A stretch of DNA of 64,000 nucleotides from the IMG/VR virus record IMGVR_UViG_3300035698_035366, positions 62,001 through 126,000 of that record; one strand, given 5' to 3'. The translations under genes and the position numbers were made by a program. The notes under the pieces are model-generated. The model was given only the letters and a program-made list of their open reading frames with translations. It made no database searches and was not told the origin of the DNA. Positions 1 to 64,000 of the stretch are shown in pieces (within the stretch, counting starts at the first letter, position 1; every line of letters starts with the position of its first letter).

Positions 1-2
1 CT

Positions 3-989
3 GATTCAGTACGTATATTTGTTGATGATAACATTATCCCTATGTCAGAACGTCTTGGTGAATGGTTGGCAGATGACGGTATACCAAAAGCTATGGGTAA
101 AATTGCAGATTGGTATGATGGTTTATTTGAAGGGGTGGCTGGAACAGACCCAGGGAAAAAATTTACTAATTGGATAGATGGTATTTTTGCATCAGCTGAT
201 GGTAAAGCTGCTACTGGAATTTTGAATGGCCTTGGAAATATGTTTGAAAACATAGGTATTAAGCTTAAAGAAATTTTCTTTGGATCAACAAAGGAAATTG
301 AAGGTGTGATGAAAACATTACCTGGAGTTTTTGGTGATCCTGGAGATTGGGAAGCTATAAAGAAATATGTTAGTGGTTTTATTGAAGGTATAAAAAATAC
401 TTTTGCTTCTTTTGGTGAGTTGACAAAAGAAGACGTTGCAAAAAAAATATCCGAAGTGATTAATAGTGTAATTACAGCTTTTGCGGCTTTTCCAGAATTT
501 ATTGATAATTTTATTGCTTCTTTTATCGGTAGCAAGTTTTTCTCTGATGAAACTGTTGAAGATGCTGAAAAAAGAATTAAAGATAGAGCAATAGCAAAAT
601 TGGAAGCCGAAACAACTGATATTCTTAATAATCCCAAAACCGATCCGAAGAGTAAATATAATCTAGAAATGAAGGAACAGGAAAGAGTTAAAACGGATGT
701 ATCAAACAGAGATTCTGGTGGATGGTTTTCCTTACCTACAAAACCAGAAGAACAACGTGGCCCAACGATACAAGATAGTCTTCAAAAAATGATTGCAGCA
801 AGACAAGATGGTGGTTTGGATAGCAATGAATTAAAAGAAATTAAAGCTGCCATCGCAAAGCTTGGCGTTCCTTTAGAAAAAGCAAATGATGCAATGCAAT
901 ATTTGGCAAGTGTTAAACCTGGTGAGTTGAATGCTGCGACCGCCGCGGTTGAATTAAATGGAAGAATACTTAGAGTTGCTAGAGAATAA
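3..989 (+). CDS. C-terminal part of a large probable virion protein (tape-measure/hub-like), truncated by the window edge
   Basis: Frame is open from position 3, upstream of the track start at 42; helical Gly/Ala/Phe-rich sequence; directly upstream of portal. Confidence 0.35.
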   Translation, partial: DSVRIFVDDNIIPMSERLGEWLADDGIPKAMGKIADWYDGLFEGVAGTDPGKKFTNWIDGIFASADGKAATGILNGLGNMFENIGIKLKEIFFGSTKEIEGVMKTLPGVFGDPGDWEAIKKYVSGFIEGIKNTFASFGELTKEDVAKKISEVINSVITAFAAFPEFIDNFIASFIGSKFFSDETVEDAEKRIKDRAIAKLEAETTDILNNPKTDPKSKYNLEMKEQERVKTDVSNRDSGGWFSLPTKPEEQRGPTIQDSLQKMIAARQDGGLDSNELKEIKAAIAKLGVPLEKANDAMQYLASVKPGELNAATAAVELNGRILRVARE

Positions 990-1042
990 TGACTAATACT
1001 ATAAACAATAAATACTATGTAATTAACTTTTAGGTTGAAAAT

Positions 1043-4000
1043 ATGAGCTGGAAAAAACATTTGGCTGCCGTACCACAAGGGCAAAAACTCCAAGCTGCAA
1101 TTGATAGAATGCACGCTAATATGGATAATGAAGCCATTACTGGTACGAGTGGTAAATTTACTTCTTATCTACCAGAAGTTTATTCTGGGCAAGATAACCG
1201 TATTGAAAGATACGGTCAATATTTGAACATGGATAAAGATCCAGCCGTCAATGCTGCATTGGATACCATTTCATATTTCTGTACACAAACTGAAGAAGAA
1301 TCACCTTTGATGTTCAAAATTGATTACTTTGATAATGTCACTGATGCGGAAACAGAAGTGTTACAAGCTTCCCTTAGAAAATGGACATTAATCAATAAAT
1401 TCAAACAACGACTATTTGGTATTTTCAGAAAAACTATTATGTATGGTGATCAATTCTTTATTCGCGACCCAGAAACATTTGAACTGCATTGGGTCAATCA
1501 CGAAAATGTTGATAAGATAATTGTAGATGAGGCACAAGGAAAGAAACTTGATCAATTCATAGTTAGGGATTTGGATTTGAATCTGCAGACATTAGTAGCA
1601 ACTCAGCCTAGAAAAGGACGTGGTTCACAAGGACCAACAGGGTGGGCTGGAACGCCTAAGGCCGCTGGACCAGTCACTGTTCCATCATCAGCAGGTGGTT
1701 ATGGTACAAGGTTTGATACTGGTCAAGGTGAATATATTGATGCAAATCATGTTGTTCAATTCTCTCTTTCAGATGGACAAGACGCAAATTGGCCGTTTGG
1801 TTCTTCAATTTTGGAATCAGTTTTCAAACCATACAAGCAGAAAGAATTAATTGAAGATGCGGTTATCATTTATCGAGTTCAAAGAGCACCTGAACGTAGA
1901 GTATTTTATATTGATACTGGTAATGCACCCCCACATAAGGCTATGGAGTTCGTTAATCGAATTTCAAATGAAATACACCAACGACGTATACCAACACAGA
2001 CTGGTGGTGGATCAACAATTATGGATGCAGCATACAACCCATTGTGTTTAGCGTTAGACACAACTATACCGCTATTAGATGGTAGAACACTTAAATTGGA
2101 AGAATTGATTACTGAATATAACCAAGGTAAAGAAAATTGGACTTATAGTTGTGACCCTATAACAGGTAAGATTGTTCCTGGTAATATTACATGGGCAGGT
2201 ATCACACGCAAAAACACACAAGTGATTAAATTAAACCTGGATGATGGAACTTCAATTACATTAACACCAGACCACAAAGTACCGGTTTTAGGTAAAGGAT
2301 TCGTCGAAGCACAACACCTGACTAAAAATGATTCATTGATTAGTTATGAAACACGAGAAAAAAGCCTAGTTTCTTCGGATAATGATAGAACATACACTCA
2401 AATTTACGATCATGAACAAAATGAATGGGTTTATGTTCATCGGTTAGTTAATAAATTCTTTAGAGATATTAACAAACATCAAGAATTTACATATCTACCA
2501 GAAAATATTAATTCTCATAAAAGTGTTGTTCACCATAAAGATTTCAATCGATATAATAATGATCCTAGGAATCTACAATTAATGAATCACTTAGACCATA
2601 TTAGATACCATCAGGATACTAATTTTTGGCAGCATATTTCAGAGAAAGAAGCTGAACGAATTAAATTAAAAATAAGTAAGACCTTAAAAAATCGGTGGGA
2701 AAATATTACCGATGATGAAAAAAGAATTTCTTTAAAAAATATAAGAAAAGCGCAGCAACAAGCAGTTTGGTTAAGAAATAATGACAATGATCATGCAACA
2801 AAATATGCTGTTAATTTTGGAAAAGCAAGACGTGAAAAAATTAAAAACGATCCTGATTTCAAAAAACGAATTACTTCACATTTAACAAATTGGCAAGAAA
2901 ATATGCCTAATCAACGAAAGAATTACACTCAAAAGATGTTACAATTAGTAATTGATGTTGTTAGAGAAAATGATTCAAACCGTGTTAATACAGCTAAAAT
3001 ATTAAATGAAAATGGTGATATACTTAACGAAATTAAATTAGTAAATCCAGTAGATCCTAAAAAGAATAATAAAATTGGTTATACAACATTCACTCCTGAA
3101 AATCTCGACGGTATTATTTCTAATTTCGGATACAAAGGATGGAAAGACTTTAAATCTAAAATTAATGTTTATAATCATAGAATTACCTCAATTGAATGGT
3201 TAGATGAAAAACAAGATACTGGCACAATAACAATAGATGGTAAAGAAAAATGGCATAATTATCATACCTTCCCAGTAAATAATAGCATTTTTGTTAAAAA
3301 TTCAATGATTGACGATTATTTCTTTCCACAAACTGCAGAAGGTCGAGGATCAAAGGTTGAAACTCTTCCGGGTGGAGATAGTTTAGGTGAGATTGATGAT
3401 TTGAAATATTTCAATAATAGAATGCTCGATGGTTTGCGCGTTCCCCGTTCATATATTTCAACAGGACCAGATGAAAACCAAGGTGGGTTAAGTGACGGTA
3501 AGCTCGGAATGGCTTATATGCAAGACTTTAGTTTTGGCAAGTATTGTGGTAGAATTCAAGATCAGCTAAATCCAACATTTGACCGTGAATTCAAATTATT
3601 TCTAAAGGACCGCGGTATTCAAGTTGATTCAGGTATGTTCCAAATTGAACTTCATACGCCGCAGAATTTCTCAAAGTATCGCCAAATTGAGGCTGATTCA
3701 GCACAAATTTCAGTATTCCAACCACTAGCTGATGTTCCTTACTTGTCTAAGCGATTCCTAATGAAACGATTCCTAAATCTTTCAGATGAAGAAATTCTTG
3801 AAAATGAGGAATTGTGGAGAGAGGAAAATGAAGAATCTGCAAATGATGCAATGGGTATAAATACTGGTGGTGGAGGCGGAGGTGCCGCTGGCGTTTCAGG
3901 CCTGAGTGCTGTTGGTATTCGTCCAGATGAAGGTGGTGAAGATATTGATACCGGAGAAGAATTGGAAGGCACGGAATCGCCAATCTCTGGTGGTGAAGCT

Positions 4001-4045
4001 GGTGAAGTCGAAACAGGTGAAGAAGCCCCTGAAGTGGAGTTATAA
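1043..4045 (+). CDS. Portal protein (T4 gp20-like) interrupted by an intein
   Basis: gp20 motifs IEDAVIIYRVQRAPERRVFYIDTGN, SMIDDYFFP..EGRGSKVETLPGG..LGEIDDLKYF. Confidence 0.92.
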   Translation: MSWKKHLAAVPQGQKLQAAIDRMHANMDNEAITGTSGKFTSYLPEVYSGQDNRIERYGQYLNMDKDPAVNAALDTISYFCTQTEEESPLMFKIDYFDNVTDAETEVLQASLRKWTLINKFKQRLFGIFRKTIMYGDQFFIRDPETFELHWVNHENVDKIIVDEAQGKKLDQFIVRDLDLNLQTLVATQPRKGRGSQGPTGWAGTPKAAGPVTVPSSAGGYGTRFDTGQGEYIDANHVVQFSLSDGQDANWPFGSSILESVFKPYKQKELIEDAVIIYRVQRAPERRVFYIDTGNAPPHKAMEFVNRISNEIHQRRIPTQTGGGSTIMDAAYNPLCLALDTTIPLLDGRTLKLEELITEYNQGKENWTYSCDPITGKIVPGNITWAGITRKNTQVIKLNLDDGTSITLTPDHKVPVLGKGFVEAQHLTKNDSLISYETREKSLVSSDNDRTYTQIYDHEQNEWVYVHRLVNKFFRDINKHQEFTYLPENINSHKSVVHHKDFNRYNNDPRNLQLMNHLDHIRYHQDTNFWQHISEKEAERIKLKISKTLKNRWENITDDEKRISLKNIRKAQQQAVWLRNNDNDHATKYAVNFGKARREKIKNDPDFKKRITSHLTNWQENMPNQRKNYTQKMLQLVIDVVRENDSNRVNTAKILNENGDILNEIKLVNPVDPKKNNKIGYTTFTPENLDGIISNFGYKGWKDFKSKINVYNHRITSIEWLDEKQDTGTITIDGKEKWHNYHTFPVNNSIFVKNSMIDDYFFPQTAEGRGSKVETLPGGDSLGEIDDLKYFNNRMLDGLRVPRSYISTGPDENQGGLSDGKLGMAYMQDFSFGKYCGRIQDQLNPTFDREFKLFLKDRGIQVDSGMFQIELHTPQNFSKYRQIEADSAQISVFQPLADVPYLSKRFLMKRFLNLSDEEILENEELWREENEESANDAMGINTGGGGGGAAGVSGLSAVGIRPDEGGEDIDTGEELEGTESPISGGEAGEVETGEEAPEVEL
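2045..3301 (+). mobile_element. Intein (~419 aa) with HNH homing endonuclease
   Basis: Starts CLALDTTIPLLDG, block B LTPDHKV, ends ..HNYHTF..IFVKN followed by +1 Ser; internal VVHHKDFNRYNNDPRNL HNH motif; removal restores NPL|SMIDDYFFP. Confidence 0.88.
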
Positions 4046-4046
4046 A

Positions 4047-4310
4047 ATGAAATTAACGGAAGCATTAAAAATTATTTTAGAGTTTGAACAGGAAAATGCT
4101 AATTTTGGGTTTTATGATCCATCTGAAGACAAAATTGCACAACGTAACCTTGACGATACACGCAAAACCAAGTTAACCCTAAAGCACTTAAATCGTTTGA
4201 AGAAAATCCGAGCGACTAAAAAATTGGCTCATGTGCAGAAGACAGGGCTTCTGCAATTAATGTATGGTTCAGCCGGTGGTGAAGAAGAGGGTGGTGCGTC
4301 CCCGTTCTAA
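4047..4310 (+). CDS. Small hypothetical head-module protein
   Basis: ATG 1 nt after the portal stop; basic TRKTKLTLKHLNRLKKIR segment; track start at 3906 overlaps portal and is probably too long. Confidence 0.6.
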   Translation: MKLTEALKIILEFEQENANFGFYDPSEDKIAQRNLDDTRKTKLTLKHLNRLKKIRATKKLAHVQKTGLLQLMYGSAGGEEEGGASPF

Positions 4311-4894
4311 AATCTTAATTTGAATAATAATCTATCATCTTCATTTTGGAAATAAAATATTGGATATATATTAATATATACTTTATTAAACGAATCAACA
4401 AACATTATATCAGCATGAAACCCGAAAGAAGCGTTTATTTTATCTTCTTCTAAGTAATTAATATATTCTTTTAATCCAACCCTGATGATAAAATCACTAA
4501 TGCGTTTAGCGTGTACATTATGGTATAGATTATTATCCCCCAATTCATACATATAATATGTAGAAAATTCTAAAATAGTGTGCCCAATACAAGAAAGCTT
4601 ATACGGGTCAAGTATAAAGTCATCAAGTTTCAGCATATATCTGTGAGTCTTTAATGATCTTTTATGCGTTTCTGTTAAATAACCTCTTAATTGGTTAACG
4701 TTTACTTGATTTTTTATATCACCTTCATAAGAATAGAAAGTAAAATTATACTTAACGTCGTCGACGCGATTTTCGTACGGCTGTATCGCGGTTGGCTCCA
4801 TAAAATTCAGGATCTTTTCGAGCCACCCATTTAATAAATTTTTTAATTTCATCGTGATCATTGATCCGATCCCATGTATAATACCAGTTTGCAA
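4307..4894 (-). CDS. Hypothetical, FxxxxD/ExxxFxL paralog family (start may be 4801)
   Basis: Ends IFYFQNEDDRLLFKLRF. Confidence 0.6.
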   Translation of the reverse strand: MQTGIIHGIGSMITMKLKNLLNGWLEKILNFMEPTAIQPYENRVDDVKYNFTFYSYEGDIKNQVNVNQLRGYLTETHKRSLKTHRYMLKLDDFILDPYKLSCIGHTILEFSTYYMYELGDNNLYHNVHAKRISDFIIRVGLKEYINYLEEDKINASFGFHADIMFVDSFNKVYINIYPIFYFQNEDDRLLFKLRF

Positions 4895-5048
4895 GTTCTT
4901 TCTCCGTAAACACTGAATGAATTTTTTGGTGACATACGCGATGTATCGTTTCAGTACCAGTCCCTTTTTTAGCTTTGGGAATCATGTGATGGTTATCAAT
5001 ACTTTTTCCTTGTATTAATTCTCTACCACACATTGGACAATTATTCAT
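4752..5048 (-). CDS. HNH endonuclease
   Basis: CPMCGR..HHMIPKAKKG..IHRVCHQKIH. Confidence 0.8.
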   Translation of the reverse strand: MNNCPMCGRELIQGKSIDNHHMIPKAKKGTGTETIHRVCHQKIHSVFTEKELANWYYTWDRINDHDEIKKFIKWVARKDPEFYGANRDTAVRKSRRRR

Positions 5049-5676
5049 TATGCATTAACCTAAACATTATTGCTTCTTCATTATCTTCAAATTCAACTAT
5101 TACATCATACGATGGTAAATCATAAAAGACCTTTCCGGTTTCGAAATTGTCATCTACATATTTTCGAAGAGTGAGTAATTGATAATTTACTTGTTTCGGT
5201 GGGGTAAAACGTCGTTCAATTTGAATTTTATATCCCATCAGATATTCCAGTTCATCTTAAACAAGACCGCATCTTCTATATTTTCAAATACAATGTTAAA
5301 ACCTATAACATTTTGCGGACCATCTTGATCATCGTATGTCTCAAATAATGGTTTGATTATACCAAAAATATCATTTTTATCGAAAACATCTTCGATCATT
5401 TGATGCACAAGAGTGAATCCCAAACTATATTGACTACATGGGTATTCGATAAAATAATCAATCATCATATATCAATCTAATTAGGGTTATGTCTTCTTGG
5501 GAGCCACATATCACTTCGTAATAAAATGGTCTTGATTCGGCTTCTGCTATAAACGATTCATTGAGAAAATTTACAGGTAGGACATTTCCGCCAATGTTAT
5601 TTTCCTTTAGAATATTTTTCATTCTCATATAATGTTGATATCTACCTTTGAACATAAATGAAAACATCATACCCAC
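5041..5676 (-). CDS. Three tandem small paralogous ORFs (5041-5238, 5238-5468, 5458-5676)
   Basis: Overlapping stop/starts; C-termini FEDNEEAIMFRL, FENIEDAVLFKM, GSQEDITLIRL. Confidence 0.65.
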
Positions 5677-6137
5677 GTCATTTTAGTTAACAATAAATCT
5701 TCTTGATTTTTAAAAATAATTGCGAAACAATTGACTGAATTTGAGTAAACGTCCTCAGCCCTCACGAAATTGGTACTCCAAGAAATCCTTTGCTCGTTAA
5801 TCCATTGTGTGAATGGTTTATGTCTCCAGCTAAGAGAACAATTATCTTCATGAATTTCTTTAACAACAAACGTTCCATCAAGGTTTGAGACTTGGCTACT
5901 TATATGTTTCAATTCCTGAGGCTTGATAGCACACATTAACCACACAAAGGGTTTTCTAGAATATATGGGATGTTCAGAATCGTATCTCCATATATTACAA
6001 TGTGGGAAATTTTCCAGTTCAAGAATTTTCCATTGTCGATCGGAGAGCTCGAGATTCATACCCCGAGCCCTCTCTATTGCAGATAAATCCGAAGTACGAT
6101 ATTCCTCATACTTCTCGGGTGATACCTTGCCAATCAT
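5667..6137 (-). CDS. Hypothetical, same C-terminal motif family
   Basis: Likely start MIGKVSPE at 6137; ends IIFKNQEDLLLTKMTWV. Confidence 0.55.
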   Translation of the reverse strand: MIGKVSPEKYEEYRTSDLSAIERARGMNLELSDRQWKILELENFPHCNIWRYDSEHPIYSRKPFVWLMCAIKPQELKHISSQVSNLDGTFVVKEIHEDNCSLSWRHKPFTQWINEQRISWSTNFVRAEDVYSNSVNCFAIIFKNQEDLLLTKMTWV

Positions 6138-6684
6138 CTCCCATTTCCTCAATTTGCCTAAATAACCCCTTGCTAATCGACCCCTTAACTGTGACATCAA
6201 AACCAAGAGCAGCAACCCCTCGGACGAAGAAGTCGACACAAATATCAGTAGCAACGCCACCAACTTCGATTTCATTAACACCAGCAGCGAGCATTTCAGA
6301 GAAGAATTGATCTCTTGTCTTCATTGTACCGTATCCTTCGATTCTGAGATTATCCTCTTCGAAGGTGTCGAACGCATTCTTGTAAATGGTATATACCGGA
6401 ATGTCTGAATTGATCACTAATTGATTAACCGCCAGACGTGAGCCAACGGTGTTTTTTACACAGTGGCTTGGGAACGGTGTGCCATCTGGCATAGTTTCAA
6501 CAAAGTCTGCTTCATGCCAATCCTTAGTGAATACAACTGCTTCAATCTCATCGGGATTCAGGTCAATTAAATACTGGGTCATCGGAATAATTAATTCCTT
6601 TGAACCGGGGATTGGTAATTTCGAACCCACCAAATCCAGGAAGTCTACCTGAAAATCTACAATACCTACTAACTTCTTTGCCAT
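6106..6684 (-). CDS. pncA: Nicotinamidase (isochorismatase family)
   Basis: VDFQVDF, TKDWH, FPSHCV..T.GS, KNAFDTF, GVATDICV. Confidence 0.88.
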   Translation of the reverse strand: MAKKLVGIVDFQVDFLDLVGSKLPIPGSKELIIPMTQYLIDLNPDEIEAVVFTKDWHEADFVETMPDGTPFPSHCVKNTVGSRLAVNQLVINSDIPVYTIYKNAFDTFEEDNLRIEGYGTMKTRDQFFSEMLAAGVNEIEVGGVATDICVDFFVRGVAALGFDVTVKGSISKGLFRQIEEMGDDWQGITREV

Positions 6685-6764
6685 CTTACAATCTCCTTAT
6701 AGACGGTTTTTCAATGTGACCAAATGATCCAATTTTGATCCGCTTCATGCGTGACCGAATTACA

Positions 6765-8324
6765 TTATTTTATAATCTTAAAAACTTCAAGCAAATCGAA
6801 CGGATCAATGTTTCTTTCGTTTGCAACAACAATAACCTTCTTAGCTTTATTAAGCCAGGTATTATGTGCATCTGATGGTGTCTCCCAAGAACCATAAAAC
6901 CAACTACATCCTTCAGCGTGATTATGATGGCATAGTGTTTCATGTAATTCCTCAGCGAGTCTACGATCATTGCTAAGTGCCATAAATCTTTGACGTTGTT
7001 TTTCACGTTTTTCTAATTCTTCGCGGAGATCTACAATCTCTCCTTCAATGCATTCTTCGATTGTCTCAAAACTTTGCGTAACCATTATCCTCTCCCACAA
7101 TTGTTATAATATCTCGAATCTTCTGTTGTAGAACTGTGATCTGTTGATCTCTCGATCTAATTTCTCTTTCATGATCTAAACGTGATACTGGCTCCAATTC
7201 TCTAATTCTAACAAACATTGGATTATTATAATCCTTTGCTTCTTTATCAGCCTTGGTTCTGGCAGATTTTTCATTCTTGGCATCAACGATAATATCAACA
7301 CTTTGATGGGGACCAACCTCATATATTGCCTCAAACTGTTTCATCTACCAATTACCTTCATAATGCCTTAATTTTTCTTCATCAGTAAAACCATCTCTTT
7401 GATCCACTCAATGCGTGACCCGATCTCTTACATGCAATCCAAAGCATATTCTTCTAACTCTTCAATATCTTGTCCCTTTGCCCATTTACAAAAAGCATGA
7501 AATTCATATTGTTTATAAAGTTTCGCAGCCTTGAATAACCCAAAGACTCGTTTCAATTGTAATTCCCTTTCAGGTAATGATAATTCTTTGCTCATTATCT
7601 TTACCACCTTAATCCAGCAGCACGTTCAGCAGATTCCAATTGTTCGGCGTCAGTAAACCCACCACCATCTCTTTGGGCGGCTTCTCGTGTCCAAGACGAT
7701 TCACTTGCTTCTTTCCGGTTCAATAGTTCTTTCATCCGATACATTTTCGTTGACAATTCCAGGACAAGAGAAATAAGTTCATCTTTTGATAACTTCTTTA
7801 ATTCCTCTAACGTTTTCATTTTATTTTACCTCACTATTATTATAACAATATTTTGTAAATTGTCAACATTTAATCACCGAAACCGCCATGGTAATAACTT
7901 TGTTTATCGTCTTGGACAAATGAATTTCCTAGTCGTTCGGCATATTCAGTATATATTTCTTCATCTGACCTTGCTGATAACCTTAGAATAGTCTTTGATT
8001 GCATCTCGATAATTGCAATCAATTCATCAACAGATTTTTCTTTCAATTCTTCTTTTTTCATATCTCTACCTCTTTAACCCAATTGTTGGCATCTTGCACA
8101 CATTCATCGTATGGAGTTGGTATATAACGGCTATTCTTTGAAGTCCACACTTGTCTACGCTTAGAACATACTGAACATTCTTGTCCGGTTAGGATACCGT
8201 ATCCATGAAATAGTTTCTTATCCACCCAATGACAATATCCGAGGTTATGGAGTTTCTTTCTAAAATATAGTCTTAATCTCGTTAACAAAGTTTTAATCCT
8301 TTGCCCAAAAACTCTTTGGCTCAT
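6765..8324 (-). CDS. Six small hypothetical ORFs (6765-7100, 7066-7344, 7428-7595, 7601-7819, 7870-8061, 8058-8324)
   Basis: Tightly packed, same strand; 7601-7819 and 7870-8061 share an MKxxELKxxSxDELI start. Confidence 0.55.
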
Positions 8325-8910
8325 TAATACGGAATTCTTCTGGAAAATTATACTCTACAATTTTCCAATTAACCCGGGGAACCCATTCCTTCCAATCATC
8401 GGAGCGAAGTTCCAGAAAAGTTCGAAGATCAGTCGCTGCCGGAACTGGATTAGCGTTACGGTCCAAAACATGTAGGACTCGAGTAATTACATCGTCATTT
8501 ACATAATCCTGTCGGTTTTTCATACCAAACTGGTCATCGCATTTTTCTTCTGGCATAAAACGGCCTTCATACCAACGACCGTCGGCCCGGGATCCGGTAA
8601 AATAATCAGTTGGCTCGGGTAAACCAATCTTGGTTATCTTCTCCAAAATATAATCAACCCACTGGTTGGTTCCCTCAACAGTTCCAAGATCGTTTAGCTG
8701 AACGATTTTCAATCGATCACCGTACACATTTTGGACCATCTTCTTTCGTTCTTCGAACGTGTATGGATCCCACTTTTCACGGCTTTTCTGAGACGAGCCA
8801 ATGCACAGGATTGCGGTCTCATGATCCCGAATCATTTTATTGATGATCCGGCAATGCCCTTCATGTAGAGGTTGAATTCTCATTACCGCAAGTGCAATTC
8901 TTGTTACCAT
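8293..8910 (-). CDS. NMN/NaMN adenylyltransferase (NadM-like)
   Basis: RIQPLHEGH (HxGH), IGSSQKSREKWDPYTFEERKKMV. Confidence 0.85.
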   Translation of the reverse strand: MVTRIALAVMRIQPLHEGHCRIINKMIRDHETAILCIGSSQKSREKWDPYTFEERKKMVQNVYGDRLKIVQLNDLGTVEGTNQWVDYILEKITKIGLPEPTDYFTGSRADGRWYEGRFMPEEKCDDQFGMKNRQDYVNDDVITRVLHVLDRNANPVPAATDLRTFLELRSDDWKEWVPRVNWKIVEYNFPEEFRINEPKSFWAKD

Positions 8911-8922
8911 AATTTTATTCCT

Positions 8923-9390
8923 TCATCCGTCCGAAATAACCCAACCGCGCTGGATAGCCAGTTCAGCTAAATCGCTATGATTGAAAGCCAGGTTCATTTC
9001 GTCAATTTCGTCGATTGGAAATCCCCGAACTTCTGCTAAATCGTCCCCGGCCACCGCATTTACAGCTTCAATATGGGTGAGGTAAGCAATGTAGCAGGTA
9101 TTAACAACATGGCCACGCGGATCAGTTTTTGGATCCGAATGGACGTGATAAAGTTCAAGATCACCAATATGATAGTCGACGCCTGTCTCTTCTTTGAGTT
9201 CACGAACAGCACACTCTTCAGTAGTTTCGGTACCAATGTTTAGGAACCCACCAGGCATACACCACTGGCCAGGAAAAGTATCAACATCATCCCGGCGCCG
9301 ACCAAGCAACATATACATTTGCCCGTTGATGAAATAAATCGGTGCAACTGTTGATGTGTTATCACCCTTCGGATACTTATATTCAAACAT
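8923..9390 (-). CDS. Nudix hydrolase, probable ADP-ribose pyrophosphatase
   Basis: Nudix box GGFLNIGTETTEECAVRELKEETGV; DPRGHVV; LAFNH. Confidence 0.88.
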   Translation of the reverse strand: MFEYKYPKGDNTSTVAPIYFINGQMYMLLGRRRDDVDTFPGQWCMPGGFLNIGTETTEECAVRELKEETGVDYHIGDLELYHVHSDPKTDPRGHVVNTCYIAYLTHIEAVNAVAGDDLAEVRGFPIDEIDEMNLAFNHSDLAELAIQRGWVISDG

Positions 9391-9448
9391 TTTCTATTCT
9401 CCTTTTTGTGCAAACTAATTATAACACATCATTGGTGGATGTAAACCT

Positions 9449-10798
9449 TTACACCGTCACTTCCTGTTCACCGATACCAGCAACATCGAAAATTTTCTTA
9501 TACATCTCAATTGCTTCGGGTGTTCCAGTTGCCTTGTTGATGTTGTTGCTGAGTTTTACAGCGGGATTACCGTCTGCTTCAACTACTTTAATAACAACAC
9601 TGAATGGGCGGAATGCTTCTTCGAGTGTTAAATTGGTTCCGGGAACACAAAGTTCTGGATCAGGTACACAACCAATAAAATCATTCGTTAGGTTTGTTCC
9701 CCAACCATATGGTGTGGTGATTTGTTTCCGGAAATATCCCTGCAATTCAACAATGTCGGGATCATTTAGGCCATCTGAGAAAATATTCGTTTTCTTCAGA
9801 ATTTCTTCATTGTTCAAACCATTGTCACGCAACCACTCGATGAACTTTGTGGCTTCCGTGCGGGGATCGCCCGAGTCCTGACGCTGTCCTCTCCATGAGG
9901 TAACAACTTCCTGTCGAAGATCATCTGGCATACCAGCGTAAAACTGCTCGGATCCGAATGTATCAGGAAGCATGATTCGAAGACCCTTGTTAAACAGTGG
10001 GCCCCATTTCCGCAGGACATCATATTGTGCCATACGCTTCTTTTCGTAAGGGGCAATTGCCGTCATAATCATTGGAAGTTCATGGGCATTTGTACCAATT
10101 GGAACCAGGTCACCATTAAAAGCCATCCATGTATTGGAAGTGCCAACGAAACTAGCCTTCAAAACTTCCTGGCACATTTCGATAGCTTTCTTCTGCCAAA
10201 GGAAACTATGCCTGCGCCTCTGTCCAAAATCTGAAACCAATGCATCAGGAGCATTATCCCGAATATTACATAGCTTCTTGTATAGCTTATCAGTTGCGCG
10301 ACCGTACATGATGTCAATGTCTGTTGGTGACATAAGTTTCATTAGATTCCGGTAATAAAGTTCAGAAATAATGGCAAGAGCAATCGTTTCCCAATCCTTA
10401 GTCATCTGCCATGGACCGTAAAATTCAAGATTGAATTGATCACCTTCAACTGAAAGTGTGTATCCGGAAAGCTGTCTATTTTTCAAACTATCAATATAGC
10501 TTTCGGAGAACATATTCTTACCGTAAACATCCATACCACGAAGATAATAAATATCAGTCAAACGGTATTTTAGTGTTTGGACGTGGTCGAGTTGCTCACG
10601 TAATTGCTGTTCTGGGATAATTTTTGCCAACGGAATCGCCTTATTGCGATTGATTAGCTTAAACCGAACCATAACATTGTCCAGTTCATTTGCGTGGATA
10701 TACTGTCCCATCGTCAGTTTGTAAAAATCAATGTCCATAAGACTACGGACAATGTAATCCGACTGTTGATGGCGTACCTGTTGTGCGAAATCAGTCAT
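9449..10798 (-). CDS. pncB: Nicotinate phosphoribosyltransferase
   Basis: SLMDIDFYKLTM, DFGQRRRHS, GTSN, PIGTNAHE, RQDSGDP, IFSDGL, GWGTNLTND, AVKLSNN..KATG. Confidence 0.93.
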   Translation of the reverse strand: MTDFAQQVRHQQSDYIVRSLMDIDFYKLTMGQYIHANELDNVMVRFKLINRNKAIPLAKIIPEQQLREQLDHVQTLKYRLTDIYYLRGMDVYGKNMFSESYIDSLKNRQLSGYTLSVEGDQFNLEFYGPWQMTKDWETIALAIISELYYRNLMKLMSPTDIDIMYGRATDKLYKKLCNIRDNAPDALVSDFGQRRRHSFLWQKKAIEMCQEVLKASFVGTSNTWMAFNGDLVPIGTNAHELPMIMTAIAPYEKKRMAQYDVLRKWGPLFNKGLRIMLPDTFGSEQFYAGMPDDLRQEVVTSWRGQRQDSGDPRTEATKFIEWLRDNGLNNEEILKKTNIFSDGLNDPDIVELQGYFRKQITTPYGWGTNLTNDFIGCVPDPELCVPGTNLTLEEAFRPFSVVIKVVEADGNPAVKLSNNINKATGTPEAIEMYKKIFDVAGIGEQEVTV

Positions 10799-11560
10799 TT
10801 TCTTTCTCCTTAACGAGCGTCATCATAAGCATTGGCATACCATATTTTGTAGAACTACCGCCTCTATAACACCTGGAATAAACTACGTCGTAGCCATATT
10901 TTTTAGCTAGGTTGTTTACAGCGAAACGCTGTATATCAGCTGCTGGTACACTATGCTTAGAATTGCGTTTATCCCATTGTTTTTGTTTATTGTTATATTG
11001 TTCCCACCAATATTGCAAATAATCATTGTTCTCGATATTAAGTCTAGCAGCAACTACGATATTGATAATGTCAACACCGTTTTCACTGCAAATTTTGATA
11101 GTACGTTCTTGATCCTCGTCGAAATTCTTGATACCATCATAATCAGCAACTCGCACCCTGACTTTTTTAGCAAACAAGTCTTCTAAAACGTCATTAAACA
11201 TTGCACGTTTAATATGCGGCCTAGCTGCTTGATTGGATACTTTACCACAAAGTCTAGTAGCAGCATTCATCAAACTTTTATATGCCTTAAAGTTCCAGTC
11301 GACGAAATGAAGCTGATCTAGGCTTCTAAAACCCAAACCATTGATAAATTCGTTGATATGGTTTTTGAAATTTGAGGGAGTACCCCCAGGAAGTGTTACG
11401 CACACACCTGAATCGAAACCTGCGGGATAAAGCTTATTGATTATTTCTGAATATTCAGAAATCACTTCATGCTTTTTCGGACTTCCGGTTTTAGCTTTAC
11501 CATTCTTATAATTCTTCGAATGTGTTATTCTTTTTTCATCTTTTCAATTTTAGAAATCAT
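10791..11560 (-). CDS. Hypothetical in NAD operon, apparently frameshifted near the 5' end
   Basis: Strong RBS and ATG at 11560; frame continues into 10791-11465 after a 1-nt shift in an A run. Confidence 0.5.
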
Positions 11561-11615
11561 TTCTGTATCTCCTTTTAAGAATAATGAGAAGGAAAATCGC
11601 TCTCTATCACTCTTC

Positions 11616-12551
11616 TTACTGTAGTATAGCAGGCTTATACTGATTGTCAAGGCTTGCCAATTTGGCAAATCTGGACTTATCAAGCGGGTTGTCCAAATAA
11701 GCTGGATTGTAACGCTTGAACGCACTTGCTTTCATACGTTCCGTTACTATCTCTAGAACCTGTTTGGATCGTTCGTCGTTAACTTCAACATCATCTGCGA
11801 GAATTGACATGGTCATAATGTCCCATTCAAGGTAAGAGCAACCAAACTGAGCTTCATCACCATCGTCAATACCTAAACCATCAGTAGGTTTAGCTGTATA
11901 GATGTTTTCAGGAACGCCAGCAAGTCGAGCCATCACAGGAACTTCCCATGACTTCCAAAGAGATTGAATTGGGCTAAGGTCGCCGACATCGCCATGTAGT
12001 GTCCAAAAACCAGCTGTTAATTCTGAAAAATTGTCAGTTGATGCAACGAGGCCACCGCGACCATTCGCATAGTTATAAAGGGTGATCATCCGTAGTTTCG
12101 CACGAATATTACCGTTCATAATGTCTTTGCGCCGGGCCTGACCAGTAAAGTTACCGTTGAGTTTTTCACTCATAACATCGTATTCATTGCTTAGATCGAC
12201 GATGTGGCTTTCAATTCCGAGAGAATTGCAGGCTTCAATACCACGTTCAGTCTCTTCTGGATTCTGATGAATCGGCATTACAACACCAATAACCGTCCAT
12301 CGTGCTTCTTTGAACAATGCGGCTGTAAGTGCGGAATCAACTCCGCCGCTCATACCAACAACCACAGTTGCAATAGATGCTTGATGACGATACGCAATCA
12401 GTGCATCAACAATACCTTCACGCATTTCTGCAATCTGTGCTTCGGTTTTAAAGGAATTATTTTGGATTAGCTTGTTAAGCTGCTGGTCCAACCAACCTGT
12501 TAGTGGACCTTGAGTATCCTGACGGGATACTGATAGGAGTGTATTCTTCAT
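11616..12551 (-). CDS. nadE: NH3-dependent NAD+ synthetase
   Basis: VVGMSGGVDSAL, GNIRAKLRMITLY, STDNFSE..GFWTLHGD, KPTDGL..DE.QFG.SY.E.D. Confidence 0.92.
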   Translation of the reverse strand: MKNTLLSVSRQDTQGPLTGWLDQQLNKLIQNNSFKTEAQIAEMREGIVDALIAYRHQASIATVVVGMSGGVDSALTAALFKEARWTVIGVVMPIHQNPEETERGIEACNSLGIESHIVDLSNEYDVMSEKLNGNFTGQARRKDIMNGNIRAKLRMITLYNYANGRGGLVASTDNFSELTAGFWTLHGDVGDLSPIQSLWKSWEVPVMARLAGVPENIYTAKPTDGLGIDDGDEAQFGCSYLEWDIMTMSILADDVEVNDERSKQVLEIVTERMKASAFKRYNPAYLDNPLDKSRFAKLASLDNQYKPAILQ

Positions 12552-12647
12552 TTTCTTTTACCTCACCTTCATGGGCAAATAGCCTTTAGTTGTGTCCTTG
12601 CGAACCAACAAGCGAGAATTGGATAATCCTAACTCTCTATAATATTA

Positions 12648-12676
12648 TTTATACACTGATTAATTTAATCTGTCAA
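12648..12676 (-). promoter_or_regulatory. Sigma70-like promoter for the NAD operon
   Basis: TTGACA-N17-TATAAA on minus strand. Confidence 0.7.
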
Positions 12677-12694
12677 TACTTTTTTCATATTTCT

Positions 12695-13168
12695 TTAAAA
12701 TTGTATCCCATCGTCGAATGGATTATCGATTTCTTCATCTAATTTATCATCTTCTAATTTATGTAGAATAGCAATTTCCTGAAGATCTAAATCACCGATT
12801 GCGTTTTTTGGTATAATGTTAGTTAATAATTCTTTTTGCCGGATATGCCGTAAATCGACTACCATTTCGTCTGCTTCGATGTTTTCGAACATAGTTAACG
12901 TTTTTATAAGCTTAATCGTTTTGAAATCAACATATATTGCTCCGGGCAGCTTTGTCTTTTTTCCAGATAGAAAATAATCACTACGCACCAGAGTCTTCCT
13001 GTACTTATTAATGGCTTCTTCGGTTGTGTCAAATTTTGTAGAATTAAACCAATCGCTTTGCCATCCCTCGTTCGAGTTCCAGAAGAATATTTCACCGGCA
13101 TTTTGTTGAATGCCTGAAGCTACCCAACAAAACCCATATTCGATAATATTTTCTTTCGAAATTTCCAT
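12695..13168 (-). CDS. Hypothetical protein
   Basis: 157-aa ORF in the minus-strand cluster. Confidence 0.6.
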   Translation of the reverse strand: MEISKENIIEYGFCWVASGIQQNAGEIFFWNSNEGWQSDWFNSTKFDTTEEAINKYRKTLVRSDYFLSGKKTKLPGAIYVDFKTIKLIKTLTMFENIEADEMVVDLRHIRQKELLTNIIPKNAIGDLDLQEIAILHKLEDDKLDEEIDNPFDDGIQF

Positions 13169-13458
13169 ATTTTAAGATACCAAGAATTAATTTCGTACAT
13201 TTATATTATTATGATAACAATATTTTTGTTAAAAATCAATACAAATTTATGTCATTGAAATACTGTTAAAAAACCGAACAGAGTTCATATAGTTACTGCA
13301 AAATTGAGAAAACTACGTAGATTTTAAAAAAACGTTAAAAAAACGAGCATAAAACCGCAATATTTCAATAATTATGTAAATAGATATATGTAGTTATGCC
13401 ACTAAAGGTATGATTACGTGTTCTGTTTTAGAAACTTATAACGTAAGGAGAGTTTAAC

Positions 13459-14469
13459 ATGAGTTTACAAAAGAAGCTAGAAAAACTTCATGCTCTCATC
13501 ATCAACGAAGAACATGAAAAGGCCGAGGCACTATTTCATGAGGCTTTCGTTGAAGCTGCCCGTTCAGTACACAAGAATTTCATGGAAGAAGAAGATTTGA
13601 TGTCAGAAGACGTCTTCGATGAAAATGATGTGGACGCCGCAACAGATGAGATTGAAGATGAAGAAATGTTCGCAGAAGACGAATTCGAAGATGATGATTT
13701 TGAAAGCGACGAAGACGACGCCGAAGATGATCTAGAAACCGAAATGTCAGATGACGACATGGATATGGACATGGACGACGAAGCTGAAGAAGGCGAAGAA
13801 GGCGATGTTGAAGAGCGCCTTGAAGACCTTGAATCAGAAATCGAGCGTCTACAGGCTGAATTCGAAGAATTGATGGGTGTTGAAGAAAAAGAACACGATG
13901 AAGATTTCGATGATGACGGTGTAATTGGTGACGAAGAAGTTTCGGATGAAGAAGTTGAAGACGACGAATTTGAAGACGACGAGGAAGTTGAAGAAGGTGT
14001 TTTTGAATCCGATGATGACGATGAAGACGATGACGATTCACTAGAAGAAGCATTCGACGAACTAGACGAAAGTTTTGAACTAGAAGATGTTAAGAATGAA
14101 AATTCTGAAGATGCAATTGGTACCGGTGGAAAAGAGAGTTTCTCTCCAAACGCACCAGACAACACAGTTCTTCCAAAGAAGTCAGCTAACACAATGGATG
14201 CAAAGCCTCAGAAGATTGGTCAAGGCCCAACTCATAAGGGTTATGACCGTGAAGATGCACCTTCTACATCAAAGATGAAAGCTCGTAAGAACGTTCGTAG
14301 TAAGTCTACTGACGATACAAAGAGTGTATCTAAAGAAGGTGATGCGGGCGCAGCTCTAAACAAGGATTATGCAGGTAATAAGGGTAACCAAAAGAGCCCA
14401 TATGTATCCGCTAAGAATGTTACAGAGAGCAAGAAGACACCAACACGTCGACGTGCTACAAAGAAATAA
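13459..14469 (+). CDS. Highly acidic prohead core/scaffold-like protein
   Basis: Long D/E-rich tract, RBS AAGGAG, first gene of head operon. Confidence 0.6.
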   Translation: MSLQKKLEKLHALIINEEHEKAEALFHEAFVEAARSVHKNFMEEEDLMSEDVFDENDVDAATDEIEDEEMFAEDEFEDDDFESDEDDAEDDLETEMSDDDMDMDMDDEAEEGEEGDVEERLEDLESEIERLQAEFEELMGVEEKEHDEDFDDDGVIGDEEVSDEEVEDDEFEDDEEVEEGVFESDDDDEDDDDSLEEAFDELDESFELEDVKNENSEDAIGTGGKESFSPNAPDNTVLPKKSANTMDAKPQKIGQGPTHKGYDREDAPSTSKMKARKNVRSKSTDDTKSVSKEGDAGAALNKDYAGNKGNQKSPYVSAKNVTESKKTPTRRRATKK

Positions 14470-14482
14470 TTGAGGTATAAAC

Positions 14483-15118
14483 ATGTATAGACGCGGTTTA
14501 ACAGAGGTATTGAATTTCAAGCAGTCACATGCAGAAATCCTCACAGAGGATAGAGCAGATGGCGGTAAGAACCTTTATATGAAGGGGATTTTCTTGGAAG
14601 GAGATGTGCGTAATCATAACCAAAGAGTTTATCCAACTAACGAGATTAAGACGGCAGTGGAGACACTAAACGAGACAATCCGTGATGGAGAAAGCATCCT
14701 TGGTGAAGCGGATCACCCAGAAGAATTAAATATCAACCTTGACCGTGTTTCCCATGAAATTACTGAAATGTGGATGGATGGTTCCCGTGGTTGTGGTAAG
14801 CTAAAAGTGCTACCAACACCCATGGGGAACATCGTTCGAACATTATTAGAAAGCGGCGTGAAACTAGGTGTTTCAAGTCGTGGTTCAGGTAATGTAGACA
14901 ACAACGGTATGGTTTCCGAATTTGAAATTGTTACTGTCGATGTTGTGGCTAAACCAAGTGCTCCAAGTGCCTATCCTAAGGCAATTTATGAAGCATTTAA
15001 TATGCCACGTCACGGTGCAATTGTTGAAGACTTAGCCGTTGCTATGCAACACGATCCAAGAGCTCAAGCGTTTCTCGCAGAGAAACTACTAAAGTTCATG
15101 GAAAGTTTAAAAAGTTAA
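14483..15118 (+). CDS. Prohead protease (T4 gp21-like)
   Basis: YMKGIFLEGDVRNHNQRVYP, LGEADHP, LGVSSRGSG, DVVAKPSAPSAY. Confidence 0.93.
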   Translation: MYRRGLTEVLNFKQSHAEILTEDRADGGKNLYMKGIFLEGDVRNHNQRVYPTNEIKTAVETLNETIRDGESILGEADHPEELNINLDRVSHEITEMWMDGSRGCGKLKVLPTPMGNIVRTLLESGVKLGVSSRGSGNVDNNGMVSEFEIVTVDVVAKPSAPSAYPKAIYEAFNMPRHGAIVEDLAVAMQHDPRAQAFLAEKLLKFMESLKS

Positions 15119-15130
15119 AGGAGATGGTCC

Positions 15131-16378
15131 ATGGATATCATTAAAAGTCTCCTTGAAAGCGAAGGCCTAGACGATAAGTTGAAAGCCAAGCTTGAAGAGG
15201 AATGGAACGCCAAACTTGAAGAAGCCCGTGTTTCTGTTCGTGAAGAAGTTGAAGTAGACATTCGCGAAGAGTTCGCACGTCGTTTTGAGACAGACCGTGC
15301 TAAGATGGTCGAAGCAATGGATAAGTTCATGACCGATTCTATTACTAAGGAACTGGAAGAATTTCACGAGGATCGCCGTCAGGTGTTCGAAGCTCGTGCA
15401 AAGCTTGCTAAACAGATCCGAGAAAATAAGGAATCAGTTGCGAAGACATTATCTGGTGCATCCGCCGTTCTAGAACAGTTTGTTTTGGGCAAGGTTAAAG
15501 AAGAACTAGGTGAGTTCATGCAGGACAAGAAGGCACTAGCCGAACAGCGTAAAGCAATGAAGGTTAAATTGGAAGAGCAGCAGACGCAGCTTAACCAGAT
15601 TACCGCAGAGCGTATCGGTAAGCTAGAGAAGTTTATTACTCGTAAGTTGTCTGAAGAAATTCAGGAATTTGAGACTGATAAGCACGAACTAGTAGAGCAG
15701 AAAGTCCGCATGGCACGTGAAGCAAAGGCAAAACTTGATGAAACACGCAAGAACTTTGTACAGCGTTCAGCTCGTCTAGTAGAACAGACTCTAAATGAGT
15801 CACTACAAAAAGAATTTACTCGTTTCCGCGAAGATATTAAGGCAGCACGACAGAATCACTTCGGTCGTAAAATCTTTGAATCCTTTGCAGCAGAGTATAT
15901 GACATCTTATCTTTCCGAAGGTTCCGAAGTCAAGAAGTTGTCCAATATGTTGGAAGAGAGCAAGTCACAAACGGCTAAAGCTCTTAACACACTTAAAGAA
16001 CAGCAGAATGTCATCGGTGGCCTAAACCGTAAGGTTCAGGTTACAGAAGGAAATGCTAAGAGAACAAAACTCATGACAGAACTATTGTCTCCATTGTCTC
16101 GCGACAATAGAAGCATTATGGAAGAAGTGTTAAGCAACGTGAAGACTGAGCGTCTACGTGAAGCTTTCAAAAAGCACCTACCATCAGTTCTAAATGAGAA
16201 TCGCGGTGCAGCGCGTCGTAAGGAAAATCTTTCCGAAGACCGTGCGGTACCATCCAGGAGAGTTGTTGAAAAGACCGGTAACAAAAAGACTCGAGTAGTA
16301 ACCGAGAATAGACAGCTAGAACAAAGTGCAGGTGATGATAATGTCGTAAGACTTCAAAAGCTTGCCGGCATTAAATAA
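15131..16378 (+). CDS. Prohead core scaffold (T4 gp22-like)
   Basis: Coiled-coil, between protease and MCP; FGRKIFESF motif. Confidence 0.75.
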   Translation: MDIIKSLLESEGLDDKLKAKLEEEWNAKLEEARVSVREEVEVDIREEFARRFETDRAKMVEAMDKFMTDSITKELEEFHEDRRQVFEARAKLAKQIRENKESVAKTLSGASAVLEQFVLGKVKEELGEFMQDKKALAEQRKAMKVKLEEQQTQLNQITAERIGKLEKFITRKLSEEIQEFETDKHELVEQKVRMAREAKAKLDETRKNFVQRSARLVEQTLNESLQKEFTRFREDIKAARQNHFGRKIFESFAAEYMTSYLSEGSEVKKLSNMLEESKSQTAKALNTLKEQQNVIGGLNRKVQVTEGNAKRTKLMTELLSPLSRDNRSIMEEVLSNVKTERLREAFKKHLPSVLNENRGAARRKENLSEDRAVPSRRVVEKTGNKKTRVVTENRQLEQSAGDDNVVRLQKLAGIK

Positions 16379-16404
16379 ACTTATTATTAAAGGGAGAGTT
16401 TACA

Positions 16405-17640
16405 ATGACTAAACTTTTTGAATCACAGTGGAAGAAGACAAAGTCCGCTCTTTGCGAAGGCAGAGATTTAGAATTTAACCAGGATGGTTCCCGTAACGAA
16501 ACTAAGAAAGCAGTTATGGAAACAATTTTGGAAAACACACACAGAGAAATGACCCGTCTGGGTCAGATGCCTTTGATGGAAACAGCAACAGCGGGATCAT
16601 CTTCTGCTGGTAATATTGCTACTCTAAACAAGGTTATTCTACCAGTTATCCGTCGTGTTATGCCAACCGTTATTGCTAACGAAATTATTGGTGTTCAACC
16701 AATGACAGGACCAGTAGCTCAGATTCATACACTTCGCGTTCGCTACGGCGACACTGTTCCATCACTAGGTGGCGGTGTAACAGCAGGTAACGAAGCACTA
16801 TCACCATTTGATATCGCTCGTTATTACTCAGGTAATGAAGATGTAACAACTCCACTAGCTGCTCCTACAGCACGTCTAGAAGGTGTTCCAGGCAACCGCT
16901 TGAACATTGAAATCCTAAAGGAAGTTGTTGAAGCTAAGACACGTCGTCTATCCGCACGTTGGACCTTTGAGGCTCAGCAGGATGCACAGGCACAGCAGGG
17001 CATCGACATTGAAGCAGAAATTCTTGCAGCATTAGCTCAGGAAATTACCGCTGAAATTGACCAGGAAATTCTTGGTTCCCTACGTCGTCTACCAGGCGCA
17101 CCAACAATTACCTTTACACAGGGTACAGTTACAGGTACTCCAACATTCGTTGGTGACACCCACGCTGCCCTAGCAGTTCTAATCAACCAGCAGGCCAACC
17201 TAATCGCTGCACGTACACGTCGTGGCGCAGGTAACTGGGTTGTTGTTTCTCCAACTGCTCTAACCGTTCTACAGTCTGCTACAACATCAGCATTCGCACG
17301 TACAACTGAAGGTGTTTTCGAAGCACCAACAAACACAAAGTTCGTTGGTACTCTTAACTCTTCAATGCGCGTTTATGTTGATCAGTATGCAGATGATGCA
17401 ACCCCAGTCCTAGTTGGATATAAGGGTGATGGTGAAATTGATGCCGCAGCTTATTACTGCCCATATGTTCCACTAACATCTTCTGGTGTTGTTATTGATC
17501 CACAGACATTCGAGCCAGTCGTATCCTTCATGACACGTTATGGCTACCTAGAGCTAACCAACTCCGCTACCTCTCTTGGTAACGCTGCTGATTACCTAGG
17601 CCTAATCGGAATCGACACTGCAACTCTAAAGTTCCAGTAA
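16405..17640 (+). CDS. Major capsid protein (T4 gp23-like)
   Basis: IRRVMPTVIANEIIGVQPMTGP, AKTRRLSARWTFE, YCPYVPL, FMTRYG. Confidence 0.95.
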   Translation: MTKLFESQWKKTKSALCEGRDLEFNQDGSRNETKKAVMETILENTHREMTRLGQMPLMETATAGSSSAGNIATLNKVILPVIRRVMPTVIANEIIGVQPMTGPVAQIHTLRVRYGDTVPSLGGGVTAGNEALSPFDIARYYSGNEDVTTPLAAPTARLEGVPGNRLNIEILKEVVEAKTRRLSARWTFEAQQDAQAQQGIDIEAEILAALAQEITAEIDQEILGSLRRLPGAPTITFTQGTVTGTPTFVGDTHAALAVLINQQANLIAARTRRGAGNWVVVSPTALTVLQSATTSAFARTTEGVFEAPTNTKFVGTLNSSMRVYVDQYADDATPVLVGYKGDGEIDAAAYYCPYVPLTSSGVVIDPQTFEPVVSFMTRYGYLELTNSATSLGNAADYLGLIGIDTATLKFQ

Positions 17641-17667
17641 GATATACCGACGAAAGTCAAAAGAACG

Positions 17668-17696
17668 AACCCGGGGCTTTATGCCTCGGGTTTTTC
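17668..17696 (+). terminator. Intrinsic terminator after MCP
   Basis: AACCCGGGGC-TTTAT-GCCTCGGGTT followed by T run. Confidence 0.8.
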
Positions 17697-19334
17697 TTTA
17701 TTCCATACCCAAACATTATTGCCACAATCCCATATTCTATCATACCCAATTGTTTGCATATATTTCCATTCAGATAAGTCTGTTTTTGGTAATTTTTTCT
17801 TTTGATATTTATAACGTGATTCCCTGATTTCATAATTTCGTGTATATGAATATCCTGGAGATGTCATTTTTTTGAATTTGAATTTATTATGTTTGTACAC
17901 ATTACCATTACCGTATCTTAAATCAGCATATGATAATATAGTATCCGGATCATTATTCTTTATAAAATAATTTAATAACCTTGAAAATCCACCAGTAACA
18001 GTTGTTCCTTGCAAGGAAGTAAATCTAGTCAATTCCCATTCATATGATCTATCAAATCTGGATTTTGAAAATGATGCAACTGATACCAGTGAATCGTCAT
18101 ATACTAAACCAATGTTTATAAGCGAATTTATATGGCCCTGTATATGATTTTTATTATGAAATTTTTGAACATCAGAATTGGATAACTCATTTATGGAACA
18201 TTTTCTTGCCATCAATTTGTTGTTAAAAATTCCCAATTTAGCCGATATAACCGATTTAACAATATCTTGTTTTTGTTTCCATTCATCACTAAAAATTGTT
18301 ATAAGTCTGATTCCTTTATCATTACATTTTACAAATTTATCTTGATGGTATTTTGGATGTTTCGATGAACTTAATTCAGAATGCCAATACAAACCACAAT
18401 ATTCAATTGCAATATTATTATCTGGAATTAATATATCCAATTCATATGGATTAATTAATGATCTATCTCCTGACAATGCATTTACACCTAATGATTTTAC
18501 AAAATCAAATACTTCTAGTTCTTCTCTAGATTTATAAATTACAGGCGTAGGGTTGCATATTTTGCACTCGGGACGTCGACCATTATCAATATACGTGGAG
18601 AACGTATGATCACAACTTATACATTCAAAATCATAATATTTTTGATTTGAAACACCTTCATATAAATCAATTGGTGTTATAAACTTTATATTACAATTTT
18701 CTTTATAATATTCATTTAATTTTAGATATGAAATTCTTTTGAAATGCTCATTCGTATACAATTTTCTTCTAGTTGCTGCTGATTTCCTAGCTACAACTGG
18801 ATCCACCATTGGGTTTTTTTCAGTCAACCGTTTCATAACGTGGGGGAGATGGGCAGCATTTTCAACACCATATCTATCCATCATTGTTTGTTTATGTGTA
18901 GCTAGTTGTTTTTTTATATTATTCTGACTTGCGTAGAAAATCTGGTGTTGTTTTCGAGCATGTTCTGATTGCCCAGCGTTTTCTACACCATATTTTTCTA
19001 AATTTGTTTGATACCTTTTTTCATTAATTTGGTCCTTTTCTTCTTTGTTATATGATTGTTTGGACTGACTTACCTTTTCGGAGACCGTTTTTCTTGCGCA
19101 CTCGCATACACCAGTCCTACCGCAGAACTTATATCCTCTAACAATTGAATCGAATTTTTTCGTATTACCATTAACGCAAATGTTTAATCCTGGATAGATT
19201 TTATTATACACAAATTCTGCAAAAGGAGACGAGTTATCAAACGCAAGCCAATCCATTATTTCAGGATCTTTTTTCAAAAACCTTGAATAATGTTTTGGAT
19301 AATCGTCAATTGTCTTTAGTATTTTATCCCGCAT
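17679..19334 (-). CDS. Free-standing putative homing endonuclease
   Basis: Repeated xxKYGVEN, Zn-finger CxxC pairs, ELDILIP..IAIEYCGLYWH nuclease motif; very low GC. Confidence 0.7.
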   Translation of the reverse strand: MRDKILKTIDDYPKHYSRFLKKDPEIMDWLAFDNSSPFAEFVYNKIYPGLNICVNGNTKKFDSIVRGYKFCGRTGVCECARKTVSEKVSQSKQSYNKEEKDQINEKRYQTNLEKYGVENAGQSEHARKQHQIFYASQNNIKKQLATHKQTMMDRYGVENAAHLPHVMKRLTEKNPMVDPVVARKSAATRRKLYTNEHFKRISYLKLNEYYKENCNIKFITPIDLYEGVSNQKYYDFECISCDHTFSTYIDNGRRPECKICNPTPVIYKSREELEVFDFVKSLGVNALSGDRSLINPYELDILIPDNNIAIEYCGLYWHSELSSSKHPKYHQDKFVKCNDKGIRLITIFSDEWKQKQDIVKSVISAKLGIFNNKLMARKCSINELSNSDVQKFHNKNHIQGHINSLINIGLVYDDSLVSVASFSKSRFDRSYEWELTRFTSLQGTTVTGGFSRLLNYFIKNNDPDTILSYADLRYGNGNVYKHNKFKFKKMTSPGYSYTRNYEIRESRYKYQKKKLPKTDLSEWKYMQTIGYDRIWDCGNNVWVWNKEKPEA

Positions 19335-19440
19335 CGATGTGTCATCCTTTGAACCAGTTATATATTAAATATAGTGTATTTATATTAATAAATCAATAAA
19401 TAATATTGACTATTACTTGATCATTACTATAGAATATAAT

Positions 19441-19590
19441 ATGGATAATAAAAACGATAAAGAAATTAAAGTTACAATGTCAAAAACCCAAGTCTTGGCG
19501 AAGAATAGAGCATTAAGTGCTGACTGGACATTTGAAATTCTTCAAGATCTTCAAACCAATCAGGCCAATCCAAAGGAATGTTATGAGTAA
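19441..19590 (+). CDS. Array micro-ORF1 (49 aa), MCP fragment ~aa166-195 + repeat tag
   Basis: MDNKNDKEIKVTMSKTQVLAKNRALSADWTFEILQDLQTNQANPKECYE. Confidence 0.75.
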   Translation: MDNKNDKEIKVTMSKTQVLAKNRALSADWTFEILQDLQTNQANPKECYE

Positions 19591-19744
19591 TAAACCAGCA
19601 CAACCGCAAAATTGGATTTCGAATGATATTAATGTAGGACTCCATTTTCCAAGCAAGGGGATAGGAAAATTATCATTCAGGAACTCAAAAGAAATTTTAT
19701 TAAATATGACTAATAGAGCGGAACCAAAGGAATGTTATGAGTGA
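19583..19744 (+). CDS. Array micro-ORF2 (53 aa)
   Basis: MSNKPAQPQNW..NRAEPKECYE; ATG overlaps ORF1 stop. Confidence 0.7.
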   Translation: MSNKPAQPQNWISNDINVGLHFPSKGIGKLSFRNSKEILLNMTNRAEPKECYE

Positions 19745-19892
19745 CATAAAAAATAAAGAATATAACAAATTGATCTTTTCAGATATTATTAATGGTCAAA
19801 TTATGCATGAAACAAAGTTCATCAATATTAATAATTGGCAACTTCATAAATATCGAATTAATGAATGTAATCCAAAGGAATGCTATGAATAA
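19737..19892 (+). CDS. Array micro-ORF3 (51 aa)
   Basis: MSDIKNKEYNKLIF..INECNPKECYE. Confidence 0.7.
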   Translation: MSDIKNKEYNKLIFSDIINGQIMHETKFININNWQLHKYRINECNPKECYE

Positions 19893-20034
19893 AATAAAAC
19901 CATCAATCTTTAACGTTGAGGAAGAACTACGTGAAATATTAGCTGCTGAAATATCGCAGGAAATAGATCGGGAAATTATGGAAAAAATTTATAAAGAAAT
20001 GGAAAAAGCTAATCCAAAGGAGTGTTATGAGTGA
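19885..20034 (+). CDS. Array micro-ORF4 (49 aa), MCP fragment ~aa200-226 + tag
   Basis: MNKIKPSIFNVEEELREILAAEISQEIDREIMEKIYKEMEKANPKECYE. Confidence 0.72.
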   Translation: MNKIKPSIFNVEEELREILAAEISQEIDREIMEKIYKEMEKANPKECYE

Positions 20035-20197
20035 TATATATAACGAAATAGAAAATATAGTTCACGGTTTGGTGGGATATAAAGGAAAAATGAAATATGA
20101 ATCCGCCACTTTTTATTGCCCATATGTTCCATTAACATCATTTGGGGTTATAGATCAAACCGATAATTATGCTAATCCAAAGAATTGCTATGAATAA
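20027..20197 (+). CDS. Array micro-ORF5 (56 aa), MCP fragment ~aa336-366 + tag
   Basis: MSDIYNEIENIVHGLVGYKGKMKYESATFYCPYVPLTSFGVIDQTDNYANPKNCYE. Confidence 0.78.
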   Translation: MSDIYNEIENIVHGLVGYKGKMKYESATFYCPYVPLTSFGVIDQTDNYANPKNCYE

Positions 20198-20360
20198 TTC
20201 AAATAATTCAAATAATCCTAATCAGGTATTGTTACCAATAATTCGAAGAATTATGCCTAATCTAATTGCTAATGAAATTATCGGAGTTCAACCAATGACA
20301 GGGGAAACGGGGGCGATTTTCACAGGTAATAGAGCAAATCCAAAGCATTGTTATGAATAA
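20190..20360 (+). CDS. Array micro-ORF6 (56 aa), MCP fragment ~aa75-109 + tag
   Basis: MNNSNNSNNPNQVLLPIIRRIMPNLIANEIIGVQPMTGETGAIFTGNRANPKHCYE. Confidence 0.8.
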   Translation: MNNSNNSNNPNQVLLPIIRRIMPNLIANEIIGVQPMTGETGAIFTGNRANPKHCYE

Positions 20361-20511
20361 ATTTAAAAAACAGGTTGAAATTTTAGAAGAAGCACAACAC
20401 GTTTTTCTTAAATTATCACCGTGGACAAAAAACCTTAGCGAGTTGCAAATGGATATTAATTATATCCTAGATAAAGTTGAGCAATGTAACCCTAAAAATA
20501 GTTACGAATAA
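20353..20511 (+). CDS. Array micro-ORF7 (52 aa)
   Basis: MNKFKKQVEILEE..KVEQCNPKNSYE. Confidence 0.7.
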   Translation: MNKFKKQVEILEEAQHVFLKLSPWTKNLSELQMDINYILDKVEQCNPKNSYE

Positions 20512-20557
20512 ACTATTACTATTATCTACCTATCAATGGTGTAAGTATTAATGAACA

Positions 20558-21109
20558 TTGTGGGTTGGTAATATGCAAAAAGTTTTTAAACAGGATGCGC
20601 AAATTTATAAAAGAGGTGAAACTTATCATTTCAAATGGATAGTGAAGAACCTTACTGAACATCGTATACCATTAAAGCCAGGCATGGTTTTATTGGATGA
20701 AAATCGCCCTAGTGTTCATCCAAGATTTCGCCCAATCGAATGGAATGCAGTTGAGGCAATTGAGCCAAAAGAAACAATCATTATATTGGATCAAGAATTG
20801 TATCCAGATAGAGTCGATAATTACCGTTTCAATTTTGAAGCATACAATACTATTGGAATTGGGGATATCTGGCATCAGTGTTATTACATCACTGAAAAAC
20901 AACGCAAAAATATCGTTAAAAAGCTAAACGAGCTAAGTGATAGAGAGTTACCGCAAGCTTGGTATCTTACAAAGAATGACACTGATAAACAGTTAAATGC
21001 CGCATTAGCCGGAAATGGAATGAAATCAATTATAGAGATATATATGGAAGAAGGATTTAATCCAGATCCAATAAATAAACCAAATAGTGTTACGCTCGAC
21101 AAACTGTAA
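20558..21109 (+). CDS. Hypothetical protein
   Basis: 183-aa ORF right after the array. Confidence 0.6.
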   Translation: MWVGNMQKVFKQDAQIYKRGETYHFKWIVKNLTEHRIPLKPGMVLLDENRPSVHPRFRPIEWNAVEAIEPKETIIILDQELYPDRVDNYRFNFEAYNTIGIGDIWHQCYYITEKQRKNIVKKLNELSDRELPQAWYLTKNDTDKQLNAALAGNGMKSIIEIYMEEGFNPDPINKPNSVTLDKL

Positions 21110-21182
21110 ACTCTCCCCAAGTTACAATTTCCCCGAGCCACTTCTCCCGGTACGCTAAATACTAGCATATCGGGAGTTTTTT

Positions 21183-21884
21183 ATGAGATACGATGAATTA
21201 TTAGAAGTCACAGATGAATATGAAATGGAGCAAGCAATTGCGGCTGCTCGAAAAATTCGTCAGGATTGTGAGCATTATCTACGAAGTAAAAGTGTTGGAT
21301 CAAATCTTGTAAGGGGTGACAATTATACTGAGCAGAAATATACAGTATGGGATCAGGACTTTACACAATTTAGAAACCGGGATAGAATTTATAGTTCAAC
21401 CCATGTATCTCAAATAGTTCACGATTATTTAGATTCAAATGGATTTAAAGCTACCCGCCTTAGAGGGAAATTTTGTTATAAAACAAAAAACTCAACTCCA
21501 ACATTGGCAACCAATTGGTTTGGTAAAGCATTTGTGTGTTTCCCAGTCGGAAATGATTGGGATATCATGTATATAGATGAGAAAGAATCAAAGAAGATTG
21601 GATTTAAAGGCGGGGATTATGGCGGTGACTATTTGGTAGGAAAGGCATCCGACATAATGGATCGGGAAGCAGATGACGATATATCATATGACCACTCTTT
21701 AGAAGAAATAATGAAATGGTTCTTAGATCGTCATGGTAATATATTCAAACATAGCAAAAGTGCCAATGATGTTCCGAATCAACATGAATGTGTGTTGTAT
21801 GCACCAAATGTTCATATGTTAAATGCAAATTTGTTGGTACATAATCCAAATTTACTAAAGATATTATATAAAGGAATTTCTTAA
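21183..21884 (+). CDS. Hypothetical, probable virion protein
   Basis: MRYDELLE N-terminus; GCTAAATA at 21154. Confidence 0.55.
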   Translation: MRYDELLEVTDEYEMEQAIAAARKIRQDCEHYLRSKSVGSNLVRGDNYTEQKYTVWDQDFTQFRNRDRIYSSTHVSQIVHDYLDSNGFKATRLRGKFCYKTKNSTPTLATNWFGKAFVCFPVGNDWDIMYIDEKESKKIGFKGGDYGGDYLVGKASDIMDREADDDISYDHSLEEIMKWFLDRHGNIFKHSKSANDVPNQHECVLYAPNVHMLNANLLVHNPNLLKILYKGIS

Positions 21885-22954
21885 TGCCAAGATTACAATT
21901 ATACAATAGAAGAAAAGGTCACACTTATAAACAGATGGATAATTATGTCCGTCAACAGCTTCTTCAAGGCGGAACAGAATTTCTTGTTCACAAATATGTT
22001 GGACCAGTTAGTTCAAACGATCCCGAGATCGCTACACCAATTGATTTAAGTAGAGATGGTGAAACTAGAGAAATGACTATTCAAGATATTTTCTTTATGG
22101 AAAACCGAGATCGAGTTTATGATGCAGACGTTTATTCGCAATGGGGCCATTATACAATTTCAGATAACGATTTCGATTTATCCCAGTTTGGTTTATTCTT
22201 GCCCAATGATGTAAAGTTTGTTGAATTCCATTTAAATGACATGGTTGACACAATTGGTCGAAAGTTTATGTCGGGTGATGTTTTAGAAATTCCTCACCTC
22301 CGAGATGAATTACTACTTGATGCGAGTCGCCCAGCAATAAATAAATTTTTTGTTATCACAGACGTAAATAAAGCAAGCGACGGTTATTCACCATTATGGT
22401 ATACTCATTTGTATAGAGTAAAAATTGAGCCAATGCCTGCTAGTCAGGAATATAATGATATCCTTGATCAAGAGATTGAGGATTCAGCAGGTGAAACATT
22501 GCGTGATATTCTTTCTTCATATAATGAAGATATTAAAATATCTGACGCAATTGCCGCTGAAGCAGACCGCCGTGTTCCGGAATACAATTTTGAAACAGCA
22601 CATTTTTATTATGTTCCGGATGATGACACAGGAGTGGGATTTCCGTGGATTTTCGCAGGTGATGGTGAGCCACCAAATGGTGCAGAGCTTTTAGGATCTG
22701 GTAACGGTTTTCCAATTGATGCAGTTGAGGGTGAATGGTTCTTGCGCACTGATTATACACCAGCGGTTCTTTTTCAACGAGAAGGAAATTGTTGGAAGAG
22801 ACGTGAAGTTGATTATAGAAGGAAATGGACCGCAGCACATAGAATACTAACAAGCTTCATCAACAATGATAATATAACGACAATGCCTAATGGCGAAGAG
22901 TTTGCAGAGAAGACGGCAATATCAAAAGCAGTTAAACCGAGGGTGGATTTATAA
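21884..22954 (+). CDS. Neck/head-closure protein (gp14-like)
   Basis: MPRLQLY.., IQDIFFMENRDRVYD, FDLSQFGLF, SGDVLEIPHL; upstream of gp15-like. Confidence 0.6.
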   Translation: MPRLQLYNRRKGHTYKQMDNYVRQQLLQGGTEFLVHKYVGPVSSNDPEIATPIDLSRDGETREMTIQDIFFMENRDRVYDADVYSQWGHYTISDNDFDLSQFGLFLPNDVKFVEFHLNDMVDTIGRKFMSGDVLEIPHLRDELLLDASRPAINKFFVITDVNKASDGYSPLWYTHLYRVKIEPMPASQEYNDILDQEIEDSAGETLRDILSSYNEDIKISDAIAAEADRRVPEYNFETAHFYYVPDDDTGVGFPWIFAGDGEPPNGAELLGSGNGFPIDAVEGEWFLRTDYTPAVLFQREGNCWKRREVDYRRKWTAAHRILTSFINNDNITTMPNGEEFAEKTAISKAVKPRVDL

Positions 22955-22955
22955 A

Positions 22956-24323
22956 ATGGCGGCACTAGATTATTTTTATGATGGCCAATTACGTGGATAT
23001 TTGGTTCAAGCAGTAAGGGCATTCCATGGCTTTCAGTATGCATCATTAGACCGAAATGGTAATTCAATTCTCCGTCAAATACCAGTAAGTTATGGTGATC
23101 GAAGTCGATTAGTTGCACATATTTTGAATAATAATTCAGAAAATGTTATGAATTCAACACCTTTTATTTCTGTTTATATTTCAGAATTGCAAATGAGACC
23201 ACAAGACCGACAAGCGCCAGCTCATGAAGAACATGTAAGAGTTAGGGAGCGGGAATTTGATGAAGAAGCTCAGGCTTATACGCAAAATAGTGGTAATGCT
23301 TATTCAATGTATCGATTCATGCCAGTACCATATTTGATGAGTATAAACGTTGATATTTGGACAACCAATAATGAGCAAAAATTACAAATTCTTGAACAAC
23401 TCTTAGTGTTGTATAATCCAACGCTTGATATTCAATCCAACACTAATCCATTGGATTGGACAGCGAAGACATATTTAGAAATGGTTGGTCTGACGTGGTC
23501 AAGTCGTTCCATACCATCAGGAACAGATAACCAGATTGATATTGCAACCATAAACATCAATATACCAATATGGTTAAATCCACCAGCTAAGGTCCAAAAA
23601 CAGAACGTTATTCAGCAAATTGTGCAAAATATCGTTGAACTGAATGTTGATTGTTTTGGTGAAACTGGATTTTTACCAAGTGATGCTGATTTACTATCAC
23701 AACAAATAGTAACCCCCGGAAATTATTTTATACAAATTGATGGTACTGAAATTACATTATTAGGAGAAGGTGGGGGTCCAACTGACGTTACCTGGCCGCA
23801 ACTATTCGACATTTATGGAAACTTCCGTCCTGGTGTTACTGAGCTTCGACTAAAACGGTATGCAGAAAACTTAGATGATTTAACAAACGATATTTTTGGA
23901 CCAATTGAGATTCACCCAACTAATGATTCAATTTTATTATGGGCTCCAGACCCATTATCAATTCCAAGCAACACGTTGCCCGCAATTGATGCAATTATCG
24001 ATCCACACATTTCATTCCCGGGAAATGGATTACCAGTAGTTAATTCGGGTCAGCGTTATTTAATTACTCAAGGAATAGCAGATGAAATTGGTGGGGATGG
24101 TGGGGATACATTTGCGTGGGGTTCGTTAGTTGCCCATGTTAATGATATTATTGAGTTTGATGGGACAGAATGGACTGTTGCATTTGAAGCCGCTACGATC
24201 GTCGATAAACAATTTGCTGTTAATTTATTCGCTGGCCAGCAGCTATTGTTTGATAACAACGAATGGGTATTGGCAGTAGACGGGGAATATTCTCCAGGTT
24301 ATTGGAGATTGAATTTCTGCTAG
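22956..24323 (+). CDS. Tail terminator/sheath stabiliser (gp15-like)
   Basis: YFYDGQLR, PVPYLMSINVDIWTTNNEQKLQILEQL.V.YNP. Confidence 0.8.
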   Translation: MAALDYFYDGQLRGYLVQAVRAFHGFQYASLDRNGNSILRQIPVSYGDRSRLVAHILNNNSENVMNSTPFISVYISELQMRPQDRQAPAHEEHVRVREREFDEEAQAYTQNSGNAYSMYRFMPVPYLMSINVDIWTTNNEQKLQILEQLLVLYNPTLDIQSNTNPLDWTAKTYLEMVGLTWSSRSIPSGTDNQIDIATININIPIWLNPPAKVQKQNVIQQIVQNIVELNVDCFGETGFLPSDADLLSQQIVTPGNYFIQIDGTEITLLGEGGGPTDVTWPQLFDIYGNFRPGVTELRLKRYAENLDDLTNDIFGPIEIHPTNDSILLWAPDPLSIPSNTLPAIDAIIDPHISFPGNGLPVVNSGQRYLITQGIADEIGGDGGDTFAWGSLVAHVNDIIEFDGTEWTVAFEAATIVDKQFAVNLFAGQQLLFDNNEWVLAVDGEYSPGYWRLNFC

Positions 24324-24386
24324 GGTTGACAATCAATTTAACATATAGTATAATTTAACATTGGTTCAACTATTGGATATCTCTAT

Positions 24387-25118
24387 ATGTTAATACTTAA
24401 AGATATAATTGGTAAGCATTTGAATATATTCATTATGTCTACCTTGATGGTTTCTTTTGTGGTTGGAATGCTTTCAGTAAGCCAATTTATCAAACAAGGA
24501 GCCAAGATGGAATTAGCAAATTTACCAGAATATTTAACCCCTGTACCAATTAAGGCAGTTGATTCTGTACAAATAACAAGTATAGAAGACCTGAATTTTG
24601 TAGATAATTTTGATAGCAACAAGCACGCCATGCGCTATGCTACCCAGAAACAACAAAAAGCTATCGATTGTCTTTCAGTAACACTTTTCCTCGAAGCGCG
24701 TAATCAATCACGTAAAGGGGTTATTGCGGTTGGTCGGGTAATTAAGAATAGAGTAGGTGATCCAAGATGGCCTAATACAGTTTGTCAGGTAGTTGAACAG
24801 GGACCAAAACAACAAAGCTGGAAGGATAAATCAATAATGATCCTTCGAAAAAATAAATGCCAATTTTCAGCTCTTTGCGACGGAAAACCCGATGACCCAT
24901 TAGAATTTATGTTTACCAAAGATGGTGAGCTTATTGAACTTGAACGTGAAGCTTGGGAAAATAGCTATCAAATAGCAAAGGATATTGTTTTATATGATCG
25001 CTATAAGGGAGTAGTTCATGGTGCAACCAATTACCACGCTAGTTATGTTAACCCAAATTGGAAGAACGTTAGGCGTGTAGCAATAATAGACGATCATCTC
25101 TTTTATATTAAAAAATAG
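24387..25118 (+). CDS. SleB-like cell wall hydrolase
   Basis: CLSVTLFLEARNQ, AVGRVIKNRV, WPNTVCQVV, CQFS, GATNYHA.YV.P.W. Confidence 0.9.
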   Translation: MLILKDIIGKHLNIFIMSTLMVSFVVGMLSVSQFIKQGAKMELANLPEYLTPVPIKAVDSVQITSIEDLNFVDNFDSNKHAMRYATQKQQKAIDCLSVTLFLEARNQSRKGVIAVGRVIKNRVGDPRWPNTVCQVVEQGPKQQSWKDKSIMILRKNKCQFSALCDGKPDDPLEFMFTKDGELIELEREAWENSYQIAKDIVLYDRYKGVVHGATNYHASYVNPNWKNVRRVAIIDDHLFYIKK

Positions 25119-25123
25119 AATAA

Positions 25124-25423
25124 TTGATAAATAATGCGATAAGGAGTCGTATTATGGAAGATCTCTCACAATTTGCCAGTGTTTTTATAGGATTCTCAGC
25201 ACTATTAATAACGGGTATAACTGCATTATTTGGTGTTGTTAAATATCTATTGTCGATAATCCGAAAAGCTACCGAAGGCAGCGCCATCATCCACGCTGAA
25301 CTAGACATCAAAATTCAAAAATTAGATGAACTTATGCGAGATCGAACTGCCGAAATATCATCGAGAGTTACTCGTTTAGAGACAATTGATGAAGTCAACC
25401 AAAGACCAATACCACCTGAATAA
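25124..25423 (+). CDS. Small membrane protein (one TM + coiled coil)
   Basis: Hydrophobic FASVFIGFSALLITGITALFGVV. Confidence 0.5.
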   Translation: MINNAIRSRIMEDLSQFASVFIGFSALLITGITALFGVVKYLLSIIRKATEGSAIIHAELDIKIQKLDELMRDRTAEISSRVTRLETIDEVNQRPIPPE

Positions 25424-25434
25424 TAGACAAAAAG

Positions 25435-25461
25435 AAACCCGGGATTATTAATCCCGGGTTT
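25435..25461. terminator. Bidirectional terminator
   Basis: AAACCCGGGATT-ATT-AATCCCGGGTTT between convergent genes. Confidence 0.8.
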
Positions 25462-25485
25462 TTAGTGTTTGGGTATTTTTTTATA

Positions 25486-27609
25486 TTAAGCGTCTGTTGC
25501 GATTATTTCATCAACAATGTTCTTTGGTACTTCTGTATATTTTTCAAGATGCATTGTAAATGTTGCGCGCCCTGAAGTCATACTCCGTAATGCAGTCATA
25601 TAGCCAAACATTTCCGAAAGTGGAACGTTTGCTTCTACAACAACTGCGCTACCACGTGCATCTTGTCCAAGAATTAATCCACGACGTCGACTAATATCAC
25701 CAATAACGTCTCCTAGGTAATCATTCGGAGTAACCACTTCAACCATCATCAATGGTTCAAGTAGAACTGGTCCGGCTTTTTTAGCAGCTTCTCGGAAGCA
25801 AGCCTTCGCCGCAATTTCGAACGCAAGAGCACTAGAATCAACATCATGATATTTTCCGTCGATTAGTGTCACTTTAAAGTCCAAAGTTGGATAACCAGCG
25901 ACAACACCGCTCTTGCCTTGTTCTCTAAAACCATCTTCAACGGCTGGGACGTATTCTCTTGGAACATTACCACCCGTAACAAGATTTTCGAACGAATAAC
26001 CAGCACCTGGTTCATTTGGACCAATTGTAACCTTAATTTCAGCAAACTGTCCTGAACCACCAGACTGCTTACGGTGAGTATAAGTATGCTCGACGTCCCT
26101 CGTTAATGTTTCACGATAAGCAACTTTTGGCTTACCGATGTTACATGCAACATCGTATTCACGCATCATGCGGTCGATAATAATGTCTAGGTGTAGTTCA
26201 CCCATACCACTAAGAATGGTTTGCCCGGACTCTTCATCGAGCTTTAGACGCAAGCTTGGATCTTCCTTGCCGAGCTTATTGAGTGCAATGCCCATCTTCT
26301 GCTGGTCAGCTTTGGTTTTTGGTTCAACCGCAATATCAATCACTGGTTCAGGAAAGATCATTCGTTCAAGCACGCATGGTTTATTAATATCACATAATGT
26401 ATCACCAGTCGTAGAGTCCTTTAGACCAACGAACGCAACAATGTCACCCGCCACCACACCGTCAATATTTTCACGACTATTGGCATGCATTTCAACGATG
26501 CGACCAAGACGTTCATTTTTTCCTCGTGTTGAATTTAGTACCGTAGTTCCGGAACTGGCTGTACCAGAATAAACACGGGCGAATGCGAGAGAACCGAATT
26601 TGTCTTCAATAATTTTGAAAACAAGCGCACTAAATGGCTCATTGTCTGAAGATTTTCGAACTCCACTAACTTCACCATCTTCATCGACTGTATTGATATT
26701 ATCAACATCGGTTGGTGCTGGCATATAATCAACGACTGCGTCAAGTAATGGCTGAACGCCTTTATTCTTGAAAGCAGAACCGCACAGGATTGGTACAAAT
26801 AACCCATTAACTGTACCCTTTCGGATGCACTTAATTAATGTATCAAAATCCAAATCACCATTTTCAAAATATGATTCCATAGCATCATCATCGGCGCCAG
26901 CAGCATCTTCGATTAGTTTTTCGCGAAGTTCTGTGATACGCTCAATAACGTCTTTATCTTCCGCAATCAAATCCATATCTGCAATTCGTTTGGAAAATTC
27001 ATCGCTGGTTACATCAACTTCATCCCATGTCGCTCCCAAATCTTCACCATGATAAAACAGTCCTTTCATAGTGACAAGGTTCACAATCCCTTCGAATTTT
27101 TCTTCAGAACCCATAGGAAGTTGTGTAATAAGCGGCGTAGCAGCAAGACGGCTTTCAATCATGTCAACACACCGCATGAAGCTGGCACCATCACGGTCCA
27201 TCTTGTTAATAAAACACATACGGGGAACGTTGTATTGATCAGCTAAACGCCAATTTGTTTCGGACTGTGGCTCAACCCCAGCAACACCGTCAAAAACAAC
27301 AACAGCACCATCAAGCACGCGAAGTGAACGATTTACCTCAATCGTGAAGTCAACGTGTCCTGGAGTATCGATAATATTGATTTGATGATCTCGCCAGAAG
27401 ACAGTAGTTGCAGCGGAGGTAATAGTAATACCACGCTCTTGCTCTTGTGCCATATAATCAGTGGTGGCGGCGCCATCATGTACTTCACCAATTTTATGGC
27501 CCTTTCCGGTGTAGTATAGAATACGTTCGGTTGTGGTGGTTTTACCTGCATCGACGTGGGCGATAATACCAATATTCCGGTACATATTCAAGGGTTTATT
27601 GCGAGCCAT
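25486..27609 (-). CDS. fusA: Elongation factor G, full length
   Basis: [64 protein letters not shown]. Confidence 0.97.
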
Positions 27610-27726
27610 AAAAATTCTCCTGCGCGTTTCAATTAATAGTGTATTTATGTTGTCTATTTATAGCATATTCAAAGCTAAATTTCAATTAATTAAATATGTA
27701 TATTAAACATATGAAAGGAATCTATT

Positions 27727-28032
27727 ATGAACGAGTTAACTGTACTGCATTCAATGATCGCCATTGAAATTACTGAAAAAGAAAGAAAGTCCGATGGTGG
27801 TATCTTTCTACCAGATGCCCATGAGGTTCTTCCAATGGAGGGCGTAGTGTCTTCCCTTGGGATTGGAAGCTGGGTTGAAAATGAAAAAACTGGAACCCTT
27901 GAAAGAGATACTTTTCAGGTTAAGGTTGGTGACCACGTTATTTTCTCTCCGAACACACCAATTGAATTGGAAGTTGGTGAGAAAAAATATTATCTGCTAG
28001 AAGAAAAGAATATTATTGGAATTATTGTATGA
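27727..28032 (+). CDS. groES: Co-chaperonin GroES/Cpn10
   Basis: KSDGGIFLPD, EGVV..LG.G, VKVGDHVIF, Y.LLEEKNIIGI. Confidence 0.88.
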   Translation: MNELTVLHSMIAIEITEKERKSDGGIFLPDAHEVLPMEGVVSSLGIGSWVENEKTGTLERDTFQVKVGDHVIFSPNTPIELEVGEKKYYLLEEKNIIGIIV

Positions 28033-29291
28033 TTCGAATCATTGGTGATATAATGTTAGACCGTTGGGTCATTGGGTCAACTGACCGTATATCGCCAGAA
28101 GCGCCTGTTTTGATATTAAGAAAAGAGATGATTACGTCATCACCTGGCGGTGCTGCCAATCTTGCTATCAATTTAGCAAACATAATAGATGAAGAAATCC
28201 AATTATGTGGTGCTGTTGCAATAGGTAATGAATTGACAGACCTTGTTAAGGGGTTGGATGAATACCCAAACATCCAACCTTGGTTTGATTCTGATCACCC
28301 AATAACAACAACAAAAACCCGTTTTATGGATAACAGTGGGCATTACCTCCTCCGTGTAGATAATGAAGAAAAATATACAAAACAAACCTGCACAAGCAAT
28401 ATGACTAGCGTGTTAGCAAAAAATGATATTGTATTAATAAGTGATTATAATAAAGGCGTTATACAATTTGACACAACACTTCGGATCTTAAAGCAAACGC
28501 CTTATGTGTTTGTCGATCCCAAGCAACCCCCATCTTTTTATCGGGGAGCATTTTTAGTAAAACCAAACATGGTTGAATATGAAGCTTGGAATGGTAAATT
28601 TGAAATTGATTCAGCGTTATCGTTTATGAATAGTTTTTCTTGGACATGGTTAGTGGTGACGGCGAGTAGTGATGGGATGCACGTTTTGAATAAAGATGGG
28701 AACTACCATCATTTCAAATCAACAGCCCATGAAGTTGCTGATGTAACTGGTGCTGGTGACACCGTTCTTGCGGTAATATCGTATTGTTTTAACAACGGAA
28801 TGGATATTCCTGAGGCTTGTAAATTAGCTTGTCATGCAGCATCAAAGGGAGTTGAACGTCGAGGGGTTTCTCCGGTCCGCCCCGAAGATTTGATATTGGA
28901 CCAAGTTGTTTTTACGAACGGCGTGTTTGATATTTTGCACACGGGTCATCTTGAGCTCTTAAAATTCTGTAAAGAACAAGGAAAGAAATTAATTGTTGGT
29001 TTGAATAGTGATGAAAGCGTCAAGCGTCTCAAAGGGCCTTCTAGACCGATAAATAACATTGATGCTCGTCGATCCCAAATTGAAGCGTTACCATGGGTTG
29101 ACGAAGTCGTTGTTTTTGAAGAAGACTCACCGTACGAAATCTTACAGGAAATTCGTCCTGATATTATCGTAAAGGGTGGCGATTATACAGAAGATGAAGT
29201 CGTTGGTAAGGAATTAGCAAAAGTTATTATCTATCCAACGGTTGACAATTACTCAAGTTCTGCTATAATTAAGCGTACAGAGGAAAAATAG
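28029..29291 (+). CDS. hldE: Bifunctional heptose-7P kinase / heptose-1P adenylyltransferase
   Basis: GDIMLDRW..RISPEAPV, PGGAAN, DVTGAGDT; FTNGVFDILHTGH, VGLNSDESV.RLKG..RPIN, KGGDY. Confidence 0.92.
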   Translation: MIRIIGDIMLDRWVIGSTDRISPEAPVLILRKEMITSSPGGAANLAINLANIIDEEIQLCGAVAIGNELTDLVKGLDEYPNIQPWFDSDHPITTTKTRFMDNSGHYLLRVDNEEKYTKQTCTSNMTSVLAKNDIVLISDYNKGVIQFDTTLRILKQTPYVFVDPKQPPSFYRGAFLVKPNMVEYEAWNGKFEIDSALSFMNSFSWTWLVVTASSDGMHVLNKDGNYHHFKSTAHEVADVTGAGDTVLAVISYCFNNGMDIPEACKLACHAASKGVERRGVSPVRPEDLILDQVVFTNGVFDILHTGHLELLKFCKEQGKKLIVGLNSDESVKRLKGPSRPINNIDARRSQIEALPWVDEVVVFEEDSPYEILQEIRPDIIVKGGDYTEDEVVGKELAKVIIYPTVDNYSSSAIIKRTEEK

Positions 29292-29292
29292 A

Positions 29293-30501
29293 ATGAGAAT
29301 TGCAATGTTTGAAGATCGAACAACCGCTCACGTGGATGCCAGTACAATCGTCACGCCTGATATGCTGACGATTCGAAGAGCATTTCAGGAAGCAGGGCAT
29401 GAACTCCGTATTGTTGGTGGAACAGTCCGTGATCTTCTTCTTGGGAAAGACCCCAAGGACATCGACTTCGCAACAACGGCCACACCTGAAGAAATGAAAG
29501 AAATCTTTGAGAACAATGGTTTCTCTTGGATCCCAACAGGTGAGCAGCACGGAACGTTGACAGTTCTTGGTACCAAAGACCGTGAACCGTTTGAGGTTAC
29601 AACCCTGCGTATTGACACCAATCAAGATGGTCGTCATGCTGATGTAGAGTTCACTCGCTCATGGGAAAAAGATGCATCCCGCCGTGATCTTACCTACAAT
29701 GCAATGAGCATGGATTTTGATGGAAACGTTTTTGATTACAACGGTGGTCTCGCTGATCTACAAAGCGAAACGACGCGATTTGTTGGTTCACCCGATGAGC
29801 GTGTTCGAGAAGATTTCCTGCGTATTCTCCGCTTTTTCCGTTTCCAATCTCGTTTTGCACACGATATTCCTGATGACGAGCTTTTGGCTATCAAAAATAA
29901 CGTTGACGGCCTCCGCAATATCAGTGGAGAGCGGATGTGGATGGAGATGAGTAAAATTCTTAGTGGAAACACCGAAAAGTTGGCGGCTATCATCGACACT
30001 ATGCAAAACCTCAACGTCCTGGACGCAATTGGCTTCGCTCGAAAGGTCAATGCAAATGACGTTGAGCTAGTTCGAAAGCTTACTGATAATCCAGTTACAG
30101 TCCTTGTGGCACTGGTAAAAACGCATGATGGTTTCAACCGCCTGGCGGATAAGTGGAAGATGAGTAGTGCTGAGCGCAACCTCGGTGAGTTTATCCTTGA
30201 TAATCTTTTTGAAAACATCGGTGTTCAAGAAGCTGAAGACATGCTCACTGACAAAGTTGATCCAGCATGGATCCAAGAACTGTTTGCAGCGAAGGGGAAG
30301 CCCAATCCCGTGGCTACTTTCACTCCAACAAAATTCCCAGTGACAGGTGGAGACCTAATCGCTCAGGGTCACAAACCGGGACCAGAAATGGGCAATACGC
30401 TCAAGTTTTTGAATCAGGAATGGAAGAAGAGTCGTTTTTCTCTTTCAAAGGACGAGTTGCTTCGTTTGAGCAAACCGGCGAGCAAAACCATTCAACGGTA
30501 A
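29293..30501 (+). CDS. cca: CCA-adding enzyme / tRNA nucleotidyltransferase
   Basis: VGGTVRDLLLGKDPKDIDFAT, EVTTLRID, DASRRDLTYNAM, EDFLRILRFFRF. Confidence 0.9.
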   Translation: MRIAMFEDRTTAHVDASTIVTPDMLTIRRAFQEAGHELRIVGGTVRDLLLGKDPKDIDFATTATPEEMKEIFENNGFSWIPTGEQHGTLTVLGTKDREPFEVTTLRIDTNQDGRHADVEFTRSWEKDASRRDLTYNAMSMDFDGNVFDYNGGLADLQSETTRFVGSPDERVREDFLRILRFFRFQSRFAHDIPDDELLAIKNNVDGLRNISGERMWMEMSKILSGNTEKLAAIIDTMQNLNVLDAIGFARKVNANDVELVRKLTDNPVTVLVALVKTHDGFNRLADKWKMSSAERNLGEFILDNLFENIGVQEAEDMLTDKVDPAWIQELFAAKGKPNPVATFTPTKFPVTGGDLIAQGHKPGPEMGNTLKFLNQEWKKSRFSLSKDELLRLSKPASKTIQR

Positions 30502-30682
30502 TCTCATCGTTGATAACTTTCTGCAATTCTTCCATTGACAACGGATTGACTTTTTCACGACGATTATAGAGTGGCATACCGAGATCATTTTCTCGGTACC
30601 ATTCTTTGTCATATTTTTTGGCACAATGATCACACTGTAACCGCCCCCAAAGATCAGGGCGAAATAATATTGTTGAAAACAC

Positions 30683-30710
30683 TTGACAACCTCCTATTTT
30701 TAAGTATAAT
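30683..30710 (+). promoter_or_regulatory. Sigma70-like early promoter (similar at 32307-32334, 42794-42821, 60060-60087)
   Basis: TTGACA-N16-TATAAT in all four. Confidence 0.75.
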
Positions 30711-30735
30711 AGCAGAATGAACAGGAATATTCAAT

Positions 30736-31520
30736 ATGCCAAGTCTTAATCTATCACTAAAACTGAAAAAGGGCGAAAGCTCTGCTGACGCGATCATGCG
30801 GATGCTCAGCGACATTGGTAAAGAACGAGAACCGTCTGAAGAATTTCCTGGCATTAGTGAAGCAGGTATGGTGACAGAAGACGTTTATACGTCTAAAACT
30901 GATAAGGAAATTAAGGAGTTAGCTCTCGAACTTTATCGTGGAGAGATTTTCACTAGTCTACAGCTTCGGGATCTTGAGAGTGAGCTTTCAATGGTATTCA
31001 TGCCTCTTAGGTTCATGGACGAAATTGCAATCAAAATTCTTGTTGAATCTAAGGTGGGGATGTTTTACGCCAAAATGAATCAAGCCGCTCCCCGTTGCAT
31101 TAATGGACTACCAGTCTTCTTCGGAGTAAGTTATATCAACGAAGATGACACGGATCGATTAATGAAAAAGTATAACAAAGTCATTGAACTTATGGAGGAT
31201 TTGTAATTATGAAAAAATTGATCGATTCGGAGACATTCCGCAATGAGAAGTCTCTTCCCTTCTATTATATAAAGCTCGAGGAGCGGTTATATTCTGGTAT
31301 GAAACGCGATATCGTCGACAAATGGATTGATGAAAACATTTCCGGAGATTGGTGGTATACTGACGGTCTAACCTACGTATTCTCTACTAAGGAAGATTCG
31401 GTTCTTTTTGCATTGCATTACAAATCGGGATTATTTTCGGCTGATAACGGAAACCTTGAATTCATAAGAGACAATTGGCTTGAAGAACTTAGTGAGTCGT
31501 CGGAGGGTTTGGAAGAGTAA
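30736..31520 (+). CDS. Two hypotheticals (30736-31206; 31209-31520, motif family)
   Basis: ORFs after promoter; second has YVFSTKEDSVLFALHY. Confidence 0.6.
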
Positions 31521-31869
31521 TCCTCCGACTTCTTGCCCGAACGATTTTAGCAAGCTTAATTTCTTTCATTTTGGTGTTAGCAACGTAGCGCCATACGGTT
31601 CCATGTTCGTCATCTATTTGGAAAACTGTGTTCCTGATTCCAATAGATATAATGATAGCTTTTTGGTCTTCCAATAAAACATCATCACCGGCTTTGAATT
31701 GCTGGCTTAATTTGAATAATAAGCCAACAACGAAGCTTGTTGCAAGCTCTTTGACAATTAAACTACCGATTAGTGTTATAATCATAGCCATGCCTGCGAT
31801 CTCATTTGGTGTTAAATTTAAGTCTGGCATTCTTTCTCCTCCATATATTATATATTTATCGCTTGACAA
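31489..31869 (-). CDS. Short MscS-like membrane protein
   Basis: TM helix then F..GDDVLL..QKAIIISIGIRNTVF beta-domain pattern. Confidence 0.55.
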   Translation of the reverse strand: MSSDKYIIYGGERMPDLNLTPNEIAGMAMIITLIGSLIVKELATSFVVGLLFKLSQQFKAGDDVLLEDQKAIIISIGIRNTVFQIDDEHGTVWRYVANTKMKEIKLAKIVRARSRRITLPNPPTTH

Positions 31870-31897
31870 TAAAAATTAATGAAAGTATAGTAGTTTT

Positions 31898-32263
31898 ATG
31901 GGTAATCGTCTAACAGCCATGCAATGGTCAAAAATCAAAAAAGATTTTCCGGAAATTGCTAAATCAGCAACAAAGGTTATTCTTGATTTTGAAAGCCGTA
32001 TTTTTAAGATTCATTATCGACGGTTTAAGAAATTGAAAAACAAAACACCGGATGGAAAATCCGGTATAATTAATGACACAATGCTTGAAATTATGGATTG
32101 GTGCGAAGAAGTGTTGGATGGTGACTTTTATATCACTGCCTCATCAAACAGCCCATTAACAAGTGAGCGACGTTCAGCAACCTTTTATTTTGCTGAAGAT
32201 AGTGATGCAACCTTGTTTACACTAACCTGGTTGAATAGTAAGGGTATTGTCGATAGCAAGTAG
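31898..32263 (+). CDS. Hypothetical, motif family
   Basis: FYFAEDSDATLFTLTW. Confidence 0.6.
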   Translation: MGNRLTAMQWSKIKKDFPEIAKSATKVILDFESRIFKIHYRRFKKLKNKTPDGKSGIINDTMLEIMDWCEEVLDGDFYITASSNSPLTSERRSATFYFAEDSDATLFTLTWLNSKGIVDSK

Positions 32264-32364
32264 TATAACCAATTGAAATAAAAAGAAACTATTAGATTCC
32301 CAAAGGTTGACATCGTCCTATTCTGTGTTATAATAATGGTACAACAACGGAAAAGGAATACAAA

Positions 32365-33438
32365 ATGGCTAAAGCTTCCAAGATTTCAACAAAGATTTTG
32401 ATCGAAGAATCGTATGGCAAACTTCCGACGCTCAAGGGCCTCGAAGTTGGTACTTCAGAATATCGTCTCGCTAACGCCCGTATGCTCAATTGGGTTAATG
32501 TGATGTTCGAAACATCGGAACTCAAAAAAATATTTGTTAAGCGCGAAGGTGTGAAGTTTTCCGACGTACCGGATTACGAATTCAAAACCCTTGGAGCACT
32601 GTCCCACTTCCTTGATAACGGCGAAGAACTGTCCGTCGATGCAATGGAATGGTACGACCGGAAGGTTTCAGAAATTGTTGAAAAATACAATTTGAACGAG
32701 GTAGCGGAAGTTGCTTCCACTCCCGTCGTAAATACGAACCTTTTGACCTACTATAATGCCCGAAATTACCTGGCGGACATGGTTGAAGACCGTACCGTCC
32801 GACGCGAAGATGACAACACTGCATACAATTACCTGGTTGAATTGAAAGGCAATAAGTTTGTCTTCAAGAAATTGAAAGATTATGTCGACGAGGTTATTGC
32901 AGAACTGGTTGATGCCCGCAGCGAAGAAACAGCGGAATACTTTGAGAATGTTTCCGACGAGGCTTTGAACGCAGACCTCGAACAGTACAAGATGCTCAAG
33001 GAAATGTTGTTCAGTATCGAAGAAAACACGAAGGCAACTCGACGCAAGCCGCGCAAGCGAGTGAAGTCTGCAGAAAAAATGACCAAGAACGTCAAATTCA
33101 TGCAGAATGATGATAGCCTGAATATTACTAGTATCAATCCAGGGACCATTGTTGGAGCACAGGCGCTCATGGTGTTCAATGTGAAAACCCGCAAATTGGG
33201 AATGTACTACGCAAAGGACGAATCAGGCCTGGCAATGAAGGGCACGACGGTACAGAACTTTTCTGAGAAGAGTACTGCTAAAACGGTCCGCAAACCGAAC
33301 GATGTGTTGCCGCATTTCCGTAAGGGTACACGGATCCGCAGGTGGGAAACATTGTTTAGTGATATCAATGCAAAGTCCCAATCGCTTACTGGTCGGATCA
33401 ACGCTGATACACTGATTGTTAAGGTACTAAGTGTCTAA
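32365..33438 (+). CDS. Hypothetical phage protein
   Basis: 357-aa ORF with promoter and RBS; C-terminal SINP..IVGAQ.L.VFN.K.RKL domain. Confidence 0.7.
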   Translation: MAKASKISTKILIEESYGKLPTLKGLEVGTSEYRLANARMLNWVNVMFETSELKKIFVKREGVKFSDVPDYEFKTLGALSHFLDNGEELSVDAMEWYDRKVSEIVEKYNLNEVAEVASTPVVNTNLLTYYNARNYLADMVEDRTVRREDDNTAYNYLVELKGNKFVFKKLKDYVDEVIAELVDARSEETAEYFENVSDEALNADLEQYKMLKEMLFSIEENTKATRRKPRKRVKSAEKMTKNVKFMQNDDSLNITSINPGTIVGAQALMVFNVKTRKLGMYYAKDESGLAMKGTTVQNFSEKSTAKTVRKPNDVLPHFRKGTRIRRWETLFSDINAKSQSLTGRINADTLIVKVLSV

Positions 33439-34108
33439 CGGTATTGGTATAATCAACGGGGGCGGTCCAATACGGACCGCCCTTAGTAGCTATATAAAAG
33501 TTTATGTCCCAAGGGAACACATAATCGAAACAGTTAACTTTTGTTTTGATAATTTTGAGTTCCAATGCTGGCTTTCAATAGAAGCAAATTTTTATTTCAA
33601 GAACCAAACCGATGCAACATTGTTCAGTTTAACATTTGATACATATTAACTTAATAATTAGAGTTTGAAATGAGAGATACAATGTCTAACATCCAATCCC
33701 CCAAGCTTAAAAATTGGCATCGAGTAGTTGCTAAAAAGGGGAAACAAAAAGACACTGTTCGATTCTGTGAAGAGCATTGTGAAACACGACATCATTGGCA
33801 CAATTCTGGTCGACATTTTTATTTCAAAAATGTTGAAGTTGCGGTTCTATTCAAAATGACCTTTCTTATTGGTGGAGAATAATATGGATATGGGACTTTC
33901 GTTGTGTATGAATGCTGGCGGTGGTGGTGATGATGTCAGGGATGATTGGTATGCATTTCAAGTATCATGTGATATAAGTAAAATGGACGAAATCGATGAA
34001 TATTGCTGGGACGAGTTTGGTCCTAAAGATTGGTTTCGATCAGGAATGTTTTATAATTTCCGTAATAAAGAGGATTCGGTGCAATTCCGTTTGATGTTTG
34101 CAGGCTAA
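33431..34108 (+). CDS. Three small motif-family paralogs (33431-33649, 33670-33882, 33869-34108)
   Basis: FYFKNQTDATLFSLTF, FYFKNVEVAVLFKMTF, YNFRNKEDSVQFRLMF. Confidence 0.65.
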
Positions 34109-34139
34109 ATAGTAGCGACTCATAATTTGGGAGACTACT

Positions 34140-34910
34140 ATGGCTAAAAGTCCACGCACAATACAACAGAAACCAGTTCGAACTGAACTTACAAAACAAC
34201 TCCGTTTGATGCTCGGTGAAGGTATGATTGACATTGAACCAGATCCTGAACATATCAATTTAGCCATTGACCTTTCGTTCGATCAGATCCGCCGCCGCTC
34301 ATCCAATGCAAAAGAAGAAGCTTATGTATTTTTGGAATTACAAGCTGATGTTCAGGAGTACACATTACCGAAAGAGTTCGCTGATGTGCGTGAAGTTTTC
34401 CGTAGGGGAACATCTGGATTGAACACTGGTGGTGGAACGCAAATTGACCCATTCAGCCTAGCGTTTAATAATTTGTATCTATTACGTTCAGGAGATCAGG
34501 GGGGTTTGGCGACGTATCATCTGTTCGCTGATTACCAGGAAACCGTTGGGAGACTGTTTGGGCTGTATATCAATTATACGTATAATCAATCTTCTAGAGT
34601 TCTAACACTTATGCGACGCCCTCGCACCAATGAAACTATTCTTTTATGGGTTTATAAGAATCGTTCAGAAGAAGAATTATGGGAAGATGAATATTTGCGT
34701 CCATGGATCCGAGATTATAGTTTAGCACAGACAAAGCTTATGATGGCTGAAGCCCGTACATTGTTTGCATCTATTCCAGGTCCTGGTGGGGGAACTACAC
34801 TAAACGGTGATACCCTGAAAGCTGACGCCCAACAACGTATCCTAGAACTCGAAGATGAGATTAAAAATCTATTAGATGGATCACAACCGATGTGGTTTTG
34901 TATCCGTTAA
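34140..34910 (+). CDS. Neck protein (gp13-like)
   Basis: LRLMLGEGMIDIE, W.RDY.LA.TKLM..EAR..F.SIPGPGGGTTLNG. Confidence 0.8.
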   Translation: MAKSPRTIQQKPVRTELTKQLRLMLGEGMIDIEPDPEHINLAIDLSFDQIRRRSSNAKEEAYVFLELQADVQEYTLPKEFADVREVFRRGTSGLNTGGGTQIDPFSLAFNNLYLLRSGDQGGLATYHLFADYQETVGRLFGLYINYTYNQSSRVLTLMRRPRTNETILLWVYKNRSEEELWEDEYLRPWIRDYSLAQTKLMMAEARTLFASIPGPGGGTTLNGDTLKADAQQRILELEDEIKNLLDGSQPMWFCIR

Positions 34911-34914
34911 TATA

Positions 34915-35733
34915 TTAATAATTGACTCTTTCATAATCTTCAAACAATTTCTCTTTTGTTTTACCACATTTAGCACCTTTACTGCTATTATCATATCGAG
35001 ATAATATCTGTAAATTTGTATAATGGGAAATAATCTCAGGTGGAATGTCTTGATTGTATCCTTCAGAGATTGAAAATATATGATCGAGATACCATTCATT
35101 GCTCCGTTTATCAGCATTTGGTATATCATGAAAATGTTTATAATACTGTGAATTGGTTAATTCGCATACCGTAGCATTGTATTCGGCTTTTTTCGTATCA
35201 TAATTATACCATTTCCCGCTTTCTTTGTTAACTTGTGATATTTTTTCTATCACTTTTTCAGCTTTGAATGGATTATCAACTCCATATTTTTTCATCCATG
35301 TTTCTTTTCGTTTTTCTTGAACTTCCTTCTTACTAAAAGGAGATGTATATTTTGAATAATCTCGCTCTTTTTGTTTTATCAATTGTTCTTCTCTATCGGG
35401 ATTCTCCTTAGCGTACCAATGCCGTTCGCCCGTCCGTTCTTGATATGTTTGCATACGTAATTTTGTATGTTCGGGATCACGCGCCTTAGCACTATTTGAA
35501 CTGTATTTTGAATAGTGGCTACCCCACCATCTTACCGGAATATTATCTATGGGGCATAACTTGATTTCGTATGATTCATTGAGTATGTGCCAACAGCGTT
35601 GAGCAGGCTTAACATCTTCCGGTAAAAAATTAGTAGCTTGTATAATTTCTTCCCATAATTTGGTCTCCCGTTTTGGAAGACCTCGATAGGTGTAAATTTT
35701 GAGATATTGTTTTAATTGTTCTTTGATAGACAT
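34915..35733 (-). CDS. Putative HNH-type homing endonuclease
   Basis: KKYGVDNP repeat; WYLDHIFSI..NLQIL..DNSSK. Confidence 0.7.
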   Translation of the reverse strand: MSIKEQLKQYLKIYTYRGLPKRETKLWEEIIQATNFLPEDVKPAQRCWHILNESYEIKLCPIDNIPVRWWGSHYSKYSSNSAKARDPEHTKLRMQTYQERTGERHWYAKENPDREEQLIKQKERDYSKYTSPFSKKEVQEKRKETWMKKYGVDNPFKAEKVIEKISQVNKESGKWYNYDTKKAEYNATVCELTNSQYYKHFHDIPNADKRSNEWYLDHIFSISEGYNQDIPPEIISHYTNLQILSRYDNSSKGAKCGKTKEKLFEDYERVNY

Positions 35734-35914
35734 AGTATTTATACCGCTTGTATAGAAAATCGCAAAATAATGTTAATTATTTACCCCTTATATATTTATG
35801 TTACATAAATAAAGATGTAGGTAGTTACTTACAGAAACCGTAGGTTTTGCATTGTTACAAACATTGAAGTAAAAAAAGGGGAGTGCGATAACATCCCCTT
35901 TTAATAAAACTAAA

Positions 35915-35977
35915 TTATACTACTTTTTCAATGATCTTTAAAGCAGCTAGTATAATTTTTAAAATTTGGTTGATCAT
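35915..35977 (-). CDS. 20-aa amphipathic micro-peptide MINQILKIILAALKIIEKVV
   Basis: SD AAGGAGG, upstream TATAAATA and hairpin, downstream terminator 35871-35902. Confidence 0.6.
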   Translation of the reverse strand: MINQILKIILAALKIIEKVV

Positions 35978-36179
35978 ACTTGATCCTCCTTTTAACGCAG
36001 ATTTAGATAGGGTGCTCCAACACCCTATCTAGTGCGCTAATTATTTATATATTAAATTTTGATATATCGATAATATGCTTGTATAATACTTTCTTCGAAG
36101 TTATAAAATAATCCAATTTATCTTGACATTTTATACGCATTCATAGTATTATAATAGCTTAATGAAATGGAGAGTTATT

Positions 36180-36786
36180 ATGGAAATAATTTTAATTGCG
36201 TTAGTTGCCGGTATCGCGGTTGGTTCATTATATCATACCGTCAAGTATTTCGTTAACCGCCCCACGCAGTCAGACACTGACAATTCTTTGTCTCGTCAAG
36301 AAGCAATCTCGCTTTATCACAAAAAATCCCACTAGAGCCCGCTATCTAGTTGCTCGACGTCGACCTGAGCTTTATGTAGATAACGATTCCGACATGTTTG
36401 AAGTCTTCATCCTACTTTATCTCGTGCTCGGCAATGATTTCACGTATATCGATGATTTCGACAATTTCTCTGAACCGCTTAACTACACTGAAACAGAATT
36501 TCTCAAAGATTACGAGGAAAATCTATCGGTTCACCTTGTAGATGATGCGTATACATTACACGCAATGACTGATGTTGTTCGAGAATCCGATGGCTCAACC
36601 TCATCGGCTGATGTAGAAATTGAAGATACGAAATCTTCAACACCGTCGTATGATACACCGGAACCGGAAACCCGCCGCGAACCAACACCATCGTATGAAC
36701 CTTCATCATATGATTCCGGAAGTTCGTCGTATGACAGTGGAAGTAGTTCTTCCGACAGTTCTAGTTCAAGTTCAAGTTCGGATTAA
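36180..36786 (+). CDS. Membrane-anchored protein with Ser-rich tail, split by a frameshift in an A6 run
   Basis: 36180-36335 (TM start) joins the 36205-36786 frame as ..SLYHK-NPTRARY.. Confidence 0.5.
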
Positions 36787-39700
36787 GCTGAAAAGCTTTT
36801 TGTAGTATCGTTACCAGAATAACCATCCTGGGCAGAATTGCTTGGGGTGGTTCTTGCTATTTTAGCGGCCATAGCCTCTTTACCGTATGCAGATCCCAGT
36901 CTTGGATCATTAATTGGATCGCCCTTCTTGATTATGTCTTTATATTTCTTCTTGACCGATCCATCCTTTCGAACCATGCCAAGAGGACCACTGGCACGGG
37001 AAAAAATAAAATCTTTTGGTGGTATTGTTAACGGAGACAAGCGATTATCGGCTGGGTCATCGTCGGAACGGATATCCTTCTTATGATCGTCTTCGTCAAA
37101 TAGTTCATAAAGGCGCATATTATATTACCATCTAGCCTTCGCGCGGACAGATTTTGGCACAATGCGACCGCCTTCTAGACCAAGAACAACTTCAAGACGT
37201 TCTGGTGGACGATTTTCTTCATCATTTGCTCTATACATTTCTCGCCAATCCGGTCCTTGATCAATAGTGTATTCAATTGTGGACTCACCGTGGAATGAAT
37301 CCTTACCACTAAGGCTTCGGAGATTAATACGATCATTGCTCAATGAATACGTAAAACCACCAACGTTGATTTTATCAATATAACCTTTTTCTATAATATA
37401 TGGTAACATTTCTTCAACAGACCCAACCTGCGCTGCTCGACTTGACTTGAATTGATCTAAACGTATTTTAAGCTGCTGGCGCATGCCACGAATATATTCT
37501 TGTGAGGTCATATCAATTGGTTGGTTTGCTTTGCGTTCTTTTCGTTTTTCTAGACGTTCAGTATCAACAGTAAGCAACTGCATTCCAACTTTGCCACCTG
37601 TATCTCTAATTGCTTTTTGTAACAAACGAATAAGCGTCTTGACTTGGTTTTCAGCAGTGTTATGGTCCTTTGGTCGAATATCATAGTTGGTAATTTTTTG
37701 CATAAGTTCTGAATCAGGATACTTCTCAGCCATTACGGTTTCATCCACAGCGTATGATGAACCATATTTTCCAAATTTTGTACTTCGATATGATGGCGTT
37801 GGTTGACCAACAATTATTGCCAATTGATCTTCACCGTCAGTAATTAAAATACCAGCGGCACTACCATCAACCAGTTCTCTATAAGCCTGCGATGCATTCT
37901 TGTATTCACCAATTATTATCTTTGATTGTGGGCCAAGGTGGCTAGGGCCAATACGAGGTGAAGATGAAGACCAACCACTCTTTAATGCTACTTGAAGAGG
38001 AGAGGAAATATTTTCTAAGTTTCCAATATCTTCATTTAATTGTGTGCTACTATTAATGTCAGGAGATGCTATTTCAAGTAATTTCCTCATTCCGCTACGA
38101 TAACCCATTATTATATTCTCCTTGTGTTCACACTTTGTAATTATTTATTCAATACCTTGATGGAATTTCCCAATTCGAGATCTTTTAGCTATACGCTTTA
38201 AATCTTCCCATTCAATGGGTTGTCCATCCAAGGTATATTGGCGAGGGCTACCAATAGCTGTTACTACTCGAGCCTTTCCATTCCTATCAATTAAATTTAC
38301 TTTGGCACCATCATAATACATACCAGCATACATACTGAAATCAACAATGTCACCTTCAACAAGAACGCTTTTCATTCGTTCAAGTATGGATTTCATATCG
38401 CTTCCAGGGTGATCTTCCATATATTCTACCATTGCTTCCGCGGCCCGCTCATAATCACCGCCAGCGTGTTTTAGTTCTTTAACAGAATCAATGATTGTTG
38501 AATCACCTGCACCATGCGGATATTCTTCAGATCCAGCAGCACTCATAATATGACCATACCAATATGAACGAGCACGCTCATAGTGTCCACCATTTTGCTG
38601 TACCAGGTGCAAAGCTTCACGCGCTAGTTCCTGAATCTCTTCGGAAATCTCGTGTAGACGGGCAGAAGCATCATTACCGCCTTCTGTCAATTCAAGTGAC
38701 TCAGATACATTATTGCATTCACAAGGGCAATTCTCATCACCACATTTCCCACCACAATTTCCTCCGCAAAGGCAATCAGGCCCACATCCACAGGATGACT
38801 CAGATGCATTCATTGATTCGAGGATTGTTCTCATATTTTTTGTTCTATTGATATGCATTTTATTCTCCTAGTGGTTTTCCGTTATGCATTAATCTAACTT
38901 TACCCCCGTCATCGTCGTTAATCATTTCAATAGTAACCCCAATGGAAGCTAATCTATCAGCAAGTTCCTCTAAGACGTCGTTGATATCTGTGTCATCACC
39001 CCAGACTTCAAACCATCCCGGTTCATTGTCGTCACCCCACTCATCATCTTGCCAAAGATCGCTTCTGTCAACGATATTGGATTCATTCATTTCTACGGAT
39101 TCGTCGAAACTATCATCTTCCGGAAATGTCATAGATTCTAGAATTGTTCTCATATTTTTTGTTCTATTGATATTCATTTAAATTACCTCTTTAGGTGTTT
39201 GCTTTTGGTTGGGCGGTTCATTACAATCTTACGAGCTTCAGCAATCTGTCGTCCAGCAAGATGGATAAGGCGGTCTAGTTCGGTTTGTGAAGATTCATCT
39301 AAATCTTCATCATCATAATCTACTCCTCCGTAACCGTCCCAGAGAAGTGCATCATCTCGGTCTTGCTTAATTTGGTTTACTACATCCATGGTAATGAGTT
39401 GCATTTCGGATTTGATTCTTTCTGGTACATCACCGCCACCGATTAGTTCATAACCAGAATCGGGATATGCAGTGCCAATTCCGATATCACCTAGAACATT
39501 AATAAAATTAGAGTAGGTTCCTTCGTTATCAAACATACAATATGTCATATAATCACCGACACCGTTTTCAGCATAAACAACTGAATCTTCGTCTTCATAA
39601 ATACCGTCTTTGTCATCGCCGAATGAAACGCTATTATTCTTTACACCCTTGTTCATCTTGAAATTGCGTGGCTTTCTGCCATTCTTTTCCCAACCTGCGT

Positions 39701-41093
39701 CATTTGGTCCTGATCCCATTGTTGAAAGATGATTAGATTCCTTCACTTCTTCTGATTCATCTTCATCTTTATCAACGTCTTGATCTTCAACATTGTCATC
39801 CTTGTTACAGAATGGGCAAGTGCAATCTGGCTTGTGGTTTTTATTTTCAAACATGTTCAATATGCCACGCATATTTTTAGTTCTATTAATAGCCATTGGT
39901 TTTGTTCCTCGATTATCGCTTTCGTATGTGTGTTTTGGGTCTGCACCGTATTCATAGTCTGTGTTTTCTTGTGCCTGATCAACAAACTCTTGTCGATCCC
40001 GGTGATCTTTTAAAAGCATTTTTATGTATGAATCATTTACTTTGGCAACGTTAAAATCATTTGTGGCATAACCAGTTAAACTGTTTGGATCAACTACATA
40101 TTTTCCATTGACTTTGTTAGCTTTGTAGTGCAAATAACCAGATGCCATTTCACCATCATCTCCTGGCCATTCAATTTCCATCTCACAATCAATAACATCT
40201 GAATCATCTTCACTCATTTGAAGTTGTGTGCGACCATAAGCCGCCGCAGCATTAGCATGACTTGCTGCACTTGGGCGAATTGGGTCGTTAGTGAGGGAGT
40301 TTTCGTTACCATCAATCACTGCACGCACTGCACTAGTTGTCATGCCAAGACTGGCGGCAATCATTGACGGTTTCATACCATCGTCGTGCATGTCCATAAT
40401 ATCGTCGTAATTTTCAGTAACTTTCTTCTTATCGCCTCTCCAACCCTTTAAAAGAGAATGAATAGCTTTGCCTTCTTTACCTTTAATTCGTTTATCTTTT
40501 TTGATTTCTTTTTCAACGGAATCTTCGTTGTATTCAGGTTCTTCGTAAACTTCCCAATCTTCTTGCATTATACCAGAACCGGATAATGCAAAGTCGAGTT
40601 CTTCTTTAGCCATACGTTGTAGATGACCAAACTTGGGGGAACGACACCATGATTCATTTAAAATATCTAGAAGATCTGAATACTTTACAAAATCGGGATA
40701 AGATTGTGATACTCTGTCAGAAATTCTATTTAGAAATTTACCAAGTTCTGGATCAACGTCACTAATTTCTTCAGCAGATGACTTCAACGCTTTAATAACA
40801 ATATCGCTATCCCAATCATTGTTTGAATTTTCTGTTAAATCTTCTTGCATCTCCACTTCTTCATATGGATCAATACCATAATTATCTCGACAATATTCAG
40901 CGGTTGTTTCGGGATCAAGATCGTATTCCATACAAATCATTTCCCAGTCATCTCGGTTATTTAGGAGTTCTTGACAAGCAGAATCACGTGGATCATCATC
41001 TACTGGATTTGAATAATCAACTCGGAGTGGTTCATCCGAATTGAAAGCTTCTAAAAGCTTACGCATATTCTGGACTTTGTTAATTCTAGACAT
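36783..41093 (-). CDS. Five probable internal head proteins (36783-37118, 37125-38108, 38145-38858, 38860-39177, 39183-41093)
   Basis: Acidic; N-termini MRLYELFDE, MRKLLE, INRTKNMRTILE x2, INKVQNMRKLLE. Confidence 0.55.
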
Positions 41094-41144
41094 ACTGGTT
41101 CCTCTAAGTACAAATGTTCTATTGTATTTAGTTAACCAGTGATT

Positions 41145-41564
41145 TTATTTTTCATTAACCATGTAATGTAGAGCGTAATTGTCTTCACCAACGCGGATAA
41201 TTTCAGGTTTTTCTGAAATTTCCATACCATACGCATCAATAATAGCATGAACATCTTCATTGAGGCTTTTAACTAATTCTTTATCATCCACTTCAGCCCT
41301 ACTCAAATGGATAACAATCGCTGATGAATCATCATCTCGGCAGATTTGACTATCATCGTCGAAAACAAAATAGTGTAGGGCGCAATCCTGATCCGTTATT
41401 GCGGATAAACCATGGTCAGTAATGGACTTTTCAGTTGCTATGTAACTAACGACATCAACACCAGTTTTCGCTTTTAGTGCAAACGCCAGAATGGCTGGAA
41501 TTTCAACCCCACCGCAACCTGAAAGCATAAAACTAAAGATAAGTAGAAATAATATTTTTTTCAT
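41145..41564 (-). CDS. Lipoprotein
   Basis: MKKILFLLIFSFMLSGC lipobox. Confidence 0.7.
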   Translation of the reverse strand: MKKILFLLIFSFMLSGCGGVEIPAILAFALKAKTGVDVVSYIATEKSITDHGLSAITDQDCALHYFVFDDDSQICRDDDSSAIVIHLSRAEVDDKELVKSLNEDVHAIIDAYGMEISEKPEIIRVGEDNYALHYMVNEK

Positions 41565-41771
41565 AATAATCTTTCAAAAGGATAAAATTTATTGTACACA
41601 TTTTTATATAAAATTGCAATGAAAATATCGATATACTATAATTAGTATAAATATTATGGACAGATGAATCAAAGAGTTAGAACACTCTTCCACCCACAGG
41701 GGAAATATAAAGCAGACTCTGTTTTCCCGAAGAATTGTGGTAAGACCTGCTAGGAAACTAGGAGTTTAACG

Positions 41772-42797
41772 ATGAATCTATATGAGGAGATTAATATTGC
41801 TGGCTACGAACGAGTAGTAAAATGCACGAATGATATAACCGGGCTTCATTCCTGGATTGTCGTCCATAATACGAGCAGGGGACCATCTCTTGGTGGTTGC
41901 CGAATGTGGAATTATGCAACGGAAAAAGATGCACTTCAAGACTGCTTAAACCTCGCAAAGGGAATGACCTACAAATCAGCAATAAGTAATTTGCCACTGG
42001 GCGGTGGAAAAGCCGTAATTTGGGGAGATAAACGACATAAAACTAGAGATTTACTTTTATCAATGGCTGAGTTTGTAAATTATCTTGATGGAAAATATAT
42101 CATCGCAGAAGATGTTGGTACAACAATTGACGATATGCTTATTATGCAGGAACTTGGAAAAGCCAATATTGTAAATTGTGATTGTGGTGATCCTGGACCT
42201 TATACGGCCTGGGGTGTTGTATCTGGTATCAAAGCTTGTTTAGATTTTAAACACGGGTCACCTGATCCAACCAATCGTTCATTTATGATACAAGGTATTG
42301 GTTCAGTTGGAAATGGTGTTGCGAATCATTTAAGTGAAGATAATGTTGATTTGTATATCAGCGATATTAATGAAGAAGCACTTCTTAGAGTAGCCACTGA
42401 AACGGGAGCAACTATCGTATCAAACGATGAAATTTATGCAAAAGATGTCGATGTTTATGTTCCTTGTGCTCTTGGTCAAACTATAAATGAAGAATGTTTA
42501 ACAACGCTTAAAGCACCAATAATTGCTGGCTCAGCTAATAACCAACTGGCCGCCTCTGAATACGGAGATCATCTTTTCCATAAGGGTATTTTGTATGCCC
42601 CTGATTATGTGATTAACGCCGGTGGCATCATCTTGGCGTGCGAGGCCACACGATCCGATGGCAATGAGCAGAAGATTATGGAAGCTATTTCCAAAATTGG
42701 GCCAACGTTAATTGAGGTATTTGAAAGAAGTAGAGATGAAAAGCTGCCAACTAATGTCATAGCTGACAGAATGGCAGAAGAACGATTTAAAGGTTGA
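41772..42797 (+). CDS. Leu/Phe/Val dehydrogenase
   Basis: GPSLGGCRM, LAKGMTYK, LGGGKAVI, AEDVGT, QGIGSVG, PCALG, GSANNQL, PDYVINAGG. Confidence 0.92.
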   Translation: MNLYEEINIAGYERVVKCTNDITGLHSWIVVHNTSRGPSLGGCRMWNYATEKDALQDCLNLAKGMTYKSAISNLPLGGGKAVIWGDKRHKTRDLLLSMAEFVNYLDGKYIIAEDVGTTIDDMLIMQELGKANIVNCDCGDPGPYTAWGVVSGIKACLDFKHGSPDPTNRSFMIQGIGSVGNGVANHLSEDNVDLYISDINEEALLRVATETGATIVSNDEIYAKDVDVYVPCALGQTINEECLTTLKAPIIAGSANNQLAASEYGDHLFHKGILYAPDYVINAGGIILACEATRSDGNEQKIMEAISKIGPTLIEVFERSRDEKLPTNVIADRMAEERFKG

Positions 42798-42860
42798 CAC
42801 AATCCAGTTTGGTGCTATAATAAGGGTACAAACAAACAGCAACCAACTGGAGATCGAAAA

Positions 42861-43783
42861 ATGACCAAACAAGTAACCAAATTTAGCAAGCCCGTTTGCA
42901 AGGACCTTCGCGACACCTTCTTCGCGGAAGTTGAAGAGCTCGCCAAGAAGTACGGCATGGAAGCAGACACGAAGAATATGCGCTTCTACGATACAAGTTG
43001 TGACGTTAAGCTGGTCCTGACCATCGCTGGTGCCGAGTCCGTTGAAGTGAAGGATTTCAAGCTGTATGCTAATATGTTTGGTATGGAACCAACTGATCTC
43101 GGCCGCAAGTATCGGTCCAACGGAAAGGTGTTCACTATTTCCGGATATCTCCGCAGCCGCCGGAAGCTCAACATCCTGATCGTTGATCAGGACGGTAAGG
43201 CGTTCATTAACAGCGTTGAAGACGCGAAGCGCGGCCTGTCTTACGCGGAAGTGAAATAACAGAAAAACATGAGATCAAAACGAAAACAATTATAAAGGAA
43301 TTGGGGTGGAAATTTTCCCCTTACCAATATTCTATTTTTCACAACCATCCGCACACTAGAGGAGTTTTTATGTTTAAAGAAGAAGACCGCGTCGTTGTTA
43401 TTCGAACCGGCGCAGCAGGTTTTATTACTTATGCCGAAGATGGCTACTATGTTGTAGAACTTGATAACGGCGCCGAGCAAGAGTTTGAAAATGCTGGGCT
43501 TTTAATCGCAGAAGACGATTATGTACCAGTTGCACCGGCGGAGAAATATACCGTTGAACAGGCTCGAAAGGTCCTCAAAAGTGTGAATGCATGTAACCGC
43601 GTCTTTTATAGTGCATTTGAGGGAAGCGTAATCTCCAAAGGAATTGATTATGATTCACTTTCACCACAAGAACAAGTGAATGAACTGGCTAAAATGACCG
43701 CTGTTGATAAGCGTGAATTTTATGACGCATCCCGTGATGATAAAACTATGAAAAAATTATTGCAGATCATTTCTGATAGTTGA
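42861..43783 (+). CDS. Two hypotheticals (42861-43259, 43370-43783)
   Basis: RBS-bearing ORFs after an early promoter. Confidence 0.6.
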
Positions 43784-43787
43784 TAAT

Positions 43788-44329
43788 GTGATATCTAAAA
43801 AGATTATACTTGTATATTTGATTGTTTGGCTGTTGTCATCTTCGGTGATGGCAGAGGAGTATAATCGTGGTTTAGTTATGTCCATTGTTGGTAAAATACA
43901 TTCTGGAAACACTGGTGAATTATTAACCACAAATCCAAAAACAATTAGAAGGCTGCATTTGAATTCGATTGGTGGTAAAGTTGAATCGGCAATTTTGATG
44001 GCCCAATATGTTAGAAAAATAATATCACAACATATGTTGGTAAGGATCAGAAATGTTATAGCGCCTGCACGTTAGTCTTTCAATCTGGTGTAAACCGCAT
44101 AGCACACCGATCTGCGATGTTCATGTATCATTATGCATCAAATAAGAAAATTGTCAATGGTGAAGAAACTCGCGTACCAAATATACAATGGACTGATGTC
44201 GTAAAGGTTTATTTGTTAAAATTTGGAGCAATGCCGGATTTGCTCGATAATATACAGCCAAATATAGATGTATATCTTACAGCAGAAGAAGCTATGTGGT
44301 TTGGTGTTGTTACTAGTATTGAAGATTAA
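43788..44329 (+). pseudogene. Secreted ClpP/crotonase-like protein split by a frameshift
   Basis: LNSIGGKVESA then, after a shift at A5 44015-44019, NNITTYV..CYSACTLVFQSG..MFMYH. Confidence 0.6.
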
Positions 44330-44359
44330 TACTTTACCACAAACCGTATAAATATAAAT

Positions 44360-44452
44360 ATGAGATATATTGAATTAATTGAGGCTCCCATTGACAATTG
44401 GGAATCCGATCCGAACTTTGAACGTAATGAACAAGACCTGGTAAGGTGGTAA
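44360..44452 (+). pseudogene. 30-aa remnant of an MRYIELIE-type virion gene
   Basis: TATAAATA upstream, early stop. Confidence 0.35.
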
Positions 44453-44567
44453 AGAACGACGAAATTTTGAGAAAGTTGGAAGAGTCTTTAAATAACCAAA
44501 AATTATAAACTTGATATTCAATAAAAGTGTGCTATTATATACAATATAATTTAATTAGGAGGTTTAC

Positions 44568-45068
44568 GTGGATACGTTTCCAGTTCTTTATATCTTGGCT
44601 CGCTCGTATGCAACCGATCTTCCCTCGTGTAATGCGGGGAAATTAGCCGCGCAATGCAGTCATGCATCGAATGCATTTGTACATTCAATGAATGTAGGCG
44701 ATAAGGAATATTTGGGGAAAGAATTGACCAATAACGACGAATTGTTCAACAAATGGCAACTTGAAACGCCACAGGGTTTCGGAACCGTTCTTGTCCTGGC
44801 GGTCAATGAAACGCAGATGCGAACGGCTGTAAAGGTCGCTACTGCATTAGATCTTGTTTCTGGTGTAGTAAATGACCCAACGTATCCAGCACATTTAGAT
44901 GCCGAAGCGGCGGTGATGATTCCCGCTGAAACATGGACGCTGGATCCTATTCCCGCTGGCGACAAAATGGTTACCTTCCGAAGCGAAGATACGTGCTCAT
45001 ATATTTTTGGCGATAAGAATGACCCAATGCTTTCGGCAGTTGTTGGTAGATTTCCATTGCATCCATAA
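44568..45068 (+). CDS. Peptidyl-tRNA hydrolase, PTH2-like
   Basis: LYIL.R.D..GKLAAQCSHA, W..VLVLAV, V.DP. Confidence 0.7.
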   Translation: MDTFPVLYILARSYATDLPSCNAGKLAAQCSHASNAFVHSMNVGDKEYLGKELTNNDELFNKWQLETPQGFGTVLVLAVNETQMRTAVKVATALDLVSGVVNDPTYPAHLDAEAAVMIPAETWTLDPIPAGDKMVTFRSEDTCSYIFGDKNDPMLSAVVGRFPLHP

Positions 45069-45157
45069 AAGATTGGTAATACCAAGTAATACATTTTAAT
45101 ATTGAATAAAAGGTCTCCTTTTGTTATAGTTAATAAAATAATAAAGGGAGATTTTTT

Positions 45158-45787
45158 ATGATTTCAAATAGAAAGACCGTATTCATTTCAGGATTCAAGA
45201 ACTCAGGCAAAGATACAGTAGCCAATTACTTAGTTAATACACGGAATTATCGAAAAGATTCATTTGCTGCTTCATTAAAAGACATAACAGGAATTTTGTT
45301 TGGGTGGGATAGAGCAATGCTTGAGGGAGACACTTCTGAAAGTAGGGCACAACGAGAAATACCAGACGAATGGTGGACAGAACGCTTGGGAATTAATGAC
45401 CTTTCCCCTCGATATGCATTACAGTTAGTAGGAACAGAGGCACTTAGAAACAATTTCCACAATGATATTTGGGTTGCTAGTGTAGAAAAACGCATCATTG
45501 ACAATAATAATCCAACAGTCTTGAGCGATTGTAGGTTTCAAAATGAACTTTTGCTTTGTGATAAGCTTGGTGGATCAACCGTTTGTGTTATGCGGGGTGA
45601 TTATCCAGAATGGTGGGATACCGCAATCGAGGCTAATATGGGTTCAGATGCAGCAATACGAAAAATGGCAGATTTAGAAATTCACACTAGTGAATATAAC
45701 TGGATTGGGTTTCCGTTTGATTATGTTATCGAAAATAATGGGACGATTGAAGAATTATATGAACAAGTTAAAGAAATCTTATCTTAA
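45158..45787 (+). CDS. Deoxynucleoside monophosphate kinase
   Basis: GFKNSGKDTVA, FAASLKD, PRYALQLVGTE, SDCRFQNE. Confidence 0.88.
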   Translation: MISNRKTVFISGFKNSGKDTVANYLVNTRNYRKDSFAASLKDITGILFGWDRAMLEGDTSESRAQREIPDEWWTERLGINDLSPRYALQLVGTEALRNNFHNDIWVASVEKRIIDNNNPTVLSDCRFQNELLLCDKLGGSTVCVMRGDYPEWWDTAIEANMGSDAAIRKMADLEIHTSEYNWIGFPFDYVIENNGTIEELYEQVKEILS

Positions 45788-47569
45788 AGAGTTTTTAAGG
45801 CCTGTTCTATATAACTTCTAAATATTGGGTCTGATTTGGCCCATGCCATAATTGCCGCTTCTGGATTTGCGGGATCATATTTAACATCATCGATCATATT
45901 ATCGGTCGCTTTATTGTCAGTTTCTCCATCAGAATCTTTAGCGGTGATACCAATCTCATTGAATGCTATCGTTATTACGTCATTGGGCACTTCCAATTTT
46001 TTAAGAAACGCGCCTAATGCTTGTGCATCGGTTGGTCTGCTTGCTTTTTTCCAAGAAGCTATCAACGATTTATCATCCAGTTTTCCAACGTCTTTTGCTT
46101 TATCACCAATTTTTGAAGCGATCTTTTTCGCAAAGGCGGCGACATCTTTAAGCTCTGCTTCTGTCAACATTGGATTATTTTTTATATATGATTCATTCGC
46201 AGATTTTCCTGTCAATTTATCAATAACATCTGGTTCCAAACCTTCACCAACAGAGGTAGAAAATTTATCATCTTGTAGGAGATTGTTACCACCACGAAGA
46301 AACATACCAACCGCTGCATCACCGGCTCTACCCGTGGCTAAGGCCAGCCCACCAACTAACAAACCAATGATCAATGCTTGCTTGCCAGGAATTTTCTTAG
46401 CCCATTTTCCATAATTGGCAACAACCTTAACGATTTTGTCATCATCACCACCCAATTTTTGTACTAGGCTAGTTTTTAGTTTATCAAATTTTTCATCAAA
46501 GTTCTTAACTGGCTCAGTATCACCAACGTATTTTTTTGCAATTGCACCAACTGCTTTGTTTAGCACAGAGAGCCCCTCTGCACCCTTTTTAGCCAGATTG
46601 ACTGTTGTTGAGTTTGCAACTTTATCACCTAGTCTCTCAATGCTACCGGATTGTTTTTCTTTGGGATAATTTACGATAACACTTCGGAATAATGTTTTGA
46701 GTTGGTCTTTATCTAGATCCCGCTCAATTAAATGAAAGCTATTAATTTTATTTGATGCTAGAAAAACCTCATGGATGACACCATCAATAATACATTTTTG
46801 ATCAAATGTATAATCTTGAATATCTTCAAGTAAAATTTCACACGGTGTTGGATAAGTTTCTAAAAACTTCATAATTATACCTTTATGTATTCTTTAATGC
46901 CGCTTGTAAGATTGCAGTAAGAACCTTTGGATCATTTTTAGTTGCTTTTTTTAGTTGTTCTAATGCATTCTTTTGCTCATCGGTTATTTCACCTGATTTA
47001 TTGGCTGTTTTTCGGCCATTGTTAACGTTATCAGATTGTTTATCAGTTTGTCCACCATGTATATCACCTTTCAGTACAGCAACAATACGATTTAGGATAG
47101 GCTTGGACACCGCTGGGTCTGATGATACTAAAAATGCTGAAACATCGTCTAATGCATCTTTTTCATTCTTCCAACTTCCGGAAAGCATTTTATCAAATGC
47201 ATCTTCATTCATTGATTCGTTTGCTAATTCATCAGCGACTTTGTTTTGTTCTTTAGCAATGATTTCTATTTGTTTATCAGTTATTCCGATAATGCTAAGA
47301 AATCTCTTCAATCCAGCCATGCCTTTTGGTGGGAATTCATTTGTTTTCGGATCTCTAACCTTTTTGAATTTTTTATATGAATTAACCAACCCTTTAAAAA
47401 TTTTCTGAGATTTAACCGTGTTTGATTTTTGCACTGCTCCCTTGACACCAGGTATTTTTGACCCAACAGCAATCGCCGCTTTTTTGGCTATTCTATTAAT
47501 GAGACCCTTTTCAGTTAAATCTTGGCTTTCATTAATAACATTGAGATAATTTCTAATATCGTGTGTCAT
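45784..47569 (-). CDS. Two hypothetical probable virion proteins (45784-46872, 46883-47569)
   Basis: GCTAAATA at 47603-47610 (minus); IRNYLNVINES-type N-terminus. Confidence 0.55.
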
Positions 47570-47740
47570 ACTATCGTCCTAATGATGGATTCACTTATAC
47601 AATATTTAGCATCTTTTAAAAAATACACAGTTTTTATACTCGTCTGCTAAATACCAACGTATAATTTATGTGTATGATTGCATGAATAAAACAATTTGAA
47701 TAATATGCAATTTGCAAGAAACATTAAGGAGAGATATATA

Positions 47741-50700
47741 ATGGCACTCGTATCACCAGGCGTAGAAGTCACAGCAACCGATGAAAGTTTCTTTGCCAAC
47801 CCAGGGCAAGGAACAATTCCTTTCATTATGATTGCTACCGCTGAAGACAAGCCAAATCCAGGTAATCCAGCTTTAAATGCACCTGGTACAACACAAGCAA
47901 ACGCTGATAAACTTTTTCTTATCACTAGTCAAAGAGAACTAATCCAAACATTTGGTGAACCAACTTTTGCTCAGGTTCAAGGTACTCCACAACATGGTAA
48001 TGAGACAAACGAATACGGTTTATGGGCCGCGTATAGTTACATGGGGATTTCAAATCGCGCCTATGTTATGCGTGCTGATCTAAACTTGGATCAGTTGCAG
48101 CCAGAAGTTAATGAACCACGTAGTCAAGCACTAAATGGAACGTATTGGTTAGACACCGGAACAACAAATTTTGGTATTTTCCGATCAATCGGTTCCGATG
48201 GCAATCCCGCTACTTCCGCGTTTAATGATTGGTCTGTAAAAACACCATTTGTTGTAGATACGACTGCTGAAGCAAGCACACAACGAGTTTCATCTTTCTT
48301 CGTACCAACAATTGGCGACGCACTAATTGCCGGCGCCGGAGACCTAGTAATTAATGGTGTTACAATACCATTAGCTGGTGGTGAGGACCTAAGCAATGTT
48401 GGACTTGATAATGGTTTGGTTCAGATCATTAACAATGCTGTTATTCCAGGAATTGAAGCTTCAGTTTGGTGGTTTGGTCGCGGTTTAAAGTTGGTAATTA
48501 CAAATACAACGTCGGGATCAATTGATCTAACCGGCTCTGATTCTTCTATCCTAATTGATCTTGGTCTCGGCTCATCAGAGATTGTTCCTGACCGTGCATT
48601 ATTTGACGGAGAAACATTCTTTGCGGTTGTTACAATTGATTTTGAAAACAGAGTTTATGAGTGGATCACCCCAGTTGATGGAAATGGTGTTACTTTGGGA
48701 CCTGCTCAATGGTACCTAGTTGGTACTGATGGTTGGAGAAATGCTGTTCCTTCACAAGTTGAGGGAGATGGCACAGTTGTTACCGCAGCATCAACAATTT
48801 CAGTAACTTTTAGTTTATCAGGAAATACAACTTCAACCCAAACAGTTGTTGCAAGCGCGGCAACCGTCCCAGCGATGGTTGCAGATTTAACAACAGCATT
48901 CGCAACTGAAGTTGCTGATCAACAAGTTGAGTTCGCAGTTGGTGGATCAGGAAGTTTAGTAATTACAAACAATGACGGTGGTTCAATTACGGTATCAGGA
49001 CCACTTGCTGGTTCAACTCAATTGGATATGCCATCCCTAAAAGCTAAAGAGCTATTTTATGCTCCACATACGAACATTCCAGATAATAGTATCGAGGGTG
49101 ATGTTTGGATTAAGACAACTGAGCCAAACAATGGTGCAGATTATCAAGTGGCAATTTTTGATGATTCAATTGGACAGTTCGTTACAGTTAATGCCCCATT
49201 ATTTGCAGATGATACTGCCGCTCTTGCGGCACTGGGACCAAACCCAGCACCAGGTATCCTTTACGTTGAATTTGATGTAACAGATGAAGGTGTTGCTACC
49301 CACGTACTAAAACGTTCTAATGGTGTATCATTTGACCCATTGGTTTATGTGGCACAGGTTGCTGAGCCAACAAATGCTCCTCTAGAAGGAACATTATGGT
49401 ACAACACAAACTTTGATGTTGATATTATGGTAAGCACTGGTACTTCTTGGGTAGGTCTTAACAACCACCCATTCTATGCTAATGCTGATATTATTCTAAA
49501 TGCATCAAAACCAACACAGAAGCCAGTTGGATCACCAAATGGTGTTGCTCTTGTAGAGAATGACATCTGGATTGACACAAGTAATTTGGAGGATTATCCA
49601 ATAATCCGCCGTTATCGTGCAGCATCACAGAGTTTTGAACTAGTAGATAATACAGATCAAACAACACCGTTTGGTATTGTGTTTGCTGATGCCCGTCAAG
49701 ACGATGGTCTTGGTAATGAGGATTCAACCAGTCTTGCAAATAGCGATTTCGTTGATCCAGATGCACCAAATCCATTAACATTCCCTAATGGTTTCCTACT
49801 GTGGAATACACGCTTTAGCACATTGAATGTTAAGGAATGGCAACCAGATGCTCTTCTAGAATTTACAGAGGCAGAGCTTCTTGGAGCAAATGTTGTTCCA
49901 GCACAGTATGAAGTTGGTCTATCCGTATTCCCACCAATCCTTGATGGTGATCAGGGACGTTGGGTGACAATCAGTGGTAACCAGAATGATGGCGCGCCAA
50001 ATATGGCGCGTAATGCACAGAGAGCAATGGTTGTACGTCGAATGGCTGCATCAATTGCTGGAAATGAAGAACTTCGTGCAGAAACAGTGTTCTTCAATCT
50101 TATCGCTACACCAGGTTACCCAGAATTGATTGATGAAATGGTAACATTGAATTTTGATAAGAAGGAAATTGCGTTTATTATTGGTGATACACCAGCTAGA
50201 CTTGCTCCTTCAGGAACATCGATTCAGTCTTGGGCAACGAATGCAGAAAATGCACCAAGTAATGGTGAACTTGCACTAACAACCCGCGATACTAACGTTG
50301 GTATCTATTACCCATGGGGTCTAGGAACCAATATTGACGGGTTTGAGGTTATGGTACCACCATCAGCAATTGCACTAAGAACAATCGCGTTCAGTGATAG
50401 TGTTTCTTATCCATGGTTTGCACCCGCTGGTTTCTCCAGAGGTCGTGTTTCTAACGTGTCAAGTGTTGGTTTCTTGAACGCTGAAGAAGAATACAATCCA
50501 GTTATTCTTAATCAGGGACAACGAGATGTTCTTCAGCTTAATGACATCAATCCAATTGCATTCATGCCTAATCAGGGATTGGTTGTATTTGGACAGAAAA
50601 CACTTCATCCAGTTGACTCTGCTCTAGACAGGGTTAATGTTGTTCGATTGGTGAACTTCTTACGTTATAACTTTGATATTATTGCAAAACCATTCTTGTT

Positions 50701-50944
50701 CGAACCAAACGATCAGATTACTCGCGATTCAGTAACGTCAACATTTGAACGTTTCTTGGGTGATTTGGTTGGTCTAAGAGCACTTTTGGAGTTTGCGGTA
50801 GTCTGTGATTCGAGCAATAATACTCCAGAACGCATTGACAGGAACGAGTTGTGGATTGATATTGCCATCAAACCTGTGAAAAGTATAGAGTTTATTTTCA
50901 TTCCTATCCGCGTTCTAAACACAGGCGACGATTTAACAGCATAA
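47741..50944 (+). CDS. Tail sheath protein (gp18-like) with large insertion
   Basis: MALVSPGVEV, NEYGL.AAYSY, YYPWG, PWFAPAG..RG, INPI, GQKT..SALDRVNVVRL, IKPVKSIEFI. Confidence 0.95.
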   Translation: MALVSPGVEVTATDESFFANPGQGTIPFIMIATAEDKPNPGNPALNAPGTTQANADKLFLITSQRELIQTFGEPTFAQVQGTPQHGNETNEYGLWAAYSYMGISNRAYVMRADLNLDQLQPEVNEPRSQALNGTYWLDTGTTNFGIFRSIGSDGNPATSAFNDWSVKTPFVVDTTAEASTQRVSSFFVPTIGDALIAGAGDLVINGVTIPLAGGEDLSNVGLDNGLVQIINNAVIPGIEASVWWFGRGLKLVITNTTSGSIDLTGSDSSILIDLGLGSSEIVPDRALFDGETFFAVVTIDFENRVYEWITPVDGNGVTLGPAQWYLVGTDGWRNAVPSQVEGDGTVVTAASTISVTFSLSGNTTSTQTVVASAATVPAMVADLTTAFATEVADQQVEFAVGGSGSLVITNNDGGSITVSGPLAGSTQLDMPSLKAKELFYAPHTNIPDNSIEGDVWIKTTEPNNGADYQVAIFDDSIGQFVTVNAPLFADDTAALAALGPNPAPGILYVEFDVTDEGVATHVLKRSNGVSFDPLVYVAQVAEPTNAPLEGTLWYNTNFDVDIMVSTGTSWVGLNNHPFYANADIILNASKPTQKPVGSPNGVALVENDIWIDTSNLEDYPIIRRYRAASQSFELVDNTDQTTPFGIVFADARQDDGLGNEDSTSLANSDFVDPDAPNPLTFPNGFLLWNTRFSTLNVKEWQPDALLEFTEAELLGANVVPAQYEVGLSVFPPILDGDQGRWVTISGNQNDGAPNMARNAQRAMVVRRMAASIAGNEELRAETVFFNLIATPGYPELIDEMVTLNFDKKEIAFIIGDTPARLAPSGTSIQSWATNAENAPSNGELALTTRDTNVGIYYPWGLGTNIDGFEVMVPPSAIALRTIAFSDSVSYPWFAPAGFSRGRVSNVSSVGFLNAEEEYNPVILNQGQRDVLQLNDINPIAFMPNQGLVVFGQKTLHPVDSALDRVNVVRLVNFLRYNFDIIAKPFLFEPNDQITRDSVTSTFERFLGDLVGLRALLEFAVVCDSSNNTPERIDRNELWIDIAIKPVKSIEFIFIPIRVLNTGDDLTA

Positions 50945-50965
50945 GGATTACTTAATAAGTATTTG

Positions 50966-50997
50966 AAAAGCGCCGGGAATTTCTCCCCGGCGTTTTT
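50966..50997 (+). terminator. Intrinsic terminator
   Basis: GCGCCGGG..CCCGGCGT followed by T run. Confidence 0.75.
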
Positions 50998-51072
50998 TGT
51001 TGGGTTTTATATTGATTTTTACGCAATCGTTACTGTAATATTAAGTATAAAAATAATTTGAGGTAATGTGTA

Positions 51073-52155
51073 ATGAGAATCGAGTCCGATGAAAAACTTG
51101 ACTTTTCCGATGTACTAATTCGTCCAAAACGAAGTGAATTAACTAGTCGGCGTGAAGTAAGCCTAGAGCGCACCTATAAATTTAAGCATTTACAAGACAT
51201 TGAATGGACTGGTATTCCTATCATAGCTACCAATATGGATACGGTTGGTACATTCGATATGGCTATTGCATTAAGTCGACATGGATTAATGACTGCTTTA
51301 CACAAGCATTATCAAATAAGCGACATTGCAGACTTTTTTAAGAATTATCCTAAAATGGAACAAAATAATATGTTCTATTCAATGGGAATATCAACCATGG
51401 ATCATGTTAAATTAAAGGAATTTTCCGAACTGCATCGTTTCCCAAAATTTATTTGCGTTGATGTTGCTAATGGCTATTCTGAAAAGTTTGTTCGGTTTAT
51501 TTCCAAACTCCGTGATGAAGTAGGTGACAAATCGGTTATAATGGCTGGAAATGTTGTTACTGGAGAAATGGTTGAAGAACTTATATTAGCTGGCGCTGAT
51601 ATAATTAAGGTGGGTATCGGCCCAGGATCCGTATGTACGACCCGTACAACAACTGGTGTAGGCTATCCGCAACTTTCTGCTATTATCGAATGTTCTGATG
51701 CAGCACATGGTCTTGGTGGTCTAGTTTGTGCCGACGGTGGATGTACCAATTCGGGAGACATAGCAAAAGCATTTGGTGCAGGTGCTGATTTTGTAATGCT
51801 AGGATCAATGTTCGCTGGTCATGATGAAAGTGGTGGTGAAATAGTTTATGAAACCTTTGCTGGAAAGGGTGGTTCAACCAAAATCCCAAAAAGTGTTAAA
51901 TTTTATGGCATGAGTTCATCCGAGGCAATGGATAAACATTCCGGAGGCGTAGCGGAATACAGAGCATCTGAAGGTAAATCAGTTTTGCTCCCATATCGAG
52001 GACCGGTTGAGAATACAGTTAAACAGATACTTGGTGGCATTAGATCAGCTTGCACCTACACGGGTGCCCATCAATTAAAAGAGCTAAGTAAACGCACAAC
52101 CTTTATTAAAGTTTCTGGAAAACAACAAGTCAATGAAATATATGGCAAGAGTTGA
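51073..52155 (+). CDS. guaC: GMP reductase
   Basis: [58 protein letters not shown]. Confidence 0.95.
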
Positions 52156-52418
52156 TGCCTAAAGTTGAAGATTTGACTCCATTGGAGCAAAATAGATTAT
52201 TGCACGGGCATGAGGTTTGGGATGGTCAATTTGTCACAATAGCCTTTAAATTAATGACTTCACCCCAGGTTGAAAAACAAAAAGATGATATTTTTGAATG
52301 GTTGGAAAATAATACTACTGGGAAATATAAGGTTGTAACCAACATTGGTCACAAACTGGTCGCGAAGATTGAAAAAGAACAAGATGTTATTATGTTTAAA
52401 TTAACATTTCAAATATAA
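52152..52418 (+). CDS. Hypothetical, motif family
   Basis: [15 protein letters not shown]. Confidence 0.6.
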
Positions 52419-52431
52419 AAAGGATACAATA

Positions 52432-54462
52432 ATGAGATTAAGCGAATTAAAGAAGATTGAAAAATTACCAAGTTTTACTATTGATCTTGATAATTTCGTC
52501 GAAAATGTAAAAACCAGTATTGATTCAATTAAAGAAACAGTTGATGATATCGCTAATAGTAATGAACCAATAACATGGGAATCATTTGATAAGTTATCAC
52601 TAATAGAAGAAAAATACGGTGATCTCATAGAATTGGCTGCTCACCTAAAAGGCGTTAGGGATGAACCACGTCTCAGAGAAGTTTGGGAAGAGATCATTCC
52701 AATAGCGGATGATTTTGGGAACTGGATGCGCTTCCACCGACGATTTGCTGATAGGCTTACAGAACTACGCGATTCCGGAACGCTAAATGATGAACAACAG
52801 TATATTACGGATGAAGCAGTTAAAAGCTACGAACGTAGCGGATTACTACTTGATGGTGAGCCAAAGAAACGCTTTTCTCAAATATCGTTGCGTTCCAGTG
52901 AACTAGTAAATAATTTCAATAAAAATCTTTTGGATGGAACAAAGGCTTGGTCCTTAAATATAACCGATGAATCGGAATTAGCTGGTGTACCAGAATCCGA
53001 TATGGAAGCCCTAGCTGATATGGCTGAAAGCCGTGGAGAGAAGGGTTGGACAATTACACTTGATTATCCATTATATTCTCCAATTATGGAATATTGCCAA
53101 AATAGGGAACTTCGAAGAATTTGTTCCAAGGCAATGATTACAAAATGCTCAGAATTGGCAGACGATACTAGTTTTGATAACACATCAATTATTAATGAAT
53201 TGATCAAACTTAAAGAAGAATCAGCAAAAATATTAGGGATGAAAACACCAGCCCATTTAAGTGTTGCTAGTAAAATGGTTGAATCACCTGAACAAGTTAT
53301 TGAATTCCTGCGAGATTTAATAGTCAGAACAAAACCACAGGCTGAAAAGGAATTATTCGAGCTCGAAGAGTTCGCCGGGAAAAATGGTCTAGACGGAAAA
53401 ATGCAACCATGGGATAGGGGCTTTTATGCTGAAAAAATGCTACAAAAGAACTTCAAGGTTGATTCAGAAAAGATCCGACAATATTTTATTCTTGATAATG
53501 TTATTGATGGTTTGTTTGGTCTAGTATCACGCCTATATGACATTGAAATCAAAGACGAAACTGATTTAATTGATGATAAATGGGATGACAAGGTTCGATT
53601 CTATCGCCTATACAGAGATGGTGAACATTTTGCTTCGGTATATGCAGACTTTTTTGCTGATTCGAAACGCAAGCGCGGTGGTGCCTGGATGAATGACCCA
53701 GTAACTCGCTGGACCAAACCAGACAAAATTACACAATTACCGGTTGCATATATGGTGATGAATTTCCCATCAGCTACAAAAACTCGTCCAAGTCTTCTAA
53801 CACATAATGACATTGAGACATTGTTCCACGAATTTGGTCACGCCTTGCATCACATGATGACAGAGGTCATCTACAAAGACGCCTCCGGTATACGAGGAGT
53901 TGAATGGGATGCCGTTGAATTACCAAGCCAGCTTATGGAAAACTGGTGCTGGAATGAAGATATTGTACGATCAATGTCATCTCATTGGAAAACTAAAAGA
54001 AAGCTACCAAAGTCACAATTTAAGAATATGCTTGCCGCGAAGAACTTTATGAGTGGTATGGGATTGCTTCGTCAGACAGAAATGGCATTGTTTGATTTCC
54101 TTTTGCATTACGATAGAAAACCAGATGAAACAATTCTTGATGTTCTTACACGTACCCGAGAAGAAACAAAAATATCAGAACCGCTTGAATATGACCGCTT
54201 CCCAAATGGGTTTAGTCATATTTTTGGTGGAGGATACTCGGCGGGATATTTCAGTTATCTTTGGTCTGAGGTTTTAAGTTCTGACACATTCGCCGCCTTT
54301 GAAGAAACTGGTGACGTTTTTAATCCATCAATTGCGGAAAAATTCCGTAAGGAATTATTATCAAAGGGTGGTACAAATAGTATGAGTGAATTATATAGGA
54401 ATTTTAGGGGTCGAGACGTAATATTAGAACCATTCCTTAAAAATCGAGGTATATCCACTTAG
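52432..54462 (+). CDS. prlC: Oligopeptidase A (M3 metallopeptidase)
   Basis: KRGGAWM, LFHEFGHALHH, VEWDAVELPSQLMENW, HIFGGGYSAGYFSY.WSE. Confidence 0.93.
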   Translation: MRLSELKKIEKLPSFTIDLDNFVENVKTSIDSIKETVDDIANSNEPITWESFDKLSLIEEKYGDLIELAAHLKGVRDEPRLREVWEEIIPIADDFGNWMRFHRRFADRLTELRDSGTLNDEQQYITDEAVKSYERSGLLLDGEPKKRFSQISLRSSELVNNFNKNLLDGTKAWSLNITDESELAGVPESDMEALADMAESRGEKGWTITLDYPLYSPIMEYCQNRELRRICSKAMITKCSELADDTSFDNTSIINELIKLKEESAKILGMKTPAHLSVASKMVESPEQVIEFLRDLIVRTKPQAEKELFELEEFAGKNGLDGKMQPWDRGFYAEKMLQKNFKVDSEKIRQYFILDNVIDGLFGLVSRLYDIEIKDETDLIDDKWDDKVRFYRLYRDGEHFASVYADFFADSKRKRGGAWMNDPVTRWTKPDKITQLPVAYMVMNFPSATKTRPSLLTHNDIETLFHEFGHALHHMMTEVIYKDASGIRGVEWDAVELPSQLMENWCWNEDIVRSMSSHWKTKRKLPKSQFKNMLAAKNFMSGMGLLRQTEMALFDFLLHYDRKPDETILDVLTRTREETKISEPLEYDRFPNGFSHIFGGGYSAGYFSYLWSEVLSSDTFAAFEETGDVFNPSIAEKFRKELLSKGGTNSMSELYRNFRGRDVILEPFLKNRGIST

Positions 54463-54561
54463 AGCGCTAATTTCTCCATGTGGGGCTAAATAATTGTAGA
54501 GATATATGTATATATTATGCATATTCTCTTCTATATATAGAATTTACAAGGAGAAATTATT

Positions 54562-55002
54562 ATGGAAAGTACATTAGTTGATTTAAGCCCATTGCTACTA
54601 CAATTGCTTAGTGTTGTGGGTGTGGCTGTCCTAGCCATTGCTGGTTGGGCAGTTAAGAAAGTCGCTGACAAGTTTGGTCTCGAAAACGATGCTAAAATTC
54701 GTGAGTATCTACTTAGTGCAGTTGAACGCGGCGTTGAGTTTGGTAAGCATAAAGCTGAAGAAAAGCTTGGTGATGCCAACTGGGCAAAAATTGATGTTAA
54801 GAACGAATTGGTTGCTAGTGCCGCCGGTTATGTTTTGAAGAAGGTCCCTGATGCATTGAAGAAGTTCAAGCTAACAGAAGATGATGTTAAGGATCTTATT
54901 CTGTCTAAGTTGGGTGCTTCAAACGAAGAAACGGCGGCGACTAAGCCTGCCCAAGCCAGTCCTGTCCCTGTTGCCGCCCCAGTAGCCGAACCTGTAAAGT
55001 AA
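54562..55002 (+). CDS. Holin-like membrane protein
   Basis: Single N-terminal TM, LL-H-like pattern, precedes spanin-like pair. Confidence 0.5.
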   Translation: MESTLVDLSPLLLQLLSVVGVAVLAIAGWAVKKVADKFGLENDAKIREYLLSAVERGVEFGKHKAEEKLGDANWAKIDVKNELVASAAGYVLKKVPDALKKFKLTEDDVKDLILSKLGASNEETAATKPAQASPVPVAAPVAEPVK

Positions 55003-55030
55003 TAATTTAACTTTTAAGGAGGGTGTTACA

Positions 55031-55252
55031 ATGTGGACAACGGTTTTAGGAATATTTGGTAAACTTATCGGTCCAATTATGAAAATGCTGCCATTTTTAG
55101 CAGCGTATAAGGTCGGACAGGGGAAGGCAGAAAAGGATGTTTTAGAAAACAACCTTGAAGCCCGAACCGAAGGTGAGAAAGCTGCAAACGAGGTCAAACA
55201 AGAGGTCCGAGATAAGGGCCTCGCTGACACCGTTCGAAATAGGAAAATTTAA
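55031..55252 (+). CDS. Inner-membrane spanin-like
   Basis: N-terminal hydrophobic segment + coiled coil. Confidence 0.5.
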   Translation: MWTTVLGIFGKLIGPIMKMLPFLAAYKVGQGKAEKDVLENNLEARTEGEKAANEVKQEVRDKGLADTVRNRKI

Positions 55253-55263
55253 GGAGAGTAGAT

Positions 55264-55509
55264 ATGAAAAATGTTATTTTAATCGGCGTTCTACTTACAG
55301 CCACATTAATAGTTAGTGGTTGTGGAACAGATGTCCGTAGTACATCAAGTCTACCTACTTTGCTTGAATATTCCGACCAATTTAGGAATTCTTTTGCTGA
55401 TGAACTTGATGAAATTTGTAAAATAGGTGCTGAAAAAACACCAAAAACTTGCCAATTTATTCAAGATGCAATTGAATTACGTGCCAAAGTTAGAGCGGCA
55501 CAAGAATAA
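55264..55509 (+). CDS. Outer-membrane spanin-like lipoprotein
   Basis: Lipobox VSGC; PTLLEYS..F...ADEL..D...LRAKVRA. Confidence 0.6.
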   Translation: MKNVILIGVLLTATLIVSGCGTDVRSTSSLPTLLEYSDQFRNSFADELDEICKIGAEKTPKTCQFIQDAIELRAKVRAAQE

Positions 55510-55511
55510 TA

Positions 55512-55540
55512 TTGATATCGATATATAATGATGTTAGTAT
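55512..55540 (+). promoter_or_regulatory. Promoter for the non-coding RNA
   Basis: TTGATA-N17-TAGTAT with extended TG. Confidence 0.6.
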
Positions 55541-55550
55541 ATAAAATATA

Positions 55551-55892
55551 AACAGTGGGCAGCAATGTCCTGAACCCATAAACTCTATGTTGGTGACTGG
55601 GATGCCTAGTTCATGGCGTAATGATAGCGGGGGTGACAACCTCGAATATAGAGATCAATGGAATGAACCATTAACTGTTTAAGTGATAACGTAATGTTAT
55701 TACACGGGACATGGAATAGGAATGATAGCGGATGCCCGTACCGCCTTGCAAAGGTCAGCTGCCTTTGTTTGTATAGTTCATACGAGATAATTACTTAGAC
55801 CAATATCAGTCGGGTAATTATCAAGAGACTGGCAATGGATCTTCGATGATCTGTTAAAATTGAAAGCATGATATGCCGGCATTCCTATTCCA
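55551..55892 (+). ncRNA. Unclassified ~340-nt pseudoknotted RNA
   Basis: Stems 55558-63/55758-63, 55565-72/55705-12, 55713-24/55880-91 (12 bp perfect), 55786-94/55814-22; no ORF. Confidence 0.65.
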
Positions 55893-55958
55893 GATCGAAA
55901 AAAGATATTGCAAATATCATTCGCTTATATTATACTACTTAAATAATAAGGAGAAACG

Positions 55959-56114
55959 ATGTTTATTTTTACAATTGCTTGGAGCCAAACAGACCGAGAC
56001 GTTATCGCAGTTGAAGCAAAGACGCGAGACGAAGCTTATGAGAAGATGGTAAAAAGGATTGGAAATAGCTTTAACATCGTTGACACAAGGGAGGTTACAA
56101 AAATAATAGAATAA
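55959..56114 (+). CDS. 51-aa hypothetical
   Basis: RBS TAAGGAG; MFIFTIAWSQTDRDVIAVEAKTRDEAYEKM.. Confidence 0.6.
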   Translation: MFIFTIAWSQTDRDVIAVEAKTRDEAYEKMVKRIGNSFNIVDTREVTKIIE

Positions 56115-56147
56115 TAGAATAATAGAATAATAGAATAATAGAATAAT
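56102..56147 (+). repeat. Tandem 8-mer (AATAATAG) x5.75
   Basis: Direct reading. Confidence 0.95.
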
Positions 56148-56371
56148 TTTTAAAAAACGAACATTTTTTTATTGTTTTAGTACGAAAATTATAGTATATT
56201 ATAAATAACAATGAGGCAGGAGCGTAGGAGCAACAAAAACCTCACATAAATTAAATTATTTAGATCGAAGTCGTAGCTGGAGGTAACGTTACCAGTGAAA
56301 GCGGAAGGGCGGTATACCGCGTCCGATAAGATGAGCCTAAGTCGCAGAACGGAACTGGCACGGATACAGAT

Positions 56372-56438
56372 CGAAGAGCCGAATGCAAACGGTTATCATT
56401 TGGATTGAAACTGTCGTTTGTAAATAACTTGTTCTTCG
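56372..56438 (+). ncRNA. Y-RNA-like unit 1
   Basis: CGAAGAGC[C]GA..GGTTATC..TAACTTGTTCTTCG; 8-bp stem with bulged C. Confidence 0.65.
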
Positions 56439-56444
56439 TAGATC

Positions 56445-56511
56445 GATTGAGCCGAAGGGTAGTTGGTTATCTCTTATTGAAAGAACGTGTTGCAGCACAT
56501 TAACTTGCATC
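56445..56511 (+). ncRNA. Y-RNA-like unit 2
   Basis: GAGC[C]GAAGGGTAGTTGGTTATCTC..TAACTTGC; an alternative pairing with 56511-18 is possible. Confidence 0.6.
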
Positions 56512-57216
56512 CAACCCCAATCCTTGCTCATGATAATTGGTTTCCAATTTCCATAAAAAATTGGTGGTGGAGGCAGCATATAAGGATTAATCCTATTATG
56601 ATACCGCCCCAGGTTTCCAACTTCCTTAAAGAGTTGGTGGCGGATAAAAGTTTTAAGGTAGTGTAATTACCATATGACTCCTCCAAAAGCGGGAAAGAAA
56701 TTTCCCGCTGGATCGAGGCTCTAATAATAACAGGAGCAAGGCGCAGTAGAAAAACCACTCGGTATGTTTATGGGTAAGCTGCATAGACTATAAACGATTA
56801 TACAGATTTGATGCCTGATTCAGCTAAGAAGGCATCTCACGGTGGTGGTGCTGAAACCGCATGATCGTGGGGGTATTCGAGTAAAGCTCGGTACATTTTG
56901 TGGAGGAAGGCTGATTGTGGCACCGACGGAAATCTAGGGTCACCTGTTCTTCAAGGGAGGAGGCACCACAAAGATCGACCTAAATTAGTTTTACTTAGTT
57001 AAACTAAGTTGGGTTGACTTGTTTAGCGATGTATTTGTTGGCTGAAAGCCAATAAAGGTGATTATCCACTGGATAGGTAAGAGGTATACACCTTGGGGCT
57101 ATACATGGCGTTAAATGATGCGTGTAAGGGCGAGCACTGAGTTCAGAGTGCATAGGAAATAAACGGAAGTCGGGAAGCAGTAAGCCTTACGGTAGTCGCT
57201 TCCAAGTCCTAAGATC

Positions 57217-57280
57217 GAAGAGCCGAAGAAATATGGTTATCTTGCAATGATGAACCCCATATTTCATTAACTTGCTCTTT
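57217..57280 (+). ncRNA. Y-RNA-like unit 3
   Basis: GAAGAGC[C]GA..GGTTATC..TAACTTGCTCTTT. Confidence 0.65.
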
Positions 57281-57291
57281 TAATTTTGATC

Positions 57292-57362
57292 GGGGCCGTA
57301 GTATGTGGGTTATCTTACATTCAGAAAACAGTTTCTTGCAGTAAGACCGCTAACACTATCGC
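57292..57362 (+). ncRNA. Y-RNA-like unit 4 (divergent)
   Basis: GGGC[C]GTAGTATGTGGGTTATC; TCTTAC/GTAAGA stem. Confidence 0.5.
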
Positions 57363-57450
57363 AATTACTGATTAGTAATCAATTTATTGGTGAAAATCGG
57401 TTTTCGGATGTTTAATATGGATCACTTAGAATGATTTCAATTAAGTTAAA

Positions 57451-57488
57451 CTAGCCGAAGTCCATGTACACTATTTGCCCTTTGTTAG
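57451..57488 (+). ncRNA. Minimal Y-like bulged-C hairpin
   Basis: CTAGC[C]GAAG pairs with CTTTGTTAG. Confidence 0.4.
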
Positions 57489-58184
57489 CTGGAAGTCATG
57501 ATCCAGCGAAAGACGATAGATGCGGGAATATGGAAGCAAGAGCGTCTTTATTAGAAAGAACTGGCGATATCCAGGGACGTTTGATAGGGATTTTCAAATA
57601 GCCAAAATGGTTATCGAGGAGTCAAATTCCGGTCCGGAATATCTGGAAAGACGTTGATACGATAACTAATCAATTAGCCAGGGCCTACCCGGCGCTTGGT
57701 TTAGAGGGGTTGGTGTAGAACACCTTCCCCTCCTTAATTGAAGTTAATTGAAGATGAATACAGAAGAATAGAACAATTTTTGAAAAACTTGAAAAAAGTT
57801 GTTGCTATTCATAAAAAACAGTGTTAGTATAACGTCTCATATAGTAACTTACAGTAAGAGAGGAATACTAAATGGAAATTTTTAGTAGATAGATTTTATT
57901 TTTAGAGAACTTATTTTTTACTTAGAAAAGTATAGTATGATAGTCGGCCGCGCACCTTGAAATAACCGGCATTTCCTTATTATCCGAAAATGCGTGACAG
58001 GATTTTAAGGGTAGAAAACAAAAATGTTTTTTACTTATGATAGATAAATTTTAATGGGCTTGTATTCTATTAGATAGAAGTTACAAACTCTATAATAGTA
58101 GAACATTAAGGGTAACGGTAGTGGCCACTACCGTTACTCTAGATCGGAGCATAAATTGGAGCATTTAAACAGGAGGGCATAACC

Positions 58185-59819
58185 ATGTCTAGCTTTAACA
58201 GTCTACGTAACACTAATAATTCGCGCCAGAACGCGGCAACCCCACAGTCACAGCCAATTCCAGGCCGTGAAGAGGAGATGGTCGAGAACAACGCAGGTGG
58301 TTTCACCTTCACCGTCGATCTATGGGACCGTCTTGACCGTTTCCTAATCCTTGGAGTTGAGGGTGGAACATACTACGTTTCAGAAAAGAAGCTCGCAGTT
58401 GACAACGCCAAAAACGTTGTTAAGGCAATTGAGCAGGACGGCCTACGGGTTGTTCAGAGAATTGTTGAAATTAGCGACTCTGGCCGAGCAGCAAAGAACG
58501 ATCCAGCATTGTTTGCTCTAGCACTAGCAGCTAGTGCAGATAATCCGCAGACTCGTCAGGCAGCACTTGTGGCTTTGCCACAGGTAGCTCGTATCGGTAC
58601 ACATCTTTTCCACTTTGCGGATTTCGTACAGAATTTCCGTGGTTGGGGCCGCGCACTTCGCCGGGCAATTGGTGATTGGTATACGAAGCAGGATGTCAGT
58701 AATCTAGCCTATCAGGCAGTTAAGTACCGCCAGCGTGATGGTTGGACCCACCGCGACTTACTCCGTTTGAGTCACCCAAAGACTCGCAACGAATCACGTA
58801 ACGATGTTTTCAAGTGGATTGTAACGGGTAAGAACGTTTCCGATGTTCCAGTTATCGCTGGATTTGAACAGGCACAAACGGCAACTTCACCAAAAGAAAT
58901 TGTACGCTTGATTAACGAATTCAATCTTCCACGTGAGGCAATTCCAACAGAGTTCCTTAACGACGTTAATGTATGGGATGCGCTTCTCCAGAAGATGCCT
59001 TTGCACGCAATGATTCGAAACCTTGGTAAGATGAGCAGCATTGGTCTACTTGCACCAATGAGTAATGCCCAGAACCTGGTTGTTAATAAGCTTTCTAACG
59101 CGGAGGATCTCCGTAGAAGCCGTGTACATCCAATGGCTGTTTTGACAGCTTTGTACACGTACAAGAGTGGTCACGGTATCCGTGGTAGCCTTTCTTGGGA
59201 CGTTAACTCTCAGGTGATGGATGCATTGGACGAATCGTTCTATGGAACTTTCCAGAACGTTGAGCCAACTGGTAAGCCAACTATGCTCGCTCTTGATGTT
59301 TCAGGAAGCATGTCAATGGACAACATTGGTGGCGTCCCAGGACTCACACCGCGTGTTGCTAGTGCTGCGATGGCTATGATTACGGCCCGCACTGAGCCAA
59401 ACTATATGGTTACTGCTTTTACCGGTGGTGGAAGCTGGGGACGTAGTGGTAATGTTGATAATTTGACAGTTCTTGATATCACTCCCCGCCAGCGTATGGA
59501 CGATGTAATTCGGAAGGTAAGTGGCCTTTCATTTGGTGGGACGGATTGTGCATTACCAATGATTTATGCCGATAAGAAGAATTTGGCTATTGACAACTTT
59601 GCGGTTTATACTGATAACGAAACATGGGCGGGTTCGATTCAGCCATCCCAGTCTTTGGTAAATTACCGTAAGAAGAGTGGTCGTGGAGCTCGTCTCGCAG
59701 TGGTGGGAATGACGTCAACGGATTTCACTATCGCTGATCCAAAGGATGCTGGTATGATGGACGTGGTTGGATTCGATTCAGCGGCTCCAGCAATTATGGC
59801 CAACTTCTTTCGAGGTTAA
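58185..59819 (+). CDS. rsr: Ro60 RNA-binding protein (TROVE + vWA)
   Basis: NNAGGF, RLDRFLILG.EGGTYY, AVKYRQRDGWTHRDLLRLSHP, MIRNLGKM, LALDVSGSM, GGTDCALP, TDNETW. Confidence 0.96.
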   Translation: MSSFNSLRNTNNSRQNAATPQSQPIPGREEEMVENNAGGFTFTVDLWDRLDRFLILGVEGGTYYVSEKKLAVDNAKNVVKAIEQDGLRVVQRIVEISDSGRAAKNDPALFALALAASADNPQTRQAALVALPQVARIGTHLFHFADFVQNFRGWGRALRRAIGDWYTKQDVSNLAYQAVKYRQRDGWTHRDLLRLSHPKTRNESRNDVFKWIVTGKNVSDVPVIAGFEQAQTATSPKEIVRLINEFNLPREAIPTEFLNDVNVWDALLQKMPLHAMIRNLGKMSSIGLLAPMSNAQNLVVNKLSNAEDLRRSRVHPMAVLTALYTYKSGHGIRGSLSWDVNSQVMDALDESFYGTFQNVEPTGKPTMLALDVSGSMSMDNIGGVPGLTPRVASAAMAMITARTEPNYMVTAFTGGGSWGRSGNVDNLTVLDITPRQRMDDVIRKVSGLSFGGTDCALPMIYADKKNLAIDNFAVYTDNETWAGSIQPSQSLVNYRKKSGRGARLAVVGMTSTDFTIADPKDAGMMDVVGFDSAAPAIMANFFRG

Positions 59820-59828
59820 CTAAATACG

Positions 59829-59853
59829 GGGGATGGCTTGGCCATCCCCTTTA
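59829..59853 (+). terminator. Terminator after Ro60
   Basis: GGGGATGGC-TTG-GCCATCCCC-TTTA. Confidence 0.75.
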
Positions 59854-59894
59854 TTGCTTGACAAACGGAAATATACGTCTACTTAGTAGATGGT

Positions 59895-60053
59895 ATCAAG
59901 CAATTGATCGACCACCCCTGCTCCTGTTAATTGGGGTGACTCGGCGGCATTTTTTAATATTGCCGTATTACGAAAAGTGATCAACACGATCACATTTTCC
60001 GCTCCTCCTGTAGAACGGGCCGCGCAATGAACGCGTCGGCCCGTTCTTTCTTT
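59895..60053 (+). ncRNA. Candidate sRNA with CU-rich anti-SD motifs
   Basis: TTGACA at 59858, three hairpins, 11-bp terminator stem 60012-22/60037-47. Confidence 0.45.
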
Positions 60054-60116
60054 ATAAAGTTGACAATACACCAAATCGTGCTATAATACGGTATATCGAA
60101 AATAAGGAGATCGAAA

Positions 60117-61127
60117 ATGCCAAAGGCTATTGTGCTAATTCATCGAGAAGAAGTCGGGTTTCCTGGCGAAATGTTCAACCGTGATACTGTCATTGGTGTC
60201 ATGACACAAAACACCAACGAGACCGAGGTTGAATTTGATTCTCGAGTAAATGAAGTTCAAACTCGATTGAAGAACACCACAATTCTTGATCAGCTCGCAA
60301 AGTCACCTGAATTTAAAGGCATCGCCGCCCCATTCCTCGGTGATAAGCATTATGAGGGATTGATTATCGTTGAAGGAACCGAAATACTGTAATTTCTGGA
60401 GAATAGAATGAATCATATGAAATATGTGGTAATTGATAATGGTATGTATGAACAGATTTTTATTTTCTGTGATGCAATACCGCATGATTCGATGGTTGCT
60501 AAAATTGGACAATCGACTAAAAATGTCGTTTCGGCTGGTTTTGTAACATATGGAAGTGACGGTAATTTGTCGTGTTACGGTCATTCGACCAGCTTGAACT
60601 TAAAAAGTCGTCTTATCGAAGATACCGATCTATTGAATCTAGAACTTCGAGGACGAAACCCATACTAAGGAAAAAGAATGCCTAGTATTTTTGATATTGT
60701 ACCAAATGAAAGTTTCCAAGAAGAACAAAAGAAGGCAAAGGAAATTGTCTTACGTTCTCTTCTTATCAAGAGTCGTGATATTGACGGATTCAGGAACAAT
60801 TCAACTTTGATATCTGAATTTTCTTTGTCTAACCTAGATCTATTGACATATACGGCGGTTTTCTATATAAAACCAGGCGAGTCGAATGTGAAAGAATTTA
60901 AGGAATCTGTGTCTGAGTGGGTTGCAGATTCAGCCATTGAAGGAAATTTTATTGGCTTTTTCCGAGTTAATGGTACCGGAAAAAAGAAAGAATTCGAAAC
61001 AACCAACAAAAATAAACGAAAATATACGCATCGTGCCATTGCCGTAAATGTATCATTTACGCATAAAGGAGATTATGACCTCTTCGAGAATGAATTTATG
61101 GTATTAAGTAAGCTTACTGATACATAA
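60117..61127 (+). CDS. Three hypotheticals (60117-60392, 60408-60668, 60678-61127)
   Basis: RBS-bearing ORFs after an early promoter. Confidence 0.6.
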
Positions 61128-61302
61128 TTTATCAAGAAATATTAGAAACCCCAATCTTAAAGCACGTAAAAAATTGCGTGGCCGCCTTCACGAGTAAAAA
61201 ATCATATCTCCGAAGTAATATGAAAATTTGGCAGACTAGAAAAGCTAAATAAATATATAAAGTGTAATAACTTGTACACAAAAATTAAGGAGATATCAAA
61301 AG

Positions 61303-61890
61303 ATGGTGGAAACGTTAAATAAATTCGGAGTTCCGGTAGACGGTGAAAGAGCTGGTATGCTTATGCCAAAGCTCACAAACCGCTTTCGCGTTCGTCTAAC
61401 AAATTTCGGCCCGCTTAATTCGGCACAATCAGTAGATCTATCACGTCAGGTTATATCGGTTGCAAAGCCAAACTTAACACATGAAGAAGTTATGGTTCAT
61501 AGTTATAACTCAATTGCTTACTTTGCTGGTAAACATGCATGGCAAACTGTTGATCTAGTAGCACGTGATGACATCACAAACGCTGTAACGCGCCTTGTGT
61601 ATCATCAGGTACAGAAACAGATGAACCACTTTGAACAGACTAGCCCAATTGCTGGTTCTAACTACAAATTCGGTATGGTTGTTGAAACACTAGACGGTGG
61701 AAACGATGGTGTGTTGGAAAAATGGGAACTGGAAGGTTGCTTCCTAACTAATATTGCTACGGAAGGTCTAAATTATGAATCTGCAAATGCGCAGACCATT
61801 ACGATGACAATTCGTTACGATAACGCAACACTACAGGATGGTCTACAGACACAGACACCAGAGCTTCTAACAGGATTGACGAGAGTTTAA
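61303..61890 (+). CDS. Tail tube protein (gp19-like)
   Basis: PKL.NRFRV, AGKH.WQ, WELEGCF, ITMTIRYDNA; GCTAAATA at 61244. Confidence 0.88.
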   Translation: MVETLNKFGVPVDGERAGMLMPKLTNRFRVRLTNFGPLNSAQSVDLSRQVISVAKPNLTHEEVMVHSYNSIAYFAGKHAWQTVDLVARDDITNAVTRLVYHQVQKQMNHFEQTSPIAGSNYKFGMVVETLDGGNDGVLEKWELEGCFLTNIATEGLNYESANAQTITMTIRYDNATLQDGLQTQTPELLTGLTRV

Positions 61891-61911
61891 TTTAATCCTG
61901 GAGGAATTCTA

Positions 61912-63426
61912 ATGCCTTTAGTTAATGATTTACTGTCTTTTGCTTTTAGTGGACAAAATCCGTTTGAAGATAGGATGCTACGTGATAGTAGACATGCACG
62001 TCACCGCTTTGAAACAAGAGATGCACAAACAGAACAAGATTTTGGTGGACGACCAAAACCAAAATTCCTGTTTGGTGTGCGATTCATAACTCAGTTCAAT
62101 TCACCGGCCTTTGGACAATTTTCTGACCAAAATGGCGACGTCGCTTTTATGGTTAAAACTGTTGATAAACCAAAAATTGATTTTGACGTCACAGTTATGA
62201 ATCAATATAATAAGCGTAGATTAGTTCAAACAAAAATAAAATATCAACCAATTAATATGCGTTTTTATGATTCAGTAGATGAAAGACTATCAAAATTTAT
62301 ATTATCATACATGCAGCATTACTATGGTGATCATTTAGCAGAAAATGTTGATCAATGGAGTTATGATAAAATTTCTTCAGAATTCAATAATGGTGTAGAT
62401 GGTTGGGGTTACAGAGGTATTTCCCAACCAGGCCGCTCAAATTCTGCCCCTTTCATGTCACATATTGAACTTTATCAATTCTTTGGTGGTAATTTTTCTC
62501 GTTGGGTTTTTGTTAACCCATTGATTACTAGCTTTGATCATGATAATGTTGATGCAGAATCGGGCAATGTTGCACAAGAAGCAAGTATGTCAGTCGAATT
62601 TGAAGGACTTCTTTATAGAGAAAAAAATATCCCATTAGCAACATCTAAAGTTGGTCGCGCAGCAATTGATTTCTTCAAGCTAGAAGAGTTCGCTGATAAT
62701 TTAGAATTACCTGATGCACTACAAATCGGCGGTTTAAATCTCGGTGGTATTAGTGATCTTGCATCGGCTAGATCAGTTTTTGGTCGAGAACTTGGTAGGA
62801 AAACAATCGAAGTTTTGAGCGGTAGCCCAATCGATACATCAGGCATTTCTAGAACATCATCATCGGCATTAACACCGTTTGGTAACTTTGATTTTGGTTC
62901 AGTTATTGTTGGTGAAGGTGTTGATGGATTAATTAGTAGCGGTGTAAGTGGATCGACAGGTGCGGTTTCAAACGCCATTAGAGCTGGTACTGCAAACGTT
63001 GCACGTGATGCTCTTAACTTGGTTAGAGGTAATATTCTTGGAACAGGTGGTACTCGACTCAATGACGGCGCTGCCTCGTTTTGTGCTGACCCAGCAACAG
63101 GATCTGGGACTTCACCGTCCGCATCCCCGGCAGGTGCCGCCAAAGCTGTTGGTCAAACAGGTGGGTTTTCCACACCAGGAGTAGCAGCAGATGAAAATTC
63201 AGCAGTTGTACAGTTTGCAGGAGCGGTGACAACTGGTGTTGATACAGTGGTCAAAGGGGTTGGTGATGGTTTACAGTTTGGATTAGAGACCATCGGGCTT
63301 AGAAATTCCCAATCTACTACAGGAAACCAAATTGGAGTAACAGCTAAACCATTTGTTGACCCAGATTCATTAACGCCTTCACAACGGGCTATTCGGGCAC
63401 AAAACCAATTTCCGGATAACACCTGA
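61912..63426 (+). CDS. Baseplate tail-tube cap/initiator (gp48/gp54-like)
   Basis: VKTVDKPKI, NQYNKRRLVQTKIKYQPI.MRFYDS; follows tube gene. Confidence 0.6.
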   Translation: MPLVNDLLSFAFSGQNPFEDRMLRDSRHARHRFETRDAQTEQDFGGRPKPKFLFGVRFITQFNSPAFGQFSDQNGDVAFMVKTVDKPKIDFDVTVMNQYNKRRLVQTKIKYQPINMRFYDSVDERLSKFILSYMQHYYGDHLAENVDQWSYDKISSEFNNGVDGWGYRGISQPGRSNSAPFMSHIELYQFFGGNFSRWVFVNPLITSFDHDNVDAESGNVAQEASMSVEFEGLLYREKNIPLATSKVGRAAIDFFKLEEFADNLELPDALQIGGLNLGGISDLASARSVFGRELGRKTIEVLSGSPIDTSGISRTSSSALTPFGNFDFGSVIVGEGVDGLISSGVSGSTGAVSNAIRAGTANVARDALNLVRGNILGTGGTRLNDGAASFCADPATGSGTSPSASPAGAAKAVGQTGGFSTPGVAADENSAVVQFAGAVTTGVDTVVKGVGDGLQFGLETIGLRNSQSTTGNQIGVTAKPFVDPDSLTPSQRAIRAQNQFPDNT

Positions 63427-63857
63427 TGGCTAAGTATGGTCATGTGCATAGTGGTGAATTTACGCCCAGCAATCCGGCAAAATATAAAGGTTCATATCCA
63501 ATAACATATAGAAGTTCATGGGAACTCACTGTATTCAACATGTTTGATTCGCACCCCAACGTTTTAGAATGGGCAAGTGAAAGCATAAAAATACCTTATA
63601 TGCACCCATTTAAGGGTAGAATGTCATTTTATATCCCAGACATTGTTGCAAAATTCGTGGATAAAAAAGGAAAAACTCATGTTGAGGTTATCGAGATAAA
63701 GCCTTTGAAAGAAACTTTGGCAGAACATGCCAAATCCAGGTATGATCAAGCACAATTAGCGGTTAATCATGCTAAATGGAAATCGGCTCAAGCTTATTGT
63801 GCAAAAGTCGGTATGAAATTTAGGATTTTAACCGAAAAACAAATATATAGAAATTAG
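63426..63857 (+). CDS. Head completion nuclease (T4 gp4-like)
   Basis: NPAKYKG, YRSSWE, WASESIKIPY, Y.PD, IEIKP, KW.SA..YC...GMKFRILTE. Confidence 0.9.
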   Translation: MAKYGHVHSGEFTPSNPAKYKGSYPITYRSSWELTVFNMFDSHPNVLEWASESIKIPYMHPFKGRMSFYIPDIVAKFVDKKGKTHVEVIEIKPLKETLAEHAKSRYDQAQLAVNHAKWKSAQAYCAKVGMKFRILTEKQIYRN

Positions 63858-63954
63858 CAATTACTTAGTGCAATTGCGGTTTATACAACTTCTTTGCTGT
63901 GAACCTTACGAAATTCGTTTTGTAAATAATAAAAATATATTGAGGAGATATTGT

Positions 63955-64000
63955 ATGCCTAAACAGCAAAAAACAAAACTTGAAGAAACCTTGGATTTGC
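63955..64000 (+). CDS. 5' end of next gene (truncated)
   Basis: RBS GAGGAG; MPKQQKTKLEETLDL. Confidence 0.5.
   Translation, partial: MPKQQKTKLEETLDL

Follow-up and report, generated by a model that had tools for sequence, protein, structure and literature searches.

A tandem array of tail-tagged micro-genes in a salt-lake jumbo phage includes a copy of the capsid-protein segment corresponding to the Gol region of phage T4

The window analysed here is a 64,000-nucleotide stretch (positions 62,001 to 126,000) of the 296-kb IMG/VR record IMGVR_UViG_3300035698_035366, a jumbo phage from salt-lake metagenomes. The resident major capsid protein gene (16405-17640, +; 411 aa, T4 gp23 family; Pfam Gp23 E 1.1e-92, PHROG 138 E 1.7e-96) is the only full-length Gp23-family gene of the record and represents the parent type of the segments discussed below, its residues 77-105 being the Gol-equivalent stretch. 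It is followed by a convergent gene for a Hef-like homing endonuclease (17679-19334, -; 551 aa; PHROG 3339, E 1.6e-109, with tblastn hits annotated as Hef-like homing endonucleases), which is an independent selfish insertion between the capsid gene and the array; it is only 33% identical to the endonuclease at the same site in a sister phage whose capsid protein is 97.8% identical. A hairpin followed by a T-run (17667-17693) lies between these two convergent genes and was the only terminator-like site found by our scan of 17500-21400. Upstream of the first micro-ORF there is a conserved promoter-like block (19395-19440, +) that reads AATAAATAATATTGACT, 18 nt, TAGAAT/TATAAT and then the ATG; it is the best sigma-70-like match in the region (10/12) and is identical in the sister phage within a stretch that is otherwise 69% identical, although its class, early or late, is ambiguous.

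The array itself (19441-20511, +) consists of seven coupled micro-ORFs, each overlapping the next by 8 nt. Micro-ORF 1 (19441-19590, 49 aa, tail NPKECYE; start fixed by alignment with the sister unit B1) copies the capsid strand block before the spine helix (capsid residues about 166-199; Pfam Gp23 positions 128-166, E 1e-7). Micro-ORF 2 (19583-19744, 53 aa, tail EPKECYE) and micro-ORF 3 (19737-19892, 51 aa, tail NPKECYE) have bodies of unknown origin without Pfam or PHROG hits. Micro-ORF 4 (19885-20034, 49 aa, tail NPKECYE) copies the segment expected to be the capsid spine helix (capsid residues about 197-226; Gp23 positions 168-197, E 2.9e-6), and micro-ORF 5 (20027-20197, 56 aa, tail NPKNCYE) copies the YYCPYVPL block (capsid residues about 333-366; Gp23 positions 303-335, E 1.9e-9). 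Micro-ORF 6 (20190-20360, 56 aa), the subject of this work and hereafter ORF6, combines a Gol-like module (residues 10-45) with the tail NPKHCYE. Micro-ORF 7 (20353-20511, 52 aa), the last unit, has an unknown body and the tail NPKNSYE, encoded as TAC GAA TAA at its end with no overlapping ATG; its orthologue B8 gives a dN/dS of 0.35. A tblastn search with all the units against the phage's own genome gave no parent for units 2, 3 and 7, and unit 7 returned nothing from GenBank phages. The operon is closed, in this phage lineage only, by a conserved 178-aa gene of unknown function (ORF178; 20573-21109, +), homologues of which follow the arrays of the two sister phages (contigs L008 and L009) at 77-78% identity with a dN/dS of about 0.1 at dS 1.2-1.5; it has no Pfam or PHROG hit, and its AF2 model (pLDDT 38) was too poor for a fold search. 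An intrinsic terminator follows (21144-21182, +), with a hairpin at 21144-21176 and U6 (minimum free energy -18.8 kcal/mol, z -4.2, none of 200 shuffles folding as well).

The first-pass annotation had matched ORF6 to the T4 gp23 segment that binds EF-Tu and activates the Lit protease, and this observation is confirmed. The ATG at 20190 opens a 56-codon frame that ends with TAA at 20358-20360 and translates as MNNSNNSNNPNQVLLPIIRRIMPNLIANEIIGVQPMTGETGAIFTGNRANPKHCYE. The mechanical ORF call starts further upstream, at 20169 (63 aa), but it is the ATG at 20190 that overlaps the preceding stop and that is shared with the orthologues. Residues 10-45 match Pfam Gp23 (PF07068) at profile positions 4-39 (E 1.3e-11, 45 bits against a curated cut-off of 24.4) and also PHROG 138, major head protein (E 8e-13), and a six-frame search of the genome with the same Pfam model recovers this stretch (E 1e-11). 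As only 36 of about 376 model positions are represented, ORF6 is a fragment homologue and not a capsid protein. In a phmmer search of PDB chains ORF6 residues 14-45 aligned to T4 gp23 residues 95-126 (E 1.5e-4), while hits to designed 'Cake' propeller proteins in that search are repeat artefacts; the MAFFT placement agrees. The alignment to gp23 residues 94-122, which had been proposed in advance as the test of the match, was made with the T4 sequence from NC_000866, which reads AVMGMVRRAIPNLIAFDICGVQPMNSPTG exactly as given in the annotation. Over these 29 ungapped positions ORF6 shares 15 residues with T4, including RR, PNLIA, GVQPM and TG, and 21 with the resident capsid protein, while the resident capsid protein shares 12 with T4.

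The array is neither a chance pattern nor an assembly artefact. The 24-nt tail repeat occurs 6 times within 3 mismatches against 0.02 expected, and the + strand of 19441-20511 is 99.7% covered by open frames of 34 or more codons, against a mean of 52% and a maximum of 88% in 1000 dinucleotide shuffles. Identical pieces of the array occur in contigs of four separate salt-lake runs, with no allele lacking the endonuclease or the array, and in other assemblies of the same phage recovered by our collection scans (L005, L020). The orthologues of ORF6 in the two sister phages (B7 and C3) give dN/dS of 0.25, 0.10 and 0.17 at dS of 0.9 to above 1.7, while the flanking core genes have dS of 0.35-0.44. 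These values, however, rest on about 50 codons each, in AT-rich sequence with saturated dS. The core IRR-MP-IA-VQPM-IF is invariant across A6 (this unit), B7 and C3. Only DNA runs were found to hold the phage, so that translation is inferred from frame conservation and not from expression data.

The tail, P-[KR]-x-C-Y-E-stop, which ORF6 shares with every other unit of the array, is constrained as a peptide and not as a ribosome-binding site. Over 30 units P is present in 29, K/R in 30, C in 28, Y in 30 and E in 30. The codons vary synonymously (CCA/CCT/CCG/CCC, AAA/AAG/AGG, TGT/TGC), the AAGGA Shine-Dalgarno-like sequence is absent from most sister units, terminal units keep Y-E as TAC GAA with no downstream ATG, and a solitary unit elsewhere in the genome keeps the tail before a promoter. 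The lack of AAGGA conservation in the sister arrays led us to drop the view of the tail as a mere Shine-Dalgarno/start cassette. We also dropped a CRISPR-like repeat-spacer array, as the units are coding and the tail is constrained as peptide, and programmed +1 frameshifting that would fuse the units, since the frames do rotate by +1 but each junction has its own ATG and no slippery site.

Syntenic or related arrays occur in at least six other uncultured-phage contigs. Besides the syntenic arrays of the two sister phages, related arrays are found after a clamp-like gene and before a TGT/DpdA-like gene (contigs L019 and L032), between genes for GTP cyclohydrolase I and a phosphoribosyltransferase (L022), and after a methyltransferase gene, 3.3 kb from an Acb5 anti-CBASS homologue (L031). 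Every array holds at least one Gol-like unit and one holds three different ones; further tail-tagged relatives of ORF6 are P0009, P0095, P0165 and P0224. Exact-pattern scans of IMG/VR found only the same phage plus one false positive (L029), L021 was a false positive of the metagenome scan, a search for related loci with the endonuclease found only the same phage, and ESM Atlas gave no usable lead. No cultured phage among 50,697 records carries the tagged unit, and our literature searches found no description of such arrays, so that the family is, to our knowledge, previously undescribed.

The capsid-protein blocks copied in the array rank 1, 3, 4 and 5 in conservation, and units elsewhere match portal (PHROG 213, E 8e-7), prohead protease (PHROG 207, E 2.5e-4) and a fibre-like GxIRFN..YDGxxW motif seen in two unrelated arrays (PHROG 1325, E 5.6e-8 and 1.2e-5). 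About a third of the units nevertheless have bodies with no recognisable parent, and, because recognition is biased towards conserved motifs, the statement that the units copy the most conserved blocks is partly circular. The position of the four segments in the capsid fold could not be computed, as the AF2 model of the resident capsid protein (pLDDT 44) was also too poor to use.

The Gol-like segment is moreover a portable module. Of the 150 best 50%-identity clusters, 51 join it to 45 or more residues of non-capsid C-terminal sequence, at least 22 of these 51 sharing a roughly 75-aa domain that has 33 or more paralogues in this phage; another 22 have the reverse order, and a further set of 81-95-aa proteins on 200-465-kb contigs joins the module to an acidic tail. 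Such free-standing modules of small accessory proteins (PHROG 12830, 128 aa, labelled 'major head protein', and clusters such as P0013, P0019, P0139 and P0197) are the nearest sequence relatives of ORF6 (26/33 identical, also with PNLIA and G-x-IF) and lie among small accessory genes. In these proteins the roughly 35-residue module is fused to the 75-aa domain, to an N-terminal W-G-x-FPS domain plus an acidic tail, or to other parts, but not to the P-[KR]-x-C-Y-E tail, and the genes are single rather than arrayed; none has a known function. In practical terms this shows that short Gp23-family hits in metagenomes are often not broken capsid genes, and that databases mislabel them as major head protein.

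The interpretation offered in the first-pass annotation, that the difference between PNLIA in ORF6 and PTVIA in the phage's own capsid protein hints at a foreign capsid source, is only partly supported. ORF6 is not a recent copy of the resident capsid gene, as it lies in a 27-33% GC island next to a 40-49% GC capsid gene, and its orthologues in the two sister phages differ from it at 30-40% of residues, while the sister capsid proteins are 97.8% identical. However, PNLIA versus PTVIA is not a marker of a foreign capsid protein, since those two positions vary freely among the ORF6 orthologues (PSVIA, PAVIA, PKITA, PKTIA), and ORF6 is closer to the resident, Rak2-type capsid protein (21/29) than to T4 (15/29). 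The annotation had named strict clustering with the phage's own capsid protein as an outcome that would count against it; in our comparison, which rests on identity ranking and not on a tree of the 33-residue segment, the nearest relatives are not capsid proteins at all, so that the source is an old, separate lineage of free-standing Gol-like micro-genes and not a captured foreign capsid gene. EF-Tu binding (domains II-III, GDP form) and Lit activation are properties of the T4 peptide (PMC3014915) and remain a hypothesis for ORF6. Interaction with EF-Tu had likewise been listed as a check, and the single complex prediction of ORF6 with E. coli EF-Tu scored 0.00, which speaks neither for nor against binding; activation of a Lit-type zinc protease was not assayed, and retention of the 13 critical residues of the 20-residue Gol core found by scanning mutagenesis (PMC3014915) was not examined. 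The annotation also treated ORF6 in isolation and missed the shared tail and the wider family.

What the sequence analysis itself demonstrates is the homology, the array structure, its conservation, purifying selection on body and tail, and the portability of the Gol-like module, whereas expression as peptide, mimicry as the function, the identity of the target and the role of the tail are our inferences. On this basis we tentatively favour, without regarding it as more likely than not, the view that each peptide is a molecular mimic occupying the site on some cellular or viral factor that normally recognises the motif in the full-length virion protein. For the Gol-like unit the only experimentally known partners of the motif are EF-Tu and, through it, the Lit protease in T4-infected E. 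coli. The common tail would be the shared functional handle, which either turns a would-be activator into an antagonist or couples the bound factor to a common fate, and the array would then be a decoy library aimed at host sensors of conserved phage proteins. This view is plausible in that capsid and other core virion proteins, the kinds of protein copied by the units, are direct triggers of many bacterial immune sensors, EF-Tu taking part in two of them (PMC3014915; bioRxiv 10.64898/2026.01.04.697583), and in that phage proteins counteracting a sensor of a virion protein are known (PMC11087589). On the other hand, no partner or sensor is identified, the host is an unknown salt-lake bacterium, and blocking of a sensor was not measured. 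In T4 the free Gol peptide activates Lit (PMC3014915), and a plain mimic would therefore harm the phage unless the tail or the sequence changes make it an antagonist, which is conjecture. The location of this array in the head-morphogenesis module and its ambiguous promoter class fit an assembly role as well.

Such a morphogenesis role is the strongest of the alternatives, although we consider it unlikely. The peptides might act on the head and virion assembly of the phage itself or of a co-infecting phage, as incorporation signals inserting into the procapsid lattice or scaffold, as regulators or chaperone-like competitors of capsid-protein folding and polymerisation, or as dominant-negative interface peptides that poison a competitor's assembly. 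In this lineage the array lies directly after protease, scaffold and capsid genes, where T4 has gene 24 with segD in between; the bodies come from proteins that assemble together (capsid protein, portal, prohead protease and fibres); the conserved upstream block contains a T4-late-like TATAAATA, perfect in the sister phage; and the tail ends in Glu-COOH, as do the products of T4-type prohead proteases. These proteases cut after L/I-x-E, however, a consensus that C-Y-E does not fit, and four of the seven arrays lie among replication, nucleotide-metabolism or DNA-modification genes, far from any visible structural gene. The resident capsid protein carries the canonical motif, so a dominant-negative peptide would not spare the phage itself, and the units evolve much faster than the proteins they copy. 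Somewhat less likely still is that the units are selfish micro-cassettes spreading by recombination at the 21-24-nt tail/stop/start junction, open and coupled only so as not to be polar on downstream genes and with captured filler as bodies. Each unit does start and end at the same TATGA(R)T(R)A junction, unit numbers differ between sister phages (7, 8 and 3), arrays plug in exactly at the start codon of ordinary genes such as the phosphoribosyltransferase gene in L022, and they sit in variable, low-GC, endonuclease-rich regions. Against this, the tail is conserved as amino acids even where no downstream ORF uses the junction, the Gol-like body is under purifying selection with its capsid-like core retained in at least seven diverged arrays, and the same body types recur in unrelated arrays, which random filler would not do.

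Genomic debris, either decayed pieces of a second capsid-family gene (a gp24-like vertex gene) or leftovers of endonuclease-driven gene conversion next to the capsid gene, is suggested by the T4 gene 24 position of the array after gene 23 and an endonuclease gene, by the absence of a second full Gp23-family gene from this genome, by the adjacent Hef-like endonuclease, and by the small ORFs alt.-1 and alt.-2 that T4 itself carries, made by an old partial duplication of a virion-protein gene. This reading is very improbable and already largely refuted: the segments are not colinear with the capsid protein (profile positions 128-166, unknown, unknown, 168-197, 303-335, 4-39, unknown) and their order differs between arrays, all frames are open, dN/dS is below 1, and units also copy portal, protease and fibre motifs. 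Arrays also occur far from capsid genes and without Hef (no adjacent Hef in L022, L031 and L032), and the endonuclease alleles of the sister phages are 33% identical while the arrays are syntenic, so that the constant linkage and co-evolution expected of cargo of a homing-endonuclease cassette are not observed. About equally improbable is that the units are precursors of a ribosomally made, post-translationally modified product, with the tail as the recognition or modification site (for example for a Lys-Glu or Cys/Tyr cross-link) and the bodies as variable cores. The tandem short ORFs with one invariant short motif and hypervariable remainders, the reactive tail residues (K, C, Y and a terminal E) and the conserved ORF178 are consistent with this, but no radical-SAM, ATP-grasp, lanthipeptide-type or protease/transporter gene adjoins any array, the neighbours differ in every context, ORF178 has one cysteine, no family match and is absent from the other arrays, and cores that copy virion motifs are not expected of such precursors.

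A broader reading, which we regard as unlikely but which is not excluded, is that large phages carry expressed libraries of "pattern mimics", each copying one conserved motif of the core virion proteome (capsid Gol segment, spine helix, portal, prohead protease, fibre motif) and sharing the C-terminal handle, that together blunt the bacterial pattern-recognition receptors and Lit-type proteases sensing those proteins, the Gol-like segment being a general, portable EF-Tu or sensor-docking module reused in several accessory-protein architectures. Bacterial immunity is now known to sense the conserved core of the phage proteome, including capsid, portal and other core virion and replication proteins, and how phages with immutable structural motifs escape such sensing is largely open. 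A family of micro-genes that are literal copies of exactly those motifs, kept open and under selection and tagged with a common tail, would be a new class of viral counter-measure, and at the least it is a new class of viral microprotein. It would also give a direct experimental handle on why the Gol segment is the most conserved part of T4-type capsid proteins and on what, besides Lit, reads that segment.

Among the closest known systems is the Gol segment of T4 gp23, which works as a free 29-mer of about the size of the ORF6 body (PMC3014915); Gol is an internal stretch of a 521-aa structural protein, while ORF6 is a separate gene with its own start, tail and evolutionary lineage. With DSAD1, which counteracts DSR2, a sensor of the tail tube (PMC11087589), the concept is shared of a small phage protein counteracting the recognition of a conserved structural protein by an abortive-infection sensor; the candidate decoys described here are literal copies of short motifs, arrayed and with a shared tail. 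T4 alt.-1 and alt.-2 are short ORFs next to a virion-protein gene, made by an old partial duplication of that gene with a new stop and a new start, but they are a single colinear duplication with no common tail, do not recur across phages or genomic contexts and hold no mixture of motifs from several proteins. The silent or orphan cassette arrays of the vls and pilS antigenic-variation loci and the orphan toxin modules of Rhs/CDI loci have a similar architecture, with an expressed gene followed by partial copies separated by a conserved repeat, and here a nuclease gene that could start gene conversion also lies nearby. The units of our array are, by inference, individually translated and are tail-tagged, the repeat is not present in the capsid gene, and arrays also occur away from any capsid gene and mix motifs of several proteins. 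A role as gene-conversion donor cassettes for the capsid gene was dropped because of these other locations and of the low DNA identity to the resident gene, only capsid genes of other phages being recovered, at 77-80% over 70-79 nt.

The 296-kb IMG/VR record to which the window belongs represents an uncultured jumbo phage from salt-lake metagenomes, whose capsid gene is most like those of Sinorhizobium phage Phosso and the Rak2/GAP32/Serratia BF group. At positions 20190-20360 on the + strand there is an open 56-codon frame, ORF6, with the translation given in the first-pass annotation. Residues 10-45 of the product match Pfam Gp23 above the curated cut-off (45 bits against 24.4; model positions 4-39) and also match PHROG 138, while a search of solved structures aligned residues 14-45 with residues 95-126 of T4 gp23 (E 1.5e-4). 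The alignment to gp23 residues 94-122, which had been put forward in advance as a check of this assignment, was made with the T4 gene 23 sequence from NC_000866, in which these residues read exactly as given in the annotation. Over the 29 positions ORF6 shares 15 residues with T4 and 21 with the resident capsid protein (residues 77-105), whereas the resident protein shares 12 with T4. The observation that ORF6 corresponds to the T4 Gol-peptide region is therefore confirmed.

ORF6 is the sixth of seven micro-ORFs (19441-20511), each of which ends in N/E-P-K-x-C/S-Y-E-stop. Units 1 to 6 each overlap the ATG of the next unit by 8 nt (TATGA(R)T(R)A), so the frame advances by one at every junction. 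The chain of open frames covers 99.7% of the strand, compared to a mean of 52% in shuffled sequences, and none of 1000 shuffles reached the observed value. Four units exceed or approach the Gp23 cut-off, namely unit 1 (model positions 128-166), unit 4 (168-197), unit 5 (303-335) and unit 6 (4-39), and their order is not colinear with the capsid protein. These four blocks are among the five most conserved 25-residue windows of a ten-protein capsid panel; this result, however, is partly circular, since the panel was chosen by similarity to the Gol block and only conserved blocks can be recognised. Units 2, 3 and 7 have no recognisable parent.

The array lies in an island of 27-33% GC after the capsid gene, which has 40-49% GC. 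To the left of it a Hef-like homing endonuclease gene is located on the other strand (17679-19334, minus strand), and to the right there is a 178-codon gene of unknown function (20573-21109) followed by a strong intrinsic terminator. The order protease, scaffold, capsid, endonuclease (minus strand) and array mirrors the order 21, 22, 23, segD (minus strand) and 24 of T4. No gp24-like second full Gp23-family gene was found in the 296-kb record, which is 79% complete by CheckV; a database copy of the 178-codon gene lies on a 408-kb contig, so the full genome may be about 400 kb.

Identical pieces of the array occur in contigs of four separate runs. The 178-aa neighbour led us to two sister phages, represented by the loci L008 and L009. 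In L008 the protease, scaffold and capsid genes are 90% identical in DNA to those of the window, and the capsid protein is 97.8% identical, with a dS of 0.37. The endonuclease found at the same place in L008 (5185-6615, minus strand) is, in contrast, only 33% identical to that of the window and differs in length (476 against 551 aa), with only the first 60 or so residues well conserved, which looks like endonuclease turnover at a fixed site. It is followed by eight micro-ORFs and by the 178-aa gene at 77% identity (L008:8001-8537), while L009 has three units and the same 178-aa gene (L009:728-1264). Units 1, 4, 5, 6 and 7 have clear orthologues, which are far more diverged than the core genes. 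The ORF6 orthologues have dN/dS of 0.25, 0.10 and 0.17, while unit 7 gives 0.35, unit 1 gives 0.52 and unit 5 gives 0.6, although these estimates rest on about 50 codons each, with saturated dS. The ORF6 core I-R-R-x-M-P-x-x-I-A...V-Q-P-M...I-F and the last nine residues are invariant in the three orthologues. The 178-aa gene, which has no family match and yielded no usable AF2 model, is under strong purifying selection (dN/dS about 0.1), yet its dS of 1.2-1.5 is three times that of the core genes, and it accompanies the array only in this lineage.

In the window the tail contains AAGGA five bases before the next ATG, which could explain its conservation as a ribosome-binding cassette. The sister arrays argue against this, since Pro is encoded there by CCA, CCT, CCG and CCC, Lys/Arg by AAA, AAG and AGG, and Cys by TGT and TGC, and the AAGGA is mostly absent. 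The last units (unit 7 here and unit 8 in L008) encode Y-E as TAC GAA, with no ATG and no following ORF. A solitary eighth unit of 49 aa, located in the same genome outside the window (record positions 190283-190432, equal to L007:6284-6433), ends in DPKNCYE and lies just before a perfect TTGACA-17-TATAAT promoter and an RNA ligase gene (PF09414); its body has no recognisable parent. Over 30 units from six arrays and the solitary unit, the tail has P in 29/30, K/R in 30/30, then x (H, N, K, E or Q), C in 28/30, Y in 30/30 and E in 30/30. The tail N-P-K-N-C-Y-E vaguely resembles the capsid motif D-P-(K/Q)-(N/T)-F-(E/Q)-P (capsid residues about 360-366, window about 17482-17502; DPKNFQP in T4 gp23) that follows the YYCPYVPL block copied by unit 5. 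This could hint at the origin of the tail, but the resemblance may be due to chance because unit 5 keeps its own remnant of that motif before the tail. The data indicate that the tail is a peptide feature.

A two-tail DNA pattern and two profile searches found related arrays in other uncultured phages and in other genomic contexts. The arrays L019 and L032 lie between a clamp-like gene and a 549-aa TGT/DpdA-like gene. The array L022 lies between GTP cyclohydrolase I and a phosphoribosyltransferase gene, the start codon of which is the ATG inside the last tail. L031 and L028 come from a 211-kb contig, where the array lies after a methyltransferase gene. Every array has at least one Gol-like unit, and L031 has three different ones. 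The Gol-like unit of L019 (2904-3064) is broken by a one-base frameshift in an A-run (ATAAAAAACT), while its relative in L032 (916-1092) is intact; the break could be a sequencing error, a pseudogene or slippage. The other three capsid blocks recur as well, and further units copy other virion proteins: portal (PHROG 213, positions 460-499, E 8e-7), prohead protease (PHROG 207, E 2.5e-4), a GxIRFN..YDGxxW motif present in two unrelated arrays (PHROG 1325, E 5.6e-8 and 1.2e-5), and a weak structural or tail-fibre match (E about 1e-3). In 50,697 GenBank phage records ORF6 matches 1687 capsid genes (1689 places in all), but nothing covers 80% or more of the query, so the tagged unit is absent from cultured phages.

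The profile of the ORF6 orthologues has 1582 hits among 1.84 billion cluster representatives, and of the best 150 only 20 continue into capsid protein. Short proteins with a Gol-like N-terminal module followed by 45 or more residues of non-capsid sequence account for 51, and at least 22 of these 51 end in a recurring domain of roughly 75 aa (...F-x-F...[E/D]-x-D...F-x-L-[R/K/T]-W). The reverse order is found in 22, as in PHROG 12830, which is labelled 'major head protein'. A model built from the C-terminal 75 residues of the 22 proteins that end in the recurring domain finds 33 paralogues in the genome of our phage, none of which carries a Gol module (window 31898-32263 and at least 32 other ORFs, e.g. 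record positions 93188-96105, 148163-150889, 193159-196806 and 220479-221747). This domain has no Pfam or PHROG family, while in other uncultured phages members of the same domain family carry a Gol-like capsid module at the N- or C-terminus. A third architecture, W-(F)-G-x-FPS-(F/W)-DE at the N-terminus, then a Gol-like module and an acidic C-terminal tail, occurs in proteins of 81-95 aa, as complete genes on 200-465-kb contigs (proteins P0197, P0198, P0199, P0207, P0209 and P0223, on contigs of 137-465 kb), and one of these has an NCBI record as a hypothetical protein of a 'Gammaproteobacteria' MAG. Many short metagenomic ORFs (proteins P0002, P0003, P0137, P0200 and 51 of the 150 best profile hits) carry the capsid N-terminus and stop within 45 residues after GVQPM...LRxxY; some may be capsid genes interrupted there by an intron or endonuclease, and others may be contig ends or further free modules, and these possibilities were not sorted out. 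The nearest relatives of the ORF6 body (26/33 identical) are the free modules, which also read PNLIA and G-x-IF, while the resident capsid protein scores 23/33 and T4 scores 16/33.

The interpretation proposed in the first-pass annotation was partly supported. The homology to the Gol segment is correct. The suggestion of a foreign capsid source is half right: ORF6 is not a recent copy of the resident gene, as shown by its GC content, its saturated divergence and its orthologues elsewhere, but the lineage to which it belongs is one of free-standing modules and not of capsid genes. The PNLIA sequence, which had been contrasted with PTVIA of the phage's own protein, is not diagnostic, because orthologues read PSVIA, PAVIA, PKITA and PKTIA. 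EF-Tu binding and Lit activation are documented only for the T4 peptide, for which a 29-residue region suffices and binds EF-Tu domains II-III, Lit being an HEXXH zinc protease (PMC3014915). Interaction with EF-Tu had been named beforehand as a criterion, and our single complex prediction of ORF6 with E. coli EF-Tu gave no verdict and speaks neither for nor against binding.

Our analysis establishes that ORF6 belongs to a conserved, selected family of coupled micro-genes, that their bodies are copies of conserved virion-protein motifs, that their common tail is constrained as peptide, and that the Gol-like body is reused in several architectures. What these peptides do is our inference. In our view, which we hold only tentatively, they are mimics, each occupying whatever reads its motif in the full-length protein, and the tail is the shared functional handle. 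The most economical target class would be host sensors of the core phage proteome, since capsid and other core virion proteins are established triggers, EF-Tu is a component of both the Lit and the Avs7 pathways, and proteins that counteract a sensor of a virion protein are known. Because the free T4 Gol peptide activates Lit, a decoy would have to be an antagonist. The tail (Cys, often His, terminal Glu) could block a metalloprotease site, tether the peptides together or mark the bound partner for another fate, all of which is conjecture.

Among the alternatives, a role in head and virion assembly or in competition with co-infecting phages seems unlikely, although less so than the others; the local context supports it, while the arrays located among replication and nucleotide-metabolism genes do not. 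Somewhat less likely still is that the units are selfish coupled micro-cassettes with filler bodies, since the peptide-level constraint and the recurring body types argue against this. The timing of expression was not resolved by our data: the conserved block upstream of unit 1 contains both a sigma-70-like -35/-10 and a T4-late-like TATAAATA, and the third phage lacks the -35. We consider it very unlikely that the array is debris of a gp24-like gene or of endonuclease-driven conversion, because it is non-colinear, open, selected and found without Hef, and comparably unlikely that the units are precursors of modified peptides, because no enzyme gene is adjacent.

In the literature searched we found no description of such arrays, and we consider them to be a new kind of feature, the function of which is unproven. 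The closest known things, which are the T4 Gol segment, the unnamed free Gol modules, sensor-blocking anti-defence proteins, T4 alt.-1/alt.-2 and silent-cassette arrays, each share only one aspect with it. In a single instance an array was found in proximity to a known anti-defence gene, a homologue of Acb5 (anti-CBASS, PF26761) being located on the opposite strand (L031:539-751, minus strand) 3.3 kb upstream of the largest array, on the 211-kb phage contig.

What the first reader, a model, noticed from the sequence alone, without database searches (positions are those of the whole stretch)
55551..55892. ~340-nt unclassified RNA with a long-range pseudoknot
It has its own promoter and no ORF. 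GGCAGC/GCTGCC encloses an 8-bp stem with several hairpins, and a perfect 12-bp helix (55713-24/55880-91) crosses it. There is a further 9-bp hairpin, and the RNA ends exactly at a GATCG. The topology loosely recalls RNase P P2/P4, but the conserved CR-I/CR-V sequences are absent.
Basis: partly seen in the sequence, partly recalled or inferred. Interest (0 to 1): 0.68.

Follow-up and report, generated by a model that had tools for sequence, protein, structure and literature searches.

The report
New phage RNA family beside Ro60

Summary
The window is part of a 296-kb jumbo myovirus record from a salt-lake metagenome. Positions 55548-55892 (+) start a 2.7-kb ORF-poor RNA island that ends at a Ro60/TROVE gene.

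The region is modular:
- **Module A (55548-55685):** a full-length member of a conserved phage RNA family. A covariance model built without this window scores it at 91 bits, E 1e-18. I confirmed 73 distinct members in IMG/VR contigs and one in the cultured Sinorhizobium phage Phosso. None was found among 100 pattern hits in bacterial genomes, and Rfam 15 has no match.
- **Spacer:** an 8-bp hairpin (55683-55703).
- **Module B (55712-55892):** a lineage-specific domain closed by a 13-bp helix, followed by a recurrent AGAUCGA junction motif.

The family fold is P0-P5 plus a 4-bp H-type pseudoknot, CCYA/URGG. That pseudoknot is 100% paired, with C-G swapping to U-A in 27 versus 46 sequences.

Family members lie in phage tRNA arrays on the tRNA strand, next to Ro60 with Y-RNA-like units, or just upstream of a PolA gene.

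Function is unknown. My best guess is a stable trans-acting small RNA that is cut out of polycistronic small-RNA transcripts.

The parts
55512..55540 (+). Sigma-70-like promoter (TTGATA, 17 nt, TAGTAT, with TG upstream of the -10). The predicted start lies about 55547-55549, at the foot of P0.
   Evidence: L005 has TTGCGA-17-TATAAT at the equivalent position just before its P0. Inferred, not shown by transcripts.
55548..55685 (+). Module A: full-length member of the conserved phage RNA family (P0-P5 plus pseudoknot).
   Evidence: Model R2, built from 64 members without the window or L005, scores 91.3 bits, E 1.4e-18, covering model positions 1-141 of 141. R1 scores 96.9 bits.
55550..55680 (+). 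P0 closing stem, 7 bp: AAACAGU (55550-56) with ACUGUUU (55674-80).
   Evidence: Sequence. The P0 columns covary in the family: 5 of 5 pairs show compensatory changes.
55557..55570 (+). P1 hairpin, GGGCA-GCAA-UGUCC.
   Evidence: Relatives have GNRA or UUCG loops, and 4 of 5 pairs show compensatory changes.
55575..55578 (+). Pseudoknot 5' arm, CCCA, inside the near-invariant junction UGAACCCAUAA.
55583..55591 (+). P2 5' strand, CUCUAUGUU. It pairs with 55645-55653.
   Evidence: 9 of 9 pairs are compensatory and 95% of cells are paired. These are the top MI pairs.
55598..55601 (+). Pseudoknot 3' arm, UGGG, inside the conserved GGUGACUGGGAUG.
   Evidence: 100% paired in 73 distinct sequences. The third pair is U-A in 46 and C-G in 27, and one sequence has A-U changed to C-G at the fourth pair.
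55602..55619 (+). P3 hairpin.
   Evidence: 6 of 6 pairs show compensatory changes.
55619..55626 (+). Conserved junction UAAUGAUA (family consensus UAANGRUA).
   Evidence: Column counts are 65-72 of 73. This junction was not imposed by the search pattern.
55628..55644 (+). P4 hairpin.
   Evidence: 4 of 4 pairs show compensatory changes.
55645..55653 (+). P2 3' strand, AAUAUAGAG.
55657..55672 (+). P5 hairpin, AAUGG-AAUGAA-CCAUU, one base from the P0 3' strand. P5 (5 bp) plus P0 (7 bp) has the dimensions of a tRNA T-arm/acceptor minihelix.
   Evidence: 5 of 5 pairs compensatory. P5 is optional in some subfamilies. In L098 the loop is UUCAAUU, a T-loop.
55683..55703 (+). 8-bp spacer hairpin between the two modules.
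   Evidence: L005 and other jumbo-phage relatives also have a hairpin directly after P0.
55712..55892 (+). Module B: a lineage-specific domain closed by a 13-bp helix (55712-24/55880-92), containing five hairpins.
   Evidence: MFE -62 kcal/mol, z -4.1; inverted repeat I8. The only comparative support is L005. It has a sequence-unrelated domain with a roughly 9-bp long-range helix, and in both the 3' arm is preceded by CCGGCA.
55892..55898 (+). AGAUCGA junction motif at the 3' end of the unit.
   Evidence: GATCGA occurs 7 times on the + strand in 55510-58184 and 0 times as its reverse complement, against 13 times in the other 61 kb. Each copy examined by eye follows a closing helix or hairpin by 0-3 nt, and the motif recurs at equivalent places in L005.
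56369..56535 (+). Context: two Y-RNA-like units (56369-56440 and 56441-about 56535).
   Evidence: Alignment A8. Units of the same family in L112 give full-length sub-threshold matches to Rfam Y_RNA and nematode sbRNA.
57213..57400 (+). Context: two more Y-RNA-like units (57213-57287, and 57288 to about 57400 with an uncertain 3' end).
58185..59819 (+). Context: Ro60/TROVE (Rsr-like) gene that closes the RNA island.
   Evidence: Pfam TROVE plus vWA_Ro60 and PHROG 850. 48% identical to the Ro-like protein of phage Phosso by tblastn.

Best explanation
Positions 55548-55892 are the first unit of a polycistronic small-RNA island (55510-58184) in a jumbo phage. The unit is transcribed rightwards from a sigma-70-like promoter at 55512-55540.

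**Anatomy**
- Module A (55548-55685) belongs to a widespread, phage-specific structured RNA family that matches nothing in Rfam 15.
- Its fold is a closing stem P0, hairpin P1, a 9-bp stem P2 capped by a junction with hairpins P3 and P4, and a 4-bp H-type pseudoknot (CCYA with URGG) that crosses P2. An optional hairpin P5 stacks on P0.
- About 30 junction nucleotides are nearly invariant: YUGAACCYAUAA, GGNGACURGGRUG and UAANGRUA.
- Module B (55712-55892) is a lineage-specific add-on closed by a 13-bp helix.
- The unit ends at AGAUCGA. This strand-specific motif separates successive RNA modules in this phage and in its relative L005, so it is probably a processing or boundary signal.

**Most likely mode of action (inferred, roughly 0.3-0.35)**
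- Module A is a stable, trans-acting small RNA.
- P0, with P5 where present, gives it a tRNA acceptor/T-arm-like minihelix. That would let the enzymes that mature tRNAs excise it from tRNA-array or small-RNA transcripts.
- The pseudoknotted junction would then be the working surface that binds a factor conserved across many bacterial hosts, most plausibly a component of tRNA/RNA metabolism or surveillance. This fits its habitual neighbours: tRNAs, tmRNA, Y RNAs and Ro60.

**Shown versus inferred**
- Shown: family membership, the fold, the pseudoknot, phage specificity and the genomic associations.
- Inferred: transcript ends, processing, trans action and the binding partner.
For: **Membership**
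- R2, built without the window, gives 91.3 bits, E 1.4e-18, full length.

**Family size and spread**
- 74 model-confirmed hits (73 distinct sequences) with GC from 0.34 to 0.67; the 50 records checked span contigs of 11-465 kb.
- One copy in cultured phage Phosso and one in this genome.

**Structure**
- 89% of cells are paired against 57% in shuffles, and the covariation score is 0.73 against 0.19.
- P2 shows compensatory changes at 9 of 9 pairs, and the pseudoknot is 100% paired with two covarying positions.
- The 22 best MI-APC column pairs are all predicted pairs, the pseudoknot included.

**Phage specificity**
- 60 of the first 100 pattern-hit viral loci searched with the model were confirmed (further ones), against 0 of 100 in bacterial genome contigs.

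**Not a gene-specific leader**
- Flanking genes are heterogeneous: tail tube and sheath, PolA, Ro60, HNH, ParB.

**Link to tRNA genes**
- 29 of 72 members have a same-strand tRNA within 2 kb, none has an opposite-strand one, and 14 have one within 30 nt.
- L098 has a 7-bp acceptor-like stem, a D-arm-like hairpin and a UUCAAUU T-loop.

**Link to Ro60**
- TROVE is present in 8 of 50 motif-bearing records, from at least three lineages. In the loci where I mapped it (L005, L112, L172) it lies within a few kb of the motif.
- Y-like units occur in four of those Ro60-bearing loci: window, L005, L112 and L172.

**Strand and boundaries**
- Fold z is -3.8 on the + strand and -1.2 on the - strand.
- A promoter sits at the same place in L005.
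- GATCGA is strand-biased and enriched in the island.
Against: - **No transcript data.** The only public runs holding this DNA are salt-lake DNA metagenomes, and the laid contigs were identical fragments. The start, the end and even expression are therefore inferred.
- **Ascertainment bias.** Most members were collected with a pattern that fixes GAACCYATA and GGNGAYTRGG, so conservation of those two blocks is inflated. The Y/R covariation and all helices were not imposed.
- **Variable tRNA mimicry.** P5 is missing in some subfamilies, and P1 is a plain tetraloop hairpin in the jumbo-phage group.
- **A possible cis role.** A GC-rich subfamily sits 15-30 nt upstream of PolA start codons. In some jumbo phages the RNA lies about 100-250 nt upstream of the tail-tube gene.
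- **Module B has weak comparative support.** Only one distant analogue exists, and its 13-bp helix is not beyond chance on its own.
- **No partner is known.**
Confidence: 0.6

Rival explanations
1. Self-cleaving ribozyme or other RNA-processing element. The conserved pseudoknotted junction would catalyse or direct a cut that separates neighbouring RNAs (tRNAs, Y RNAs, mRNA) in polycistronic phage transcripts.
For: - The context is phage-only, abutting tRNAs at 3-10 nt.
- A sub-threshold RAGATH-18 match lies about 60 nt away in L098; by my knowledge that motif class is associated with ribozyme-rich loci.
- About 30 near-invariant junction nucleotides plus a pseudoknot are typical of small ribozymes.
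- Some members sit right before a start codon.
Against: - Rfam reports no match to any known self-cleaving class.
- The helix order does not fit the HDV-like nested double pseudoknot.
- tRNA arrays already have RNase P and RNase Z for processing.
- A closing stem that joins both ends is more typical of stable RNAs.
- No cleavage data exist.
Confidence: 0.15
2. Ro60 partner. Module A, or the whole 345-nt unit, would be a tRNA-like Y RNA analogue (like YrlA) that tethers the phage Ro60 to a tRNA-recognising enzyme.
For: - It sits at the head of the Y-RNA-like array upstream of Ro60 here and in L005.
- TROVE is present in 8 of 50 motif-bearing records from at least three lineages, against 356 of 50,697 phage records overall.
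- YrlA RNAs are tRNA-like and lie next to Ro60 (PMC4201824).
Against: - 11 of 14 near-complete motif-bearing genomes lack TROVE.
- Atu_ph07 has Ro60 but no copy of the motif.
- Module A lacks the GRGCCGRAG...CUUGYCC helix that marks the neighbouring Y-like units.
- Its topology differs from YrlA: the ends lie at the acceptor-like stem, not at a Ro60-binding stem.
- The co-location may simply reflect clustering of RNA genes in islands.
Confidence: 0.15
3. Cis-regulatory leader (riboswitch, protein-binding operator or antiterminator) that controls the genes downstream on the same strand.
For: - Five GC-rich members lie 15-30 nt upstream of a family-A DNA polymerase ORF.
- In L029, L031 and L044 the RNA is followed by a terminator and then the tail-tube gene.
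- Here it starts the transcript that leads towards Ro60.
Against: - There is no consistent downstream gene.
- Many members sit inside tRNA arrays, at the start, in the middle or at the end of them.
- No alternative pairing sequesters a ribosome-binding site or a terminator.
- The closing stem P0 seals the fold.
Confidence: 0.08
4. One reading: a single 340-nt RNA whose GGCAGC/GCTGCC helix is crossed by the 12-bp helix, with an RNase P-like topology.
For: Both complementary pairs exist in the sequence, and the whole stretch is strongly structured.
Against: - GGCAGC is part of the conserved, covarying hairpin P1.
- GCTGCC is in a local 8-bp hairpin.
- The minimum-energy and centroid folds do not use the pairing.
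- L005 has no equivalent.
- There is no RNase P hit.
Confidence: 0.02

Closest known systems
Phage T4 species 1 and species 2 RNAs (rnaC, rnaD)
   Same: Small stable RNAs of unknown function encoded inside a phage tRNA cluster on the tRNA strand. They have a tRNA-like acceptor/T-arm end that lets tRNA-processing enzymes mature them (annotation, sequence; the processing is from my own knowledge of the T4 literature).
   Different: There is no sequence or structural similarity. T4 lacks the conserved junctions, and models R1 and R2 find nothing in T4.
Bacterial and phage Y RNAs (YrlA/YrlB, Yrn1) bound by Ro60/Rsr
   Same: Non-coding RNAs next to Ro60, some with tRNA-like modules and processed from a common precursor (PMC4201824). 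This locus does carry Y-RNA-like units next to Ro60.
   Different: Module A lacks the bulged Ro60-binding helix, has a different topology, and is mostly found in phages without Ro60.
Bacterial RNase P RNA
   Same: A structured RNA with long-range pairings, linked to tRNA biology.
   Different: There is no Rfam RNase P hit and no CR-I/CR-V. The conserved part is only about 135 nt, and the pseudoknot is a 4-bp H-type, not P4/P6.
tmRNA
   Same: A tRNA-like acceptor/T-arm combined with pseudoknots. tmRNA genes occur in the same phage tRNA arrays.
   Different: There is no reading frame for a tag peptide. ARAGORN and Rfam do not call it, apart from a 7-bit T-arm fragment. It is 130-150 nt long, against more than 300 nt for tmRNA.
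GOLLD and ROOL RNAs; HDV-like ribozymes next to phage tRNAs
   Same: Phage-borne structured RNAs that cluster with tRNA genes (from my own knowledge; PMC12286853 was listed).
   Different: There are no Rfam hits to these families. The size and helix order differ.

Membership tests
The phage RNA family defined here (models R1 and R2) | Full-length match to a covariance model built without the query | tested here: met
   R2 gives 91.3 bits, E 1.4e-18, model positions 1-141 of 141 at 55548-55685.
The phage RNA family defined here (models R1 and R2) | Pseudoknot CCYA/URGG across P2, plus the conserved junctions UGAACCYAUAA, GGNGACURGG and UAANGRUA | tested here: met
   The window has CCCA (55575-78) with UGGG (55598-601), and the junctions UGAACCCAUAA, GGUGACUGGG and UAAUGAUA. 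The pair columns covary in the family.
RNase P RNA | Match to an Rfam RNase P model; CR-I (GAGGAAAGUCC) and CR-V forming P4 | tested here: not met
   No RNase P family appears at gathering score or at E up to 10. The CR-I string is absent from 55548-55892.
tRNA / tmRNA | Cloverleaf with an anticodon arm (tRNA); tRNA-like domain plus a tag reading frame (tmRNA) | tested here: not met
   ARAGORN finds no gene in the window and Rfam gives no hit. P0 and P5 mimic only the acceptor/T-arm minihelix.
Y RNA / YrlA | Terminal stem with the conserved bulged Ro60-binding helix (GGNCCGAAG ... CUUGNCC) | tested here: not met
   The helix is absent from 55548-55892 but present in the neighbouring units at 56369, 56441, 57213 and 57288. 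Rfam Y_RNA gives no hit on the finding.
Y RNA / YrlA | Physical binding to Ro60 | not testable with these tools
   This needs immunoprecipitation or a binding assay.
Known self-cleaving ribozyme classes (hammerhead, twister, twister-sister, pistol, hatchet, HDV-like, glmS) | Match to the family model and its characteristic helix order | tested here: not met
   No such Rfam hit on the window or on six related loci. Whether the RNA cleaves itself was not testable.
T4 rnaC / rnaD | Sequence or structure similarity to the T4 species 1 and 2 RNAs | tested here: not met
   T4 lacks the conserved junctions, and R1 and R2 find nothing in T4.

The most novel reading that the evidence does not exclude
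Module A would define a new class of phage-specific functional RNA with an activity of its own. It could be a new self-cleaving ribozyme class. It could equally be a tRNA-shaped decoy or sponge that protects the phage's tRNA/RNA pool, for example against host tRNA-targeting nucleases or RNA-surveillance factors, and that works alongside Ro60 and Y RNAs where these are present.
Probability: 0.3. Interest if true: 0.9.

Novelty: categorically new. Interest (0 to 1): 0.74.

Why it matters
Phage tRNA arrays and Ro60/Y-RNA loci are under active study as counter-defence and RNA-repair modules, yet the small RNAs that travel with them are poorly known. T4's species 1 and 2 RNAs, for example, have to my knowledge gone unexplained since the 1970s.

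- **What is new.** This is a compact RNA of about 135 nt with a proven pseudoknot and about 30 near-invariant junction nucleotides. It is conserved across phages with GC content from 34 to 67% and genomes from 41 to 465 kb, and it was not found in the bacterial genomes sampled.
- **What that implies.** Such conservation points to a specific molecular activity against a target shared by many hosts.
- **It is testable.** The RNA is present in a cultured phage (Sinorhizobium phage Phosso), so its function can be examined directly.
- **A second result.** The same window shows tandem arrays of Y-RNA-like units whose Ro60-binding helix closely resembles that of animal Y RNAs. This broadens the picture of viral Ro60 ribonucleoproteins.

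Tried and rejected
- **Rfam 15.** Gathering and permissive scans of the window, the finding and seven related loci found only wcaG RNA at 56536-56651 and chance-level hits.
- **blastn against 50,697 phage records.** No match for the finding or for an array-type member.
- **Single-protein Ro60 scan of IMG/VR.** Nothing. A tail-tube alignment was needed to reach relatives.
- **T4 rnaC/rnaD.** Not related.
- **Transcript evidence.** No RNA runs hold the DNA. Laying four DNA runs gave only identical contig pieces and no variants to test module B.
- **Bacterial genomes.** 100 pattern hits, none confirmed by the model.
- **RtcB.** Absent from this phage record.
- **Cultured relatives of the PolA-linked and array-linked subfamilies.** None close enough.
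- **Literature.** Four full-text searches and four papers read or searched gave no description of the motif, and no paper holds its conserved strings. The supplement of the IMG/VR structured-RNA catalogue (PMC10690425) is not held, so I could not check whether the motif is among its 8,495 unnamed candidates.
- **Ideas dropped:**
  - CsrA-binding site: ACUAGGAUG resembles the SELEX consensus, but its GG is paired in the pseudoknot.
  - Processive antiterminator: members sit at the start, in the middle or at the end of tRNA arrays.
  - Extra tertiary pairs: the MI analysis found none beyond the model.
  - Homology of module B to L005: the alignment is weak.

Full report
**Setting**

The window is bases 62001-126000 of a 296-kb IMG/VR virus record. 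The DNA occurs in salt-lake metagenomes. The genes are those of a jumbo myovirus: a tail sheath at 47696-50944 and tail tube genes at 61303-63426. The nearest cultured relatives are Sinorhizobium phage Phosso and Agrobacterium phage Atu_ph07, which share the order sheath - insert - Ro60 - tail tube.

The finding lies at the left end of a 2.7-kb stretch (55510-58184) with no ORF over 80 aa. That stretch ends at a Ro60/TROVE gene at 58185-59819. The phage's 34 tRNA genes lie elsewhere, at 244.8-279 kb of the record, all on the + strand.

**Checking the observation**

- The + strand of 55551-55895 folds at -107 kcal/mol, with z -3.8 and no shuffle as good. The - strand gives z -1.2.
- The perfect long-range helix is real and 13 bp long: 55712-24 with 55880-92.
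- The window holds four such long-range perfect repeats of 12 nt or more, so this helix is not significant by itself.
- A promoter-like site, TTGATA-17-TAGTAT, precedes the RNA. The closest relative, L005, has TTGCGA-17-TATAAT at the same spot.
- The GGCAGC/GCTGCC helix is not supported, for the reasons given below.

**What the 5' half is**

A blastn/nhmmer comparison of the ORF-poor stretch with loci fetched through a tail-tube alignment showed that window positions about 55560-55700 are conserved in distant jumbo-phage contigs. The shared features suggested a simple pattern, GAACCYATA-N5-25-GGNGAYTRGG.

- **First model (R1).** A covariance model built from 14 sequences confirmed 20 loci among the tail-tube set. 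Four of these do not fit the pattern, and one is an unannotated gap in phage Phosso. Among the pattern-hit loci, R1 confirmed 60 of the first 100 searched, and a few more in a later search.
- **Second model (R2).** Built from 64 members without the window and L005, R2 finds window 55548-55685 at 91.3 bits, E 1.4e-18, end to end.
- **Absences.** Rfam 15 has no match for the window member or for seven related loci. Of 100 pattern hits in bacterial genome contigs, none is a model hit. No paper in the library holds the conserved strings.
- **Copy number.** The family is single-copy in this genome and in Phosso, and absent from Atu_ph07 and T4.

**The fold**

On the 73 distinct sequences of alignment A6, 89% of cells are paired, against 57% in shuffles and 33-42% when partners are slid by 1-3 columns. 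The covariation score is 0.73 against 0.19.

| Helix | Pairs with compensatory changes |
|---|---|
| P0 | 5 of 5 |
| P1 | 4 of 5 |
| P2 | 9 of 9 |
| P3 | 6 of 6 |
| P4 | 4 of 4 |
| P5 | 5 of 5 |

- The pseudoknot CCYA/URGG is paired in every sequence. Its third pair is U-A in 46 sequences and C-G in 27, with no mismatch or wobble. One sequence changes the fourth pair from A-U to C-G.
- The collecting pattern allowed all four Y/R combinations, and the model does not encode the pseudoknot, so this correlation was not imposed.
- An unsupervised MI-APC scan ranks 22 predicted pairs, including the pseudoknot pair, above every other column pair.
- In the window the helices are: P0 55550-56/55674-80, P1 55557-61/55566-70, pseudoknot 55575-78/55598-601, P2 55583-91/55645-53, P3 55602-19, P4 55628-44 and P5 55657-72.
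- **Caveat.** The invariance of GAACCYAUA and GGNGAYURGG is inflated by the pattern. The junction UAANGRUA (65-72 of 73) was not imposed.

**Where family members live**

- **tRNA arrays.** 29 of 72 members have a same-strand tRNA within 2 kb, none has an opposite-strand one, and 14 lie within 30 nt of a tRNA, often 3-10 nt away, like one more tRNA in the row. Some of these arrays also carry tmRNA. In this group P0 is often 7 bp and P5 5-6 bp. L098 has a D-arm-like P1 and a UUCAAUU loop in P5.
- **Next to Ro60.** TROVE occurs in 8 of 50 motif-bearing records, from the jumbo lineage and from two unrelated phages of 105 and 149 kb. In the loci where I mapped it (L005, L112, L172) it lies within a few kb of the motif.
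- **Upstream of PolA.** Five GC-rich members lie 15-30 nt upstream of a family-A DNA polymerase ORF.
- Flanking genes are otherwise heterogeneous. This pattern fits a self-contained RNA gene that rides in RNA islands better than a leader for one gene family.

**The 3' half and the boundary**

Module B (55712-55892) folds into five hairpins closed by the 13-bp helix, with z -4.1. L005 has, after its own spacer hairpin, a sequence-unrelated multi-hairpin domain with a roughly 9-bp long-range helix. In both phages the 3' arm follows CCGGCA. That is suggestive, but it rests on two sequences.

An 11-nt string, AAUGAUAGCGG, occurs in both modules (55620-30 and 55721-31). This hints at a partial duplication.

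The unit ends at AGAUCGA. GATCGA occurs 7 times on the + strand of the island and never as its reverse complement, against 13 times in the other 61 kb. Each copy I examined follows a closing helix or hairpin by 0-3 nt, and AGATCG recurs at the equivalent module ends in L005, including just before Ro60. I read it as a boundary or processing signal. Elsewhere in the genome many GATCGA copies lie between a Shine-Dalgarno sequence and the start codon, so the motif may have more than one meaning.

**The rest of the island**

At 56369, 56441, 57213 and 57288 there are units with the signature GRGCCGRAG - stem - GGUUAUC - loop - stem - CUUGYC. The same units occur in L005, as three tandem copies in L112, and in L172; all four of these loci carry Ro60. 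Other Ro60-bearing jumbo loci did not match this pattern.

An L112 unit gives full-length but sub-threshold matches to Rfam Y_RNA (23.8 bits, E 0.009) and to nematode stem-bulge RNA (28.6 bits, E 4e-4). These are Y-RNA-like genes, as expected next to Ro60 (PMC4201824). A wcaG RNA (56536-56651, 56 bits) is embedded in the same array.

**Interpretation**

- **Shown:** a real, conserved, pseudoknotted RNA family, specific to phages as far as sampled, of which the window holds one full member at the head of a Ro60/Y-RNA island.
- **Inferred:** the transcript starts at P0, the unit ends at AGAUCGA, and the RNA is a stable trans-acting molecule excised like a tRNA. Its junction would bind a factor conserved among hosts.
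- **Rivals not excluded:** a new self-cleaving ribozyme, a Ro60 partner, or a cis-acting leader. Each is given with its odds in the rival explanations.

**Novelty**

No Rfam family, no annotated feature in Phosso and no paper found covers this RNA. It may still be one of the thousands of unnamed candidates in the IMG/VR structured-RNA catalogue (PMC10690425), which I could not check. I rate it as a new RNA class of unknown function. The closest concept is T4's unexplained species 1 and 2 RNAs.

Noticed in passing
window 56369-56440, 56441-56535, 57213-57287, 57288-~57400; also L005:6219-7192, L112:8908-9126, L172:7618-7918 (-): Arrays of roughly 70-95-nt Y-RNA-like units (GRGCCGRAG ... GGUUAUC ... 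CUUGYC) next to phage Ro60 genes. By my recollection of the human Y1 sequence (not checked with a tool), their 5' part is nearly identical to its GGUCCGAAGGUAGUGAGUUAUC. Rfam Y_RNA and nematode sbRNA match only below threshold.
   Followed up: partly
window 55892, 56262, 56368, 56440, 56710, 56972, 57212, 58141; L005:6087-7465; genome 240.9-277 kb: A strand-specific (A)GAUCG(A) motif follows closing helices at the ends of successive RNA modules in this phage and in L005. Elsewhere in the genome it often sits between a Shine-Dalgarno sequence and the ATG. Its meaning (processing site, extended anti-SD pairing, or other) is unexplained.
   Followed up: partly
window 56536-56651 (+): A wcaG RNA (Rfam RF01761, 56 bits) lies inside the Ro60-associated RNA array, directly after a Y-like unit and far from any ORF start. 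This does not fit its Rfam label as a cis-regulatory element.
   Followed up: no
window 55908-56114 (+): A second promoter-like site (TTGCAA-17-TATACT) and a 51-aa ORF with a strong ribosome-binding site are inserted between the first RNA unit and the rest of the array. L005 lacks this insert. The ORF's end overlaps a short tandem repeat (AATAG/AATAATAG units, about 56104-56140).
   Followed up: no
window 56160-56216; L005:6109-6182: A 75-nt block, 79% identical between the two phages, contains AGTATATTATAAATAACA. It is probably a conserved promoter for the Y-RNA array.
   Followed up: no
window 51073-54462 (+): An IMPDH/GMP-reductase-family gene and an M3 oligopeptidase gene sit between the tail sheath and the RNA island. 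Phosso and Atu_ph07 have only small hypothetical genes there. These are possible auxiliary metabolic genes.
   Followed up: no
L163:5845-8614, L150:2581-5391, L128:23-2693, L129:64-2671 (-), L152:7073-9698: A GC-rich subfamily of the RNA lies 15-30 nt upstream of a divergent 820-886-aa family-A DNA polymerase. One of these polymerases carries a DnaJ domain.
   Followed up: partly
L098:11157-11224 (-): A sub-threshold RAGATH-18 match (27 bits, E 0.0075) lies about 60 nt upstream of the family member in a phage tRNA array.
   Followed up: no
window 7688-7700 / 7906-7918: Another perfect 13-nt inverted repeat with arms 205 nt apart. I used it only as a chance comparison for the 13-bp helix and did not examine it.
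   Followed up: no

What the first reader, a model, noticed from the sequence alone, without database searches (positions are those of the whole stretch)
55893..58146. Strand-specific GATCG punctuation of the non-coding region
GATCG occurs at 55893, 56263, 56369, 56441, 56711, 56863, 56973, 57213, 57288 and 58142 (also 59906). A rough estimate from base composition is 1-2 per strand, and I saw no CGATC in the span. Most copies directly follow a stem or precede a Y-like unit. Inference: a processing signal cutting a polycistronic precursor into separate RNAs.
Basis: partly seen in the sequence, partly recalled or inferred. Interest (0 to 1): 0.72.

Follow-up and report, generated by a model that had tools for sequence, protein, structure and literature searches.

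The report
Boundary motif in phage Y-RNA array
A sharply defined 7-letter word (A-GATCG-A/G), always on the transcribed strand, marks where each small non-coding RNA and the Ro60 messenger begin in this giant phage and its distant relatives; it most likely tells a nuclease where to cut a long precursor, but no RNA data exist to prove that.

Summary
All ten + strand GATCG copies (plus 59906) are present and there is no minus-strand copy between 53968 and 58316. About 1.6-2.1 copies are expected; genome-wide scan p is about 0.001.

The window comes from a 296-kb jumbo phage (salt-lake metagenome). The span is a non-coding RNA array upstream of a phage Ro60 (Rsr) gene. It holds four Y-RNA-like units, a wcaG RNA and several unclassified units.

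The real motif is (U)A-GAUCG-R. In about 15 related phages (Ro60 about 60% identical, 46-55% GC), whose RNA units show almost no detectable sequence similarity to the window's, the same heptamer is the most frequent recurrent 7-mer in the non-coding DNA upstream of Ro60. Counts there are 38 on the + strand against 11.3 expected and 9 on the minus strand. One-mismatch variants are mostly not enriched. The motif always opens the Ro60 5' leader.

Best reading: a sequence-specific RNA boundary or processing signal (confidence 0.5). Rivals are a 5' tag bound by a protein, a DNA cassette junction and a start-site element. The nuclease is unknown. No RNA ends could be mapped.

The parts
55535..55540 (+). 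Predicted -10 element (TAGTAT) of promoter P1; the -35/-10 pair is 55512-55540. It drives the first large non-coding RNA.
   Evidence: Consensus scan. One of four paralogous TAGTAT promoter copies. Inference only.
55547..55892 (+). Large unclassified non-coding RNA ('unit A'). It shares the words GAACCCAUA and GGUGACUGGG with the first RNA of the relatives' arrays, and its 3' border is the GATCG at 55893.
   Evidence: Weak blastn match to L112; shared conserved 7-mers; no Rfam family.
55893..55897 (+). GATCG copy 1 (context ccAGATCGAaaaaa). It is a pure 3' border of unit A and lies upstream of the next promoter.
56192..56197 (+). Predicted -10 (TAGTAT) of promoter P2, with a start site near 56204. 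It is the likely start of the polycistronic array.
   Evidence: Paralogy with P1 (families D7 and D10). Inference only.
56263..56368 (+). GATCG copy 2 and the 106-nt unclassified unit that follows it.
56369..56440 (+). GATCG copy 3 and Y-like RNA 1. The 5' strand CGAAGAGC-C-GA pairs with the 3' strand UUGUUCUUCG; it also carries the GGUUAUC box.
   Evidence: The GCCGAAU word partly matches the GNCGAA(N0-1)G motif named in PMC4201824. Paralog of 57213 (D5).
56441..56530 (+). GATCG copy 4 and Y-like RNA 2 (UUGAGC-C-GAAGG ... CCUUGCUCA).
56536..56651 (+). wcaG RNA (Rfam RF01761). No GATCG separates it from Y-like RNA 2.
   Evidence: 56.2 bits against a gathering score of 42, E = 1e-8.
56711..56862 (+). 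GATCG copy 5 and a 152-nt unclassified unit. It is preceded by a strong hairpin at 56689-56709.
   Evidence: hairpin z-score -4.4.
56863..56972 (+). GATCG copy 6 and a 110-nt unclassified unit closed by GUGG/CCAC.
56973..57212 (+). GATCG copy 7 and a 240-nt unclassified unit.
57213..57287 (+). GATCG copy 8 and Y-like RNA 3 (GAAGAGC-C-GA ... UUGCUCUU).
   Evidence: (fold z-score -4.1).
57288..57365 (+). GATCG copy 9 and Y-like RNA 4, a divergent copy (GGGGCCGUAGUAUGUGGGUUAUC).
   Evidence: D9.
57932..57937 (+). Predicted -10 (TAGTAT) of promoter P4, with a start site near 57944. It drives a roughly 200-nt RNA followed by the Ro60 mRNA.
   Evidence: D10. Inference only.
58112..58137 (+). Hairpin ending 4 nt before GATCG copy 10. 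The stem is rewritten by compensatory changes in a 92%-identical relative.
   Evidence: z-score -4.3; alignment with L105.
58142..58184 (+). GATCG copy 10 and the 43-nt Ro60 5' leader, which is 100% identical in L105 from the G of GATCG onward.
   Evidence: In all 13 aligned clade members GATCG opens this leader.
58185..59819 (+). Ro60 / Rsr gene (TROVE plus vWA domains, 544 aa).
   Evidence: Pfam PF05731 (2e-46) and PF25045 (2e-57); thousands of homologs.
59906..60052 (+). GATCG copy 11 and a roughly 145-nt small RNA ending in a terminator. It is about 97% conserved in L105, whereas the promoter-to-GATCG leader carries an 18-nt indel.
60108..60119 (+). AGATCGA between the Shine-Dalgarno sequence and the start codon (GGAGAUCGAAAAUG). 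This is a second, recurrent context of the same word.

Best explanation
The word (U)A-GAUCG-R, read in the RNA, is a sequence-specific boundary signal for the non-coding RNA array and the Ro60 messenger of a clade of jumbo phages.

Proposed transcription. The array appears to be made as a few long transcripts: P2, near 56204, runs to about 57700, and P4, near 57944, runs through Ro60. A sequence-specific endoribonuclease, phage- or host-encoded and not yet identified, is proposed to cut in or just beside the word.

Proposed products. Cutting would release each unit (Y-like RNAs, unclassified RNAs, the Ro60 mRNA leader) with a defined 5' end at about G5/A6 of the motif. The upstream unit would keep a short 3' tail that can be trimmed back to its terminal structure.

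What is shown: the local enrichment, the strand specificity, the sharpness of the motif, its conservation at borders across distant relatives, and its position relative to Y-RNA stems and predicted start sites.

What is inferred: that the array is polycistronic, that the RNA is cut, and where it is cut.
For: (1) Local excess on one strand only: 10 found against about 2 expected and 0 on the other strand.

(2) Independent replication. In 12 other clade members there are 38 + strand copies in non-coding DNA upstream of Ro60, against 11.3 +/- 3.4 expected and 9 on the minus strand. An unbiased 7-mer count ranks AGATCGA highest in total copies among recurrent words (21 on the + strand, 1 on the minus), alongside the Y-RNA core words.

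(3) Sharp motif. The exact heptamer occurs 29 times on the + strand and once on the minus. One-mismatch variants are mostly not enriched. The logo is U-2 A-1 GAUCG R+5.

(4) The flanking units show almost no detectable sequence similarity between the window and its relatives (one weak 42-nt blastn hit), yet the punctuation is kept. In L112 six consecutive borders carry it.

(5) It marks borders of every kind. Examples are a pure 3' border (55893; L121 3521), RNA-to-RNA borders, RNA-to-mRNA borders (58142; L197 3353; L121 3849), and the start of the Ro60 leader in 13 of 13 aligned relatives.

(6) Comparison with the 92% relative L105. Conservation starts at GATCG (58142), while the hairpin just upstream changes by compensatory substitutions. 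At 59906 the leader upstream of GATCG has an 18-nt indel and the RNA downstream is about 97% identical.

(7) Y RNAs that have their own promoter directly upstream lack the motif (L127, L197). Their predicted start corresponds to motif position 5-6 in the others.

(8) No convincing promoter lies between 56263 and 57700. The motif heptamer is somewhat more accessible than background in local folding (median 0.06 against 0.019, p = 2.5e-4).
Against: No RNA evidence. No RNA run is listed and the DNA contigs were uninformative.

No candidate nuclease. RtcB, RNase III and RegB are absent from the 296-kb record, which is estimated 79% complete.

Promoter-proximal copies. In seven relatives a sigma-70-like -35 box sits 30-33 nt upstream of the leader's GATCG, and in three cases 25 nt upstream. 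The primary transcript would then already start within about 4 nt of the motif, or inside it, where a cut seems unnecessary.

Incomplete punctuation. Not every unit border has the motif: it is missing between Y-like RNA 2 and wcaG, and in 57365-57700.

Other points. The same word recurs between the Shine-Dalgarno sequence and AUG of at least five genes; that context was not tested. A 7-nt specificity is unlike the degenerate sites of RNase E or RNase Y. Absolute predicted accessibility is low, because GAUC copies can pair with each other.
Confidence: 0.5

Rival explanations
1. The motif is a 5'-terminal recognition tag, not a cut site. On this reading GAUCGR is the first sequence of each mature RNA and is bound by a protein. 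Candidates are the conserved 90-100-aa protein encoded just upstream of the Ro60 leader, or an assembly factor of the Ro60 particle. Binding would stabilise, sort or load the RNAs.
For: Predicted start sites fall 1-4 nt upstream of the motif in seven relatives' Ro60 leaders. The motif is invariant while its 3' pairing partner varies (CGA, CGG, UGG; read from the sequences). A small orphan protein (RWNNRxPGNGRFEGxGxIR) co-occurs with the motif in every clade member that has enough upstream sequence, and in no other Ro60 phage locus. Its homolog in this genome is followed 14 nt later by AGATCGA.
Against: Copies that are only 3' borders (55893, followed by a promoter; L121 3521) have no downstream RNA to tag. 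Internal copies in a promoter-less array still need a cut to become 5' ends. The co-occurrence with the small protein is a single phylogenetic event. The protein has no recognised fold or family: Foldseek found nothing with E <= 0.001, the best VIA Z-score was 5.6, and Pfam, PHROGs and the solved-structure sequence search gave no match.
Confidence: 0.2
2. The motif is a DNA-level junction. On this reading GATCG is the core site, or scar, of a recombination or insertion mechanism that shuffles non-coding RNA cassettes, by analogy with integron core sites or the short strand-specific target words of IS200/IS605-type elements.
For: Unit content differs greatly between relatives, and homology breaks fall at the motif. 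Examples are L120, L121 and L125 between unit A and the Y RNA, and L105 against the window at 58142. The number of units varies from 2 to about 10. The motif is sharp, like a DNA recognition site.
Against: No recombinase or transposase lies next to the arrays. The only nuclease-like gene nearby is a TnsA-like protein in the structural module of all relatives. The motif also opens the Ro60 leader at a fixed place in 13 of 13 relatives, with no sign of cassette exchange there. It tracks the transcribed strand and non-coding or 5' UTR positions. The units have no conserved terminal hairpins or inverted repeats.
Confidence: 0.1
3. The motif is a transcription start element (initiator or discriminator) for a phage-modified or phage-encoded RNA polymerase, so that each unit is its own transcript.
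For: The distance from -35 boxes to GATCG clusters at 25 and at 30-33 nt (10 of 73 next-copy distances fall at 23-35 nt; a uniform spread would give about 2). The motif sits at the 5' border of the units.
Against: Nothing is conserved upstream of the internal copies beyond U-2 A-1 and a C-rich, G-poor tract. Most internal copies have no -35 or -10 match. The clustered promoter cases are largely orthologous copies of one promoter embedded in the end of the small ORF. The copies at 55893 and L121 3521 are followed by a separate promoter.
Confidence: 0.08
4. The pattern is chance or shared ancestry: the copies are carried along by tandem duplication of Y-like units and have no function of their own.
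For: Units 56369 and 57213 are paralogs that share AGATCGAAGAGCCGAA (D5). Units 56441 and genome 260656 are similar.
Against: At least six window copies precede sequences that are not related to one another. The excess is replicated in relatives whose units show almost no sequence similarity to the window's. The motif is invariant where the flanks have diverged to 46-55% GC.
Confidence: 0.03

Closest known systems
Bacterial and phage Ro60 (Rsr) loci with adjacent Y RNAs (YrlA/YrlB; Thermus phage phiLo Yrl1/Yrl2)
   Same: A Ro60 gene is preceded on the same strand by RNAs that carry the GNCGAA(N0-1)G word in a bulged stem (PMC4201824; PMC12135203). Here the words are GAGCCGAAG, GGUUAUC and CUUGCUC. 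One relative's unit scores 37.9 bits on the nematode stem-bulge (Y homolog) family.
   Different: The array holds up to about ten units, most of which are not Y-like, and it includes a wcaG RNA. The short units have no tRNA-like domain (ARAGORN found none). A conserved heptamer punctuates the units; the passages I read in those papers do not mention such a signal. The window's units have no Rfam Y_RNA hit.
ToxI/ToxN-type (type III toxin-antitoxin) precursor processing (from my own knowledge)
   Same: A tandem non-coding RNA precursor is cut at one short defined sequence by a dedicated sequence-specific endoribonuclease encoded next to it.
   Different: ToxI units are identical repeats, whereas these units are heterogeneous. 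No ToxN-like gene was looked for or found. The small adjacent protein has no recognised fold.
CRISPR pre-crRNA processing by Cas6 (from my own knowledge)
   Same: A long transcript is cut at a repeated signal between variable units, strand-specifically.
   Different: The signal here is 7 nt with no repeat hairpin. There are no cas genes, and unit lengths vary from 72 to 356 nt.
Phage T4 RegB endoribonuclease (GGAG sites) and processing of the T4 tRNA / small-RNA cluster (from my own knowledge)
   Same: A phage-directed, sequence-specific RNA cut, some of it in translation initiation regions. The word also recurs as GGAGAUCGAAAAUG.
   Different: No RegB homolog was found (although the control genomes also gave no match). 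The motif is different. The tRNA cluster of this phage is not punctuated by it.
RNase E (RN|WUU) or RNase Y (cut after G) sites (from my own knowledge)
   Same: AG|AUC loosely fits R-N-cut-W-U, with the key U at +2 and a G at -1. The site lies in a linker between helices.
   Different: Those enzymes accept degenerate sites. Here C+3, G+4 and R+5 are invariant and single mismatches are mostly not enriched.

Membership tests
Y RNA (bacterial YrlA-like / metazoan Y / nematode sbRNA) | Encoded next to, and on the same strand as, a Ro60 gene | tested here: met
   Four units lie 0.8-1.8 kb upstream of the Ro60 gene at 58185-59819 on the + strand.
Y RNA (bacterial YrlA-like / metazoan Y / nematode sbRNA) | GNCGAA(N0-1)G word in the 5' strand of a terminal stem with a bulged C, paired to a YUUGNC 3' strand | tested here: met
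   GAGCCGAAG / CUUGCUC in units 56441 and 57213 and at genome 260656. Unit 56369 has GAGCCGAAU, a partial match. Lower-stem sequences differ between units yet stay paired: AGAGC/GUUCU, UGAGC/GCUCA, and ACGGGC/GCCCGU in L112. The motif definition comes from PMC4201824. Unit 57288 is divergent (GCCGUAG).
Y RNA (bacterial YrlA-like / metazoan Y / nematode sbRNA) | Match to a curated covariance model | tested here: not met
   No Y_RNA or sbRNA hit with E <= 1 in window 54000-61000. A relative's unit (L112 3830-3918) reaches 37.9 bits against a gathering score of 38 for RF01656.
Y RNA (bacterial YrlA-like / metazoan Y / nematode sbRNA) | tRNA-like domain (YrlA subfamily) | tested here: not met
   ARAGORN finds nothing in the window. 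The 72-90-nt units have no room for D and T arms.
Y RNA (bacterial YrlA-like / metazoan Y / nematode sbRNA) | Binds Ro60 | not testable with these tools
   The complex prediction was not folded for a protein-RNA pair, so it counts neither for nor against.
wcaG RNA (RF01761) | Score above Rfam's gathering threshold over the full model | tested here: met
   56536-56651 on the + strand, 56.2 bits against 42, model positions 1-98 of 98.
Endonucleolytic processing signal of a polycistronic RNA | Recurrent strand-specific signal at unit borders, conserved when the units are not | tested here: met
Endonucleolytic processing signal of a polycistronic RNA | RNA 5' and 3' ends map to the signal | not testable with these tools
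   No RNA run is listed. The single read-laying run returned only DNA contigs.
Endonucleolytic processing signal of a polycistronic RNA | A cognate nuclease is identified | tested here: not met
   RtcB, RNase III and RegB are absent from the phage record. The adjacent small protein has no nuclease-like match.
RNase E-type site | Degenerate single-stranded R-N-cut-W-U-U site | tested here: inconclusive
   AG/AUC fits four of the five positions, but the motif is far sharper than such sites. Predicted accessibility is only modestly raised.
Self-cleaving ribozyme | Match to a known ribozyme family flanking the cut site | tested here: not met
   No ribozyme family with E <= 1 in the window or in five relatives. 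The flanks are not conserved.
Sigma-70 promoter at each copy | -35 and -10 hexamers at the proper distance upstream of each copy | tested here: not met
   The consensus scan lists nothing suitably placed upstream of the internal window copies. Such promoters occur only at some relatives' Y RNA and leader copies.

The most novel reading that the evidence does not exclude
The heptamer is the recognition site of a dedicated, phage-encoded, sequence-specific RNA-binding or RNA-cutting protein. The candidate is the orphan 90-100-aa RWNNRxPGNGRFEG protein that sits immediately upstream of the GAUCG-initiated Ro60 leader in every clade member. Together with Ro60, the Y-like RNAs and a Y-mimic hairpin in the Ro60 leader, it would form a self-contained, autoregulated particle-biogenesis module that jumbo phages carry into their hosts.
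Probability: 0.12. Interest if true: 0.85.

Novelty: new variant of a known kind. Interest (0 to 1): 0.66.

Why it matters
Ro60 and Y RNAs are an old puzzle: an autoantigen in people, an RNA quality-control factor in bacteria, and now a recurring cargo of phages. Here a clade of jumbo phages carries arrays of up to about ten small RNAs beside Ro60, delimited by one invariant heptamer. If this is a cut site, it defines the mature ends of a whole set of unstudied phage RNAs. It also points to an unknown enzyme with 7-nt specificity, which could serve as a tool. Finally, it gives a simple handle, mutating one word, for asking what phage Ro60 particles do during infection. The motif could also be used to help find and delimit such arrays in metagenomes.

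Tried and rejected
- Exact 15-mer search (GATCGAAGAGCCGAA) in viral contigs gave 104 hits at about chance level, none Y-like.
- blastn of the array against the phage collection found no match.
- The single Ro60 protein against viral contigs found nothing; an alignment of Ro60 proteins was needed.
- Reads were laid from four salt-lake runs in the hope of natural variants. Only identical low-coverage DNA contigs came back.
- The metagenome scan with the Y-RNA core word gave only two loci, both from one further clade member.
- RtcB, RNase III and RegB were searched in the phage's own genome and are absent; for RegB the control genomes also gave no match.
- A link to the tRNA cluster was considered and rejected: only one of 34 tRNAs has a GATCG nearby.
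- The stem-before-motif idea does not exceed background.
- An automatic consensus fold of the six Y-like units failed because the 3' halves aligned badly. The stems were read by eye and from single folds instead.
- The Ro60 plus Y-like RNA complex prediction was not folded.
- The small protein was searched against Pfam, PHROGs, solved-structure sequences, Foldseek on PDB and AlphaFold DB, VIA-align and the Atlas. There was no significant match. The best were ribosome hibernation factor-like alpha/beta folds at Z 5-5.6, below the level at which such matches mean anything.
- A literature search for GAUCG with 'endoribonuclease' gave only incidental sequence strings.
- Readings considered by inspection of the sequences and set aside: hammerhead triplet, K-turn, T-loop, RNase P substrate, Dam/SeqA cluster, pairing with the 16S 3' end. 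None fits the flanks.
Full report
**What the region is**

The window is bases 62001-126000 of a single 296,119-bp viral record (38% GC) with 34 tRNA genes on the + strand. It is a jumbo phage. Public runs that hold it are salt-lake metagenomes.

The ORF at 58185-59819 is a Ro60/Rsr protein with TROVE and Ro60-vWA domains. The 2.6 kb upstream has no convincing ORF. It contains:
- a wcaG RNA at 56536-56651 (56 bits);
- four short units at 56369, 56441, 57213 and 57288 that carry the Y-RNA signature. This is a GAGCCGAAG-type word, defined as GNCGAA(N0-1)G in PMC4201824, in a bulged stem that pairs with CUUGCUC, followed by GGUUAUC;
- a fifth Y-like unit elsewhere in the genome, at 260656.

Phage Ro60 genes with upstream Y-like RNAs are already known (PMC4201824; PMC12135203).

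**Check of the observation**

There is no minus-strand copy between 53968 and 58316. The expected number is 1.6 from the genome rate and 2.1 from dinucleotide shuffles.

After correcting for having scanned the whole genome:
- the 10 copies in 2254 nt are reached in 22 of 5000 random placements;
- 9 copies in 1.4 kb are reached in 5 of 5000;
- the extended word AGATCGR is reached in 2 of 5000.

**Replication in relatives**

This is the decisive evidence. Homologs of the Ro60 protein led to related phage contigs with the same gene order: sheath, non-coding gap, Ro60, tube protein, a TnsA-like protein, terminase. The clade whose Ro60 is at least about 55% identical comprises the window, L105, L110-L127, L197 and L199. 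Its members have 46-55% GC, and blastn finds almost no similarity between their RNA units and the window's, only one weak 42-nt hit.

The same word nevertheless sits at their unit borders:
- L112 has seven + strand copies and no minus-strand copy, delimiting six consecutive units.
- Over 12 non-window loci there are 38 + strand copies, against 11.3 +/- 3.4 expected and 9 on the minus strand.
- In an unbiased count of all 7-mers in 13.6 kb of non-coding DNA from 16 non-redundant loci, AGATCGA has the highest total count among recurrent words (21 on the + strand, 1 on the minus). It ranks with the Y-RNA core words GAGCCGA, CUUGCUC and GGUUAUC.
- One-mismatch variants are mostly not enriched, so recognition is sharp.
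- Other Ro60 phage clades have tandem Y-like RNAs (eight in L177) without this word. There the units are preceded by AT-rich, promoter-like DNA.

**Where the motif sits**

1. It lies directly 5' of Y-like stems. C4 and G5 of the motif are usually the first paired bases, while the 3' partner varies (CGA, CGG, UGG) and the motif does not (sequences).
2. It lies at borders between unrelated units.
3. It can be a pure 3' border. At 55893 it is followed by an A-run and a separate promoter. At L121 3521 it is followed by a promoter.
4. It lies between a non-coding RNA and an mRNA (58142; L197 3353; L121 3849).
5. It opens the Ro60 5' leader in all 13 aligned relatives.

Comparison with L105 (Ro60 92% identical) is telling. 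The hairpin before 58142 has a completely rewritten but still paired stem. A 2-nt linker follows, and from GATCG onward the leader is identical. At 59906 the stretch between promoter and GATCG carries an 18-nt indel, whereas the roughly 145 nt after GATCG are about 97% identical up to a terminator. In both cases conservation starts at the motif.

**Transcription units (inference)**

Four paralogous promoter copies with a TAGTAT -10 element lie at 55535, 56192, 57825 and 57932. The consensus scan lists no -35/-10 pair suitably placed upstream of the GATCG copies between 56263 and 57700.

The simplest model is therefore:
- P2 drives one transcript with eight internal GAUCG copies.
- P4 drives a roughly 200-nt RNA, then GAUCG, then the Ro60 mRNA.

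**Promoter-proximal copies**

In relatives, -35 boxes (TTGACN) lie at two preferred distances from GATCG.
- At 25 nt (three cases), the predicted start falls on G5 of the motif.
- At 30-33 nt (seven Ro60 leaders), the predicted start falls 1-4 nt upstream of the motif.

Y RNAs with a promoter directly upstream and no motif (L127, L197) are predicted to start at the position that corresponds to motif base 5-6.

Two readings are possible:
- The mature 5' end is about G5/A6. It is made either by initiation or by a cut after GAUC, and the motif is kept at promoters because read-through transcripts also need cutting.
- The motif is a 5'-terminal tag.

Neither can be settled without RNA data.

**Negative or weak results**

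- The heptamer is only modestly more accessible than background.
- No RNA run is listed, and the read-laying run returned identical DNA contigs.
- RtcB, RNase III and RegB are not encoded in the record.
- No ribozyme family matches.
- The tRNA cluster is not punctuated by the word.

**A candidate partner (a lead only)**

Every clade member encodes a 90-100-aa orphan protein with the invariant block RW.NR..GNGRF.G.G.IR immediately upstream of the Ro60 leader. Its last codons contain the leader promoter's -35 box. In most members GATCG follows its stop codon within 2-110 nt; in L126 the gap is about 170 nt.

In this genome the homolog lies elsewhere, at 270324-270587, abutting a tRNA-Arg gene. 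It too is followed 14 nt later by AGATCGA.

It is absent from the other 60-odd Ro60 phage loci. That contrast amounts to one phylogenetic event, not independent support.

The AlphaFold model (pLDDT 79) has a helix, three strands and a helix. It has no significant structural or family match.

**Verdict**

The interpretation as a processing signal is the best-supported mechanism, but it is unproven (confidence 0.5).

The Ro60/Y-RNA setting is known. The invariant heptamer punctuation of a heterogeneous RNA array, conserved across a phage clade, is new as far as I could find. I file it as a new variant of a known kind: a signal-directed cut of polycistronic non-coding RNA.

Noticed in passing
L113:3402-3486, L118:4871-4955, L120:4874-4955 and ten other relatives (alignment A6); absent from window 58142-58184: In relatives the Ro60 5' leader ends in a hairpin, CUUGCUC-loop-GAGCCGAA, immediately before the Shine-Dalgarno sequence. 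This hairpin re-creates the Ro60-binding bulged helix of Y RNAs, which suggests that Ro60 controls its own translation. The stem top covaries (GUG/CAC, GUA/UAC, AGA/UCU). A first hairpin in the same leader shows compensatory changes in 5 of 11 pairs. The window's own leader lacks the mimic.
   Followed up: partly
L120:4471-4770, L112:5585-5854; own genome 270324-270587 (L194:1492-1755): An orphan 90-100-aa protein family (RWNNRxPGNGRFEGxGxIR; 452 homologs, none named, no Pfam family) lies just upstream of the Ro60 leader in every phage of the GATCG clade. The copy in this genome abuts tRNA-Arg(ccg) and is followed by AGATCGA.
   Followed up: partly
window 56536-56651 (+): A full-length wcaG RNA (RF01761), a motif I recall from marine metagenomes and cyanophages, sits inside a Ro60-associated RNA array of a salt-lake jumbo phage. 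Its two halves are internal repeats (56539-56571 and 56612-56644).
   Followed up: no
window 55547-55892 (+); L112:2949-3304, L120:3640-3963, L113:2620-2881: A large (about 330-480 nt) unclassified RNA opens the array in the window and its relatives. Its conserved blocks are GAACCCAUA, GGUGACUGGG and, in relatives only, GUGUGCUGACACAUAAAGGUAUC. It has no Rfam match.
   Followed up: partly
window 59906-60052 (+): A small RNA downstream of Ro60 starts at GATCG and ends at a terminator whose stem covaries in L105. It is about 97% conserved in a relative that is 82% identical overall, and it contains a CCGCUCCUCCUGU tract that resembles an anti-Shine-Dalgarno sequence.
   Followed up: partly
window 60104-60119; genome 104849, 254325, 276262, 286215: GGAG followed by ATCGA and then AUG is the commonest spacer after GGAG in this genome (5 of 144). 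Three further starts read GA(A/G)GAUCGAUG. The boundary word therefore also recurs in translation initiation regions.
   Followed up: partly
window 56102-56147: A perfect 8-nt tandem repeat (AATAATAG, about 5.75 copies) overlaps the stop of the 51-aa ORF. Two independent assemblies of the same phage break at exactly this place (L107 and L109 both start at window 56118).
   Followed up: no
own genome 260656-260750 (L198:97-190), outside the window: A fifth Y-like RNA (GAUCGAUGAGCCGAAGG...CUCCUUGCUCA) lies in the tRNA region. It is preceded by a hairpin, then UUA, then GAUCG.
   Followed up: partly
own genome 266810-266850 and 267007-267047, outside the window: Two paralogous elements about 200 nt apart place AAAGAUCGUAA between the complementary arms GAGC and GCUC (read by eye). 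This is a different presentation of the same core word.
   Followed up: no
window 55512-55541, 56175-56219, 57802-57831, 57916-57938: Four paralogous promoter-like copies share a TAGTAT -10 element. P1 and P2 also share the first transcribed bases (ACAGUGGGCAG and ACAAUGAGGCAG).
   Followed up: no
L177:4100-4860; L157:3437-3790; L151:4488-4915: Other phage clades carry tandem arrays of up to eight short Y-like RNAs (GAGCCGAAU...GGUUAUC) upstream of Ro60. Each unit is preceded by AT-rich, promoter-like DNA instead of GATCG.
   Followed up: partly
L113:3393-3409; L120:3945-3968: The tract just upstream of some GAUCG copies reads CACCUCCUUA or CCUCCUUAACUACCUU, which resembles the 3' end of 16S rRNA (the anti-Shine-Dalgarno sequence). 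More generally, the 13 nt upstream of the motif are C-rich and G-poor.
   Followed up: no
window 52432-54462 (+): A full-length M3-family oligopeptidase (Peptidase_M3, E = 8e-125) is encoded by the phage, followed by a possible lysis cassette that includes an 81-aa lipoprotein-like ORF at 55264-55509.
   Followed up: no

What the first reader, a model, noticed from the sequence alone, without database searches (positions are those of the whole stretch)
56368..57488. Multi-copy Y-RNA-like array upstream of phage Ro60, resembling animal Y RNAs
Four to five units share GC[C]GA-N7-9-GGTTATC and a 3' TAACTTG(C/T). The bulged-C helix shows compensatory changes (GAAGAGC/GTTCTTC, GAAGAGC/GCTCTTT, CTAGC/GTTAG). 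From memory, human Y1 starts GGCUGGUCCGAAGGUAGUGAGUUAUCUC and ends ..CACUUGAC..; unit 2 reads GAGCCGAAGGGTAGTTGGTTATCTC..AACTTGC. The units are ~65-70 nt with variable loops and no evident tRNA-like YrlA domain, in two tandem pairs (72 and 75 nt apart). Inference: one Ro60 loaded with several adaptor RNAs that tether different partners or act as decoys.
Basis: partly seen in the sequence, partly recalled or inferred. Interest (0 to 1): 0.88.

Follow-up and report, generated by a model that had tools for sequence, protein, structure and literature searches.

The report
Phage Y RNA genes beside Ro60
A jumbo phage carries four small RNA genes just upstream of its Ro60 gene that have the same stem, bulged-C and UUAUC layout as animal Y RNAs; they are real and well conserved, but they are new members of an already published class (bacterial and phage Y RNAs).

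Summary
The array is real. Four Y-RNA-like genes, not five, lie on the + strand of a 2-kb ORF-free island upstream of a phage Ro60 gene (58185-59819): Y1 56370-56439, Y2 56443-56534, Y3 57214-57282, Y4 57293-57480. Unit 2 closes at 56522-56530, not at its internal TAACTTGC. A covariance model built from relatives finds 135 copies in 61 of 88 viral loci searched, most chosen for a Ro60 gene. Every copy checked lies on the Ro60 strand, 44 loci have 2-8 copies, 92.9% of cells are paired, and compensatory change is abundant. The module is an 8-bp stem, bulged C, GA, A, a 9-bp stem ending GGG, UUAUC, then AACUUG on the 3' strand. It matches, element for element, Rfam's nematode stem-bulge RNA consensus and the human Y4 5' fragment. 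One relative reaches that family's threshold; the window's units do not. The island has no tRNA-like (YrlA) domain. Multiple co-transcribed Y RNAs beside bacterial and phage Ro60 are published (Chen 2014; phage phiLo 2025), so this is a new member of a known kind. Ro60 binding and adaptor roles are untested.

The parts
56200..56207 (+). TATAAATA, a T4-type late-promoter-like box just upstream of the non-coding island
   Evidence: 8 of the 11 window occurrences lie just upstream of ORFs in the matching orientation. Use as a promoter is inferred.
56370..56439 (+). Y1, short Y RNA (70 nt). Lower stem CGAAGAGC/GUUCUUCG, bulged C at 56380, GA/UU, 9-bp upper stem 56384-56392 with 56414-56422, loop starting UUAUC
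   Evidence: R1 70.2 bits and R2 62.0 bits. The MFE fold closes with the same lower stem.
56443..56534 (+). Y2, extended Y RNA (92 nt). UGAGC-C-GA pairs with UU-GCUCA (56524-56530). Upper stem GGGuAGUUGG with CCAAC-CCC. The loop holds a spare copy of the 3' motif (AUUAACUUGC, 56498-56507)
   Evidence: R2 34.5 bits, E 1.7e-7. The MFE fold gives the same closure.
56536..56651 (+). wcaG RNA motif, lying in the same island between Y2 and the next segment
   Evidence: Rfam RF01761, 56.2 bits against a gathering score of 42.
57214..57282 (+). Y3, short Y RNA (69 nt). Lower stem GAAGAGC/GCUCUUU, bulged C, 9-bp upper stem GAAAUAUGG/CCAUAUUUC, loop starting UUAUC
   Evidence: R1 72.9 bits and R2 64.8 bits. 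MFE fold.
57293..57480 (+). Y4, long Y RNA (188 nt). GGGC-C-GU-A, upper stem GUAUGUGGG (57301-57309) with UCCAUGUAC (57461-57469), UUAUC, an insert of about 125 nt, and 3' ACUAUUUGCCC. The 5' motif reads GCCGUAG rather than GCCGAAG
   Evidence: R2 30.3 bits, E 1.9e-6. The MFE and centroid folds keep the long-range closure. No T-arm-like hairpin in the insert.
56263..58146 (+). Nine GAUCG boundary motifs (56263, 56369, 56441, 56711, 56863, 56973, 57213, 57288, 58142). One sits at the 5' edge of each Y unit, of the other segments and of the Ro60 leader
   Evidence: 9 on the + strand and 0 on the - strand in 2 kb, against 0.5 per kb outside; Poisson P about 1e-6. A role as a processing signal is inferred.
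58185..59819 (+). Ro60 (TROVE plus vWA) gene, 544 aa
   Evidence: Pfam PF05731 2e-46 and PF25045 2e-57. PDB matches: D. radiodurans Rsr 8e-129, X. laevis Ro60 8e-126, human RO60 1e-123.
59828..59850 (+). Terminator-like hairpin that ends the Ro60 transcription unit
   Evidence: 10-bp stem with 7 G-C pairs, followed by a T-rich tail.

Best explanation
The island encodes four phage Y RNAs, small non-coding RNAs whose paired 5' and 3' ends form the Ro60-binding helix.

Shown: the module is conserved and covaries, and its copies sit next to Ro60 genes on the Ro60 strand. The module is a lower stem with one bulged C, a GA/UU step, one unpaired A, a 9-bp GC-clamped upper stem, UUAUC at the 5' edge of a variable loop, and AACUUG on the 3' strand.

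Inferred: a late promoter at about 56200 drives one long transcript through the island into Ro60. This transcript is cut at or near the GAUCG motifs into at least eight small RNAs. The phage Ro60 binds the bulged-C helix of Y1-Y4. The four different loops and inserts then gate the Ro60 cavity or tether it to other proteins. The most likely partner is the host exoribonuclease PNPase, as in Deinococcus, Salmonella and Thermus phage phiLo. This would redirect structured-RNA decay or surveillance late in infection.
For: - Motif count in the window is 4 against 0.02 expected.
- The seed alignment is 88% paired, 13 of 19 pairs change on both sides, and 0 of 500 shuffles reach this.
- Model R1 finds 135 matches in 61 of 88 viral loci searched, most of them chosen for a Ro60 gene. 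Every match checked is on the Ro60 strand, and most lie within about 1 kb of the gene.
- On those 135, 92.9% of cells are paired against 34-47% for slid controls, 759 cells change on both sides, the bulged C and the following G are invariant, and UUAUC is nearly so.
- The same model hits unannotated intergenic DNA upstream of Ro60 in cultured Gordonia, Mycobacterium and Streptomyces phages and beside Ro60 in four bacterial MAGs.
- The 5' motif fits the published GNCGAAN0-1G Ro-binding motif.
- The window's Ro60 is full length and close to solved Ro60 and Rsr structures. K180, R184 and H197 align with X. laevis K170, R174 and H187 and are invariant in 20 relatives.
- Published precedent exists: M. 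smegmatis YrlA and YrlB are cut from one precursor upstream of rsr, and phage phiLo Ro60 binds two upstream Yrl RNAs and forms ternary complexes with host PNPase.
- GAUCG is enriched on one strand only at the unit boundaries.
Against: - There is no expression, processing or binding data for this phage.
- The window's units do not reach any Rfam Y_RNA, YrlA or sbRNA score, even at E<=10.
- Thermodynamic z-scores of Y2 and Y4 are unremarkable.
- Y4 departs from the CGAA motif (CGUA).
- Alignment A4 was fitted to the model, which inflates the pairing percentage somewhat.
- No PNPase or other candidate partner gene was identified in the window, so the tethered partner is a guess by analogy.
Confidence: 0.8

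Rival explanations
1. The units are cis-acting leader elements of the Ro60 mRNA, for example autoregulatory Ro60-binding sites or attenuators, and not stable trans-acting RNAs.
For: They lie upstream of Ro60 on the same strand, and no intrinsic terminator was found between them and the gene. A protein binding a mimic of its ligand in its own leader is a common regulatory theme (general knowledge).
Against: In other loci the units lie downstream of Ro60 (L060, L067, L069, L092), up to 1.7 kb upstream (L068, 3.5 kb if the L100 hit downstream of the gene is counted), or interleaved with tRNA genes. Here the nearest unit ends 705 nt before the start codon. Published homologues accumulate as discrete Ro60-bound RNAs.
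Confidence: 0.05
2. The units are Y RNA or stem-bulge RNA relatives whose main job does not involve Ro60. The conserved upper stem and UUAUC could serve another process, as in DNA replication initiation by nematode sbRNAs and vertebrate Y RNAs. Alternatively they could act as decoys that soak up a host RNA-binding defence or nuclease.
For: In the literature UUAUC and the upper stem are needed for replication activity, not for Ro60 binding. Most C. elegans sbRNAs were not found in ROP-1 immunoprecipitates. The UUAUC and GGG/CCC clamp are more conserved here than Ro60 contact with the lower stem alone would explain.
Against: The strict genomic linkage is to Ro60, not to replication genes. Here the island sits in the late structural module between tail sheath and tail tube. 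No phage or bacterial replication role for such RNAs is known.
Confidence: 0.1
3. The units are DNA-level repeats (iterons, recombination or packaging sites, or a REP/MITE-like element) and have no RNA function.
For: They are repeated in tandem pairs and share a 16-nt identical leader (AGATCGAAGAGCCGAA).
Against: Pairing is kept through G-U pairs, which exist only on one strand, and through hundreds of double changes with little primary-sequence conservation in the stems. The units always share the Ro60 strand. GAUCG is enriched on one strand only.
Confidence: 0.02

Closest known systems
Bacterial and phage Y RNAs of the YrlA/YrlB type (Chen et al. 2014, RNA 20:1715; Rfam RF02553 YrlA)
   Same: They are encoded within 2 kb of Ro60 on the same strand, share the GNCGAAN0-1G motif near the 5' end, occur at two or more per species, and are cut from one precursor in M. 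smegmatis. Model R2 built here also hits the Ro60-upstream regions of mycobacteriophage Dandelion, Gordonia phage BearBQ and Streptomyces phage Karp. The long forms there overlap sub-threshold RF02553 matches.
   Different: [quoted passage not shown] This island has none: no RF02553 or tRNA hit, no ARAGORN hit and no T-arm-like hairpin. The paper says only the 5' strand of the Ro-binding helix is recognisable in the Salmonella and M. smegmatis RNAs. Here both strands are conserved, including UUG and AACUUG. Y1 and Y3 resemble the hairpin-type YrlB/Yrn2 class more than YrlA.
Thermus phage phiLo Yrl1 and Yrl2 with phiRo60 (NAR 2025, gkaf470)
   Same: A phage Ro60 with two Y-like RNAs carrying CGAA motifs in the upstream non-coding region. 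Binding was shown in vitro, and the RNAs form ternary complexes with host PNPase.
   Different: phiLo Ro60 is only a distant relative of this protein (E 3e-4, against 1e-123 to 1e-129 for Deinococcus, Xenopus and human Ro60). This island has four units, two of them with extended loops, embedded among other RNAs. I did not compare the phiLo RNA sequences directly.
Nematode stem-bulge RNAs (Rfam RF01656 ceN72-3_ceN74-2) and vertebrate Y RNAs (for example human Y4)
   Same: The layout is the same element for element: lower stem, single bulged C, 2 bp, 1 unpaired base, a 9-bp upper stem ending GGG, UUAUC at the start of the loop, CCC..., and AACUUG on the 3' strand (RF01656 consensus; R2 consensus). 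The human Y4 5' fragment GGCUGGUC-C-GA-U-GGUAGUGGG-UUAUC has the same lengths. Relative L075 3187-3260 scores 38.1 bits against a gathering score of 38 for RF01656.
   Different: Those are eukaryotic Pol III genes. The window's own units do not reach RF01656 or RF00019 even at E<=10. The Kowalski and Krude review states that bacterial Y RNAs are not homologous with the vertebrate clades. Shared descent and shared constraint from binding a conserved Ro60 cannot be separated here.
D. radiodurans Yrn1 and Yrn2
   Same: Several Y RNAs lie upstream of rsr, both strands of the metazoan-like helix are retained, and Yrn2 is a long hairpin without a tRNA-like domain. Y RNA tethers Rsr to PNPase.
   Different: Chen 2014 reports that Yrn1 finds no orthologues by BLAST.

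Membership tests
Y RNA (Ro60-associated ncRNA, functional class) | Encoded close to a Ro60/Rsr gene on the same strand (the criterion used for bacterial and phage Y RNAs) | tested here: met
   The four units lie 705-1815 nt upstream of Ro60 on the + strand. The same arrangement holds in 61 of 88 related loci.
Y RNA (Ro60-associated ncRNA, functional class) | 5' and 3' ends pair into a long stem that holds a helix with a single bulged C | tested here: met
   Covariation: 17 of 19 pairs change on both sides, 92.9% of cells are paired, and the bulged C is present in 135 of 135. All four window units align to it.
Y RNA (Ro60-associated ncRNA, functional class) | 5'-strand Ro-binding motif (GGUCCGA in vertebrates; GNCGAAN0-1G in bacteria, Chen 2014) | tested here: met
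   Y1 GCCGAAUG, Y2 GCCGAAGG and Y3 GCCGAAG fit. Y4 reads GCCGUAG, one departure.
Y RNA (Ro60-associated ncRNA, functional class) | Bound and stabilised by Ro60 in vivo | not testable with these tools
   Needs RIP or EMSA. Indirect support only: the residues aligned with X. laevis K170, R174 and H187 are conserved. Their roles in RNA binding are from my own knowledge, not checked in a paper.
Vertebrate Y_RNA (Rfam RF00019) | Score at or above the family threshold | tested here: not met
   No RF00019 match at gathering score or at E<=10 on the island or on sub-windows.
YrlA (Rfam RF02553) | tRNA-like domain (T arm, D arm, acceptor-like stem) inserted in the Y RNA loop | tested here: not met
   No RF02553 or tRNA match, 0 ARAGORN genes, and no T-arm-like hairpin anywhere in 56200-58185. 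In other loci, 11 of 16 long forms have one. Positive control: RF02553 gives sub-threshold hits in known actinophage loci.
YrlB/Yrn2-type hairpin Y RNA | Long hairpin with the Ro motif, a small loop and no tRNA-like module | tested here: inconclusive
   Y1 and Y3 have this shape. No model or sequence of YrlB or Yrn2 was available for comparison, and published YrlB orthologues are confined to S. enterica.
Nematode stem-bulge RNA (Rfam RF01656) | Stem, bulged C, upper stem, UUAUC at the 5' end of the loop, AACUUG 3' strand | tested here: met
   Element-by-element agreement of the RF01656 and R2 consensus lines. UUAUC is present in all four window units.
Nematode stem-bulge RNA (Rfam RF01656) | Score at or above the family threshold | tested here: not met
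   No match for the window's units at E<=10. Relatives do match: L075 at 38.1 bits (gathering score 38) and 28.3 bits, L104 at 28.6 bits.
wcaG RNA (Rfam RF01761), for the neighbouring element | Score at or above the gathering threshold | tested here: met
   56.2 bits against 42 at 56536-56651, full-length match.

The most novel reading that the evidence does not exclude
The short Y RNAs linked to phage and bacterial Ro60 genes may be true homologues of nematode stem-bulge RNAs and vertebrate Y RNAs, sharing one ancient module that either travelled with Ro60 or was exchanged with it. On this reading the GC-clamped 9-bp upper stem and the UUAUC loop edge, so far tied to metazoan DNA replication, are features of the Ro60 particle itself. 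That would contradict the published view that bacterial Y RNAs are not homologous with animal ones. A second layer: this phage builds a processed 2-kb operon of small RNAs (four Y RNAs, a wcaG RNA, a structured 240-nt RNA), punctuated by its own GAUCG cleavage signal and with no tRNA-like Y RNA at all.
Probability: 0.35. Interest if true: 0.75.

Novelty: new member of a known kind. Interest (0 to 1): 0.55.

Why it matters
Ro60 and its Y RNAs are studied mainly as a human autoantigen particle, and what the RNAs do is still debated. This locus and the 135 relatives recovered give a large natural variation set, with conserved stems and free loops, for a Ro60 whose PDB matches to Xenopus and human Ro60 (E 8e-126 and 1e-123) score almost as high as its match to Deinococcus Rsr (8e-129).

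The set shows that UUAUC and the GGG/CCC clamp are conserved where eukaryotic replication cannot be the reason. That makes the question 'what reads UUAUC?' directly testable with a phage or bacterial Ro60.

The work also shows that cultured, annotated phages (Dandelion, BearBQ, Karp) carry unannotated arrays of 2-6 such RNAs. Some phages, this one included, appear to do without the tRNA-like Y RNA that was thought to be universal in bacteria.

Tried and rejected
- Rfam at gathering score on the whole window found only wcaG. Rfam at E<=10 on the island and on two sub-windows gave no Y_RNA, YrlA or sbRNA hit for the window's own units.
- ARAGORN found no tRNA or tmRNA in the window.
- blastn of the island against 50,697 phage records found no match.
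- RNAalifold on a plain MAFFT alignment proposed GGUUA/UAACU pairing. I rejected this: those columns are invariant and so uninformative, and MAFFT had misaligned the covarying upper stem. A register-true 7-sequence seed fixed the alignment.
- I looked for a close relative of the island to test Y2, Y4 and GAUCG. The 92%-identical Ro60 contig (L101) starts only 74 nt upstream of the gene, and the 63% relative has no DNA on hand. blastn and nhmmer of the non-Y segments against all fetched loci found nothing except that short leader.
- A genome-wide pattern scan returned 79 loci, of which only 4 have Ro60 nearby and score with the model. The rest are chance matches.
- The CTAGC/GTTAG 'fifth unit' was rejected as a separate unit.
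- S0 (56263-56368), which has a GUCGUAG resembling Y4's motif, gave no model hit and no fold signal.
- I could not confirm from a held paper that K170/R174 are the Y RNA-binding residues. Two Wolin-lab reviews were not held either.
- One constraint fold used coordinates off by one and was redone.

Full report
**Observation.** The window comes from a 296-kb viral contig (IMGVR_UViG_3300035698_035366). No ORF of 60 aa or more on the + strand lies between 56114 and 58185. A 544-aa gene with Pfam TROVE and vWA_Ro60 domains follows at 58185-59819. Shuffles give 0.02 expected. The core observation therefore stands. Several details needed correction, as described below.

**Is it a family?** An exact scan of IMG/VR for GCCGAA-N-GGTTATC-N-TAACTTG returned 19 loci. 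About eleven of them carry a Ro60 gene within the few kb fetched. Their stems differ in sequence but stay complementary.

A register-true seed of seven units gave these numbers:

| Measure | Value |
|---|---|
| Cells paired | 88% |
| Pairs with changes on both sides | 13 of 19 |
| Shuffles reaching the observed value | 0 of 500 |
| Cells paired in slid controls | 39-50% |

The covariance model R1 built from this seed was run over 88 viral loci, 80 of which were chosen only because they encode a Ro60 relative. It found 135 matches at E<0.1 in 61 loci. Every match checked lies on the Ro60 strand, mostly within 1 kb upstream and sometimes just downstream. Copy numbers per locus were 1 (17 loci), 2 (27), 3 (10), 4 (4), 5 (2) and 8 (1).

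On these 135 matches:
- The bulged C and the G after it are invariant.
- UUAUC is nearly invariant.
- 92.9% of cells are paired, against 34-47% in slid controls.
- 759 cells show changes on both sides.

That alignment was fitted to the model, which flatters the percentage, but the amount of double change is far beyond what fitting can create.

A second model, R2, built from the 135 matches also finds:
- single long units in most of the loci that R1 had missed;
- 2, 3 and 6 units in unannotated DNA upstream of Ro60 in Gordonia phage BearBQ, Mycobacterium phage Dandelion and Streptomyces phage Karp;
- arrays of 2-6 units beside Ro60 in four bacterial MAGs, while the other 75 exact-pattern hits in bacterial genomes are chance.

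**Anatomy in the window**.

| Unit | Coordinates | Length | R2 score | Key features |
|---|---|---|---|---|
| Y1 | 56370-56439 | 70 nt | 62.0 bits | Canonical short unit |
| Y2 | 56443-56534 | 92 nt | 34.5 bits | Extended loop with a spare 3' motif |
| Y3 | 57214-57282 | 69 nt | 64.8 bits | Canonical short unit |
| Y4 | 57293-57480 | 188 nt | 30.3 bits | About 125-nt insert in the loop |

Y1 and Y3 have the canonical layout: an 8-bp lower stem, a bulged C, GA paired with UU, one unpaired A, a 9-bp upper stem, a loop of about 20 nt beginning UUAUC, and the 3' strand A-UAAC-UUG.

Y2's upper stem is GGGuAGUUGG with CCAAC-CCC, and its lower stem is UGAGC-C-GA with UU-GCUCA. The MFE fold gives the same closure.

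Y4 runs GGGC-C-GU-A-GUAUGUGGG-UUAUC, then the insert, then UCCAUGUAC-ACUAUUUGCCC. The CTAGC/GTTAG hairpin scores only 6.5 bits, and its conformer is about 5 kcal/mol less stable than the long-range form.

The array is therefore two tandem pairs, each a short unit followed by a longer one.

**tRNA-like domain.** In other loci, 11 of 16 long units carry a T-arm-like hairpin, and some overlap weak Rfam YrlA matches. None of the window's units does, and neither does any other part of the island.

**Context.** The Ro60 gene sits in the late structural module of a T4-like jumbo myovirus:
- portal protein with an intein;
- major head protein;
- gp15;
- tail sheath at 47696-50944;
- tail tube at 61303-63426.

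Sinorhizobium phage Phosso has the same sheath-Ro60-tube order.

A TATAAATA box at 56200 precedes the island. Most other copies of this box in the window lie just upstream of ORFs in the right orientation. No intrinsic terminator separates the island from Ro60, and one follows the gene at 59828-59850.

GAUCG occurs nine times on the + strand of the island and never on the - strand (P about 1e-6). It sits at the 5' edge of every Y unit, of the other segments and of the Ro60 leader, often a few bases after a hairpin. This points to an RNA-level signal, most simply a processing site in one long precursor. The signal is specific to this phage. Other phages use different short spacers or interleave the units with tRNA genes.

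The island also holds a full-length wcaG RNA (56536-56651). A 240-nt segment (56973-57214) folds much better than shuffles (z = -3.3).

**The protein.** The window's Ro60 aligns end to end with D. radiodurans Rsr (8e-129), X. laevis Ro60 (8e-126) and human RO60 (1e-123). It aligns only weakly with the Thermus phage phiLo protein (3e-4). K180, R184 and H197 align with X. laevis K170, R174 and H187 and are invariant among 20 relatives. From my own knowledge these are the residues used in Y-RNA-binding and cavity mutants. I could not confirm this in a held paper.

**Comparison with what is known.**
- Chen et al. 2014 reported YrlA-type Y RNAs near Ro60 in 254 bacteria and 22 phages. They also reported the GNCGAAN0-1G motif, at least two Y RNAs in each species examined, hairpin-type partners (YrlB, Yrn2), and co-processing of YrlA and YrlB from one precursor.
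- A 2025 paper showed that Thermus phage phiLo Ro60 binds two upstream Yrl RNAs and assembles with host PNPase.
- Jumbo phages with TROVE proteins have been catalogued.

The kind is therefore known, and this locus is a new member.

Three points go beyond those papers as far as I could read them.
1. Both strands of the metazoan-type helix are retained. Chen et al. say only the 5' strand is recognisable in the Salmonella and M. smegmatis RNAs.
2. The module matches, element for element, the Rfam consensus of nematode stem-bulge RNAs. One relative reaches that family's gathering score, and two more units score 28 bits. It also matches the human Y4 5' fragment printed in PMC6096425. The shared features include the GGG clamp and the UUAUC that the Krude laboratory linked to DNA replication. 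A full-text search found no paper connecting UUAUC with bacterial or phage Y RNAs.
3. This island has no tRNA-like Y RNA, although at least one per species was proposed as the rule.

The window's own units fail every Rfam threshold. I therefore file them by architecture and linkage, not by a curated model.

**Mechanism and rivals.** The best-supported reading is that the units are Ro60-bound Y RNAs made from a processed late transcript, with variable loops that gate or tether Ro60. PNPase is the default partner by analogy. Conservation, covariation and linkage are shown. Transcription, processing, binding and the partner are inferred.

The rivals fare as follows.
- A cis-regulatory leader fits poorly with units that lie downstream of Ro60 or among tRNAs elsewhere.
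- A DNA repeat is excluded by G-U-tolerant covariation on one strand only.
- A role independent of Ro60, or a decoy role, cannot be excluded. It is the interesting minority view, because UUAUC and the upper stem are more conserved than contact with the lower stem alone would explain.

**Verdict.** It is a new member of a known kind, and the family-level resemblance to animal Y and stem-bulge RNAs deserves a proper test.

Noticed in passing
window 56263-58146 (+): GAUCG occurs 9 times on the + strand and 0 times on the - strand of the 2-kb island (P about 1e-6). It sits at the 5' edge of every Y unit, of the other segments and of the Ro60 leader, often just after a hairpin (for example 56686-56709 and 58112-58137). 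It is probably a phage-specific RNA processing signal. It is not shared by Y arrays in other phages.
   Followed up: partly
window 56536-56651 (+): A full-length wcaG RNA motif (RF01761, 56.2 bits) lies between Y2 and the next segment of the same non-coding island. It therefore looks like one of a set of processed small RNAs rather than a leader of a sugar or photosynthesis gene. Rfam classes the family as cis-regulatory.
   Followed up: no
window 56973-57214 (+): An unknown 240-nt segment bounded by two GAUCG motifs folds far better than shuffles (-74.3 kcal/mol, z = -3.3, 0 of 200), and its centroid fold is almost identical to its MFE fold. It has no Rfam match and no relative in the fetched loci.
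   Followed up: partly
window 56498-56507 and 57451-57459 (+): Y2's loop contains a spare copy of the 3' consensus (AUUAACUUGC). Y4's loop ends with a spare copy of the 5' consensus (CUAGCCGAA), which can pair with UUGUUAG just past the unit. These could be relics of unit fusion or elements of alternative folds.
   Followed up: partly
window 56200-56207 (+) and ten other sites: TATAAATA, the T4 late-promoter consensus, occurs 11 times. Eight copies lie just upstream of ORFs in the matching orientation (for example 19377-, 27655-, 35736-, 41646+), which suggests T4-like late transcription in this phage.
   Followed up: partly
window 25486-27609 (-) and 29293-30501 (+): The phage encodes a full-length EF-G homologue (all five Pfam domains) and a CCA-adding/poly(A) polymerase family enzyme, yet the 64-kb window has no tRNA gene.
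   Followed up: no
window 1043-4045 (+): The T4-type portal protein (gp20) gene is 1000 aa long and contains a weak intein splicing domain match (31.6 bits, below the curated cut-off of 35.8) at residues 342-740.
   Followed up: no
window 56102-56147: A perfect tandem repeat (AATAATAG x 5.8) lies at the 3' end of a small ORF, immediately before the island's promoter-like region.
   Followed up: no
L102 2561-2909; L104 2682-2902; L105 771-1379 and 2105-2329: The cultured phages Dandelion, BearBQ and Karp carry 3, 2 and 6 Y-like units in DNA left unannotated in their GenBank records. In Karp the units are interleaved with tRNA genes.
   Followed up: partly
L020 7235-7580; L002 991-1261; L011 8693-8909: In several metagenomic phages Y units abut tRNA genes with no spacer: a tRNA 3' end runs directly into a unit, or a unit is directly followed by a tRNA. 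This implies release by RNase P or RNase Z. The present phage has no tRNAs in the window and uses GAUCG instead.
   Followed up: no
L026, L028-L030, L032, L033, L035: Several of the closest Ro60 relatives in IMG/VR (55-60% identity) carry a single long unit of 149-167 nt, 0.6-2.2 kb upstream, rather than an array of short ones.
   Followed up: no
L101 1-74: The only close relative found (Ro60 92% identical, Logan SRR27977663) has a contig that breaks 74 nt upstream of Ro60, at the edge of the island. The break may be caused by the repeats.
   Followed up: no
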